A stretch of DNA of 64,000 nucleotides from assembly GCA_964016885.1 (NCBI GenBank), contig OZ024745.1, forward strand, positions 37,076,001 to 37,140,000, written 5' to 3'. The stretch comes from Eledone cirrhosa. Lineage: Eukaryota. The notes under the pieces are model-generated. The model was given only the letters and a program-made list of their open reading frames with translations. It was not told the origin of the DNA and ran no database searches. Position numbers and translations under genes: made by a program. Shown here in pieces: positions 1-64,000 of this stretch. Position 1 is the stretch's first letter. Every line of letters begins with the position of its first letter.

Positions 1-914
1 CTGGAACAGTGAATAGATCTCAAGGGAATCACCTGTTGCTTTGTTAAGACGAGCAAGCCGCTAAAGAAAACAACATCGTTGCCAGCGGCCCTTCGAATTT
101 CACAGGCATGAAACAGTATTTAGCGAGTGGTAATTATTTTATCGAGATAAGAATGTTTAATTCTTTAAATGATAAACTCACCGAAACCGCACCCTGATTC
201 TATGACACAAAACCCATAACTTGAAATTGTTAATATTTATCGAAAGATAAATTTTATTTTCTGTAAAAAAGCCTTTGTCAAGTTGTGCTTTTTAACATTA
301 TTATATTACTATACCCCTCTAAATTATTGATTATTTTCAAAATTATTTAGAAAATTATAGGTAGTGTTTTTCGTTAGAAATATAGCAACGTAAAGTTTAA
401 AAACTCACAAAGGGACATAACTAAAGATCTCTGGTAACTACTGTATCTGTCAAATCACCGCTCTTTCTACAATAATATAAACAACAATCGATGCAGGATT
501 TAAACTTGGTGAGACCCTAATCTGTATAAAGCTTGGAGGACCCCGTGTCTGTTGTTTATATCAGAAAGTTACGCAAATATTGAAAATGTATATACTTTTT
601 AATTATTGTAAGGTCTGGCGGTTTATAAAGCCTTAAGCTGTAGCTTGTTTAATTTATGCCTAAATCCGACACAGACAACAATATTAATATTGTGAATATC
701 GAAAGACTCATCCAGTTGTAAAGGAAACGAAGTAGAAGTAAACAAAAAAGCTGACTGTTTCAAGTGAGGAGTTGTGAAGCTACTTATGTTTATGATTGTA
801 ACCGACTCCCGCTTATAACAATTTCCCTTTGTTCACACGGAAACAGAAACAGGAGTAGGCGACGAAGGAAACGTATCATAACACTATGATTCATTATCAC
901 AACATCTCGGAATC

Positions 915-1009
<95 letters not shown>

Positions 1010-1121
1010 TAACTCATGTCTATAGAATCGATCAGATATTAAATATATATATATACGTTATTCCGGGTTGAATCGGAGGTAACCACAGTAAGTAAGGTAC
1101 TCAATACATTGCAGAGTATAA

Positions 1122-1250
1122 AGGTTTTAATATAGATGAGATTCTACAGGACTAGAACTGTTTCATTCTTTAGAAATCATCAGGATTCCTGATGATTTCT
1201 AAAGAATGAAACAGTTCTAGTCCTGTAGAATCTCATCTATATTAAAACCT
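1122..1250. repeat. Perfect palindrome (64-bp arms) formed by two inverted copies of a PLE-type terminal repeat
   Basis: 1122-1185 is the reverse complement of 1187-1250. The same sequence recurs at ~14582-14648, 3406-3442, 53318-53352 and 60294-60381. Confidence 0.9.
1184..1232 (+). ncRNA. Minimal type I hammerhead ribozyme motif
   Basis: gattc-CTGATGA-tttctaaagaat-GAAA-cag ttctagtc ctg-TA-gaatc. Stem I gattc/gaatc, canonical core, stem III cag/ctg, GUA cleavage triplet. Confidence 0.8.
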
Positions 1251-1379
1251 ATATATATATATATATATATATAAGTTGTAATAGAATGAAAACGAAATTT
1301 CATTTCTCACTCTTAGTACGGCACTTACTTATGCTACTGTACGTCTGTATACATATATGTATGTACGTATACATACATA

Positions 1380-1470
<91 letters not shown>

Positions 1471-1648
1471 TATAAGCAAACTGAACTTAAAACGATAAGT
1501 TCTTGTTTTTTTTAGATATGTCAATACTTATAAAACAACTTTTGTATTTTATCTGATGAGTGCGTACCAAAATGTTGGTACCCTTGAAATATATATATAA
1601 CATAATAAATATAGTTTTATAAAGATAATTTCCATTTATTAATATCAT

Positions 1649-1697
<49 letters not shown>

Positions 1698-1911
1698 GAC
1701 AGAGATGTGTATCCTGTTGAAATCAAAATAAACAAACAATGAAACAATCGGTCGGTTCAATTCTCATCAGAACCAACAAAAAGCCCCCCTCCCCATAGAG
1801 CTTCTTTCAAATCGAGTCCATTATATATGCGAATATATATGTATATATAATACATTAAGATATATTTAGGTGATAGAATTTACCTCTTCATTATACCCAC
1901 TCTGCATCTCA

Positions 1912-2112
<201 letters not shown>

Positions 2113-2401
2113 AACATTTTCATTACTTTGAACGAAACAAAAGAGTATTTTCACGCAATTTAGGCTGCTTAATAAATATTTCCATTTTTTTCAATCAACA
2201 CACATTATAATACTTAATGAATACTTCATACAGAATGAAAATATTATATATGTGTGTGTGTATGTGTGTGTGTGTGTGTGTGTGAGTGTATGTGTATTTG
2301 TGACAACAGACATGGGTATCAGAAAAAGATTCGCCTACCAGTTTCATTTAATCGTATAACCCCAGTCAATGCACACGCACACACACACACACACAGAGAT
2401 A

Positions 2402-2473
<72 letters not shown>

Positions 2474-2500
2474 ATCACACACAAGTTATGGGTAACTTAC

Positions 2501-2671
2501 CTGAGATAGTATTTTCATAACTTCCTGATTGCTTGCTTTTTTGGGACCAAATATTTGGACATTAAAAGCACCTATTTTGAATAAGTTCGGATCTTTGTAG
2601 CAACGAACAGACTCCATAATCATTACAATAATACCGATGAACAGAATCAGGAAGGCATTCGTAGTAATCAT
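2501..2671 (-). CDS. First coding exon of a secreted deoxyribonuclease I-family gene. The remaining exons probably lie beyond position 1.
   Basis: MITTNAFLILFIGIIVMIMESVRC (signal-peptide-like) is followed by FKIGAFNVQIFGPKKASNQEVMKILSQ, which matches the DNase I N-terminus (LKIAAFNIQTFGETKMSN...VQ). Acceptor ttttag lies one base before the ATG and there is a phase-0 donor cag|gtaagt at 2501/2500. Confidence 0.85.
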
Positions 2672-3132
2672 TCTAAAACATTAACTCATTCAAGGAAACA
2701 GGCAACAGCTTCCGCGAATGCTAAATGTTGATACTGGTGTTGTTGATATACTGATAGGTGAAGTAACAGGCTTTTACAGCTATGTGTACTGACGTGTGCA
2801 TTTGCCTGGTAAACTGATAGCTTTTAATTATAACCCCAGTACTTGCTCGCCCTCCTTCCATCTATTCATCTATGTATCTATCGCCACAACCTCATACACC
2901 CACGGTCGCACTGTTTCTGAGAATTATTAAACACAAACACGGACACAGACAGTTCACATGTATAATTACTGCACATAAGGATACACATCGATGGTATATA
3001 CACTCATACACATACACACATATATATCATATGTATATAGATGATAGATGTATAATATATATATATATATATATACATACACACACACATATATTTATTT
3101 GTTTTGTAAAGAGCTGACTTTTACTGGATAAG

Positions 3133-3179
<47 letters not shown>

Positions 3180-3238
3180 ATAATAATAAATATGTAGACG
3201 AAAATCCGAAGAGGGTTCGATAAGGATAATATATATAT

Positions 3239-3282
<44 letters not shown>

Positions 3283-3285
3283 ATA

Positions 3286-3399
<114 letters not shown>

Positions 3400-3667
3400 A
3401 TTTTTAATATAGAAATGGCTTTTACAGGACTAGAACTGTTTCGTTCGCGGGCGTATGAATGTAATTATAAATATGATGAAATGATATATTTAGATCACTT
3501 GACTGACTGACATGTTCAAATGGCAGTTGGTGTGTGTGTGTGTGTGTGTGCTGCATTGTATGTGTAATGTATATGCTTCGGCCCACACATGTCTGTGTGT
3601 ATGCTCACGCATGCATAACATTCAAAACACCTACATATACATATACATACATACATATATATATATA

Positions 3668-3735
<68 letters not shown>

Positions 3736-3739
<4 letters not shown>

Positions 3740-3850
3740 AACCAGTAAGACCCCGACAGCTGAGCTCAAGCCGTTTCGACGGCTAATTCTCCGTCGAAAT
3801 TAGCCGTCGAAACGGCTTGAGCTCAGCTGTCGGGGTCTTACTGGTTCCTA
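3736..3850. repeat. Palindrome (53-bp arms, 9-nt spacer) of a PLE-type terminal repeat
   Basis: taggaaccag...ggctaatt / aattagcc...ctggttccta. The right arm plus tail (to ~3928) is identical to 25164-25295. Confidence 0.9.
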
Positions 3851-3927
3851 TTACCCACTCTACTACCTCAAGTATTGAGTACTTTGGTGCGTTATGGTCC
3901 ACCTGGTTCCTTACCACATTTCCTTCG

Positions 3928-3991
<64 letters not shown>

Positions 3992-4125
3992 ATATGTATA
4001 TATGTATATATATATATATTTTAATGCGATGAAATACCCATGATCGTTTGGTAGATCACTGATGAGGGACTCATTTTATAACATGTTATCCATGTGCAAC
4101 CAGCAGTATTCTTCTCACCCATATT

Positions 4126-4170
<45 letters not shown>

Positions 4171-4346
4171 ATGACTAACTTATACGCGAGAGACATAGGA
4201 AGGGGTAAAGTGTGAGAGGGGCAACGAATTTATTAATATACTTACCTAACTTCTATCCTTCCATCTCCATTCCTCATTCTCTCCCTCTTACAACTTTACA
4301 TCCTGCTCTAGATGTCTCTTGCATAATTATTACTGCATTTTCATAC

Positions 4347-4377
<31 letters not shown>

Positions 4378-4406
4378 AAATGATTTAAACTGAACTTTGA
4401 TTATTG

Positions 4407-4511
<105 letters not shown>

Positions 4512-4796
4512 AAAAAAATGAAAAAAATGACTTCACTTGTGGTTTTAAAAAATGTTTGATTTAATTTTGTAATATAATTGTTTCTACTTTTGGCACAAGA
4601 CCAGCAAATACCCAGTGCATTACATATTTTATCGACCCCGTAAGGATGAAAGGCCAAAATATTATAATATTATTCGTTGTTAGATCACAAAAAGACTAGA
4701 TCTACCAACTCATAATATTATATTATAAAATGAAATCAAATATTTTTTAACACTATAAGTGAAGTCATTCTTTTCCTTTTTTTCAAATATATATAT

Positions 4797-4827
<31 letters not shown>

Positions 4828-4878
4828 GGTAAGTTATATAGGTAAGTTATATATATGGTCACCAGTATATATATGTAT

Positions 4879-5473
4879 GGTCACCAGTTGGTGCTACTGG
4901 TAACATGTATCCCAGTACAACCTGTCTCATGGTTGGGTCGTTGGTGACTAAACTGGCAACCCCACCAAGGTTTCTTGGTGAGGAGGGTGACTTTGGACAT
5001 CCTGCAGGACTAAAAACAAAACCTGTCAAAGGGCAAAGGAGTTCTTAAGAGTCAATGGCCATCCAAAATCACCGGGAGAGATGACCCCTTAGCCTTTGTC
5101 AAGGCAGAATTCTAGGAGAAGGAAAACTCTGATATAACACCTGCAACCCTGATGGTATCCAATGATGTTGACTTGTTCTTCTTTTTGGTAAATATCATCT
5201 TGGGACTTGGCTTTGTGCAATGCCTTTGCTCACTATAAAAGCTTCACGGTACAAGCATTGCTTTATATCTGGAGATCTCTCTGCACTTGTCGTCACATGG
5301 TACCATGGGCCCAGCACTATGTGTCAATAATTGTAACAAGTGTAGTGTTTGTACCAGAGTTTTCGAGTCGCTGGCTGGACTGAAAAGTCACACTCGTTCA
5401 GCGCATCGGTAGGGGTTCTCCTACATGGATATAAAGTAGTGGCTGTACTCGAAAACGAGTAGCCAGCCACCAT
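4879..5473 (+). mobile_element. ~590-bp non-autonomous retroposon with an RTE-LINE-like 3' tail (zinc-finger remnant)
   Basis: Highly similar copies at 32148-32734(-), 45109-45513(-) and 52191-52788(-), a diverged head at 36890-37070(-), and tails at 5750-5855 and 6748-6850. Encodes [17 protein letters not shown] and ends in microsatellite. Confidence 0.75.
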
Positions 5474-5506
5474 ATATATATATGTGTGTATATATATGTG
5501 TATATG

Positions 5507-5574
<68 letters not shown>

Positions 5575-5899
5575 TATATATATATATATATGCGTATATA
5601 TATATACATATATATATGTATATGTCTATATATATGTATGTATGTATATGTGTATATGTGTGTATGTATGTATGCATATGTGTATGTATGTGCATGTGTG
5701 TATGTATGTATATATATATATGTATCTATGTATATGTATGTATATATATGTCGCTGGCTGGACTAAAAAGTCGCACTCGTTCAGCGTATCGGTAGGGGTT
5801 CTCCTACAGGGATATAAAGTAGTGGCCGTATTCGAAAACGAGTTGGCAGCCACCATATATGTATATATATGTGTGTGTGTTTGTATATATGTATGTGTT

Positions 5900-5942
<43 letters not shown>

Positions 5943-6134
5943 GGGTATATATATGTATATGTATATGAATATGTATGTATATGTATATATATATATATAT
6001 GTTTGTATTAGGGTAAATATTGATGCAATTCAATTCAAGCACTCAACGTACTTTTTCCACATAGGAGTGACGGAGTAAATATCGAATAAGGAAAAGCGAA
6101 GTTGTTTCAGATGTTCAAGTCCTTTAATAATAAT

Positions 6135-6320
6135 TGTTTCTACTTTAGGCACAAGGCCAGCAATCACCCAGTGCATTACTGGTACTTTATTTTATCGACC
6201 CCGTAAGGATGAAAGGCAAAGTCAACCTCGGCGGGATTTGAACTCAAATCGTAAAGGGACGTAACTATGCTAGAAAGCATGGCGTCCGACCCTCTACCGA
6301 TACTGCCAATCCACCGCCCA
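6135..6320 (-). mobile_element. tRNA-derived SINE, central domain resembling Meta/MESC-type SINEs
   Basis: A box (tggcagtatcggtag), B box (gagttcaaatccc) and core ttgcctttcatccttacggggtcgataaaataaagtaccag. Related copies near 35433, 35640, 43190, 44583, 46091, 46293, 49640, 55710 and 59815. Confidence 0.75.
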
Positions 6321-6878
6321 TTAATAATAATGCTGTGATATATATTTCAGTGACGACACTGGCCACACTGTTCTGTGTGCGAGTGTCGTGTCATTATCAG
6401 ACAGGTTGTTACATAATAAGGTTATGTTTCCGAGGCAATCCAAATTGGATCGACATGGGAACGGATGAATTGCGTGTTTTGGGGTTTTTCATCCGCTCCC
6501 TTGTGAGTACCAATTCTCCCCCACCGGCCTGCGCAAGGAAGTTCACCATTAGCCACCGCAGATTTCAACGAAATTCGCTTAGTCAGTTCACCCTCTCAGC
6601 CAAAACAATGGCCCACCAATGCCTGTACCATATTTTACTGCTACCCATCACGGCTGTGGCAGTCAGCCGAGTGCCAGAGGGGATGGGAGAGTGTTAGTTT
6701 TTACAGGTCATAATACTACCCCTTTTTACAGGTCATAATACTACAAGTCACTGGCTGGACTAAAATGTCACACTTGTTCAGCGCATCGGTAGGGGTTCTC
6801 CTACATGTTATAAAGTAGTGGCCGTACTCGAAAACGAGTTGGCAGCCACCATATATATATGTATATATATATGTATAT

Positions 6879-7509
<631 letters not shown>

Positions 7510-7789
7510 TGTGGTTAGAAAAAGCTATCTCACTTACCGCTTTTCACAGGCGCCGCTAAATTCTACTGCAGGTACTCCTCTTCCACGTGCGTCCGACTGA
7601 TTAACACCGGGAGTTGCCCAAAACGCGTCCTCACCGTATGCTGGTCACCACTAGAGAGAGGCGCTCTCCTGGCCCTTCCGGTCGAGCATCCTTCCGGTCA
7701 AAGACCCCTTCCGGTCGAGCACTCAAAAACCCCTTCCGGTCGAGCACTCCCCCCCGCCCCCGGCCACCGCACGCCACACCATACCCACA
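7510..7789 (-). repeat. 3' LTR (280 bp)
   Basis: Direct repeat of 11460-11718 with about 5 substitutions and one extra cccttccggtcgagcac-type subrepeat. Confidence 0.95.
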
Positions 7790-7802
7790 CGCCCCCCTGA
7801 TC

Positions 7803-10679
7803 TCAAGGATCAATTTCCCCCTCGTCCCTCTGCATATGAAAGTCTGCCGTCCAGGTCGGTGGTCTACGACTTCGTTGCGATCTTCGTAGTATTGGGGCAG
7901 GGCTCTGGGTTTCCACCTCATCTTGGGTTTCCTCTTCCTCGGAGTCCGTCGATACAGTGATTCTTCTTACATCCAGGACATGACGTGGTACCCCGTCCAC
8001 GGATACATTGTTCTTTGAATTTACGGCCGTCACCGTTCCCCTTCCCCATTGAGATGTGTACCGTGCATCTGGGGGCTTAACCCAGACTTCTTCGCCCACC
8101 TGCACGAATGCACTCTCTCTCCCCACTGGCCGTTGTGGTGGCGTGCACGGGTGCCGCCACTCGTATTTGAATACTGCTCTGTGTGGCACCGATTCCTCGA
8201 CCTGTCCAACCCGAGGGGACATATTGTACCAGAACACTGCCTCCATTGGTGAGATATGGCCCCGCTCCGCCATTGCCTTGATCGTCCGGTGGTGTCGCTC
8301 CACGATTCCATTCCCGCTCGGCCTGTGCGCCGCTCTGAAGAAACGGTCCACCTTCCATCCATCGAGCATCCCCCTCAGTGCCTCCGAGCGGAACGCTGCG
8401 CTGTTGTCCATCAGCAGTTCATCCACAGGGCCCCGCTCCAAGAACACCTCTCTCAACGTCCGCACGATTTCCTCGGCCGTTCCAGTCTTCATCTCCCTCC
8501 ATATCGCCATTCGACCTGGTCCACAGTCGACCATCGAGAGGTACGTTCCCTGTCGGTAGTGCGTCACATCCACCGCTAATCGCTTCCAGTCGCGATCCAC
8601 CGGGAGGCTTCCCGTTTCGTGTACACCCGGGGCGGGATCAATGGACTGACATCGGACGCAGCCTCTAACCACCCCCCGAACACTGTGTCTGCTAACGTCC
8701 GAGTCGATTCTCCTGGCTAGGAACAGGCTCCTATCCACCCCCATGTGGTGCATGTCATGCAACCCCTTCAGGTCTAACTCGGTCAGCCGACACACGGCAG
8801 CTATCTCATCCTCTACCTCCTCCGGCGCTTCCATCCAGGCTTTCTTCACTCTAGTTAAGATGTCCGCCCTATTTTTCTCTGAAGGCACGAACACTACGCT
8901 CAGCTTCAGGTCGAACTCGGTGGCCAGCTCTCCTAACGTTCCCAGGCGGCGCTTTATCAGCATCTCCGCCGTGCCTCTCGTTCGCACTCTCTTCTCACTG
9001 GTGAGCACTGATCTTACCCATCCGAGTACGGTAGCCGAGTCGGTGCGTATCTCGATGGTGCGCAGCCCCCACCGCAGGGCGAAGTTCACCCCTCTCAACA
9101 CCGCGTCCAGCTCGGCCACATTGATATGGCTGCAGTCGTCCTTCTTTCTAAGCCAGGCTGCATCCTCGACCTCAACACCTCCTATCTCCAACGTGACACC
9201 CAGCGCTATGCTGCTGGCATCGCACCATACGGTCCCGCTCCGTGATTTGGGAACGTACCAGCGTCCCCGCACTGGGTCATCGGCCTTCACCCTCCCCACG
9301 ATCTCCTGCATCATGGCCACCGTTCTCTCTCCCACTCTGTCACTCCAAGTCACCCCTCCCGCTCGTCTCTTGACATAGCTGCATGCCGTCCGGAGCTACC
9401 CAGCGATCGGGTAGTGACCCACCAGCTTTCCACACACCGAGAAAAGCTCCTGCCTATTCATACTTGGGCCCAGTTCCGGAACTTCGTTTCCCCTCTGGAA
9501 CACCAAAACACCCGTCTTATCTCGCCGTAGCCTAAGTCCCAGCGCGGCTCCTCCCTCCAATGCTTCTGATGGCTTCGCAGTCAGTCCATACCTCCGCAAA
9601 TGGCTCGTGACCTCCGCCGTCGACACCACCGACTCGTCCACTAGGATGTCGTCAATGTAGGAGTTAGTAGCCCTCTTTATCTTGTCGGCCCTCCCCAGAG
9701 CGTTCTTGAGGACCGCCGCCATCATCTTCGGTGCGGAGCTCAGCCCGAAACCGAGCCTAGTCAGGCAATATGTCCGGCCCTTATACCTGACCAGCTGATA
9801 CCGCCAGAGCTTCTCATCTATATGCAACTGCAAGTAAGCCGACTTTAGATCCACGATCGCTGAACCCCCCGTCATGCGTCTCCACTCACGCAGGGTTTCC
9901 CCACAGACATCCGTGACCTCGCCACCCGTGTGGCATGACACGTGCTCGTTCAGCTCTCGATTGTCCAGCACCGGCCTCACCTTGCTCTTCGTGGGTTGCA
10001 CCACCGCCATCAACGGCAATACTCCGCACTTCACCTCCTCCTTCCAGGGAAGCAGTATGCCCTCTTCGATCCATCTCTCTACTTCTCGCTCGAACTCGCC
10101 CCTAGTGTTTCCCTTCAATGTGTGTTGATAGCAGCCCACTTTGGTCTTCAGTGTTGGTGGTTCTCCCTTCCAGTACCACTCAACAACCCATCGCTGCCCA
10201 TCAAACACGGCCTTGAAGTCCTTGTCCTGTACAGTGTAAGCGGGGTATTGCTCCTCGTGGGCCTTCTGGTTCTCATGACGTGCACTCACAGCGCATACCG
10301 ATGCAGCGGCGCCAAACAACACACCGACATTGTTCACCGTGACGCCCCCTAGACGGCCAATCGCGTCCATGCCCATAACCACGCCGATCCCATCCACCAC
10401 ACTGTCTACCACGATGGCGGAAAGCCTTATCGTCCTTCCCCGTACCGCTATTTCCATCTCGCTGCGACCTCGGCATTCAATTTTCCTGCCGTCAACTGCC
10501 CTTACGCTGCTCTTCCCTCCCCACCTCTGCGCCACCCCCGCGGTCACCAGTGTCGTCGTACAGCCCGTATCCACGAGGGCTCGCTGTGGCTTCCCCCTCA
10601 CGAAGACTTCCACCACAGGCAACGCCGCTACTCGTAAGGGGCAACTACCGGCGCAGTAGTTCCCCTTGGACCGTTTCCC
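7803..10679 (-). CDS. pol: Pol polyprotein (aspartic protease, RT, RNase H, integrase) interrupted by one in-frame TAG at 9396-9398
   Basis: ALVDTG (protease), DLKSAYLQ/LGFGLSSAP/YIDD (RT), CDAS...AEL...TDS (RNase H), H-H-C-C plus VD/MDN/VER (integrase). ORFs 9396-10622 and 7803-9353 are in the same frame across the TAG. Confidence 0.92.
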
Positions 10680-11389
10680 TGGTCGCAGTTAGTAGCGATG
10701 TGGCCTGGTCGCTTACACCGGTAGCAAATTATATCCGGCTTCGACTCTCTACAGTCTCTAGCCATATGCGGGCCGTGACACCTAAAACAGCGGCCCTTAA
10801 ATTCTCGCGAACGGCCGCGTGCCGAGGTTGCCTCCCTTTGACCATTTCGCTGCCAGGTGTCCTGAGCCTCCGTAGTCGCTATCGCCGCGACACTCTTTTT
10901 GGCATCTTCCGCTATAATCCGGGCTTGTTCCACCAGTGAACGCATTTCCATCTCCTTGTACCCCGGGACTTGCTGCAGTTTCACCGCTATGTCGTCCGGA
11001 AATCCATTGATGAATGCCAACCGCACCGTGCGTTCGCATTCCGCCTGGTAACCCGCCAACATAGCCAACCGCCTTATTTCCGCTGCGAAAATGTCGACGC
11101 GCTCACCATTCCACCTGATTCTCGCCAGCTTAGCAAAAGCCGCCAACGGTCCCTCGGCGAATGCATCCATCAGACGCCTCTCAATCTTCTGCACATCTCT
11201 TTGGCTGTGCTCGTCCAACTCAAGGAAGAGTACCGACGCGTCGCCCTCGAGGTACAATGCAATGAGACCGGCCACGTCTTCTATCTTCTGCAAGCCCGCG
11301 ACCAACCGAACCTTCCGCAGCCAAGCGACAACATCACCTTCCCCGGTGAATGGCCTGATAGCTTCGTTCATCCGTAGTCTTGTCGCCAT
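10628..11389 (-). CDS. gag: Gag with two CCHC zinc knuckles
   Basis: 253-aa ORF with CFRCHGPHMARDC and CYRCKRPGHIATNC, directly upstream of pol. Confidence 0.92.
   Translation of the reverse strand: MATRLRMNEAIRPFTGEGDVVAWLRKVRLVAGLQKIEDVAGLIALYLEGDASVLFLELDEHSQRDVQKIERRLMDAFAEGPLAAFAKLARIRWNGERVDIFAAEIRRLAMLAGYQAECERTVRLAFINGFPDDIAVKLQQVPGYKEMEMRSLVEQARIIAEDAKKSVAAIATTEAQDTWQRNGQREATSARGRSREFKGRCFRCHGPHMARDCRESKPDIICYRCKRPGHIATNCDQGNGPRGTTAPVVAPYE
10636..10679 (-). promoter_or_regulatory. -1 programmed ribosomal frameshift signal
   Basis: Slippery heptamer G GGA AAC in the gag frame (10679-10673), 5-nt spacer, hairpin aagggg-aactactg-cgc-cggtagtt-g-cccctt. Pol is in the -1 frame and open from the heptamer onward. 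Confidence 0.85.
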
Positions 11390-11459
11390 CTTCTGATTTG
11401 TTTTGCGGCAAGTGTTTTCTTTTTTTTTTTTTTTTTTTTTTTTAGTCGCCGAAATAGCT

Positions 11460-11718
11460 TGTGGTTAGAAAAAGCTATCTCACTTACCGCTTTTCACAGG
11501 CGCCGCTAAATTCCACTGCAGGTACTCCTCTTCCACGTGCGTCCGACTGCTTAACACCGGGAGCTGCCCAAAACGCGTCCTCACCGTATGCTGGTCACCA
11601 CTAGAGAGAGGCCCTCTCCTGGCCCTTCCGGTCGAACATCCTTCCGGTCAAAGACCCCTTCCGGTCGAGCACTCCCCCCCCCCCTCCCCCGGCCACCGCA
11701 CGCCACACCATACCCACA
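11460..11718 (-). repeat. 5' LTR (259 bp)
   Basis: TG...CA termini, direct repeat of 7510-7789. Confidence 0.95.
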
Positions 11719-12266
<548 letters not shown>

Positions 12267-12354
12267 TGATAAATAAATAAATAAAGGAAGGGAGATAGAT
12301 GGAAATGAGAGAGAAATAAAAATAGAAGGAAGGAAGATATAGTTAGATTTTTAA

Positions 12355-14168
12355 TGAACACGCTAGCTACTATAACTTAGCTTTACTTAAGGCAGGCCAT
12401 AAAGAACAACTCAAATACATACCTGATACAAAACATAACACCACACCTAATGTTAACGATACTTCCCACAACCATAGAATCAACAAACATAGGTCTAAAT
12501 GCATAAATAGGCACCATATACCTAATTTAAATAAACAAAATAATAATACTAATACCACTAGCGGACATAGAAAATACAGAAATAGAAACTACTTGTGGTT
12601 TAATCCAATGTTTAACTCCTCTATTAAAACTAAGCTTCCTCTCACTTTCTTCAAATTAGTTGACAAACACTTCCCTAAGATACATAAATATCATAACATC
12701 TTTAATAGAAAAACTATCAAACTATCATACTCCACTGCTAACAACATAGAATCGCACATTCACAAAATTATCTACATAAGAATTCATAATCAAAATAGTC
12801 CCCATATAAGTTCCATGTCACCAAATACAAAACACACACATATTACATCATCGCAACCAAACACACGTCAAATGCATATTACATAATCGCAACCAAATAC
12901 ACGCCAAACAATACCACCACAATACATCAACAACCTAATTCGGAGCCCCTACATAACAATCTTCAAAATCATGTAGTAGAACCGGCACATAGGAAAGCAT
13001 TTCTATGCAATTGCCACCTACCTGACAATTGCCCTCTACTAAACAGATGCCTTGAGAAAACGTAGTATACTTGTGTACTATCAACTCAGGTAGCTTGGCA
13101 TGGTATTACATTGGTTCCACAGCTGATGTTTTCAAAAAATGGTGGTACGTGCACAGACATTCTATGATTAATAAGAACCAATCAAATACAACAACTCTTG
13201 CCAATAAAATTTGGCAACTCAAAAATGCAGGCACTAAATACGACTGCTAAAGCCTATCAAACTGGTATGTCCCATTGTAGGTTCTGTAATATGGAGCTCT
13301 TCCAAATTCTTAATTTTCGTAAAACCCTTCTTTACAGTAGAATTGAGCGAACCATCTTCTGCCGGCATAAATCAGCAACGGAGTTCCTGAACTTTAGACC
13401 CACTTAACTCCATTTTCTTCTCCTAATTCCTTTTTATACTTTTAGCACTTATTACGATATCTTATTATCACAAACTTCATAATTACGTTGGAATAACCTA
13501 AAAACATTTGTATTAACATCATTATTTTTATTTTTATTTTTATTTGTATTTGCATCATTTATTATCTTATATATATACATCTTTCACCATTTATCTTTAT
13601 ATTTCTCCGCTTAAACATATTTCACCTCGTTCATTTTATTTATAATATAATACATCTCAAACTAGCTATTTTACATCGTAATCTATATTCGTCCGTATAT
13701 TTATTTTCTTGTCTCTCTTCTTCATATCCGTATGTTTATTTTTTTCTCTCTCTTCCTCATATCCCCATATTCATATTAATTTCTACTCCCTCATCCCTCT
13801 TAATCTTCTTCTATTTCTTTCTCATCTTCATTACTTATCCTTCCCCTTTGCCTATGCTACACCCCCCCTTCTCTCTTTCTCTATATATATCTTTATTATT
13901 ATTAATATTATATTTATTTTAATATGATAGGTTGATTTCGTAATTTTGCCGGTTATACATTTAACTATATCTTCCTTCCTTCTTTATTGCTTTCTCTCTC
14001 ATTTCCATCTATCTCCCTTCCTTCCTTTATTTATTTATCATTAATAATATTATTGATATAGTAAATTGAATCTTTAAATTTACCGTTACGCATATATTTT
14101 ATATTTCTTAATGTTCTCTGATGAAATGGTCAAACTTAAATGTATTGTAAATTGAGTTGTTCTTCTCA
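12355..14168 (+). mobile_element. 5'-truncated, degenerate Penelope-like element (C-terminal linker, GIY-YIG region, 3' UTR) with an inverted terminal copy on its left
   Basis: LLWFNPMF...DKHFPK...IFNRKTIKLSYS, CNC...CPL...C and YYIGST motifs. 13965-14168 is an inverted repeat of ~12140-12345. Confidence 0.75.
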
Positions 14169-14286
14169 TATATGACTCCAGTTCCTCAGTGAATTAACAA
14201 CCCAACAAGGAACTGGGAATATCAGAGTATTGACAATATTATACACCTAAACAACATATGTACTTGTCTATACCATACTAATTCAA

Positions 14287-14341
14287 ACTGCCTGAAGAGG
14301 TCACAGCCAAAGATGGCTGTCACTGAAATATATATAGCAGT
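14287..14341 (+). ncRNA. Minimal type I hammerhead ribozyme motif
   Basis: actgc-CTGAAGA-ggtcacagcca aaga tggctgtcact-GAAA-tatata-TA-gcagt. 5-bp stem I, long stem II, palindromic stem III. Confidence 0.85.
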
Positions 14342-14385
14342 AATAAACGAAGCTAAATTTTAATCATTTGACTTTTATTTAACTT

Positions 14386-14460
<75 letters not shown>

Positions 14461-14581
14461 TATATATATATATATATGTATATATCTATATGTTTCAACC
14501 AATGACCTCCACCCATCCCACACCCCACCCTCTCCTACCACCAGAAATGATATCAATACCACCATATTTACTTGGACAGCC

Positions 14582-14632
14582 AGATTCCTGATGATTTCTC
14601 AAGAATGAAACAGTTCTAGTCCTGTAGAATCT
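14582..14632 (+). ncRNA. Hammerhead motif, same family as 1184-1232
   Basis: agattc-CTGATGA-tttctcaagaat-GAAA-cagttctagtcctg-TA-gaatct. Confidence 0.8.
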
Positions 14633-14776
14633 CATCTGTATTAAAACTATATATATATATATATGTGAAAAAATGGGGAGAAGAATACTGCTGGTTGCAC
14701 ATGGATAACATGTAATAAAATAAGTCCCTCATCAGTGATTTGCCGACGATCATAGATATTTCATTGCATTAAAAAT

Positions 14777-14840
<64 letters not shown>

Positions 14841-14881
14841 AAACTAAAATAAATAAGTCACATATTTAAAATTAGGCTTCG

Positions 14882-14924
<43 letters not shown>

Positions 14925-15516
14925 AAAAAGGGAGTGCTGCGTGGTTTCACACGGGTTACATATGAATAAAATTAGTCCTTCATCAGTGATCTTCCAACCT
15001 TCATTGGTATTTCATCGCTTTAAAAATCATATACCTCTAGTTGGTGCAAGCAATAACTAAATAAAGTTATTGGGACAAGTAAAATAGGGTGAAGCGAGCG
15101 AGGCATGTAAACAAACAAAGATGGTATTGTAACGGAAAGATAGGAAGAGACAAGTACATGATATCTATAAGCTTAAGCTTGGTGAAATCATGGACGAGAG
15201 ATACAGACCATCGGACCTGGGTGAGATGTGAGGGAGAAAAGGACTTCACGCAGGTCAAACGGGAGGAAGTGAGAGAGGGGAGAAGCAGAGAGTGAGTGAG
15301 TGGAAGTGTGAGGAAGAGGCCAGCTGAGAGAGAGAGTGTGACTGGCAGAGGGGGTAAAAAGAAGGTGAGAGATACAGAGAGAGGGGAAGCAATAAGAAAG
15401 AAACAGACAGGTTTCAGCTGAGTAAAAAATATAAATATAAGAAAAATGGAGTGCTGCGTGGTTGCACATGGGTTACATATGAATAAAATTAGTCCTTCAT
15501 CAGTGATCTTCCAACC

Positions 15517-15520
<4 letters not shown>
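14925..15520 (-). mobile_element. Non-coding element of ~515 bp with a partial tandem terminal repeat, inserted in (TA)n
   Basis: 14925-15003 is repeated at ~15442-15520. Related to 15598-16332, 57697-58672, 14665-14780 and 4020-4130. Confidence 0.7.
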
Positions 15521-15587
<67 letters not shown>

Positions 15588-15597
15588 TATATATATA

Positions 15598-16332
15598 TAT
15601 GAAAAATATGGGGAGAAGAATACTGCATGGTTGCACATGGATTACATGTTATAAAATGAGTCCCTCATCAGTGATTTGCCAACGATCATTGGTATTTCAT
15701 CGCATTAAAAATCATATACCTCACGTTGGTGCGACAATAACTAAAATAAGTTATTGGGACAATTGAAACGCGTAAAGCGAGTGAGACAAGTAAACAACAC
15801 AGGGGAAAGCTAACCGAAGATGGAAAGAAACACAAGCAACATGGTTATTCTGTCAGCATAAGCTGGGTGAATACATGAGCGAGTAAGAAACAGACCTTTC
15901 GCTAGTGAATCCGATGTGAGAAAGAAGGAAAATCGGGTTCGTAGCGGACGGGAGGAAGTAAGAAGGGGAGACACAGAGAGTGAGTGAGTGGAAGTGCGAG
16001 GAAGAGGTCAGTAGAGAGAAAGTGTTAACTGACATGACAGAGGGGACGAAAGAAAGTAAGAGAAACAGAGAGAACGAGGGAGCAGTAAGAGAGAAAGAGA
16101 GAAACATAGAATAGCAGTTTAGGTAAATATATGAAAAATATGGGGAGAAGAATACTGCATGGTTGCACATGGATTACATGTTATAAAATGAGTCCCTCAT
16201 CAGTGATTTGCCAACGATCATTGGTATTTCATCGCATTAAAAATCATATACCTCACGTTGGTGCGACAATAACTAAATTAAGTTATTGGGACAATTGAAA
16301 CGCGTAAAGCGAGTGAGACAAGTAAACAACAC
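15598..16332 (-). mobile_element. Non-coding element of ~530 bp with a ~200-bp direct terminal repeat
   Basis: 15598-15800 is repeated at 16130-16332. Flanked by (TA)n. Confidence 0.75.
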
Positions 16333-16914
16333 ACATATATATATATATATATAAAATTAGGATTTAGCTTCATGCATAGCTGTATGCAGATATGTATTAG
16401 AATTTCGAATTTCTAAAGAAATACGGTATGTTTATAGGTAAACATTATAGGTAAACATTTAGCTACGGCTTTCTAAATGTTTAAAAGTACATTAAATTCG
16501 CGCCCGTATTTGGGATTATTTTTGTAGCCATTTAGAGAATTTTGTGCCAAACAAAAGATAATGGTCAAGAAAAAGGGATGGGGAGAATTGTTCTGGTTCA
16601 GTGAGTATGGCTGATGTGCTGGGGTGTCAAAATTCAGACTTTCTATTCAAATAAAGCAAGTAGAGATATGTATGTTTATTTGTGTGCTGGTGTGTGTGTG
16701 TAGGAAAATGATTCTATTAGTAGAAATGGGGGAGGGAGTTATGTGTGTGTGTGTATGGGTGTTATATGTGTGTGTGTGTATGTGTGTGGGAGTATGGTTA
16801 GCATGTTAAGATGGAGAGAATATATATTTGTGTGTGTAGTAAAATGATTCCGGTAGTAGGAATGGGGGAGGGAGTTATGTGTGTGTGGGGGGTATGGTTA
16901 GTATGTTAAGGTGT

Positions 16915-19893
16915 ACATTCTGCCTTCTTGTGTGTCCACCTCCATGCACCCCTTCTTTTCTCTCTTTTCCTCTGACGCCTCTATATCTGACGTAGGTGAG
17001 CTATGAGGCCCTCTTACCAGCACTTTACCTTCCACCCACACACGCCAGCCACCCACCCCTGATGCCGCTCGGTGCCCCAGTCCCCGGCGCCACGCCCCAT
17101 CCACAAGCCGACACCTGCAGCACTTGCAGCACCACTAACAGACGGAAGAGGGATCGGAACTGTTCGGGGTGCAGCTGCTTCCACCACCTCACCTACGTTG
17201 GCTTGACACGTCGAGCTTCCAGTGCCCTCGTAGCGTGGAGATGCAGGAACTGCCTCTTCTCCTCGTCTGCCCAGCCACGGCCGTCTGGCACACCACCAGA
17301 TGAGACAGCGAGCTTGCCTGACGCCCAAGCGTCGCTGGTCAACATTTCTCGGCTCAGGCGGCTCCGGAAGATCCCAATCAGGATCCCGAAAGCGGACCGG
17401 GTGCCGGTAGCCGATATCCTCGCCTCCTCGATTGAGAGCGCCCTGGACTCCAATCGTGCCAGCGACTGGGAGCGACTCTTTTATTTCACCCCACTCACCC
17501 TCGGGCTCCCCAGCTCTGGCGCTGACCGGGGAGGCCGGTCGACAGCTGCCTTCGTCAAGGCCAATGTTTCGTCCTTTGAGCAAACGCACATTTGAAGCAT
17601 GCCAAGGAACGCTGCACACCCCACCCTCGGGTACCCCCAATGCTCCACCCCTGAGGCCAGTGCCAAGCGTTTGCGTGACCGCGTAAATGCTAAACTAATC
17701 ACGGGTGATGTCTCGGCCGCAGTCAGAGTGGTTGCCTCAGAGGACACTGTCCTCCAACGCACCGAGGAGGTCCTGGCTGCCCTGCGACTCAAACACTCTG
17801 AGCCACCCGCTGATCTCAGACCCATACCCCCACCGACCCCAACTTGCTCCTTGTGGCTTCCCACGCAGACATCATGTCTGCCATCAAGTCCTTCCCAGCT
17901 AGCAGCAGCGGAGGTGCTGATGGTCTCCGACCAGGCCACATCAAGGAGTTGCTATCCCCCCTCTCCGCTGAAGCCGGGCGCCACCTTCTGAGTGCAATTG
18001 TGGTGCTCACCAATAGGCTCATCCATGGCACCCTGGACCCTCACGCCCGAGGCCTCTTTTTTTCGGCTAGCCTCACCGCTCTCAGGAAGAAAGAGAGTGG
18101 CATACGCCACATCGCTGTGGGAAATGTCTTCCGGAGGCTGGCTGCCAAGGCGGTCTGCAGGTCCATAACACCCGAACTGAGTGAGGAGTTCAGTCCGGTG
18201 TAACTGGGTGTCGGGGTGCCGGTGGTTGTGAGGGGACCGCACTTGCAACCAGGCAGTTCTTCAACAGCTGCCTACCGGAACCAGCACTCAGGGACTCCAG
18301 GCACCTCATTGTCAAGCTTGACATGAGGAATGCCTTCAACTGCTTGTGCCGGGACCATCTGCTCGATATCTGCCTCAGCTGAGCCCCCCTCTGCCTACCC
18401 GCTGGCCTACCTGTCGTATGGAGCCCCGGGCATGCTCCTTGCTGCTGATACGATCATACCTTCGGCTACTGGGGTCCAACAGGGCGACCCTTTGGGACCC
18501 CTCCTATTTGCCCTTGGTATAGACCACATCGCCCGGAGTATCACGCCCCCCTCTCAACGTTTGGTATCTGGATGATGCTACGTTGGGCGAGCCCGTAGAG
18601 ACTGTCTGCCATGACCTACAATCGGTGGTTCCTTCCCTGGCGGGAATCGACCTCCAGGTCAACTCGGCAAAGTCGGAGGTGGTGAATGTCAGCCACGATG
18701 CTGAGAGCTTTTGCAGCCTCCGTCTCGGACGTGCGGTCCATTCTCCTCCAGGTACAGGTGACCCCCGAAAGAGGATGTCCTCATCATCGGGTCACCGATC
18801 CACCCGCCGGCCATCCGCTCCACCATCAGGTCCAGGCTTCAACAACTTCAGACTCTCACGAGCCGACTGGGTTTGATCGACGACCACCCAGCCCTCTTTC
18901 TGTTGAGGAACTGCTTCGCCATGCCGAAGCTCCTCTATATCCTTCGCAGCGCTCCGTGCTACACCCACACATCTCTCTTCGCTGACCTCGATACTTGTAT
19001 CCGAGCAGCAGAGGAGATATGCAACATCAAGTTTGACGACATTGGATGGCAACACGCCACTTTACCTGTCAGGTATGACCTTGGCCTCCGGTCCTCGATC
19101 TCGCTGGCTTTGCCGGCGTATCTTTCGTCGGTAACCTCGTGCCGCGTCCTCGTCAGCAGGGTTCTTCAAAACACAATAGAACCATCTGTGTTCAGAGAAC
19201 GCGAGGCCGCTTGTGAGAAGTCGGACCGGCTGGGACTTAGCCCAGTAGATGTCCCTCCTCCTTCTCCTCCTGTTGACGTCAAGTCCCCCCAAAGCAATGG
19301 GATGCCATCCAGTGCAGCCTGGCCTCAGACAGGCTCACGCGCCAGCTCGACCAGCACCGCCTTGCCTGCTTTCGTGCGGCCTCCAAACCCCACAGTGGTG
19401 CCTGGCTCCATGCCCTGCCCGCCTTCTCCACTGGCACGCAGCTAGACAACAATAGCCTGCGCATCGGCGTTTCCTTGAGGCTCGGCCTCCGGATCTGCGA
19501 GCCACACCAATGTCGCTGCGGTTCCACCGTGGACTCTTTCGGCCTCCACCCGCTTTCCTGTCGCCACAGTGCCGGCCGCCTTCCATACCATGCTGCCCTC
19601 AATGAGGTCATAAAGCATGGCTTGGACGCTGCGGGCTTCCCTTTCCAGCTCGAGCCGGTGAGACTGGACCGAGGGGATGGCAAAAGGCCAGATGGCATGA
19701 TCATCTTCTCGTTCCGCGGTGGCAAACCCCTCGTCTGGGATGCTACTTGCTCCGACAACACCGCAACCTGGTGCAGTCTTCCACTAACCCAGGTTCTGCT
19801 GCACGTCGGGCTGAGGAGGCCAAGCTCCTCAAATACCGGTTGCTCTCCGACAGGTTTGCGGTTGTACCCCTGGCAGTGGAGACTTCTGGTGTC
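16915..19893 (+). mobile_element. Degenerate CRE-clade-like non-LTR retrotransposon (PHD-like finger, RT, restriction-like endonuclease)
   Basis: GC-rich block with CSTC...CSGC...H...WRCRNC, SGGADGLRPGH, KKESGIRHIAVG, GVQQGDPLGPLLF, WYLDD (18562-18576), CRCG...HPLSC and RPDG...WDATC. Several stops and frameshifts. Confidence 0.85.
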
Positions 19894-19894
19894 T

Positions 19895-22608
19895 TTTTTT
19901 AAAGATTAAGATGTCCAGAAATGGGAGTTGATCTTGGTTGTATTCCATTGTGAATTGAATGTTGTTATTGATGCCGTTAATTAAATTTTTGAAATCATTT
20001 AGTTAGTCGAGTGTGTGAGACCAAAGAATAAGACAATCATCCAAGTAGCGTTTCCAATTCTCTGATAAATATTTGTGAAGTTCAATCCGTATTTTGATTT
20101 GGAGTGTTCATATATCTGGACTTCCAAGTATGCCATGACTAAGTTAGCATAAGTTGGAGCGACTTTTGTACCCATCGCAGACCCCGATATTTGCTTGTAA
20201 GTACTGCTATCGAAATCAAAAAGTTGTTCTGTAAAATAAATTTTAATCCCTCGGTGATGAAGCTTTTTTCTATTCTGTCAGGTATCTCATTGGGATGTTT
20301 CTCTAGCCAGAATCCTATTGCTTGTAGTCCGTATTGGTGTGGGATCGTTGTGTAGAGATTCACTACATCGAAAGACACAACAATAGTGTCATTATTGACA
20401 TGTTTGGAGAGGTGGTTTAAGAGGTCCAGATCGTCTCTTACAAGGCTTGGTATGTGTTTGAGAATTGGTTTTAGTAGTATGTCTATAAAGTTGCTCAGTC
20501 TGTGTGTTTCACAATGTGGGCCCGCTACAATTGGTCTTAATTTAAGGCCAGTGGGGTATTGTGTGTTTACGCAGGTTGAGGTGGATTCTTTACGGGCATC
20601 GTTAATTATTTTACATTTGGGATCTTCGGAAGTCCGTAAAGGTTGCTGGTTTTGTATTCAAAATGTGTTAAATAATCGCGTTCCTTTTTAGTTATGTCTT
20701 CCTGGTATCGACAAATGAATGTGTGTAATCTGGTCATCGTTTTTGATTGCTGGTAGTTTTTTTTACTCTTTGATAGTAGTTAGTTTCTTGTAAGAGAGAG
20801 AGAGCATAGAATGTTTATATTGTTCAGCATCCATAATGACGACAGTACTTCCCTTGTCCGCTTCCTTAATTACAATGTCAGTATTGTTTTTCAGTTCATG
20901 GATAATCTCCCATTCCCTTCGACTCGTGTTGGGTTTGGGTTTAGGTTGCGGTAGTTGATGGTATGGGAAAGTTGCTATGTGGTCACAAAATTTGTCCAGA
21001 ACTCTGTTCCTACCCTTTGTTGGGCTGTAGCTGCTTTTATTCCGTACATGTAGCTGCTTTTATTGATTGGTCGTTATTCTCCTTGTCAAAAAATTCCTAT
21101 GTGAGACGTAATTTTCTACAGAAGTGTGAGATATCGTCATTTATCTCATTGGGGTTAGAGTATTGTGGTATTGGTGTGAATTTCAGTCCTTTGGAGAGAA
21201 TTTTAATTTGTTGGGCTGAGAAGTTTGTATTTGAAAGGTTGATTATTTTCGGTTTTTCAAAATCGGTTTGTGCTACCGGGTGTCGTGAGTCCTGTAGCCT
21301 TGGTCTAAAAAATGATTTTTCTGAATTGTTTTTTCATGGGTATTATTATATCGAATGGCATTGTTGTGTCTTGTATAGAAGTTTCGGACGTATTGAGGTT
21401 CGGTTTTTTGATGGTCCGGGTTGTAAATTTTGTTCCTTTGTGTGGGTTGGGATCTACAATTTTGGAACAGGTTTTGTGTGGGTTGGGGTCTACGGTTTGG
21501 GAATAGGTTTTGTGTGGGTTGTGACCTGCAGATCCGGTCCTGTCTTGTGTTGGGGGGGGACATTCGTTTTTTTTTTAGTAGGGTTATAGTTTTGTCTATG
21601 GGTTCTGGGATTATCGTCATAGTTTTGCTGGGGCTTAGTTGGACGTTTTGTTACTTTTTGTTGTTATTTGTTGCGAGTGTGGTGTGTGAGTTTTAGTTTG
21701 TTTTAAAAATAGGTTACCTGTATGGTGTTCATTTTTGAAATCCATTTCGTAGTTGTTGAACCAGGTGGCGTTTTTTTCCCATCGCTGGAGGGATGTTAGT
21801 TCTTCATCCTCACAATTTTCTTTCCAAAGTTTTAAGGTTTTTTCATAGAGTAGGCCTTCAGAGTGTCTTGAGATTTCTGTTTCCATCTGTTGGTCGAGTG
21901 ACTTGAATTTTTCTTCGTTGGAGTTAGCTCTTAACCGCAACAGTTTTATTTCTATTTTAAACTTTTCTAAGGCCATCTTTGCCCTAGGTTTTTGTTGGTT
22001 TTCTGGTTCATTCGGGATGGGTTTTATTTTGAGTTTTTTTTGGAGGATGATTGGGGTAGAGTTTAGTCATTTTTCATATATATCTGCCTTGCCATTATTT
22101 TTTAGGAGATTCCAAAAGGCAAATTTGTGGGATGTGAGCTTTTGAGTCCATATATTGATTAGGGTGTTTTTCACTGAGTGGACATCTCATAGATTGGGTT
22201 ATAATGGCTGTTCCAGATTTTGGAGCATTGTTGTTTCAATGGTTTCGATTAGTTTAGTTAATGCTGGAGTAATATTCGTCTCTTGGGTATTTTCTGCTTC
22301 TTCATGGCGTCCTTTTTTATAGATATGTATTTGGTCCACTTTGTTGATCAAAATTGAAAGTTTGGAGGAAATCTCTTTGAGTTCATTTAAGATGTCCTGG
22401 TTCAGTGAGTTGTCATTTTGTTGAGACTTTGGTGGCATTTTCGGTCCTCGTGTGGTGGGTATAAATTAGAAAATGAGTTTTTTTTTTACAAAATGAAAAA
22501 AAAAAACGAGACGTCCTACACGAGTGAAAGTATAAGGAAAAAAAAAAAGATGAAGTCGAAAATGCAACAGTCTTTTTAAGAATATTTATTTGGTTCCTTT
22601 ACCGGTTT
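19895..22608 (-). mobile_element. Degenerate Penelope-like element, 5' portion through the RT domain
   Basis: LRPIVAG, SFDVVNLYTTIPH, AMGTKVAPTYANL, WKRYLDD, IQFTMEY..QLPFLD. Its 5' end matches the terminal repeat at 38020-38150. Confidence 0.85.
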
Positions 22609-23117
22609 GGAGTTTTCTCGTCGAGTGCCACTTGAAGGGTGGTGTTTTTGTCTTTTTTCCTTTCATTCCCATTTGAGGTAGTGGTGTTTCTGTTGTGGTG
22701 AAATATTCTGTTCGCTGGCATTTCATAATTTTCTGAATGGTAGTATTTTGTTTTTTGGTTGACATATGGAGGTCTAGTTTTTCTGCTTTTCCATTCGGTC
22801 TTCGTATATCTTTGATTTTGTCGCTGGTAATTGTTCTTGGGGTTTTGATTGTAGTTGTATCTGATTCTGGTGTTTAGTATTTGGTCTGTGTATAATTGTG
22901 TATTCGGAATTCTCCGATCTCTTGTTGATGTTTGTTTATTGCGTGAGAATTCCTCATTTCTTGTGTTTTTGTATATTACCGAATTTTAAGGTTTCTTATG
23001 GGCTTGTTTTTTGGACTTTATTTGGTTTTTCCCATAGTTTTTTTCATATTCTTGTAACCATTGTGTTCTTTACTCCAAGATTTTCTTCGATTTTGATTCC
23101 TCAAAAACAATCTTCAG

Positions 23118-24050
23118 GAAGCAATACAATTTACCATGGAATGTAATAAAAAGGAACTACCGTTTCTGGATATCCTTATCATTAAATAAGAGGAAAATAT
23201 CAAAACATACCTATTTTACAGACCAACAGACACACACCAATACTTGAATTTCCGATCAGCACACCCCTCACATACCAAAAGAAACTTTCCTTTTAATATG
23301 ACAAGACGCATCTGCACCATAGTAACATGCCCCACACTACAGGAAAAAAGATTATATGAACTAAAAGGGTTCCTTAAAAGACGAATATCTGGTGAACCTC
23401 ATCAATACGGCCATCTCCAAAGCCCAGAACATCCCAGTGACAACACTGAGAAAAACAAAGCAACAGAATAAAATGGAAAAAACAGTTATCTCTTTTGTCA
23501 TCACTCACAATCCAAGGAACTTCAATATTGTGAAAGCCGCTAAACAATATCTCCTGATTCTCTAGCAGTCCCCTAAAATGAATGCACTCGTAAGAGACGC
23601 ACAAATAATATATAGTAGACGCCAAGCACCCAACCTAAAGAAACTGATTACCAAGGCAAAATTTACGTCTAATAATGAAGCAACGCGAGTTAAGAAATTC
23701 GAGGACCCTCGATGCGGAACTTGTGAACACATTGAAGAGGTTGGGCAAATCTCCTTTAAAAACAACCCGTTTTTCACAGTTAATGCAAACATGAATTGCA
23801 AAACCAAAAACTTGATTTACTGTGCAACCTGCCCACAATGTAAAGAAACCGGAACGGGTCTACATGACAGAGTTCGAGTACATAAACAACAAATTAGAGA
23901 CTCTTCTGTCAGAAACACCACATGCAGTGAACATTTCGCAACATACGGAAAGGGAAAATTCACAATATCCCCTTCTTTAAGATATGGTCGGATAACAAAT
24001 ATTTCCGAAAATATAAAGAATTCTTTATTAGAAAGTAAAAACCACTACTG
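23118..24050 (+). mobile_element. Degenerate Penelope-like element, RT thumb plus GIY-YIG endonuclease region
   Basis: IQFTME...LPFLD, YRPTDTHQYLNFRSAHP, CGTCEH, NCKTKNLIYCATCPQC and RVRVHKQQI. Confidence 0.85.
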
Positions 24051-24549
24051 AACCCCCCCCCCCCCCCCCAATGATATTTCATCTTCAAATAACGGGATTC
24101 TTCCCCCTCTGTCTTTTCTTTAAAAAAATCTCATATTGATAAAGAAAAATATCCAAATAGAAATTGATGACACCTGCACTTTCAAACATTCGATCGTTGA
24201 AGAGAAGAAAAACCCTCAGAGGTACACTAACATTTCATTAATTCCCTCTTCCCCACCTCAATGTATATGTGCACTTAAATACTTGAGTAGATGTGTGTGT
24301 AGATGTGTTTGTATGTGTCTGTAGGTGTACAGGTATGTGTATATGTGTGGTCTTAACTATGTTTCTAAGTATCGCCTTACTGACTAGTCCCATATCTGTG
24401 CGTGCCGGGCTTAGTAGTCTACATCTAAGGTTAGAAGTAAAGTCTACCTTGTGATCTTTCAGGGTGAGATTTCTTAGACATTAATTTAGACCTTCGCACA
24501 CACACCTACAGACCATTCCATAAGCTTAACGAAAAACTCAGTTTTTTTG

Positions 24550-25293
24550 CCGCCCTCCCACTATTTTTAGAAACTTCGTAAATAATATCAGTACTAGAAT
24601 CTCAAACCTCTCCTCTAATAAGGCTATCTTTGACAGAGCGGCACCCTACTATAACACAGCGTTAGCTAAAAGCGGCTTCTTGCAACCTATCACTTACTCT
24701 CCCACTAACAACAATAGCAATAAGAAAAGAAAGCGTAACAATAGACAAACTATCTGGTTCTCTCCTCCCTTCTCACTCAATGTTAAAACCAATGTAGGCA
24801 AAAAATTTCTAGCCCTCTTAGATAGACACTTTCCCATAGGTCATAAATACCGCTCCATCTTTAACCTACACAAAGTAAAACTAGGATACTCCTGCGCTAA
24901 GAAAATGAAGGCCCACATCACCAACAGCCTTAAGAACAACACCCTACCAGGGTTCTCTTGCCGTAAGCCCGAAGCTTGTCCCCTTCAACAGCAATGCAAC
25001 ACACCCGCTGTAGTTTATGAAGCTGTTGTCACTTCCAACCGACCAAATCAACCACAGGAGGTCAAATCCTACTGATTTTTGACAATCACTTTGACCATAT
25101 ATGGAATTACCCCTTGAGAAGATCGGCTATTTAAATACCAGGATAAATTTTCATTTAGTCCAGAATTAGCCGTCGAAACGGCTTGAGCTCAGCTGTCGGG
25201 GTCTTACTGGTTCCTATTACCCACTCTACTACCTCAAGTATTGAGTACTTTGGTGCGTTATGGTCCACCTGGTTCCTTACCACATTTCCTTCG

Positions 25294-25295
<2 letters not shown>
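24550..25295 (+). mobile_element. Penelope-like fragment with its terminal repeat
   Basis: IFDRAAPYYNTALAKSG, IWFSPPFSLNVKTNVGKKFL, KLGYSC and CPLQQQC...VVYEA, followed by a hammerhead-bearing tail. Confidence 0.8.
25109..25202 (+). ncRNA. Hammerhead motif with compensated U3-A8 core variant
   Basis: acccc-TTGAGAA-gatcggcta...tagccgtc-GAAA-cggct tgagctc agctg-TC-ggggt. Confidence 0.7.
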
Positions 25296-25334
<39 letters not shown>

Positions 25335-25342
<8 letters not shown>

Positions 25343-25462
25343 TAACAGATTAAAGTTTAAGCAAAGAATCGCTGCTTTCACCCTTAACGGGATCTTCCAA
25401 AAGATCCCGTTAAGGGTGAAAGCAACGATTCTTTGCTTAAACTTTAATCTGTTATTTTAATA
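25335..25462. repeat. Palindrome (~62-bp arms, 4-nt spacer) of a PLE-type terminal repeat
   Basis: The arms meet at gatctt-ccaa-aagatc. Sequence shared with 28560-28630 and 29281-29350. Confidence 0.9.
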
Positions 25463-27343
25463 AATATTTGCTCTACGGTTCTTATATATTTGATATATAT
25501 TCATCTTTATCGAGCCCTCTTTGGATTTTAGTCTTCAAATTTATTATTATTACTATATATATATATATATAGTATTAATTATACTATTTATGGTTATGTA
25601 AATACAAAAACTTTTTGCAGTTATATATATTTTTATACAAACCCTAAATAGTGGTAGGCAGTAATATATTACTACCTTATTACCAGTAAGTTAAGTAGCT
25701 CAATGTAAAAACATCAGATGATTTACAGAGCAGTTAACCGGAACCTACTTAACAAAAAATCTGAAGTGTTTGCAACTTGCCAGCACCGCTTCAGACATTC
25801 CTTCCAAAACTTTAAGCCCAATAAATAGCAATGTCGGAGTTGAACCAAACACCACCTCTAGCATCAAACACCAGGGGCACACCTTATACCACATACCCAA
25901 CACTAACTGATCTAATATAACACAAACAGCGACATCTCTCTAGAACCCTTCGCAGGGCGATTACCCATTTGTACCTCTACTTTAGGTGTGACAACATCCA
26001 CCCACTTGAACTGCACTACACCGCTCTATAGGTAATTTAAGCATGAATTGATTGTCTTGTTAGTGTTGTGCGGAGGAAGTGCCATCGTTGGACAGATGAA
26101 AAACGAATTAATCTAGTAACGCTGATGAGCAGTATGACCGGTACGCTGAGTGCAGGGAATGAATTTATTGCAAGTGGCGTATGGGTTGTACATATATGGA
26201 TGATTTGATGGTCAGATTGGGGTCATGAGGACTGCATATTGACCTCTGGTCGGCCCTGGTGATGATTATCCTTCGACATCCAATGTAGCAAGCGATGACC
26301 CAGAATTACCAGAGATCATTGTGTGTTGAAGTGATTCTGCAATCACCGCGCCTGGTCCTTTGAGTAGACTACAACCACAGAGATCATTAATTTAGAATCC
26401 TCGCTCGTCGTCTATAATATTCATTTGTGGCACTCTACGATGGGGGTTAATCACCATAATAATACGAACAACTTCAGCACAACTTAATAGACTACTCTAT
26501 AGTTAAAACACTTTAAATTTTAGAAATTTTTTAGAAATTGCGCATAACCATAGAAGCTAGGGTCGATTTTGAGACACATTTCAATAGTTAGTAATAGAAA
26601 CCTCGGAGTTACCTCCCCTCATGCATTAACTCCCCTTAACCACACACACACTTCCGGGTAGTATTTCGATGTCGATTCTCGAAACGTAATATCCTCCTGT
26701 ATTGAACTAAAGAACATCAGACTACGATTCTCTAACTGGATTGTCAAACGCTCAATATCGAATCGTCGTAGATTATGTGAGGGGCATATAATCTGAAAAA
26801 TACACTCCCCAGACTATGAAAATGTCGAAGTACAAGAAGTCCATATCATCCCTTCGTATTTCCAATATTTTTAATGCTTGCACTATTTTTAATGCTTATA
26901 TTATTTCTTCACACACAGACTATAACAATCACATAAAGAATTTGTCACCAGATCAACCAACCTAACACTCTTGTTTACCTACTTAAGTGCTTCTACTACA
27001 CGTAACTCTCTGCCACACTATATAAACAAGACGAACGTGCTTGCCACACATATAACCTTTGCACTATATAACCGCTTATTTTCATGTTGTATTTTAACCT
27101 GTATTTTTGATTGTATCTTTTAATATGAATGTAATCTCTAAGTGTGTACTGCCACTCTAAATGCTGTAATGAATGTTGACCCACAATATTTGCATATGTA
27201 TCTGTATGTCTCTTGGGTGAAAAGGAGGTCATATAAGTGTTCATTCATTAATAAATTGCTCCGAAGAATCCAAACCTACCAAACCTAGGTTTGGAGGAAA
27301 CAGTTGTAAGCATAAAAATGTTTTGAATAGTTCTTTGATTCTT

Positions 27344-28382
<1,039 letters not shown>

Positions 28383-28559
28383 CCTCGGTTGAGCACTCTA
28401 CTGACTTATATTCATCATGCAGAAACAACATCTGAATATTTCTACAAAGGACATACCCGTACCAAGCAGGAAAACATACCAAAGTATCGTCTTCTTGTCT
28501 TCCTCCGGTTGCAATGTTTTTTTAAATATCCACTTCTGCGTTTACAGATTGACTTTGTT

Positions 28560-28610
28560 AGTTTCAGAAGATCCCGTTAAGGGTGAAAGCAGCGATTCTT
28601 TGCTTAAACT
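28560..28610 (+). ncRNA. Hammerhead-like motif with A4 core variant (inverted copy at 29299-29349)
   Basis: agttt-CAGAAGA-tcccgttaagggt-GAAA-gca gcgattctt tgc-TT-aaact. Confidence 0.6.
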
Positions 28611-28630
28611 TTAATCTGTTATTTTAATAA

Positions 28631-28685
<55 letters not shown>

Positions 28686-28861
28686 TTAGTATATCTACTA
28701 ACATATGCGTACAGATGTACGCTAATGTTAGCAAATACATAAGTTATGTCATAGTACCTAGGTGGTTCAATGCAGGAGGATGCAGAACAATAATATGAAA
28801 GACGTAAAATAAGAAAATTTTAAAAAGAATTAAAAAAATTAACTTACTTACTAAAATTTTC

Positions 28862-28943
28862 ACTCCAACTAATTAGTTTCTGCAATGGGATTAAGACAGT
28901 TACGTAATATAACTGTCGAGAATTCATTGCGTCATCAGGGAGT
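28862..28943 (-). ncRNA. Type I hammerhead motif with extended stem II
   Basis: actcc-CTGATGA-cgcaatg...gacagtta..taactgtc...cattgca-GAAA-ctaattag-TT-ggagt. Palindromic stem III. Confidence 0.8.
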
Positions 28944-29704
28944 CTATTCTCAGCTAAGTCTCCAGGCAATGCGCGGACACTGGGGACTCATATAAAAATA
29001 ATAATAATTCGGTAGATGGAACAGCTAGCGGGGACTGGATTCCATGCACTGAAAAGCTCGCTGTCTCTGGTCAAATGGCAGATTCTAAAGAATCAATCAC
29101 GTGACACTGAGGCTAGTCGGTAGGAGTGGGATGGTAAGATGACAGAAGCCTACTACTACACCAATAAATTAGTAGTGGTTTTGGCAGGTTTGCTCAACAA
29201 ATAGATAATTTGGAGATAAATTTGGAGATAAAATTTTCTTATTTTACGTCTTTCATATATATATATATATATATATATTTATTAAAATAACAGATTAAAG
29301 TTTAAGCAAAGAATCGCTGCTTTCACCCTTAACGGGATCTTCTGAAACTAACAAAGTCAATCTGTAAACGCAGAACCGGATATTTCAAAAAACGTTGCAA
29401 CCGGAGGAAGACAGGAAGACGATACTTTGGTTCGTGGAAACGTTCGCTGGCAAAGAACGGGAAAAAACGAATAATACGTCATTAATAGGAGCGGTGAAAA
29501 ACAATTACGCGCAAAGACAGAACCACGTTTATGGTATAAAAGAGGTCGTAGACTAATGTTCTCTTAGGTGGTGCATAGAGACGTTCTCTGGCAATGAACG
29601 AAAAAAACAAAGATAATACGTCATATGTGCAGCGTGGAGAACAATAGCACGCAAAGACAAAACCACGTAAATGGTATAGCAGAAGTCGGAGACTAAAATT
29701 CTCA

Positions 29705-30035
29705 TCATCCTCATCACTCGTCGACTACTGTCGAGATGATGGATCTCACTCTCATGCCCCAGAATCCCCTGTCCCCCATCGCTGCCGCCAGGTCCTGTCT
29801 GCTGATTCCCGTATCCCTAGAGATAACGTCAGGGAATGACAGCTTCCTACTCCTAGTCAGGCTGGAGTCAGGGTTCCAGAGCAACGACATCCCACCTTGT
29901 CTAAAATCTATGGCAAACTCCTTCGAGCCTCTGCCCTTCTAAAATCCCGGAGAGCTCAATTTGCTGGCCACTGTCACCGTGCCAGCAATGAAATCATATC
30001 CGCTCTCTAAAATTCTAACTAGGAGACCGAATGAA
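29705..30035 (-). mobile_element. RTE-like LINE 3' fragment
   Basis: LLWNP...PDVISRDTG...LAAAMGDRGFW, followed by a (gat)n-like tail. Confidence 0.6.
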
Positions 30036-30377
30036 TCTCCGCTACAGAGTTAAGAACAAAGTAAATAAATACAATACAGAAGTAATAGAAATAAATAAAT
30101 ACATACACGCAAACAAATACGTACATACACAAGCATACGCAAAAACTTACCATAGGTATACAAAACCACGCACATATAAATATGTGTGTGTGTGTATGCG
30201 TGTATACAAATAAATAAATAATTATATAAACGTATATAAATAAATAAATACGTATATAACAAGCGCACTCACATACCTACATGTAAATAGAGGAATGCTC
30301 TACGGTTCTTATATATTTGATATATATTTATCCTTATCGAGCCCTCTTTGGATTTTAGTCTTCAAATTTATTATTAT

Positions 30378-30451
<74 letters not shown>

Positions 30452-30524
30452 GTATATATATATATATATTCGTATATATATATATATATGCGAAAAATAC
30501 TTTTATATGTATTAAATCCGGTGG

Positions 30525-30592
30525 CAACCAGCAAGTAGGCAGAGCAGAGGACTGTAATTTGTTAGGTCGATGGTTCGAATCCGTCTAGTAAG
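30525..30592 (+). pseudogene. tRNA-Tyr(GTA)-like pseudogene or SINE head
   Basis: ggcagagcagaggactgtaa...ttaggtcgatggttcgaatccg resembles the D, anticodon and T arms of tRNA-Tyr. The acceptor stem is not intact. Confidence 0.55.
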
Positions 30593-31191
30593 TTACGGTT
30601 TTGGGTTAGGGTCAGAATTAGGATTAGGTTTGAATTAGAATTGAGTGTTGGAATTAAGGGTTAGCAAACAAGTAAGCAAGTAAGTCTGTTGATATGCAAA
30701 TCTTGCCGATCAGATTACATTTATTATATATATATATATATAGGTTGACGGGACTAGTGCGAGAGAGAGACGTATATAGAGGCATATTCAATATGCGCGT
30801 AAAATAAACATTCATAAGTCACGTGGCGGGTATTTTAAGCTGTGATCATGTCATTACTAATACATACATACATACACACGTGTGTGTGAGACTGTAACAA
30901 ATAAATTGAAAACAACACAGCAAAGGTTACAGTAGAATGAAGATATTTATTAGTGTAACGCTTGATATAGTAAGAAAAGAGCCGTAACGTTTCGGACACG
31001 CTCTCCTTCATCGATAGATAGAATGAGTAATAAAAGAAATAGAAAGATAGAGGACAGTGAGAAGAGAAAGAAACGGTAAAGAATTTGGCCGAATATAATA
31101 GTATACACACGTGCCTTTTCTAAAAGAAAATTTTCCGTTCCTTCCATTTTCACTCTCTATATTTCTATTTCATTTTTTACTTCTCATTCTA

Positions 31192-31227
31192 TCTTCTGAT
31201 GAAGGACTTGCGTCTGAAACGTAAAGA
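31192..31227 (+). ncRNA. Minimal hammerhead motif (degenerate inverted relative at ~30980-31015)
   Basis: tctt-CTGATGA-aggacttgcgtct-GAAA-cg-TA-aaga. Confidence 0.7.
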
Positions 31228-31339
31228 CTCTTTTCCAACTGCATCAAGCGTTAAACTAGTATATTTATTAATTGTACTGCGTTGTTTACTTTATTGTTTC
31301 CATTTACTTTTTGTATATATATATATATATATCTATCTC

Positions 31340-31690
<351 letters not shown>

Positions 31691-31943
31691 CTCTGTGTGT
31701 GTGTATTTATCCTTTTAATAACCTTTTCTTTGAGCTCCTGCTTGCATATTCCACTTTAGCTAACTTCCTTCTTAATTTTAATTACAATCCTTGTTCTCGA
31801 TCTACTTGCATACATCTATACATACATACATACATACATACATATATGCATACATGCATACATACATATATACATACATACATATATGCATACATACATA
31901 CATGCATACATACATACATACATTCATATATATATATATACAT

Positions 31944-31990
<47 letters not shown>

Positions 31991-33544
31991 TTTCTGTGTG
32001 CATATATATATATATATATATGCACACAGAAATGCATACATACATTCATAAACATACATATGCAAAGATACATGCATACATACGTATGTACACACACATA
32101 CATACATACATGCATACATACATATGTACACATACATACATACAAAAATGGTGGTGGCTGCCAACTTGTTTTCGAGTACGGCCACTACTTTATATCCATG
32201 TAGGAGAACCCCTACTGATGCGCTGAACGAGTGTGAAAACTCTGGTACAAACACTACACTTGTGACAATTATTGACACATAGTGCTGGGCCCATGGTACC
32301 ATGTGATGACAAGTGCAGAGAGATCTCCAGATATAAAGCAATGCCTGTGCCGTGAAGCTTTTATAGTGAGCAAAGGCACTGCACAAAACTAGTCCCACTC
32401 TCTTAACCAAGATGATATTTACCAAAAAGAAGAACAAGTCAACATCATTGGATACCATCAGGGTTGCAGGTGTTATATCAGAGTTTTCCTTCTCCTAGAA
32501 TTCTGCCTTGACAAAGGCTAAGGGGTCATATCTCCCGGTGATTTTGGATGGCCATTGACTCTTAAGAGCTTCTTTGCCCTTTGACAGGTTTTGTTTTTAG
32601 TCCTGCAGGATGTCCAAAGTCACCCTCCTCACCAAGAAACCTTGGTGGGGTTGCCAGTTTAGTCGCCAACGACCCGACCATGAGACAGGTTGTACTGGGA
32701 TACATGTTACCAGTAGCACCAACTGGTGACCTGACACATACATACATACATACATACATACATACATACATACATACATACATACATACATACATACATA
32801 CATACATACATACACACATACATACATACATACAAATGTGAGTATGCGCGAACACGCGCATGGATATATTTCTTTAGAAAATTAACCATGAAGCAATCAC
32901 AGCCGATACTTAAGAAGAAGCTGAGTACATGGAAGGAAGAAACAGAAACTTTTACGATGTTGAAGTTATATAAAAATTCAAGTGTTTTTTTTTATGTCGT
33001 TTCTTAAGAACTCAGTCTTTCAGTAACATTAACTGCATTAGAAATTAGTGTGCACCCGACGGAAAATTAAGTATATTCTTAAGAGTAGGAAGTCTCTTTG
33101 AAATCAAAATTAAAAGTTGCTAAAATTTTGAATCTTGGAAAAATAAGAAAACATATCAGAGTTTATACAAGGTGTATTTCAGCATCACAATGTAGTTTTC
33201 TTGGAGTTGGATCAGAAAGAAATTTTATTAGATGTCCTGTGGCTAGAAATGGTTACATTGGGTTCGAAGTAGTTCCAAAATAGTAAATGTCCATTTGTTA
33301 CCACACAAATCTGATCACTGAAGAGAAAGTGATTTTAGAATAATGTTATAAAATGGTAATGGAAAAAGAAAAATGGAGCTCATAGCTCATAGCAGGGATT
33401 CCTAAATGAGTTTTCCTATGGACTCTCTTCTTTAAAATTACTCCCCTCCCAGATTGTTATACGGTGAAAATAACCAAAATAGAGAAATGTTTATAGAACG
33501 GACACCTAATAGCATGGTCATATGTTTTAAACTAAATTGTATAA

Positions 33545-34435
33545 TACGAGGTTTGTCTCCAAAATAAGGGTACTGACGCTTTGCTTAAATGTATATTAGA
33601 CGTACATGAAAATACACGTTATTTTCTTCAAAATACACCCCTTAGGAAGTCACACAGTGGTTCCAACATTTTTTCCGTTGACCTTAGTTCTACCGGAAAT
33701 CATTTTCTGTGAGCCGCCTTAGCTCGTCGGATACAATCTTTTGTATATTTTTCACTGTCCCAAAATGACGATCCTTCAACTTCGATTTAAACTTAGGGAA
33801 GAAGCAGAAATCACAAGGAGCTTTCTAGCAAATCCTCGTAAATTTCCAACCGCTTCGTGTTTTGCTCCACAGACAAATGTTTGGGCACTAGTTTTGTACA
33901 AATTTTTCGCATGCACAAATAGTCTGTTAAAATTCTGTGAACTGTATTTTCATCCAAGCTCGTTTCTTCTGCAATCATCCTAACAATTAATCGGCGATCT
34001 TTGGTCATCTCCGCTCACATTTCCATATATTGTTCATTTGTTGACGAGATTGGCCTTCCAGACGAAGCTCGTCTTCAACATTTTTTCCGTCCTCTTTAAA
34101 AAACTTCTGTGACTTTGAAATTTTACTTCTCGATAGAGTGGAATCTCCATATGCTTGTTTTAAACAATTAAATCTTTCGGTGGCAGATTTGTTGAGTTCC
34201 ATTCAAACTTTGATCGCGTACAGTTTTCAATATTTTCCTGCATCACAAACCTAACAGAGCTTATTTCTGTACATAAACAGCAATAACTCACGACTCACTC
34301 AATCGATCACGCTAAAACAAGTATGTACGTGTAGACAAGGACATAATCAACACGAATGTATACATCAATGAGGTGCTGAATGACTATTTCGTATATAGGA
34401 AAATCAGTACTCTTACTTTGGGGACAAATCTTGAA
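33545..34435 (-). mobile_element. Internally deleted, degenerate mariner transposon
   Basis: Imperfect ~30-bp TIRs (acgaggtttgtctccaaaataagggtactga / tcagtactcttactttggggacaaatcttga). HTH remnants LKQAYGDSTLSRS...VEDE and DRRLIVRMIAEE...KLVPKHLS. Confidence 0.85.
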
Positions 34436-35838
34436 TAACAAACATGATAATGTTATATTATAATTATAACGGTAGGATCAGGAAAGAAAGCTAATACACG
34501 ATGGTCCGCAGGTGGCGATTTCGAAACGGTGTCTTGATATAGGGGTTAGCAGTAAATATCGAAATAAGCTATCTTTGATCAAAGACAAGCTACCCTTTGG
34601 AAAGGCTTAGCACCCAGATGAAACCTAGAATAGGTTTACAAGGGAAGCTATGAGAAGCAGCATGTTTGATGTGCAATCTTTGTGAAAGATTAACATCTAT
34701 AGACTTAACAACCATATATGTTATTAAATTACAGTGAAACACTCACACGATGTTGAGTAAAGAGCCTCTCTGAAGTCAATATCCAGGATATTCAAGTTCC
34801 CAAATTATATTACTGCTAACATCTGTAAACCTGCTGACCTTAGTTGTTTCACTACTGAAAGGCTTCAAATATATCTGAGAAAGCCCAACCAGATGATGAA
34901 AGTTAGGATTATTAAAATAACCCATAGTAATGTCATTCAACACGCAATTTGTCGACCCCGTTTCAACCACCTCTGTTTTAACCCCCACCGAGAAACACTG
35001 CACTAGATCACCAAAATGATCTCTTTGAATATAACTTTTATGCTCCAATTATTCTCATTTTCACAAACAAACTTTCAGTCCTGTTCAATTAACATACATA
35101 CATTTACACACTACCCCACTGACTGACACATTAAAACTATTTCCTTTTGTTTTTTTTATAATCACAAAAACAGGAATCTTATTTTTACATATCTCATCCA
35201 CCAACCCTTTTACATTCGCATATCGCAAAACTAACTTACACAAAATCATTGCTCTCAAATTAAAGAAAATAAAGAGAAATACAAAACAAACCACAAAAAA
35301 AAGAAAGAAAAACCCAACTAAACATACCGAGTTAAATATATACAACTCACTGACTCCCCACATAAAAAAGAACAATACGAAAACAAATGAAAAAAATAAC
35401 AAACAACAAAAAAATAATGTTTGTGGAAATATAAGGCGGTTAATTAGTAGAGTTGTTGGAACGTTGGGTAGAGTGTCTTGAGATATTCACCTCAGCTCTC
35501 TACACCCTGAGTTCAAATCCAGTCGAAGTCAACTTTGCCTTTCATCCTTACGAAGTTGACAAATAAAGTACCAGCCCACTACAGAACACAGATTCAGAAA
35601 AAATACAGAAGCTGTTTCGCCTGGCTTTCTTCAGTTAACCACCATGTACTGGTACTATTTTATTTTATCGACTACGAAAGGAAGAGAAGCAAAGTTGACA
35701 TCGGCAGGATCTATCTCAGATGGTAGAGAGCCGGAACAAATACTGAAAGGTATTTTGTCTAACGAACTAAAGATTCTAATTATAAGAGTCATTCTTTTGA
35801 CATCAATGAATCTTACTTTCTCCTTCCTGATACACTTA

Positions 35839-35896
<58 letters not shown>

Positions 35897-36099
35897 AGGT
35901 GCAGAAAAATCTCAGCTGGAGAAGGCTTTCAAAGAATGTATGACGCGGGTGCAGCCCGAACTCCGAGCAGCAAAATATTCATGACGAGGTTGCGGGATGA
36001 AAAACAAAACCCATCAAAAGGCGGAGGAACTCAGGAGAGTCAACATTACATTAAATACAAACATACATTTCATCACAAACATACATATATACATACATA

Positions 36100-36640
36100 C
36101 ATGGTGATTGCTTCATCTTTGCAGATGACTGCCGTCTCCCTATGAACCCCTATCAACCATCACCAACTCCAAACATCCATCCATGGTCCCTTACGTGGCT
36201 TTTAAGTCCATCATTAGATTTACACAGTCTGCAGCAAATGTGACAGACAAAAGATGTGCCCTCTATTGGATTAACTGGGTCAGTTTGTGGGATGCCATCC
36301 TTATGCACCCTCATATGACTTTTAATACCAGAGATTGATTTGCAGATCTTTTTTCACACCACACATGTTGTCTCACGTAGTATTGGAGGGATAGAGATGC
36401 ATACAGTTGGCTTTTTATGTGATTTTAAATAAGTGATGTACCCAGATTTAGAGAGCAGTAAACGACTACACACCTCACAAATCCAGCTCCTTATATGTTC
36501 ATATTGAGGTTAATACTGTGGCCTTTTCGAAGTTGATGTTTAAGTTTTTCATGATCAAGACGTCTTTCTTCAAACATTTTCCAGCCTTACTTCATATGGC
36601 CTCTGCATTTACCCCTCTTTAAAGCAAGCACTTCCCAGTT
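36100..36640 (-). mobile_element. RTE-like LINE 3' end with three degenerate C2H2 zinc fingers
   Basis: GWKMFEERR...RK, then CSRLLLSKSGYITYLKSH, ICKSISGIKSHMRVH and CHICCRLCKSNDGLKSH. Ends in (atgt)n. Confidence 0.6.
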
Positions 36641-37515
36641 CTGAACTGCAAATGAGTTACAATGATTCGCTGACTCTTTAATAAACGTAGACCAGCGACT
36701 CGATCCCATTTGGAAGTAAAAAGAATATAGATTTTTAAAAGGTTTTTTTAAAGTTTTAAAAGGGTTTTAAAGGGTTTTTAAATTAAAAAAAATTGTTATC
36801 AAATATATATATATATATATACAGACAAACGCGCAATCAATCTTACACACACCCACACCTATACAGCATATACATATTTACACATTTTTGGATGGCCGTT
36901 GACTCTTATGAGTTCTTCTACCCTTTGTTAGGGTTTTGCTTTTTGTCCTGCAGGGTGTCCAAAATCACCCTCCTCACCTGGTGGGGTTGCCGGTTTAGTC
37001 GCCGGCGACCCGACCATGCGACAGGTTGTACTGGGTTACATGTTACCAGTAGCACTCAAGAATGACCTGACAAGCATACATACTTACATACATACATACA
37101 TAATAGCAGCATCTCGATTTTGAGAAGTACCATCCCTTGACCTTTTACAAAAAACATAGGTGGTACGAACATGGCTTTTTATCCCTGACAAGGACATAGA
37201 TTCCTTTCTGTATATACTGCAGTGAAAGAAAAAAGAAACGGCCATGCTCACACAACTCGAGGGAAAGTTTAGATCAAGTGATGCCTGTGCTTGAAGCTCT
37301 TTTAAGTGAATAAAGGCCTTACATTGGACCGATCCCACTCGTTGAACAACGGTGACAGTTATTCAAAAAGAGGAACAGATTAACATCATTGGCTGTCACC
37401 CAGTCGAAAGATTTACATCAGAGTTTTCCTTCTAGAATGATATCCTAACATTCATACATCTGATGAAAGAAATTCAAACAACTGGCCGAATTCATTACAT
37501 CTTATTCAATACTCA

Positions 37516-37521
37516 TTTATT
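37516..37521 (-). terminator. Candidate polyadenylation signal AATAAA for the Cys-rich peptide gene
   Basis: AATAAA about 100 nt downstream of the stop. The context is AT-rich, so the motif is weak on its own. Confidence 0.4.
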
Positions 37522-37624
37522 TAAAAAATTAAATTCATTGATTAAGATAATCATTTCAGTATTTATAGATAACAATGAAACAAATAAAAGAAATGATATA
37601 TATATTGCATTTCATCCTTGACTA

Positions 37625-37782
37625 TCAATCTTTTTTTACGATCTTTCCATTTTTACAGTTATAGATACTAAAATCAATACTTGATTTTCCACAACATCCA
37701 ACGAAAGTTCCTGACATGAAGTTTATAGTTTGATCGCAGCAGATTTGAAGACCCACTGTAAGATATTTACCACCGCACAAAC
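37625..37782 (-). CDS. Terminal exon of a small secreted galaxin-like Cys-rich peptide
   Basis: Acceptor tatgttgcag|gt, phase 1. LCGGKYLTVGLQICCDQTINFMSGTFVGCCGKSSIDFSIYNCKNGKIVKKD* has the C..CC..CCG..C spacing of galaxin/usherin repeats. Confidence 0.75.
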
Positions 37783-37893
37783 CTGCAACATAGATAAAAC
37801 AAGATATTAAAGTGTGATAAAGCAAAACATTAAAAAAATGATAATCAACTTTATTTTCTCAGTGCTTTGTAAAGGTCTGAGAGATCGGCTACG

Positions 37894-37924
<31 letters not shown>

Positions 37925-37999
37925 GTGTATGTGTTTGTGCGTGTGTGTGTGTGTGTGTACGTGTGTGTGTGTGTTTGAGTGTATATATATATACATATA

Positions 38000-38947
38000 T
38001 ATATTAGAAAGTGAGGTTTCTTTACAAAATGAAAAAAAAACGAGGTGTCCTACACGAGTGAAAGTATAAGGCAAAAAGATGAAATCGAAAATGCAACTGG
38101 AGTCTTTTTTTATAAAAATATATATTTATTTGGTTCCTTTACCGGTTTCGCAGTTCTTTTGCTTTTCAAAAGTAGAATTGAGATGGAGGGTTTGTGGTTT
38201 TTCTCATATCTGGTTGGTCTTTGAATGTTACTTCTGTTTTATATGGAAAAAAGTGGCTCGAAATGCTAGGTTTTTAGAGAAGTAATTTGGTTGGTTGGTG
38301 AATAAGTATAATAAGTTTCACGCCAGTTCGCGTTACAAAGTTCTTATTACATTTGCCTTAAAAAGGGGGGGAAGGGGGGGGGGGGGGGATCAGGTTGTTT
38401 TTTCATATATGAGTGAAGTTTGGTTGCAGTCACGTGAATAAGCACATCAGCTTTCGCGCTAGGTTGTGTTTGAATTTATTTTTACTTAAAAAAAGGTGGC
38501 TCACGAAGGCTTTTTTTTTATAAGTGTAATTTGATTAGTTATAAATGAAATTATGACTGTCACGTGAACAAGTACATTAAATTTCGCGCCCGTATTTTGG
38601 AATTGTTTTTGTAGCCATTTAGAGAATTTTGTGCCAAACAAAAGATAATTCGTCAAGAAAAAGGGATGGAGAGAGTTGTTCTGAGTATGACTGATGGGCT
38701 GAAATGTAATTTGATTGGTTACAAATGAAATTATGACTGTCACGTGAACAAGTACATTAAATTTCGCGCCCGTATTTTGGAATTTGTTTTGTAGCCTTTT
38801 AGAGAATTTTGTGCCAAACAAAAGATAATGGTCAAGAAAAACGGGATGGGGAGAATTGTTCTGGATCAGTGAATATGGCTGGTGTGCTGGGGTGTCAAAA
38901 TTCAGACTTTCTATTGAAATAAAGCAAGTAGAGATATGTATGTTTAT

Positions 38948-38993
<46 letters not shown>

Positions 38994-39330
38994 GAAGATG
39001 ATTCTATTAGTAGAAATGGGGGAGGGAGTTGTGTGTGTGTGTGTGTGTGTATGTGTGTGTGGGTTAGCATGTTAAGATGGAGAGAATATATATATTTGTG
39101 TGTGTGTAGAACATGATTCCGTTAGTAAAAATGGGGGAGGGAGTTATGTGTGTGTGGGGTGTGTGGTTAGCATGTTAAGGTGTTAGAGTATTAACGTATG
39201 CTAAGGTTTATTTAGTTCTGGTTTTTATTTTCTAAAATAGAAGGTGTTACGTGTGTGTGTGTGTATGTGTCTGTTTGGATGGTTAGCATGTTATGGTGTT
39301 GACATAATGTATATTAAACTATATTTAATG
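38000..39330 (-). mobile_element. Penelope-like terminal repeat / 3' UTR with an internal ~180-bp tandem duplication
   Basis: 38020-38150 matches 22478-22608, 38750-39180 matches 16490-16915, and 38525-38690 is repeated at 38705-38870. Inverted partial copy at 39900-40110. Confidence 0.7.
38137..38172 (-). ncRNA. Minimal hammerhead motif with U3-A8 core
   Basis: ctt-TTGAAAA-gca aaagaac tgc-GAAA-ccgg-TA-aag. The inverted relative at 39936-39971 reads ctt-TAGAAAA-gcag aagaa ctgc-GAAA-ccgg-TA-aag. Confidence 0.6.
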
Positions 39331-39774
39331 CTGGTCTATATTTTTGAATAAACATATATATGTTTGAATATACATATATATATCAAATGAAAAAAAACGG
39401 AGTTAAAGACTCGCGCTAATCCCCTGTAATTTAATGAGCTCAAGAAATAAGTACCGGGCTCTTCATAATACAGTATATAGAGAAGAAAATACAAACGGGT
39501 TTGTTTTCAATTACGAGTGTAAAGAACCACTAGGGTGAAACGCATAAAGTCTATGAAAAGTGTGGAAAATACATAATAATTAAAAAGGTAAATTAAAATG
39601 TACAGACCCACCTTTATAACAATAAAACACCTGGACAAACTCAAAGAGAATGTTTCGCCATAAACAGTGTCGGTACCATAACCTCTCAGGGCTCATCGGT
39701 AGGTGTAAAGACGATTAATTTTCACTCTAGTTGTTATCTATCCCTCGTAATTGGAAACATACCCATTTGTGTTT

Positions 39775-39903
<129 letters not shown>

Positions 39904-40187
39904 AGAAAAACCACAAACCCTCCATCTCAAGTCTACTTTAGAAAAGCAGAAGAACTGCGAAACCGGTAAAGGAATCAAATAAATATATATATATTTTTTT
40001 AAATGAGACTCCAGTTGCAGTTTAGATTTAATCTTTTTTTCTTTATACTTTCACTCGTGTAGGACACCTCGGTTATTTTTCATTTTGTAAAAAAACCTCA
40101 CTTTCTAATATATATATATATATATAAATTTTCGCTCTACACGGCTGAATACAATAAATGTAATCTGAGTTTTTCGAATATTAATAA

Positions 40188-41307
40188 CTAGCATTAAAGC
40201 CCGGCGTTGCTCGGGGTCAGTAAGTTACCAAAGTTAGGTTGCACCACCCATTTTATGGCACCACTTTTTTGTCTGCCAGGCACTGGGTGAATGAATTGCA
40301 GACCTAGACTGCCGAAGCAGGAGCTGCGACAGCAGTGACAATTGTAGTTTCACCTATGGATATTATCTCTGTGCAAAGAAGTGTTGAAATTTATTGTTTC
40401 ACAGTACTTGAGCAACACGCGCGTAGACGATGCCAGCCGAACAACAGAGCTGTGATGGAGTTGTTCTGCATGGTTGTCTAATGTGTGTTTTCTAAATTTA
40501 AGACAGTAGGGAGGGGTGTGATATGGGGGAGAGTTAGCTGTTGTTTCTAGCAGGTTTAGTGACCTCATAGAGGATATGTGTTTTCTAAATTTAAGACAGT
40601 AGGGAGTGGTGTGATATGGGGAGAGTTAGCTGCTGTTTCTAGCAGGTTTAGTGACCTCATAGAGGATATGTTTTCTAAATTTAAGACAGTAGGGAGGGGT
40701 GTGATATGGGGGAGAGTTAGCTGCTGTTTCTAGCAGGTTTAGTAACCTCATAGAGGATATGTTTTCTAAATTTAAGACAGTAGGGAGTGGTGTGATATGG
40801 GGGAGAGTTAGCTGCTGTTTCTAGCAGATTTAATGACCTCATAGAGGATATGTTTTCTAAATTTAAGACAGTAGGGAGTGGTGTGATATGGGGGAGAGTT
40901 AAGTCCTCTTTGTCATTGAAGTAAATAAATGTTTGACCGTGCCACACTCAAAAACAAACGTTCTCTCTCTCTCTCTCTCTTTCTCCCTCTCACTCTCTTC
41001 CCTCTCTCTCTTCGGCCTTCTTAAAGGAAGTTTGTAAGCATGTATGTAGTTTTATCAAATTTGAAGGGGAGTAGAGAGAGGTAAGCAGATTCTATTAGAG
41101 GGGTAAAGCGTCATGTATTTAGTTTTATCGATTATTTCCATAATTGTGAGTGATAATTGAATGGAATAAATAGTGGGTGACCTAAGTTAGACCATTTACA
41201 ACATTCTCACAGACGTTGAGTCGAATCGGTTTGAAATTGTGCAAATGTATAAACATGGAACATGTATACACACACACACACAACAACAACAATCTGCCTT
41301 TTATAGA
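40188..41307 (-). mobile_element. Non-autonomous Helitron carrying a minisatellite
   Basis: Minus strand: A|TC 5' end at 41307, GC hairpin cccgagcaacgccggg, then CTAG|T 3' end at 40188. No TSD. Confidence 0.75.
40485..40900. repeat. ~90-bp tandem minisatellite, about 4.5 copies
   Basis: Repeated tgttttctaaatttaagacagtaggga...gacctcatagaggata. Confidence 0.95.
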
Positions 41308-42728
41308 TAATGATAACATTCGATTCGTTTGAAATTATGCAAACAAGCCTCATATTTAAAGCCATGTCAGTAGAATGAACCCTTCATTCTTGCTCTTGTG
41401 TTGGCATGTAAACAGAACTGCAGACACTAATGTTTCTGGGTATCACCCTTCATCAGTACAGCTCACTGTTCACCTGCCAACTTTCAGAGCTAGTGAAAAT
41501 ATATGCTATTTTCTAAAATATACAGTGACTGATCGGCCTGATTTGCATATTAGCAGACTGCTAATATGCAGATCTGACTGATCAGTCATTGTATACTTTC
41601 TCGTACGTATATATGCTTGTATTTGTTATAGGTGTATATATTATATTATATATACTGGTATATGTGTATATGTGTATTTTGTGTTTGTGTGTGTATGCGT
41701 GTATGCGTGTTTGCACGTATGTAAGGTGTGTATATGTGTACATTGTGTTTTGGTTGACGTACGTTTGGTGAGCGTTTCGCGTATGGACGTGTAAGTACGT
41801 TTGGTGAACGTTTCGCATATGGACGTGTATATACGTATATAGATGCGTGTATGTATATATTTAATTATTACTGATTTTAATAACCTCTGTCATTTTCGTT
41901 CTACTAATTTATTTACATTATTCTTAACTCTGAAGCCGAGAATTATTCGGTTTCCTAAATAGAATATTAGTCTACGACTTCATTTATACCATAAACGTGG
42001 TTTTGTTTTTGCATGTAATTGTTCTCACGCAACACATAACGACGTATTATCTTCGCTTTTTTCCGTTCATTGCCAGGGAACGTCTTCACGAACCAATGTA
42101 TCGTCTTCCAGAATAGGTATGCGTTTAATGCCCCTCATGCCTTCCAGCGACGAATTCCGGACTCATACGGACGTTGCACGTCTTCTGTGCTGCACAAAAT
42201 TGCAAATGCAATTTTATGGCAACATTCCGACAATTTTAATCGTCTTGAGGACCTGGGTCAGAAAACGGCTGGACGCCAGCCCCCAGACGATTCAGCGCCC
42301 TGGACGCTTTTGTCAACACCTGTCGTCGCGCAGTGAATCAGTACAACCTACAGAAACGTTCCCAACGAAGCTGCATCTCCCGGGTGGAGTTGCCCAGTCC
42401 ACGCCATTGCTTCCGAGGCCGTGATGACATCGTCACAAACCAGCTAACCAGGTAGTGGTGGGGGGACGTAGTGGTCGTATGAGGCACCGACCTCTACAAA
42501 ACGAGGGCATCATGGCAGCTCTGCAATCCCCTTTTCTATCACCTTCTGCCTTCTTGTCCCATTCCTCAGTACCAACAGCAAGAGGTTTCCTCCACTTTAC
42601 GCGAACTCGTCACCTCCTCACTTCTGTATATGTGCGCTGAAGAGTTATTTTGTGTGTGCGTAAAGTATATGGCAGTGTTAGCGTATATACGTGATAATTC
42701 ATATACATAGTATGGAAGAAATGAAGGA

Positions 42729-42795
<67 letters not shown>

Positions 42796-43454
42796 TTAAA
42801 CTACTTACTAATTGGATAGAATGCCTCGGAACCATGCACGAGTAAGCAGACAAGTGCCAAAAAACGTAGAGAGAAAACAGTCATCTTTTCCCAATCTAAT
42901 TGTTTGGTGCAAGAAACTTTTCAACTGATAGGAAAGACAAATAGAGAGGCAGATAATTTATAAATTTACAATATAAATAATTGGATAAGAGAAAAAGAAG
43001 AACTCTTAACTCCCGATCCCCGATAAAGTCGTAGCCGAACTCTCCTTCTTTATGTCTCAACACAGTAGATTTCTACCAGAGAATGTGGAAGAGGAGATAG
43101 ATGAAAAGATAGATAGAGTAAAGGAGAGAAAGACAGTGAGAGAAGGAGAGAGTGTTTGTGAAAGAGAGCTATAGAAGAACAATCGACCTCTGTACTAGAT
43201 TGGTACATTTCATCGACCTCGAAAGGATGAAAAGTAAAGTTAAGCTCAATGGGATTTGAACTCAGATCGCAGGGGGCTTCAACAAATAAGCAAACATTAT
43301 GTTCGGCGCTTTAATGACTTTACCAATACATCACTTTAATATAAAATATATTGTATGTAAAAAAAAATTATATTATTTTATAGGAAAAATATAAAATGAG
43401 ATTATGGAAAAAAAGTAAGATTTTTCTGCAATTAAATAATAGCTTCATATTTAC

Positions 43455-43502
43455 CTGATGTTGAGTAACACTTTCAGATATGGTATGTCGGTAAACTTAA
43501 TG
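43455..43502 (-). CDS. Putative 48-nt phase-1/phase-1 middle exon of the Cys-rich peptide gene, with an in-frame TGA at 43474-43476
   Basis: Bounded by ttcag| and cag|gtaaat. A unique island between repeats that translates as (T)LSLPTYHI*KCYSTS(G). The acceptor pyrimidine tract is weak. Confidence 0.5.
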
Positions 43503-43531
43503 CTGAATATATATATATATATAAACACATA

Positions 43532-43646
<115 letters not shown>

Positions 43647-43651
43647 ATATG

Positions 43652-43695
<44 letters not shown>

Positions 43696-45546
43696 TAAAG
43701 GTGAGAGAACAAAAGAATGAGAGGTGGGAATAAAGCAATAGAGAAATTGAAAGAGACAGAATTGTATGGGTTCTATATCAGATGTTTATCAATGTATTAT
43801 TTACACAAATATATGATATACCACCGCAACAGTACTCTTCCTCCTCCTCGCCTCTCCCCTTCACCTCTCCACATACCCCCCCTCTCTAGTCGACACCTAG
43901 TATAAGACAACTTATTTCCATATTCGCTGTAATCCTTAGATCAGGATGTCATTCTTTTATACTCCATGTGGGGTCAATCCTATGCCATTACTCCGAGTAA
44001 CCTAACTTAGACGGTTATGTATTTTATTGAATGTTATAAGTATTAACCCTTATAAAAACTCATGATGATGTACTAAGCTAGTATGTGTTTTATGTCTGAT
44101 AAATACACCCGGGATTATTATATTATAACAGTTCATTTCTCTCGGTTTATCTAACGTAGTACGAATATTAACACTTATATACTGTTGTTTTTTGTTATAG
44201 TTGCTGTTGCGGTTGATGATGATGATGATTTTATTGTATAGCCAGAGTTCAGTTTTGATTGAGCAATCTGGGATAGCTGCTGACAGGGATAGTGGCCCTA
44301 TCTTTAGTCATTTCCATGTGGAGAAGCACGTGATATCAGTACCGTTTAATTGGTAGCACGGTGGATTTCTCGTTGGAAAGTTGGGGCGCATGGTTTTCGA
44401 GTAAAATATTATTTCAGTATTAGCTTCGTCTTTAATTATTCATTAGGTAATGTGCTGTATCAAGTACGATTCACAGTTTCACGTTGTTATTATGCACGTC
44501 AATCTATGTCAGTTTACCAGAAAAGAAACAATGTATATACATACATACAAACATACATAGACATATACACACGTATATACATAATTGTTTCTACTTTAGG
44601 CACAAGGCCAGCAATTACCCAGTGCATTACTGGTACTTTATTTTATCGACCCCGTAAGGATGAAAGGCAAAGTCAACCTCAGCGGGATGTGAACTCAGAT
44701 CGTAAAGGGACGTAACTATGCTGGAAAGCATGGCGTCCGACCCTCTACCGATACTGCCAATCCACCATAATGCATAATACATATATGCATTCATGTATAT
44801 ATACATAATACATGATGGCTGCAACTCGATTATGATTAATGCTATTGCTTGATACTTCAGAAAATGCCAGATCAAAGCGATGCCTGCGCTTGAAGCTTTT
44901 TTAAGTGAGGAAATACTTTGCACGGAGACAATACCACTCTCTGAACATGGAATACATTTACCCGAAAGGTAGAATTAATATACATCATTGGATGCAAACG
45001 AAGTCGCAGGTTTTACATCTGAGCAACATTCTCCTAGATAAAAAATACATATATAGATAAACACACGCATACATATATACGTACATACATACATACGTAC
45101 GTACATACATGGTGGCTGCCAACTCGTTTTCGAGTACGGCCACTACTTTATATCCATGTAGGAGAATCCTTACCGATGCGCTGAACGAGTGACATTTTAG
45201 TCCAGCCAGCGACTTGAAAACTCTGCTACAAACACTACACCTATGACAATTATTGACACATAGTGCTGGGCCCATGGAACCATGTGACGACAAGTGCAGA
45301 GAGATCTCCAGATATAAAGCAATGCCTGTGCCGTGAAGCTTTTATAGTGAGCAAAGGCACTGCACAAAGCCAGTCCCACTCTCTTAACCAAGATGATATT
45401 TACCAAAAAGAAGAACAAGTCAACATCATTGGATACCATCAGGGTTGCAGGTGTTATATCAGAGTTTTCCTTCTACAATTCTGCCTTGACAAAGGCTAAG
45501 GGGTCATCTCTCCCATACATACACACGTACGTACGTACATACATAC

Positions 45547-45610
45547 TAAAGTCCACAATTATGGCAAGTAGTGTAACATTCGTCACAATTCTCACAAAAA
45601 GATGAATCAT
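45547..45610 (-). CDS. Putative first (signal-peptide) exon of the Cys-rich peptide gene
   Basis: ataATG, MIHLFVRIVTNVTLLAIIVDF, then a phase-1 donor a|gtatgt. TATA-like tatatat at ~45757-45766 and Inr-like ttagt at ~45720 upstream. Confidence 0.55.
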
Positions 45611-46090
45611 TATAGTTTCACGAATACAAGCTTTCAATAAAGTTGAAAGAAATGTGATAGCCTGGATAATCTGACAATTGATTCTTGATGTTAAAGTAAA
45701 CAAAAAGCTAGTGTTATAGACTAAAATCTTCCACAATTGTTACATTATCCTCATAAATATATATAAAAGAAAACATATGGTTTTCTTCTCATGTTATATC
45801 ATGTATGTACCAGTGTTGGCTGAAAAGTTCATAGGCTCACTATGAAGGAGTGATGTTAGAGCCGTGAAATTGTGTATGCATTAATTTCAATTCTTCCAAT
45901 TAATAACTGCATTGTTTCTTTCCAGTAGCGGTCAGAATGCCAGACTGTTGTTACTAGATTTTTATCCTTCAATAGTGACGTTTGCTCATTCAGTAATGAG
46001 ACGAGAATAGGCAAACGCCTATATGGTTTTTGCATATGAAATATCAGTTGGTGATGCTCATATGTATATAGTGCTTATTATTTGTTAATG

Positions 46091-46515
46091 AGGGCGGTGA
46101 ATTGGCAGTATCGGTAGAGGGTCGGACGCCATGCTTTGACGCATAGAGTTACGGCCCTTGCCATTCTGAGTTCAAATCCCGCCGAGGTTAACTTTGCCTT
46201 TCATCCTTACGGGGTCGATAAAATAAAGTACCAGTAATGTACTGGGTAATTGCTGGCCTTGTGCTAATAGTAGAAACAATTATTTGTTAATGAGGGCGGT
46301 GAATTGGCAGAATCGGTGGACCGTCAGACACATTGCTTCGCGGCATAGAGTTACCACCCTTTACATTCTGAGTTCTAATCCTGCCTAGGTTAGCTTTGCC
46401 TCTCAACCTTACGGGTTCGACAAAATAAAGTATCAGTCATGCACTGGGGTCGATTTAATAGACTTTCCCCCTCCCTTCAAATTGCTGGCCTTGTGCCTAA
46501 AGTAAAACAATTATT
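46091..46515 (+). mobile_element. Two tandem tRNA-derived SINE copies
   Basis: gggcggtgaattggcag...gagttcaaatccc...ctttcatccttacggggtcgataaaataaagtacc, present twice. Confidence 0.8.
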
Positions 46516-46704
46516 TGTTGATTGTCAAAGTTCTATCGTCACACATTCTATGACCTACTCAGTAGCTAATTTTGTTACTTTGTCACTCCTTTTGTTCTGT
46601 TTTACACCATCTTGATTTTATGAACAGTGTAAAATAAAACAAAGGAGAGATACTGAGGATGTCACAGAACGTGTGACGAAAGAACTTTGACAATCAACAA
46701 ATAA
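46511..46704. mobile_element. MITE / fold-back element (~194 bp)
   Basis: Long imperfect inverted repeats ttatttgttgattgtcaaagttct...agaactttgacaatcaacaaataa. Confidence 0.7.
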
Positions 46705-46812
46705 ACAATGATCCGGTTATTAAACTGACTGGAAAATTATAATAATAAATTGAAGTGAAACACGACAGACGCGAGTATTTTTTATTGGAAACATGACCTT
46801 CCCAAAGTATAA

Positions 46813-46891
<79 letters not shown>

Positions 46892-47476
46892 ACACACACA
46901 TATATATACATATTTGAAAAAAAGAAAAATGATGACTTCACTAGTAGTTTGTATTCTATAACAATTTAATTTTTTTATTTTATAATTTTCTTATGTAGAT
47001 CTAATAAGTCCTTTGTTAACTTCAGTGAAAATTAAAAAAAATATCCTGGTTAACTTCTGGAGAACTTTCTCGCATTCGTCGCGTGTGCGCGTGTGTGTGC
47101 AGAAGTAAACAGATAAACAAGAGAGAGATAGAGAGAGAAATAAAGAAACAGAGAGAAATAGAGAGTCAGAAAGAAAGAAATAGAGTTTTAAATTAGTTAT
47201 TATAGAGTTACCTCCCTTCAAACGGTATAAATATAGAGTCAGAGTCACCTCCCCTGCCGAAACACTTATACCGTATTTATTATACTTGAAGAAAACTTCG
47301 CGTAACTTTCTCTCTCTCTCTCACCCCCTCTCTCTCCCTTATCCTCCGTGAGTGTGTATTAAAGCTCCGATGGTGGTAATTGAATATAAGATTATTTTTA
47401 AAATGCAATGATTATTTCAAGTATTTTTCTAAATGTGTGGTTGAATTTTTATAAACACATTTTCGCCATATTCTAA

Positions 47477-48595
47477 TCTCCTTATAATATATAACCAGCA
47501 ATTTCTCTGTCTGTCTGTTCGACGCGTAGAGAGAGAATGAGAGTGAAAGAAAGAGACAGACTACAAGAGGGGGATAGCGGGAGGGAGAGAGAGAGAGAGA
47601 CGCTGGAAGAGGGGAAGGAAAGCTATGTCTTGCTGTCTGCATTACGATACATATATATATACACACACACACTGAGCGCGTCATAATGACGTAATGCAGA
47701 TAGCCAGACATACAGACAGATATTATAAGGGCGCAACGTTATATCTATGTATCTATCTAAAAAGAAAGACTAAGAATTATATAGAGAGAACGCTAAATCG
47801 CCTAATGCGGTCCCTAGGGCATTGGAAATTTGAAATAATTTTTGCTCAAGACACTCACAGGACCATAAGTATTACATGTCTAAAGTTTGAAAACAATCGG
47901 TTGGATGGTTCTCAAGTTTTAGTGAGCTGACAGACATACAGACATTCTCTGTTTTAGATATATAGACTAGCAGAAAACCGCCCCGCCGGTGGTTTTCTGC
48001 TAGTCTATATATATAAAACTGAGGATGTCTGTCTGTGTGTGTGTGAGTTTGAATCCCTAAAACTAGAGAAGCACCCAACCGACTGTTTTCAAACTTTACA
48101 CATGTAATACTTATGTTTCAGGGAGTGTTCTGAGCAAAAGAAATTTCAAATTTTCAATGCCCTAGGGACTGCATAAGGCGATTTAGCGATCTCTCTCTAT
48201 AATTCTTAGTGTTTCTCTTTTTAGATAGATACATACATATAACGTCGCGCCCTTATAATATCTGTCTGTATGTCTGGCTGTCTGCATTACGTCACTTCCT
48301 ACAATTCTCTCAGCGTCCAGAACGCGCCCTTATAATATCTGTCTGTATGTCTCGCTGTCTGCTGCCTCCGATTATTATGCCACCCTTGCTCAAAACAAAT
48401 CTCACACTCATTCCCCAAACAGTTGGTAAGTGCACACAACTTCTTCCTCACGTTTTAAGCCACAGTGTTGCTTACTTACGTACCACCAGACCCTTTCTTC
48501 TTTGCCAGCCGTGGTTGTGGCAATACTCAGCTTAGCTAAGGCGGTTATATATTTCACAATACCTTATCCCGTGCAACGGCGGGTACCATTGCTAG
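47477..48595 (+). mobile_element. Composite non-autonomous Helitron with an internal ~600-bp inverted repeat
   Basis: A|TC start, hairpin cccgtgcaacggcggg plus CTAG|T end. Inverted arms at 47687-47980 and 47990-48294. Confidence 0.65.
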
Positions 48596-50410
48596 TGTAA
48601 TATAAAATTATCATCGCTATTTAACTGTTTATTATGATCAAAATATAACCCTTTAGTCTACACTTTTATTGGCTTCAGTCATTAGGTTTATGTTATCTAT
48701 CTATTTTTGTCGAACAACCAAGTTACGGGACATAAACACAGACGCTCAGACAAATACATACATGCGCACTTACACACACGTGCGCGCGCACACACGTACA
48801 CTCATATACGCTCATACGTTAATACATACTAACTTATACACACACACATACACACAAATGCACATATACATATGTGTGTGTGAGTGCATGTGTGTGTGTG
48901 TATGTGTGTGCGTGTGTGATTTGTATGAGTGGCGTGTGTGTGTGTGCGTGTGTGTGACAGGCTTCTACAGCTTCCGTCTACCTAATTCCGTTTACAAGGC
49001 ATTGGTCAGCCCAAGGCCGTAGTAGAAGACATTTTCCTATGTTTTATCGCGAATGTACTGTACTTCAAATTACACTTCCTCCGTTGCATACATAGTGTAT
49101 ATTAAAAAAAAAAAATTATTGGAAGGAATATTATGTTTCTGAACATATGTCTCTGAAAATATTTAGCGAGTCTCTTTGCATGTTCATTCGACTTATCCTG
49201 TGTCATTTCAACTGTACGCCTTTGAACGAAAATTATGAATCCACGAACTGTTAATTTATCTGAATGGGAAAGAAGCAGATCACGAATATTAGTATTATCT
49301 ATTTCACCGAAATAAACTATTTTCCAATACTAGTAATTTGTTCAAAAATTTTTTTGTTTTTTTTTTGTTTTGGAAGGCCAGTGAAATATTTAGCACAATG
49401 TGTTTAAATATATTTCCAAACTGCTCTTATGTTGCCTGTTTTTATTTTCTCCATCTGTCATGAATATTTTGATTATTTTTAATGTCATCAAATTGCTTCT
49501 AAAAAAAATCAACCAATAAAATCACATTTTCTCACGTTGTAATTTTAATTGCTTGAGCAAAAGTTCATCTTCAATAGCACAGAACCTAATTATTTTGCGA
49601 TACATGACAATGTATTTCTATTTATGGTTTTTAATCAAGGCACGAGGTTAGCAATTTGAGTGGGGGAGGGACAGGAAAGCCGTTAAATTGACCTCAGTGC
49701 TTGACTGATTCTTTGTATTATTGACGCCCGTAGGAGGGAAGCTGAAGCTGATATCGGCGGAATTTGAACTCAGAATGTAAAATGCCGGAATAAATGTTGC
49801 GGAGAATTTCGTCCGACGATCTAACGTTTCTGCTGATCCCCTACACTATATGTAATTCTATGTACAAAAATGTAATATCTGTAAGTAAGTTGAGATTTTA
49901 CTTTACGAGTTCTACAAGACGGAAAGATATGTTCATGTTTGTTCCTTACTTATAGCAAAGAAAGTTCGACTTGTGAATAAACGTGTACGGTGTTTGTATT
50001 CTCCAGACACATTTACTTCATCTTTGAATTACAAATACAACCGATCCGACAGGTTTCCACACAGTCTCTATCCACTCAACATCCCTCATACGGCTCGGCT
50101 CGATCCTAGGCTAAGATAAAGACACTTGTACAAGATTCCACAGTGGGATCGAATGCGAGACCTCATGACTCTGAAACGAACTTCCTAAGCCATGCTTGAC
50201 TCCTCTATATACAGGTTATTAGTCTCCAGCTGTTCTAAGATTAGTCAGCAAAAAATTACTCTTGTCACGCCTCATATGGTGAGTAATTATAAACAGGTTT
50301 TCTTATCTATAATGTATTAACTCGATATGTAATGGCAAATAAAATGCATTCAGTAAAATATATACACTCAAAGAACCCTCATGCATTTTAGAATGGTCTC
50401 TCCCCGCCCC

Positions 50411-50472
<62 letters not shown>

Positions 50473-53256
50473 TTATATATTTATTTATATATATTTACAT
50501 ATATATATTTATATATATATAGATGTTAATTTTGTTATTTCTGTTTTCCTTTTACACACGCACGCACGTACGCACACACACACATACAACATACATGCAC
50601 TCACATATATATGTATATATCTATTTGCCCTCTCTCATCTATGAAACTCTGAATAATATCCATTGCAATCAATGTCTGTTAAACTACAAACAAGAAATGT
50701 CCAGATAGTCAACATCACTGTTTAGTTTCTCATATTAAATGTTCACAATATTTATTTCTTGTGCTCTCTGTAGATTGCAGATAGATTCTTAATATGTCAT
50801 GGACGCGTTCAGAGTTTTGAATTACTTCCTAGTTAGAGGCAAAGTAGAACATTTTATTAGGGGCCCGCTTTACCTAACGGTGGGTATGTAATTTTGCGGA
50901 GTAGATTGACATGCTGGTGTCAATCGTCATGGGTCGAATGGTTGAGAAGTTCGCTTCACAGTCATTAGGTTCCCGGTTCTATCCAACTGTGTATCCACTT
51001 GGCTAAGTGTCAATTAACAAAGATTTGGATTAACCCAAGCTTTATGAATGAAATTAAATAGACAAAATCTGATAAAAAAAACCCGTCAGAAAGATTGTAT
51101 CTTTAATTCACATTGTATCACCTTAAGAATTACGTAATGTGTACATATGGCTGTGGTATGTTCAGCCACTTACATGTTAATTCATGAACAGGCTGTTTCA
51201 TTTATCGAACAATTGGAACAGTCATCGCCGAAATCGACAGAGCGCCATTTAACCCTCCAACTATTGTCATTCGTACAGCATCTGTTGGAACACATAGATA
51301 TGGAACTCTTGCTTCATTTAAGTATCACAACAGCTGTGTGTGGCTGATTATACACTTTGTTCGTATCTGACAACACAATGCGGAACAAAGTGGGATCTAA
51401 AACGATGCTTTGTCGGACTCAAACTTGTTATTACAGTCTTTTCCAAATAGTGCTCCTTTGGCCACTCTCATTTGACTTCAGTCTTTTAGGGAATCAACCT
51501 TTCTATTAGGCCAACATTTTCTAGCTTGTGATATAAGATTCTATCGTCAATTGTGTGAAATATTTTATTTGAAATCAAGGTAGACACAGTCAACTCTTGA
51601 TGTAAATATCAGAATCTTCAGAATTTGATTGTATTATTGTAGGAGCAGTGAAAAAGCTTTTTGTTAATATAAATAATTTATTTCTCTTCTGCAAATGATT
51701 CTATTAAGAAATGTTCAACGGTAGAATATAACAGTTTTGTAACTCTTAGTCTTTTCCTTATTGAGAACTTTATATCAATTGCTGTTATTTTCATTCCTTT
51801 TCACATCTCTAATAGTCGTTTAATATCTAAGTGGTTCAAATAAAGAATTTACAAAGGATTAACAAGGCTGGCTTAGCAGAATATCAGGAGCATACATGGA
51901 AGAGATGTATACACAGTGAAGCTTTATTACATCAAGTATGGGGAACTCTACTGCATATACATATATCATGAATAAAACTCATCTATGGTATTTTTCCTCA
52001 ATCAAATGTTGACATATACCATCAGCATAAATTCTCTTTCTTTTCCAACGTGATTACCGGGTCTGATGATTTAATTGCACATACATATAAACATACATAC
52101 ATACATACATACATACATACATGAATACATACATATATGAATACATACATACACGCAGATACATGCATACATACATAAATATATAAATATATGGTGGCTG
52201 CCAACTCGTTTTCGAGTACGGCCACTACTTTATATCCATGTAGGAGAACCCCTACCGATGCGCTGAACGAGTATGACTTTTTAGTCCAGCCAGCGACTTG
52301 AAAACTCTGGTACAAACACTACATTTGTGACAATTATTGACACATAGTGCTGGGCCCATGGTACCATGTGATGACAAGTGCAGAGAAATCTCCAGATATA
52401 AAGCAATGCCTGTGCCGTGAAGCTTTTATAGTGAGCAAAGGCACTGCACAAAGCCAGTCCCACTCTCTTAACCAAGATGATATTTACGAAAAAGAAGAAC
52501 AAGTCAACATCATTGGATACCATCAGAGTTGCAGGTGTTATATCAGAGTTTCCCTTCTCCTAGAATTCTGCCTTGACAAAGGCTAATGGGTCATCTCTCC
52601 CGGTGATTTTGGATGGCCATTGACTCTTAAGAGCTCCTTTGCCCTTTGACAGGTTTTGTTTTAAGTCCTGCAGGATCTCCAAAGTCACCCTCCTCACCAA
52701 GAAACCTTGGTGGGGTTGCCAGTTTAGTCGCCATGAGACAGGTTGTACTGGGATACATGTTACCAGTAGCACCAACTGGTGACCTGACATAAATAAATAT
52801 ATAAATACATACATACATACATACATACGTACACACATACGCACACACACACACATACATACATACATACATACATACATACATTTATAAATATATACAT
52901 ATATACATATAATGCCAATAAAAACAGGATAAACTCCCGCCTGATGACCCTTCGTCTTAGGGACAAACTTTAACTTTCAAAACCTTTAATGACGGAAGGT
53001 ATTTCAGCTGTGACTGGTCTATTTTTATTCAGACATACCTTTTAAGTCAGATTTTGAAATTGTTTCAAGGGAAATTTCCATAATAAATTTCCAGGTATCA
53101 TATTTGATAATATGATACTGGAAATAAAAATAAAAATTATATATTACATACACGCATACACACATACAAACAAATACACAATACAGACACAAACATATAT
53201 ACATATATATATATAAACACACAAACATATATGTATATGTGTATATATATCTATAT

Positions 53257-53316
<60 letters not shown>

Positions 53317-53422
53317 GAGAAATGGCTTCTACAGGACTAGAACTGTTTCATTCGAGGGAAATCAACAGGAAGCTATGTATTGAGTACCTTACTTACTGTG
53401 GTTATATATATATATATATATA

Positions 53423-53469
<47 letters not shown>

Positions 53470-53474
53470 GTGTG

Positions 53475-53554
<80 letters not shown>

Positions 53555-53820
53555 TAATCCCACATTCTTTCTATCTATCGTGAATTCCATGTTCACACGC
53601 TGCCAATCGCGTCATTAATGAGTGTCCTGGTTTGTGTAGGTGTTTCACTGTTAGACACCACCTGCTACCTGGCAGCGTTTCTATACTTGCTTCTATTTCT
53701 TTGTATTTTTTATTTCCCTTCTCTTTCCTTCATTAGTTTGTAGTATCGACTGACTGTACTGGTCGTTGAAACATTGACACACCACACAAACGATCACAAA
53801 CGCATATGCATACACACACG

Positions 53821-53852
<32 letters not shown>

Positions 53853-54251
53853 CACACATACGCACCTTCACTGTATTTAGCTTTTGTAGTAAGTGTAGTG
53901 GTGTTGATACTAAATGCTATAGTTGTAATGATAGTGGTTGTGGCAGTTGTGAGAATTGTAGTGCGTTTGGGTGAATGGATGGCTGTGGCAGTGATGGTGA
54001 AAGTTATAAGGTTTGGTGAGGGTAATGGAGGCATTAGCAAGCGTGGAAATCGAATCCACGCCTAATATATAAACATATATGTATGATCCATTCTATTTCT
54101 TCCTACCTACCTATTGTTCGAACCAACTCATTTTGAGCCGCACATCTCTGACATTCGTGGTAATGTTTTAGCCAACGCCGCATTGACCGTACTTTTTCTT
54201 ACGAATTCTAATACACTCGCGTTTCAAGACTCGATATTCGAGCTAATTTTG

Positions 54252-54288
<37 letters not shown>

Positions 54289-54289
54289 G

Positions 54290-54900
54290 CAACCAATCTC
54301 CCCTGTCTATTCTTCGCCGCGCACTTACTCCCGGGAAAGTCGTGTGAGCTCAGTCCTCAGCCACTTCTCCTAGAAATCACAAGCAATCGTTTCCAATTGA
54401 TCCGGCTGGATCCACAAGCGAGACCAACCAAGCTCATGGGTGTTATCCAACCACATTGTTCTTGGTTTACTTCGAAGCTTTCTGCCAAATGGTTTTTCCA
54501 GCAAGATTTATTCAGCGATTCTTTCCTTAGACATTCTAACAATAGAGCTGCGATCTCTCGATTCGAAGAAATAGCGGCTCTTGATGATGCGACGCGCTGA
54601 TCGCTGTGCTACGCATTCTGTCGAGTAACATTACTCCAAAACCTTTCGGAGGAATACCATTTCCGCCGCTTGTATTCACGATCCTATTCATGACCATAGG
54701 CAAGGGTTAGCACGAATACCGAATTGAAGATAGGGAGTATGGCTTTAACGCCTACCTGCCTTCTGATGACTCAATGCTGAAGCTGGCGTATTACTGCACC
54801 AGCTCTCGCAATTCTAGCACCTAATTCAGCCCCCTGCTTTGTATCACTCGTGAACACGGCCGAGCTACTTTAAATTTTCCTTTTGGGAAATTTTGTTTAT
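54290..54900 (-). mobile_element. Degenerate RTE-like LINE 3' fragment
   Basis: GC-richer block with fragmentary LINE C-terminal similarity and a purine-rich tail. Motifs are weak. Confidence 0.4.
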
Positions 54901-54982
54901 CACTCCCGATTGCTATTGCTTTGGTATCTTCCCATATATATATATATATATATATATATAGGTGTGTATGTATATATATATA

Positions 54983-55073
<91 letters not shown>

Positions 55074-55834
55074 GGAGAGAGAAAGAGAGAGGGAGATAAC
55101 CGCTTGATATAGTAAAATATGAGAGTAGAAGAGGAAGGAACGGAAAATACACACACACACACACACACACACACACGGTGTACAAAGAGAATTTCTTTCG
55201 AACATGGATTTGCCGACCGAGAACTCCCTCAATGCAAAGGTGCTAAAAATTACCTAATCAGAGGGAACATATATAGATATCGTTATTGGAACATCAAAAA
55301 TATATCTTATATAAAGAAAACATGAAGAGTATATACCTCGCTTCAACAACAGAATATCACTTCCTTAATATTAACCTGTCCAGCGACTTACCTAAACAAC
55401 AGTTTTCGGCTTGGAAAAGAAAATACATGTTAACCGCAATGAAATTGATGATTACCGTGCCAAGATTCAAGCGTTCGCCAGTGGAGTAATCTTTGTTAAT
55501 TAATTAACCTATCGGTTAATCAATAGTCAGTAAATTGACCTTACCAATATACAAGACATATAATTATCCAGCAATGCGAGCGGGACAAGATTTCACCACG
55601 TGCTGTGTACGAACCTGGTCTGAGGTGAACTACTGCAGTAGTGGACGATGGAATTAGAGAATACAGCTTACCACACCAAGAAAGATAGAAAGAGAAAGGT
55701 ATAGAGGAAGAATCGACCCCAGTACTAAACTGGTACTTCTTTTTAGCTCGGCGGGATTTGAACTCACAGAGCAGAGAGCCGGAACAAATCCCATAAAACA
55801 TCCTATCCGACCTTCTAACAACCGTACCAATTCG

Positions 55835-56116
<282 letters not shown>

Positions 56117-56295
56117 TTTTGAGTATATGTTGGTTGTATACCACAACCTCAGTATACAGGCTGGAGCACTCGACGAAGTGCGCAGGTTGGTTTGGTTACT
56201 CCGGAGTAATGGAAAATAAAGTAAAATAAATAAGTCAAATGTTAACAATTTATCTTCGTTTATTACTGCTATATATATTTCGGTGACAGCCATAT

Positions 56296-56398
<103 letters not shown>

Positions 56399-56668
56399 CA
56401 TATATATATATACATATATATATATATAAATATATATATATATAAACAATTAAGTTAAAAATGTACATCCACATATGTATACTGAAATACTAGTATGCAT
56501 ATGATTACACACACGTATACATATGTAGATGTACCGAGTTTTTCACTGGTCACTTTACTGTGAGTGTCCAGCTATTCTGTATGTAAACACACAGACAAAC
56601 CGGTTTTTAGAGTCATACTGGTTTTTGAGGAAACACCTTTCCTCTATTCTCCAGAAAGCCAGACAAGG

Positions 56669-56713
56669 AATATTGAACTAGTTTCGATGTTGTTACATCT
56701 CATCAGCAATATT
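56669..56713 (-). ncRNA. Type I hammerhead ribozyme motif (copy 1)
   Basis: aatattg-CTGATGA-gatgt aaca acatc-GAAA-ctag-TT-caatatt. Confidence 0.9.
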
Positions 56714-57134
56714 TACCTATCTTCCGGCCTCTCTAGAGAATCGTAAAAGCACATATCGTTATATGCTTTTTCTATGAAAATTAGTAGTGGGCAGACTAAT
56801 TTGCATAGAGCGTGAGTACGTACCGGTTCAACGGAGACGATAAAAACAAATAACGAAACGAAATTAAATTTCGTTTCGTTTGTAACTCACTTTTGTATGA
56901 CTGACGCTTAAACAATTAAGCTAAAAATGTACATCCACATATGTATACTGAAATACTAGTATGCATATGATTACACACACGTATACATATGTAGATGTAC
57001 CGAGTTTTTCACTGGTCACTTTACTGTGAGTGTCCAGCTATTCTGTATGTAAACACACAGACAAACCGGTTTTTAGAGTCATACTGGTTTTTGAGGAAAC
57101 ACGTTTCCTCTATTCGCCAGAAAGCCAGACAAGG

Positions 57135-57179
57135 AATATTGAACTAGTTTCGATGTTGTTACATCTCATCAGCAATATT
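57135..57179 (-). ncRNA. Type I hammerhead ribozyme motif (copy 2)
   Basis: Identical to copy 1, 466 bp away. Confidence 0.9.
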
Positions 57180-57333
57180 TACCTATCTTCCGGCCTCTCT
57201 AGAGAATCGTAAAAGCACATATCGTTATATGCTTTTTCTATGAAAATTAGTAGTGGGCAGACTAATTTGCATAGAGCGTGAGTACGTACCGGTTCAACTT
57301 TTACGATTCTCTAGAGAGGCCGGAAGATAGGTA

Positions 57334-57378
57334 AATATTGCTGATGAGATGTAACAACATCGAAACTAGTTCAATATT
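57334..57378 (+). ncRNA. Type I hammerhead ribozyme motif (inverted copy 3)
   Basis: 7-bp stem I, 5-bp stem II, palindromic ctag stem III, GUU triplet. Confidence 0.9.
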
Positions 57379-57667
57379 CCTTGTCTGGCTTTCTGGAGAA
57401 TAGAGGAAAGGTGTTTCCTCAAAAACCAGTATGACTCTAAAAACCGGTTTGTCTGTGTGTTTACATACAGAATAGCTGGACACTCACAGTAAAGTGACCA
57501 GTGAAAAACTCGGTACATCTACATATGTATACGTGTGTGTAATCATATGCATACTAGTATTTCAGTATACATATGTGGATGTACATTTTTAACTTAATTG
57601 TTTAAGCGTCAGTCATACAAAAGTGAGTTACAAACGAAACGAAATTTAATTTCGTTTCGTTATTTGT

Positions 57668-57696
<29 letters not shown>

Positions 57697-57698
<2 letters not shown>

Positions 57699-58668
57699 AG
57701 AATAAACGTGCTGCGGAGTTGCAAATGGGTTACATATGAATAAAGTGGTCCTTCATCAGTGATCTTCCAACCATCATCGGTATTTCTTCGCTTTAAAGAC
57801 CATATACCTCCGGTTGGTGCGAGCAACGGCTAAAGAAAGTCGTTGGGACATGTAAATAAAGGGAACAGCGAGAGTGTAAACAAACAAAGATGGTGAAGCA
57901 ACGAAAAGTGAGGAAGAGCGAATCAAGTCCAAAAATTTCCATGAATATAAGTTCGGTGAAATCGTGAACGAGAGAGAATAAAGACCATCAAACCTGGTTG
58001 AAATGTGAGCAAGGAAGAAATTTCGCACAGGTCTAACGGGAGGAAGAAGGGGTCTAGTCTGTGAATTCGGTAAACATAAGTTCTGTGAAATCGTAGACGA
58101 GAGAGAGAAAAAATGCCGACCGGCCTGGCCAAGCGTGCGAAAGAAAAGAATTACGCACAGGTCAAACGGGAAGAAGGAAGAGGAGGAGGAGAGGTAGTAA
58201 CAGTGAGTGAGTGAGTGAAGGGTGAGGAAGAGGCTAACAGAGAGAGTGACTGTTAGAGAGGGTAAAGATACAGAGAAAGAGGAAGCAGTAAGAACGAAAT
58301 AGACGGGTTACAGCGGGAGAAAAAAAAATATGTGTAAATATGAGAATAAACGTGCTGCGGAGTTGCAAATGGGTTACATATGAATAAATTCCTTCCTTGC
58401 TCACATTTCAACCAGGTTTGATGGTCTTTATTCTTTCTCGTTCACGATTTCACCGAACTTATATTCATGGTAATTTTTGGACTTGATTCGCTCTTCCTCA
58501 CTTTTCGTTGCTTCACCATCTTTGTTTGTTTACACTCTCGATGTTCCCTTTATTTACATGCCCCAACGACTTTCTTTAGCTGTTGCTCGCACCAACTGGA
58601 GGTATATGGTCTTTAAAGCGAAGAAATACCGATGATGGTTGGAAGATCACTGATGAAGGACCACTTTA

Positions 58669-58672
<4 letters not shown>
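57697..58672. mobile_element. Non-coding element of ~640 bp with partial tandem and inverted terminal copies (family of 14925-16332)
   Basis: 57697-57744 is repeated at 58340-58388. 58392-58672 is an inverted copy of ~57735-58016. Confidence 0.75.
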
Positions 58673-58722
<50 letters not shown>

Positions 58723-59557
58723 CATTATCGGAGAAAGCTTTTAGCGATACTCCGGCCATATTCCAACTCATTCAACAAACATTAAGAAATAAGTGAGTAT
58801 ATTCCTAATTAAACGTTCGGGGTGCTAACTAAAAGTATTGCGTGGAAAATTGGCTGTATTATTTCATATGAGACATATCTAATATATCTCTTCTCAGACG
58901 GACATCTCGTTTCATCATAAGATTCCTACAACTTGGGTGAAATTATACCAATTTATGTAGGAGCTTGTATAGGATTAACAGATAATATTCAAGTGGGCTC
59001 TTATAATTCATCAGTGGGTACCCAATAATACTAATATTGATAATGTAACCAATATCAGTATTTAGCGATAATCACCATCAGTGCCTGAGGTATCTGTTAG
59101 GTTGCTACTGCAGCAGTTCTAAAGAAATACTCAAACTGATTAAAAAATGAGGAAGTATATTACCGCCAAAAAAACAAGAGATGCGCAGGACAATGAATTC
59201 TAAAAGGGATTCAGGCCACGTGCTAGAACTCAATTGGAATTTGAAAAAATATCCATTTGTGTACAACGTTTGATGACACATAGATATTTTCTCGGGCTAA
59301 ATAACAGAATGAGATACAAGAAACAATCAATATTCATATAAAAAAAAATAAACAAAGATATATATATATATATATATATTGGTAAAAGGAAAAGAAAATG
59401 CTGACAAATTGTTCCCAGTGAAAAATAGTTTAATTAGGAATAAGTAAAAATTAGTAATAACTATTGGTTAGTATTCAGTTTTGGTTTTAAGATTTTACCG
59501 GTTGCGCATTTCTAATGCTTTTCAAAAATAATTTTGAGATAGAGCGCCCGTGATGTT

Positions 59558-59619
<62 letters not shown>

Positions 59620-60078
59620 ATATACACATGCACATTTATAATTAATACATAGAAGTGAAAGCCATCCCAGTATCCATGTGGAGACATTCGGAACTAGTTT
59701 CAATATTTTTACCCAACATCGGGTAGTTTTCTCATTTATAATTTTATATAATTTTAACGTATAAAAACGTGTTGGAAATGTTTATTTGCATATGGTGCGA
59801 GCTTCATAGGTTAGGCTTAAGCTAACCTCGGCGGGAGCGTAAAGGGCCGTAACTCTATGCCTCGAAGCATGGTGTCCGGCACTCAACCGATATTGCCAAT
59901 CAGCCGCATTTTCAAGCATTTATTATAATAACCAAGGGTTTTCCAACAATGTGCTGTACGTCTATAGTAAAACTACGCAAATAAAATTAAACAAAATAAA
60001 AAATTACTCAAAAAATCTATTATCTTATTTATTGTTTCTCAAGGTATTTTGTTCGACGAACTAAAATTCATGCCAATC

Positions 60079-60120
<42 letters not shown>

Positions 60121-60412
60121 TATATATATATGCATTCATACGTACGTACACACATACATATAATTTATATATATATATAAATGCACATATATATATTTAT
60201 ATGTGTGTATGTGTGTGTGTGTTTATGCCGGGTTCAATCGGAGGTAACCACAGTAAGTAAGGTACTCAATACATAGCAGGGTATAAATATTTAATATAGA
60301 AATGGCTTCTACGGGACTAGAACTGTTTCATTAGGAGGAAATTTCCTCCGGTTGAAACAGTTCTAGTCCTGTAGAAGCCAACACTTTTCCGCTTAGCTTC
60401 GTACGGACATAT

Positions 60413-60519
<107 letters not shown>

Positions 60520-60747
60520 CTTACGCACGTGCTCACGTATAGTTCCTTTTGCAAAACAGTTTTCTTTTCCATTTCAGATAGACGCGCTCCATCATCCACT
60601 TTTCTAAAAAATAAATCATACACAAAAAGCCAGCACCAACAGTTTTGCAAGAGATGTCAACATGAATGGACCTGTTATTTTTATCTAAAGACATTTTTCC
60701 AATTCCATCCCGCCCGTCCCCTCAATCTATCTTATTTCTCATTCTTT

Positions 60748-60781
60748 CTTCTGATGAAGGACTAGCATCCGAAACGTTAAG
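60748..60781 (+). ncRNA. Minimal hammerhead motif (family of 31192)
   Basis: ctt-CTGATGA-aggactagcatcc-GAAA-cg-TT-aag. Confidence 0.65.
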
Positions 60782-60865
60782 CCCTCTTCCTGCTATATCA
60801 AGCGTTAACCTAATATATAACTTCCACATACTGTACCGATTGTGTTGTTATTTCTGTTTACCTTT

Positions 60866-60907
<42 letters not shown>

Positions 60908-61038
60908 AAGAGAGGGGGGAGGGAGAGAAAGAGTGAGACAGACAGAGATAGGGGGGGGGGGGGTTGCAGAAAGGGATAAAGAAATACAGGGAAATAAGGA
61001 GAAAAAGAATTGGAGGTGGATGAGAGTGACAACTATCT

Positions 61039-63713
<2,675 letters not shown>

Positions 63714-64000
63714 TTATATATATATATATATCTGTTTCTTCTTAGCACTTCTCGCCTTTTCTTTGTATATATATATCATAGTATTTCTATGACTCTAAGT
63801 CATGGGAAACTAAATCACCTGTTCTATATAGTGACCAATGAATAACTTCCTCTGTTGCTTTTGTGTGCTTTCACATGCCTTAGTCCTTATTCTCCCCCCT
63901 TTTTTAATTTTTAATATTTTAATTATTTAATTATCTTTTTATATTATTATTTTTCTTTTATTTTATTATTATTATAATATTTTTTTAACTATCTTTAAAT

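What the first reader, a model, noticed from the sequence alone, without database searches (positions are those of the whole stretch)
14974..15044. Scrambled hammerhead: the three catalytic strands in a non-circularly permuted order, with covarying stems
Seen in the sequence: on the element's sense strand the motif reads ccaacN-nga-GGTAT-A-tgatttt-(9-10 nt)-GAA-ATACC-(6 nt)-Ngttgg-aagatca-CTGATGA. Copies are at 14974-15044(-), 15659-15729(-), 16191-16261(-), 57747-57817(-) and 58592-58662(+). GGTAT/ATACC forms stem III ending in the U16.1-A15.1 pair, A is H17, and tgatttt/aagatca forms stem I abutting CUGAUGA. The pairs covary between copies: one stem I position is U-A, U-G or C-G, and one outer-stem position is G-C, U-G or C-G. 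Two truncated copies (14665-14778 and 4017-4130) begin at or within ~4 nt of the predicted cleavage site, although flanking (TA)n blurs this. Established knowledge: types I, II and III are the three circular permutations of the strands, and this order (UH strand, GAAA strand, CUGANGA strand) is none of them. Inference: a pseudoknotted or dimer/trans-assembled ribozyme that releases ~515-640-nt non-coding monomers. Main caveat: I cannot find a convincing stem II.
Basis: partly seen in the sequence, partly recalled or inferred. Interest (0 to 1): 0.8.

Follow-up and report, generated by a model that had tools for sequence, protein, structure and literature searches.

The report
Split-core hammerhead ribozyme in animal repeats
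More than ten thousand copies of a jumping repeat in this animal genome carry the catalytic letters of a self-cutting "hammerhead" RNA in a scrambled order, predicted to be held together by six helices in a layout not found in the papers searched, and likely used to cut the repeat's RNA into single units.

Summary
The motif is real and far above chance: 10,182 exact genomic matches, reversed-pattern control 0. The scrambled order is not new. Eckert et al. 2023 (PMC10085705) described and tested it as 'type-SGC', but found it only in metatranscriptomes. The strand after CUGANGA pairs with a second upstream strand, and a hairpin lies between the two, predicting a four-way junction at A9/G12. All six helices recur in three sequence families of this genome (A = the window's, B, C). 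Covariation: 91.9% of cells paired vs 85.0% shuffled, 0/500; 20 co-changes on an independent tree vs 4.1±2.0. An SGC-type stem II pairs only 11-42%, so this is not a type-SGC member: the chain is opened between A9 and stem II, a site that paper assumed unbreakable. The carriers are tandem or inverted 425-800-nt repeats in (TA)n, like retrozymes. 5' ends pile up just past the predicted cut in family C, weakly in A and B. Cleavage and expression are untested.

The parts
14975..15076 (-). Whole predicted ribozyme, copy 1 (family A), six helices
15073..15076 (-). Strand a (GUCC); pairs with a' after CUGAUGA
   Evidence: GC 45 / AU 28 at A1 columns 18-125; coordinates
15051..15072 (-). Hairpin b between strand a and the stem II strand
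   Evidence: 5 of 7 pairs with two-sided change; also in MFE folds
15046..15049 (-). Strand c: upstream (5') strand of stem II
   Evidence: pairs with 15015-15018; 97.5% paired in A1; 7 bp with canonical G10.1-C11.1 in family C
15039..15044 (-).
   Evidence: 5 of 6 pairs with two-sided change
15030..15035 (-). Stem III 3' strand, U16.1 and H17; predicted cut between 15030 and 15029
   Evidence: H17 A51/C43/G0 in 94 copies not selected on the core
15023..15029 (-). Stem I 3' strand
   Evidence: 4 of 7 pairs with two-sided change
15006..15018 (-). Stem II 3' strand c', position 11.1, G12-A13-A14 and stem III 5' strand
14987..14999 (-). Strand d' and stem I 5' strand
14975..14986 (-). CUGAUGA core, one unpaired nucleotide and strand a' (GGAC)
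   Evidence: N7 is the one variable core position, C19/T75
15660..15760 (-). Predicted ribozyme, copy 2; cut 15715/15714
16192..16292 (-). Predicted ribozyme, copy 3; cut 16247/16246; 532 nt from copy 2
57748..57849 (-). Predicted ribozyme, copy 4; cut 57803/57802
58560..58661 (+). Predicted ribozyme, copy 5, in an inverted partner of copy 4; cut 58606/58607
14921..15521 (-). Element carrying copy 1: about 1.2 units of 517 nt between (TA)n runs, 5' end about 25 nt after the cut of the previous unit (ends approximate)
15601..16333 (-). Tandem element carrying copies 2 and 3, between (TA)n runs (ends approximate)
57690..58675 (.). Tandem-plus-inverted element carrying copies 4 and 5 (ends approximate)
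14650..14778 (-). 5'-truncated copy starting at the predicted cut
4020..4130 (+). 5'-truncated copy starting about 3-4 nt after the predicted cut

Best explanation
This is a family of short tandem repeats, over ten thousand copies strong, whose RNA is predicted to fold into a hammerhead ribozyme opened between A9 and stem II, and which likely cuts itself into unit-length RNAs that a Penelope-like reverse transcriptase would copy back into (TA)n sites. Shown: order of strands is a, hairpin b, c (stem II 5' strand), d, stem III/UH/stem I, stem II 3' strand/GAAA/stem III, d', stem I/CUGANGA, a'; six helices with compensatory changes; a core whose only free positions are N7 and H17. Inferred: c/c' stacks under the A9.G12 pair as stem II, while a/a' and hairpin b form the other stack of a four-way junction; d/d' plays the role of the stem I-II tertiary helix of type-SGC ribozymes; G12/G8 acid-base chemistry cuts after H17; four helices would clamp the two ends of a monomer and favour re-ligation into a circle; reverse transcription starts at an internal AU-rich site matching the (TA)n target and runs either off the cleaved 5' end (short copies) or on through a circle or uncut multimer (tandem copies).
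For: Covariation, family A (82 copies, 35 pairs): 91.9% paired vs 85.0±0.3 shuffled, 19 pairs with two-sided change, 0/500; slid controls 28-47%. Mostly family B (43 copies, 27 pairs): 91.5 vs 82.1, 0/500. On a tree built from flanking body sequence only (55 of 82 copies), 20 co-changes on model pairs vs 4.1±2.0, 0/300. Family C, with different letters in every helix, fits all six helices (88% of cells, 18 copies). Upstream stem II pairs 97.5% / 94.9%; SGC-type stem II 11-42%. Core in 94 copies not selected on it: 88-94 of 94 at each fixed position, N7 C19/T75, H17 A51/C43/G0. Linker lengths match type-SGC: 3-4 nt from stem I to stem II, 0-1 nt from the stem II strand to the joining helix. 5' ends of family C: 19 of 70 at -3..+14 vs 3, 3, 4, 6 in the next 17-nt bins; anchored in the tail, 11 of 30 at -3..+16 vs 2 at -23..-4 and 2 beyond +34. 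Tandem and inverted copies in (TA)n match what PMC8557442 describes for Penelope-like elements; such elements with RT and GIY-YIG domains are in this genome.
Against: No cleavage assay and no RNA data. In the window's family the pair next to G12 is not the canonical G10.1-C11.1: column 48-86 pairs in 35% of 74 copies and the alternative N-W pair in 75.6% of 82. Within A, stem II has one covarying pair (UA 4 of 80) and stem III almost none; several linker positions are as invariant as the core. Family C shows no covariation of its own (474/500 shuffles as high). Unsupervised MI ranks only 6 model pairs among the top 22 in A1 and 3 in A2. 5' ends are spread over -3..+16 rather than peaked at 0, are biased by AT microhomology, and the excess is weak in A (2 of 30) and B (4 of 30). 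No autonomous partner carrying the motif was found in 279 and 492 loci. Families were found with core-containing patterns, so lineages with a changed core would be missed.
Confidence: 0.7

Rival explanations
1. The fold is real and derived from such a ribozyme, but the window's family A has lost or weakened cleavage (mismatch next to G12) and keeps the structure for packaging or reverse-transcriptase recruitment; only B and C cut well.
For: C.U, C.A or G-U at 10.1-11.1 in the window copies; 35% pairing at that column; weak 5'-end excess in A; A is the most numerous family (10,182 vs 1,252 and 124 pattern matches).
Against: Core letters are kept across all A subfamilies while stems change in compensated pairs, with N7 and H17 free; older A subfamilies pair that position; (TA)n-junction rate drops about five-fold upstream of the site in A.
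Confidence: 0.15
2. It is an ordinary type-SGC hammerhead whose stem II forms with the strand after CUGANGA, possibly in a dimer or in trans.
For: Same S-G-C order, same short stem I-II linker and joining helix as PMC10085705.
Against: That pairing holds in only 11-42% of cells under three registers; the strand after CUGANGA covaries with an upstream strand; a trans partner would offer the same non-matching letters.
Confidence: 0.05
3. It is a structured retroelement RNA that is not catalytic; the hammerhead words are coincidence or bind a protein, and 5' ends pile up because reverse transcriptase stalls in the pseudoknots.
For: No direct activity data; 5' ends are not sharp; some ends fall within the helices at +14..+33.
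Against: The letters shared by three families are the hammerhead core in its proper helical context; in family C most ends fall after the enzyme would have passed every 3' helix strand, which stalling does not predict (inference).
Confidence: 0.08
4. The repeats are pseudo-LTR fragments of an autonomous Penelope-like element (for example Naiad, reported to lack canonical hammerheads) rather than a separate non-autonomous family.
For: Tandem/inverted structure and (TA)n targeting are Naiad traits; one B copy abuts a Penelope-like ORF (L218).
Against: That junction is absent from the 29 other copies of the same element examined; no recurrent ORF link upstream in 279 loci or downstream in 492 loci; units repeat head to tail without an RT frame. 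Queries were three Penelope-type proteins, not a Naiad.
Confidence: 0.1

Closest known systems
Type-SGC hammerhead ribozyme (Eckert et al. 2023, PMC10085705; abstract, introduction, methods, results, discussion and supplement parts 1 and 8 read)
   Same: [quoted passage not shown]
   Different: Stem II's 5' strand and the joining-helix strand lie upstream of the cleavage strand, not after CUGANGA; two extra helices sit between A9 and 10.1; the chain ends lie in a new helix. Found in a DNA genome at high copy, whereas the paper found type-SGC only in metatranscriptomes.
Pseudoknot-containing hammerhead (Zhan et al. 2024, PMC11300833; abstract, introduction and structure sections read)
   Same: Helix II's place is taken by a helix with a strand from upstream; precedent that the core tolerates this.
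   Different: It keeps the type I order and a short loop from A9 to G12 closed by G10.1-C11.1; here A9 and G12 lie on separate strands in reversed order.
Non-LTR retrozymes of animals (Cervera and de la Pena 2020, PMC7229834, passages; Li et al. 2026, 10.64898/2026.07.22.740005, parts 1-3)
   Same: Short tandem repeats with one ribozyme per unit, thousands of copies, Penelope-like elements in the same genome.
   Different: Known ones carry type I hammerheads and give RNAs of about 170-400 nt; here a permuted six-helix ribozyme and 425-800-nt units. Both surveys searched with type I (or type III) descriptors, which miss this order.
Penelope-like element pseudo-LTR hammerheads (Cervera and de la Pena 2014, PMC4209133, passages)
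   Same: Unpaired nucleotide after A9 in families A and C; tandem and inverted insertions.
   Different: Those are minimal type I motifs thought to act as dimers; this has full stems I and III and is not tied to an RT frame.

Membership tests
Hammerhead ribozyme (class) | Core C3-U4-G5-A6-N7-G8-A9, G12-A13-A14, A15.1-U16.1, H17 not G | tested here: met
   88-94 of 94 copies not selected on the core; N7 C19/T75; H17 A51/C43/G0; same in B and C
Hammerhead ribozyme (class) | Stems I and III flanking H17 | tested here: met
   93% and 97% paired in A1; 98% and 97% in A2, with two-sided changes
Hammerhead ribozyme (class) | Stem II under A9.G12, usually closed by G10.1-C11.1 | tested here: inconclusive
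   Helix present in all three families; closing pair G-C in B (31 of 42) and C (16 of 17), mostly mismatched in the window's family A
Hammerhead ribozyme (class) | Mg2+-dependent self-cleavage after H17, lost on G5/G8/G12 change | not testable with these tools
   Only indirect 5'-end data
Hammerhead types I, II, III | Circular order CUGANGA, GAAA, UH with a nested three-way junction | tested here: not met
   Order is UH, GAAA, CUGANGA; no Rfam match at gathering score in six loci, and no hammerhead match at these coordinates among the 150 of 246 window matches listed
Type-SGC hammerhead | Block order S, G, C | tested here: met
Type-SGC hammerhead | [quoted passage not shown] | tested here: met
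   3-4-nt linker; d/d' helix 93% paired in A1, mean 6.3 bp vs 4.8 with shuffled partners in A2
Type-SGC hammerhead | Stem II formed by the strand directly after CUGANGA (at most 1-2 nt inserted) | tested here: not met
   11-42% paired in three registers vs 95-98% for the upstream strand; descriptor
PK hammerhead | Type I order with loop II pairing to an upstream hairpin loop | tested here: not met
   A9 and G12 are not joined by a loop; order reversed
Non-LTR retrozyme | Short tandem repeats with one ribozyme per unit, no RT frame | tested here: met
   Units 425-700 nt (most A), 550-800 (B), about 545 (C); no tRNA head in six loci; only two 93-105-codon pyrimidine-rich frames in the window's units
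Non-LTR retrozyme | Type I hammerhead | tested here: not met
   see above
Non-LTR retrozyme | Expressed as unit-length linear and circular RNA | not testable with these tools
   No RNA run could be examined
Non-LTR retrozyme | Penelope-like elements in the same genome | tested here: met
   RT (PF00078) and GIY-YIG (PF01541) frames at L218; homologous pieces in the window
Penelope-like pseudo-LTR | Motif recurrently attached to an RT/endonuclease frame | tested here: not met
   only one-off junctions (L218, L081)

The most novel reading that the evidence does not exclude
A seventh natural hammerhead architecture: a circular permutation of the non-circular SGC form, opened inside the CUGANGA block and re-stitched by a four-way junction, active in vivo, and the engine of a large class of animal retrozyme circles that all type I/III searches have missed, possibly including partners of Penelope-like clades said to lack ribozymes.
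Probability: 0.6. Interest if true: 0.85.

Novelty: new variant of a known kind. Interest (0 to 1): 0.76.

Why it matters
It would be the first non-circularly permuted hammerhead in the DNA of an organism at scale, as far as the papers searched show ('type-SGC' occurs in one paper of the library). It breaks the stated assumption that CUGANGA and stem II cannot be separated, so the six-permutation scheme would be incomplete and current descriptors would have a blind spot in animal genomes. Three families with different letters give ready-made constructs for testing how a four-way junction can replace helix II and whether end-clamping favours circularisation.

Tried and rejected
Expression: no RNA holder listed (three contig runs of unrecorded kind, one study), which says nothing about expression; laying two of them confirmed presence only and may be the source sample. 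Rfam: nothing at gathering score in six loci. Earlier scan notes: none. Family-B pattern in metagenome and viral contigs: 0 and 0; family-A pattern in metagenomes: 43 chance hits. Penelope ORF next to a B copy at L218: a one-off junction; L081 likewise. Twister in B-A-C order: family A has look-alike words (UAAUGC, GUCCCAA, GAGGG; compared by eye with the alignment) but the twister helices cannot form and families B and C lack the words. C/D-box snoRNA: considered from recall, no Rfam support. Single-sequence folding recovers a/a' and b (and d, III in several) but cannot model the pseudoknots; z-scores -0.6 to -4.3. Unsupervised MI was dominated by subfamily structure. A loose pattern gave mostly known families and chance hits but revealed family C. 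Weinberg et al. 2015, the source of the PK variant, could not be read, so any further variants described there were not seen. Supplements of the bioRxiv preprint were not seen.

Full report
Observation. The window lies in a 3.0-Gb, (TA)n-rich genome with chromosome-scale contigs; I take it to be an invertebrate animal, which is an inference and was not tested. The motif is a high-copy repeat: 7,056 exact matches of the three-block pattern, 8,034 of a CUGANGA-block pattern and 10,182 of a GAAA-plus-CUGANGA pattern, each with reversed-pattern control 0. Copies end at fixed AU-rich internal sites that run into (TA)n, have variable 5' ends, and come as partial tandems and inverted pairs.

The order is known. 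Eckert et al. 2023 (PMC10085705) split the hammerhead into blocks S (cleavage site), G (GAAA) and C (CUGANGA) and showed that S-G-C ribozymes cleave, with all four helices tested by disruption and rescue. [quoted passage not shown] 'type-SGC' occurs in no other paper of the library; two searches found no paper, and the two papers listed do not, by title and start of abstract, concern this layout.

The missing stem II. Reading further upstream showed that the strand before GAAA pairs with a strand just 5' of the outer stem, and that the strand after CUGANGA pairs with a strand further upstream, with a hairpin between them. In 82 family-A copies chosen to span subfamilies (of 125 parsed), the 35-pair, six-helix model has 91.9% of cells paired against 85.0±0.3% in shuffles, 19 pairs with two-sided change and covariation 0.264 against 0.139, all 0/500; slid controls give 28-47%. 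The a/a' helix switches GC (45) to AU (28); stem II has CG 71 / UA 4. Because shuffles ignore relatedness, I built a tree from flanking body sequence alone for the 55 copies with enough body: model pairs show 20 co-changes against 4.1±2.0 for shuffled partners, maximum 11, 0/300. An SGC-type stem II pairs in 11-42% of cells in three registers, against 97.5% for the upstream strand.

Two more families. Looser patterns found family B (1,252 matches, control 4) and family C (124, control 0). B has a five-pair stem II ending in G10.1-C11.1 and a/a' starting directly after A9; the 43-row alignment (B plus six intermediate or family-A rows) gives 91.5% vs 82.1%, 0/500, with AU 10 / UA 27 at the first a/a' pair and two-sided changes in stems I, II and III. 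C has different letters in every helix, a seven-pair stem II and seven-pair stems I and III; 18 of 30 loci with the upstream part fit at 88%, without covariation inside the family, as expected of one old burst. Across families the fixed letters are the hammerhead core and little else. In 94 family-A copies found without using the core, each fixed core position holds in 88-94, N7 is C19/T75 and H17 is A51/C43 with no G. Against this: several family-A linker positions are equally fixed, unsupervised MI is dominated by subfamily structure, and the pair next to G12 is mostly mismatched in the window's subfamilies.

Model (inferred). In SGC-1 of the paper the strand after CUGAUGA reads stem II strand, one nucleotide, joining-helix strand (parsed from the oligos). 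Here the same run (c, 0-1 nt, d) lies upstream and is tied to the cleavage strand by 0-5 nt. The molecule is therefore an SGC ribozyme circularly permuted at a new point, between A9 and 10.1, where helix a/a' and hairpin b are inserted. Core, a/a', b and c/c' meet with zero or one unpaired nucleotide, as in a four-way junction with c/c' stacked on A9.G12. The PK hammerhead shows that helix II can be replaced by a helix using an upstream strand without changing the chemistry (PMC11300833), but it keeps the type I order.

Evidence for cutting. None is direct. 5' ends of genomic copies should collect at the cut if the template is a cleaved RNA. Family C: 19 of 70 copies anchored on GAAA start at -3..+14, against 3, 3, 4 and 6 in the next 17-nt bins; of 30 anchored in the tail, 2 start beyond +34, 6 at +17..+33, 11 at -3..+16 and 2 at -23..-4. 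Family B: 8 of 72 vs 5, 3, 3, 1 (three of the 5 are (TA)n over-extensions by eye) and 4 of 30 vs 1. Family A: of 81 copies, 13 start at -1..+31 and 3 at -2..-34, with eight rows mis-placed by the script at higher values and left out of these bins; 2 of 30 vs 2 when tail-anchored. A hand tally of the 96 distinct loci among the first 100 of 795 (TA)n junctions gave 23 at -4..+1, 53 at +2..+16 and 20 at -31..-5, about 0.29% vs 0.06% per nucleotide; the tail control is at most 0.17%. So there is a step at the site, clear in C, but no sharp peak, and microhomology blurs it.

Carrier. Units are mostly 425-700 nt in A, 550-800 in B and about 545 in C, carry no tRNA head or Rfam match and no RT frame. 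Tandem and inverted insertion into (TA)n is what PMC8557442 describes for Penelope-like elements, notably Naiads, which lack canonical hammerheads. Penelope-like RT and GIY-YIG frames are in the genome and the window. No recurrent link between the motif and such a frame was found in 279 loci upstream or 492 downstream; the one clean junction (L218) is absent from 29 other copies of that element. The best reading is a non-autonomous retrozyme-like family (PMC7229834; 10.64898/2026.07.22.740005) with a different ribozyme; mobilisation by a Penelope-like enzyme is inferred.

Verdict. My estimates: six-helix fold 0.9; self-cleavage at the predicted site in at least one family 0.75, in the window's family 0.6; retrozyme life cycle 0.65. 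It works like a type-SGC hammerhead but fails that type's stem II definition. New variant of a known kind; interest 0.76.

Noticed in passing
window 56653-56724(-), 57119-57190(-), 57323-57394(+): Three canonical type I hammerheads (Rfam HH9, 36.5 bits, below gathering) with palindromic stem III, in a tandem-plus-inverted element directly beside copy 4.
   Followed up: no
window 31196(+), 60751(+): Minimal Penelope-type hammerheads with CUGAUGA, one unpaired base, a short stem II and GAAAC; 61402(-) and 63389(-) look similar and sit in a 567-nt direct repeat.
   Followed up: no
window 19937-21258(-), 23383-25051(+), 12347-13244(+): Pieces of Penelope-like RT and GIY-YIG frames.
   Followed up: partly
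L290-L319; window 16485-16914 and 38522-39315: A very young Penelope-like family (40 scored copies 97-100% identical over the ORF end) whose CA-rich 3' sequence resembles these window stretches, just upstream of copy 3.
   Followed up: partly
window 15188-15469(-) and 15853-16170(-): Both units hold a 93-105-codon frame starting at the same ATG about 75 nt after the predicted cut. Probably chance in pyrimidine-rich sequence, but PMC13725137 links hammerhead cleavage to translation initiation.
   Followed up: no
L201, L202, L203, L352, L165:1066-1195(-): Rare subfamilies intermediate between A and B, some with N7 = A; useful for ordering the families.
   Followed up: partly
L218:4900-5250 and L081: One-off chimeras joining the repeat to Penelope-like frames without a (TA)n run, suggesting template switching or nested insertion.
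   Followed up: yes
L267 and L269 (G000:C1 34.43 and 35.46 Mb): Near-identical multi-copy loci 1 Mb apart; segmental duplication or an assembly duplicate. They count twice.
   Followed up: no
window 952-1440, 30896-31312, 46511-46704, 47687-48294, 56842-57671: Long inverted repeats, common around these (TA)n-targeting elements.
   Followed up: no
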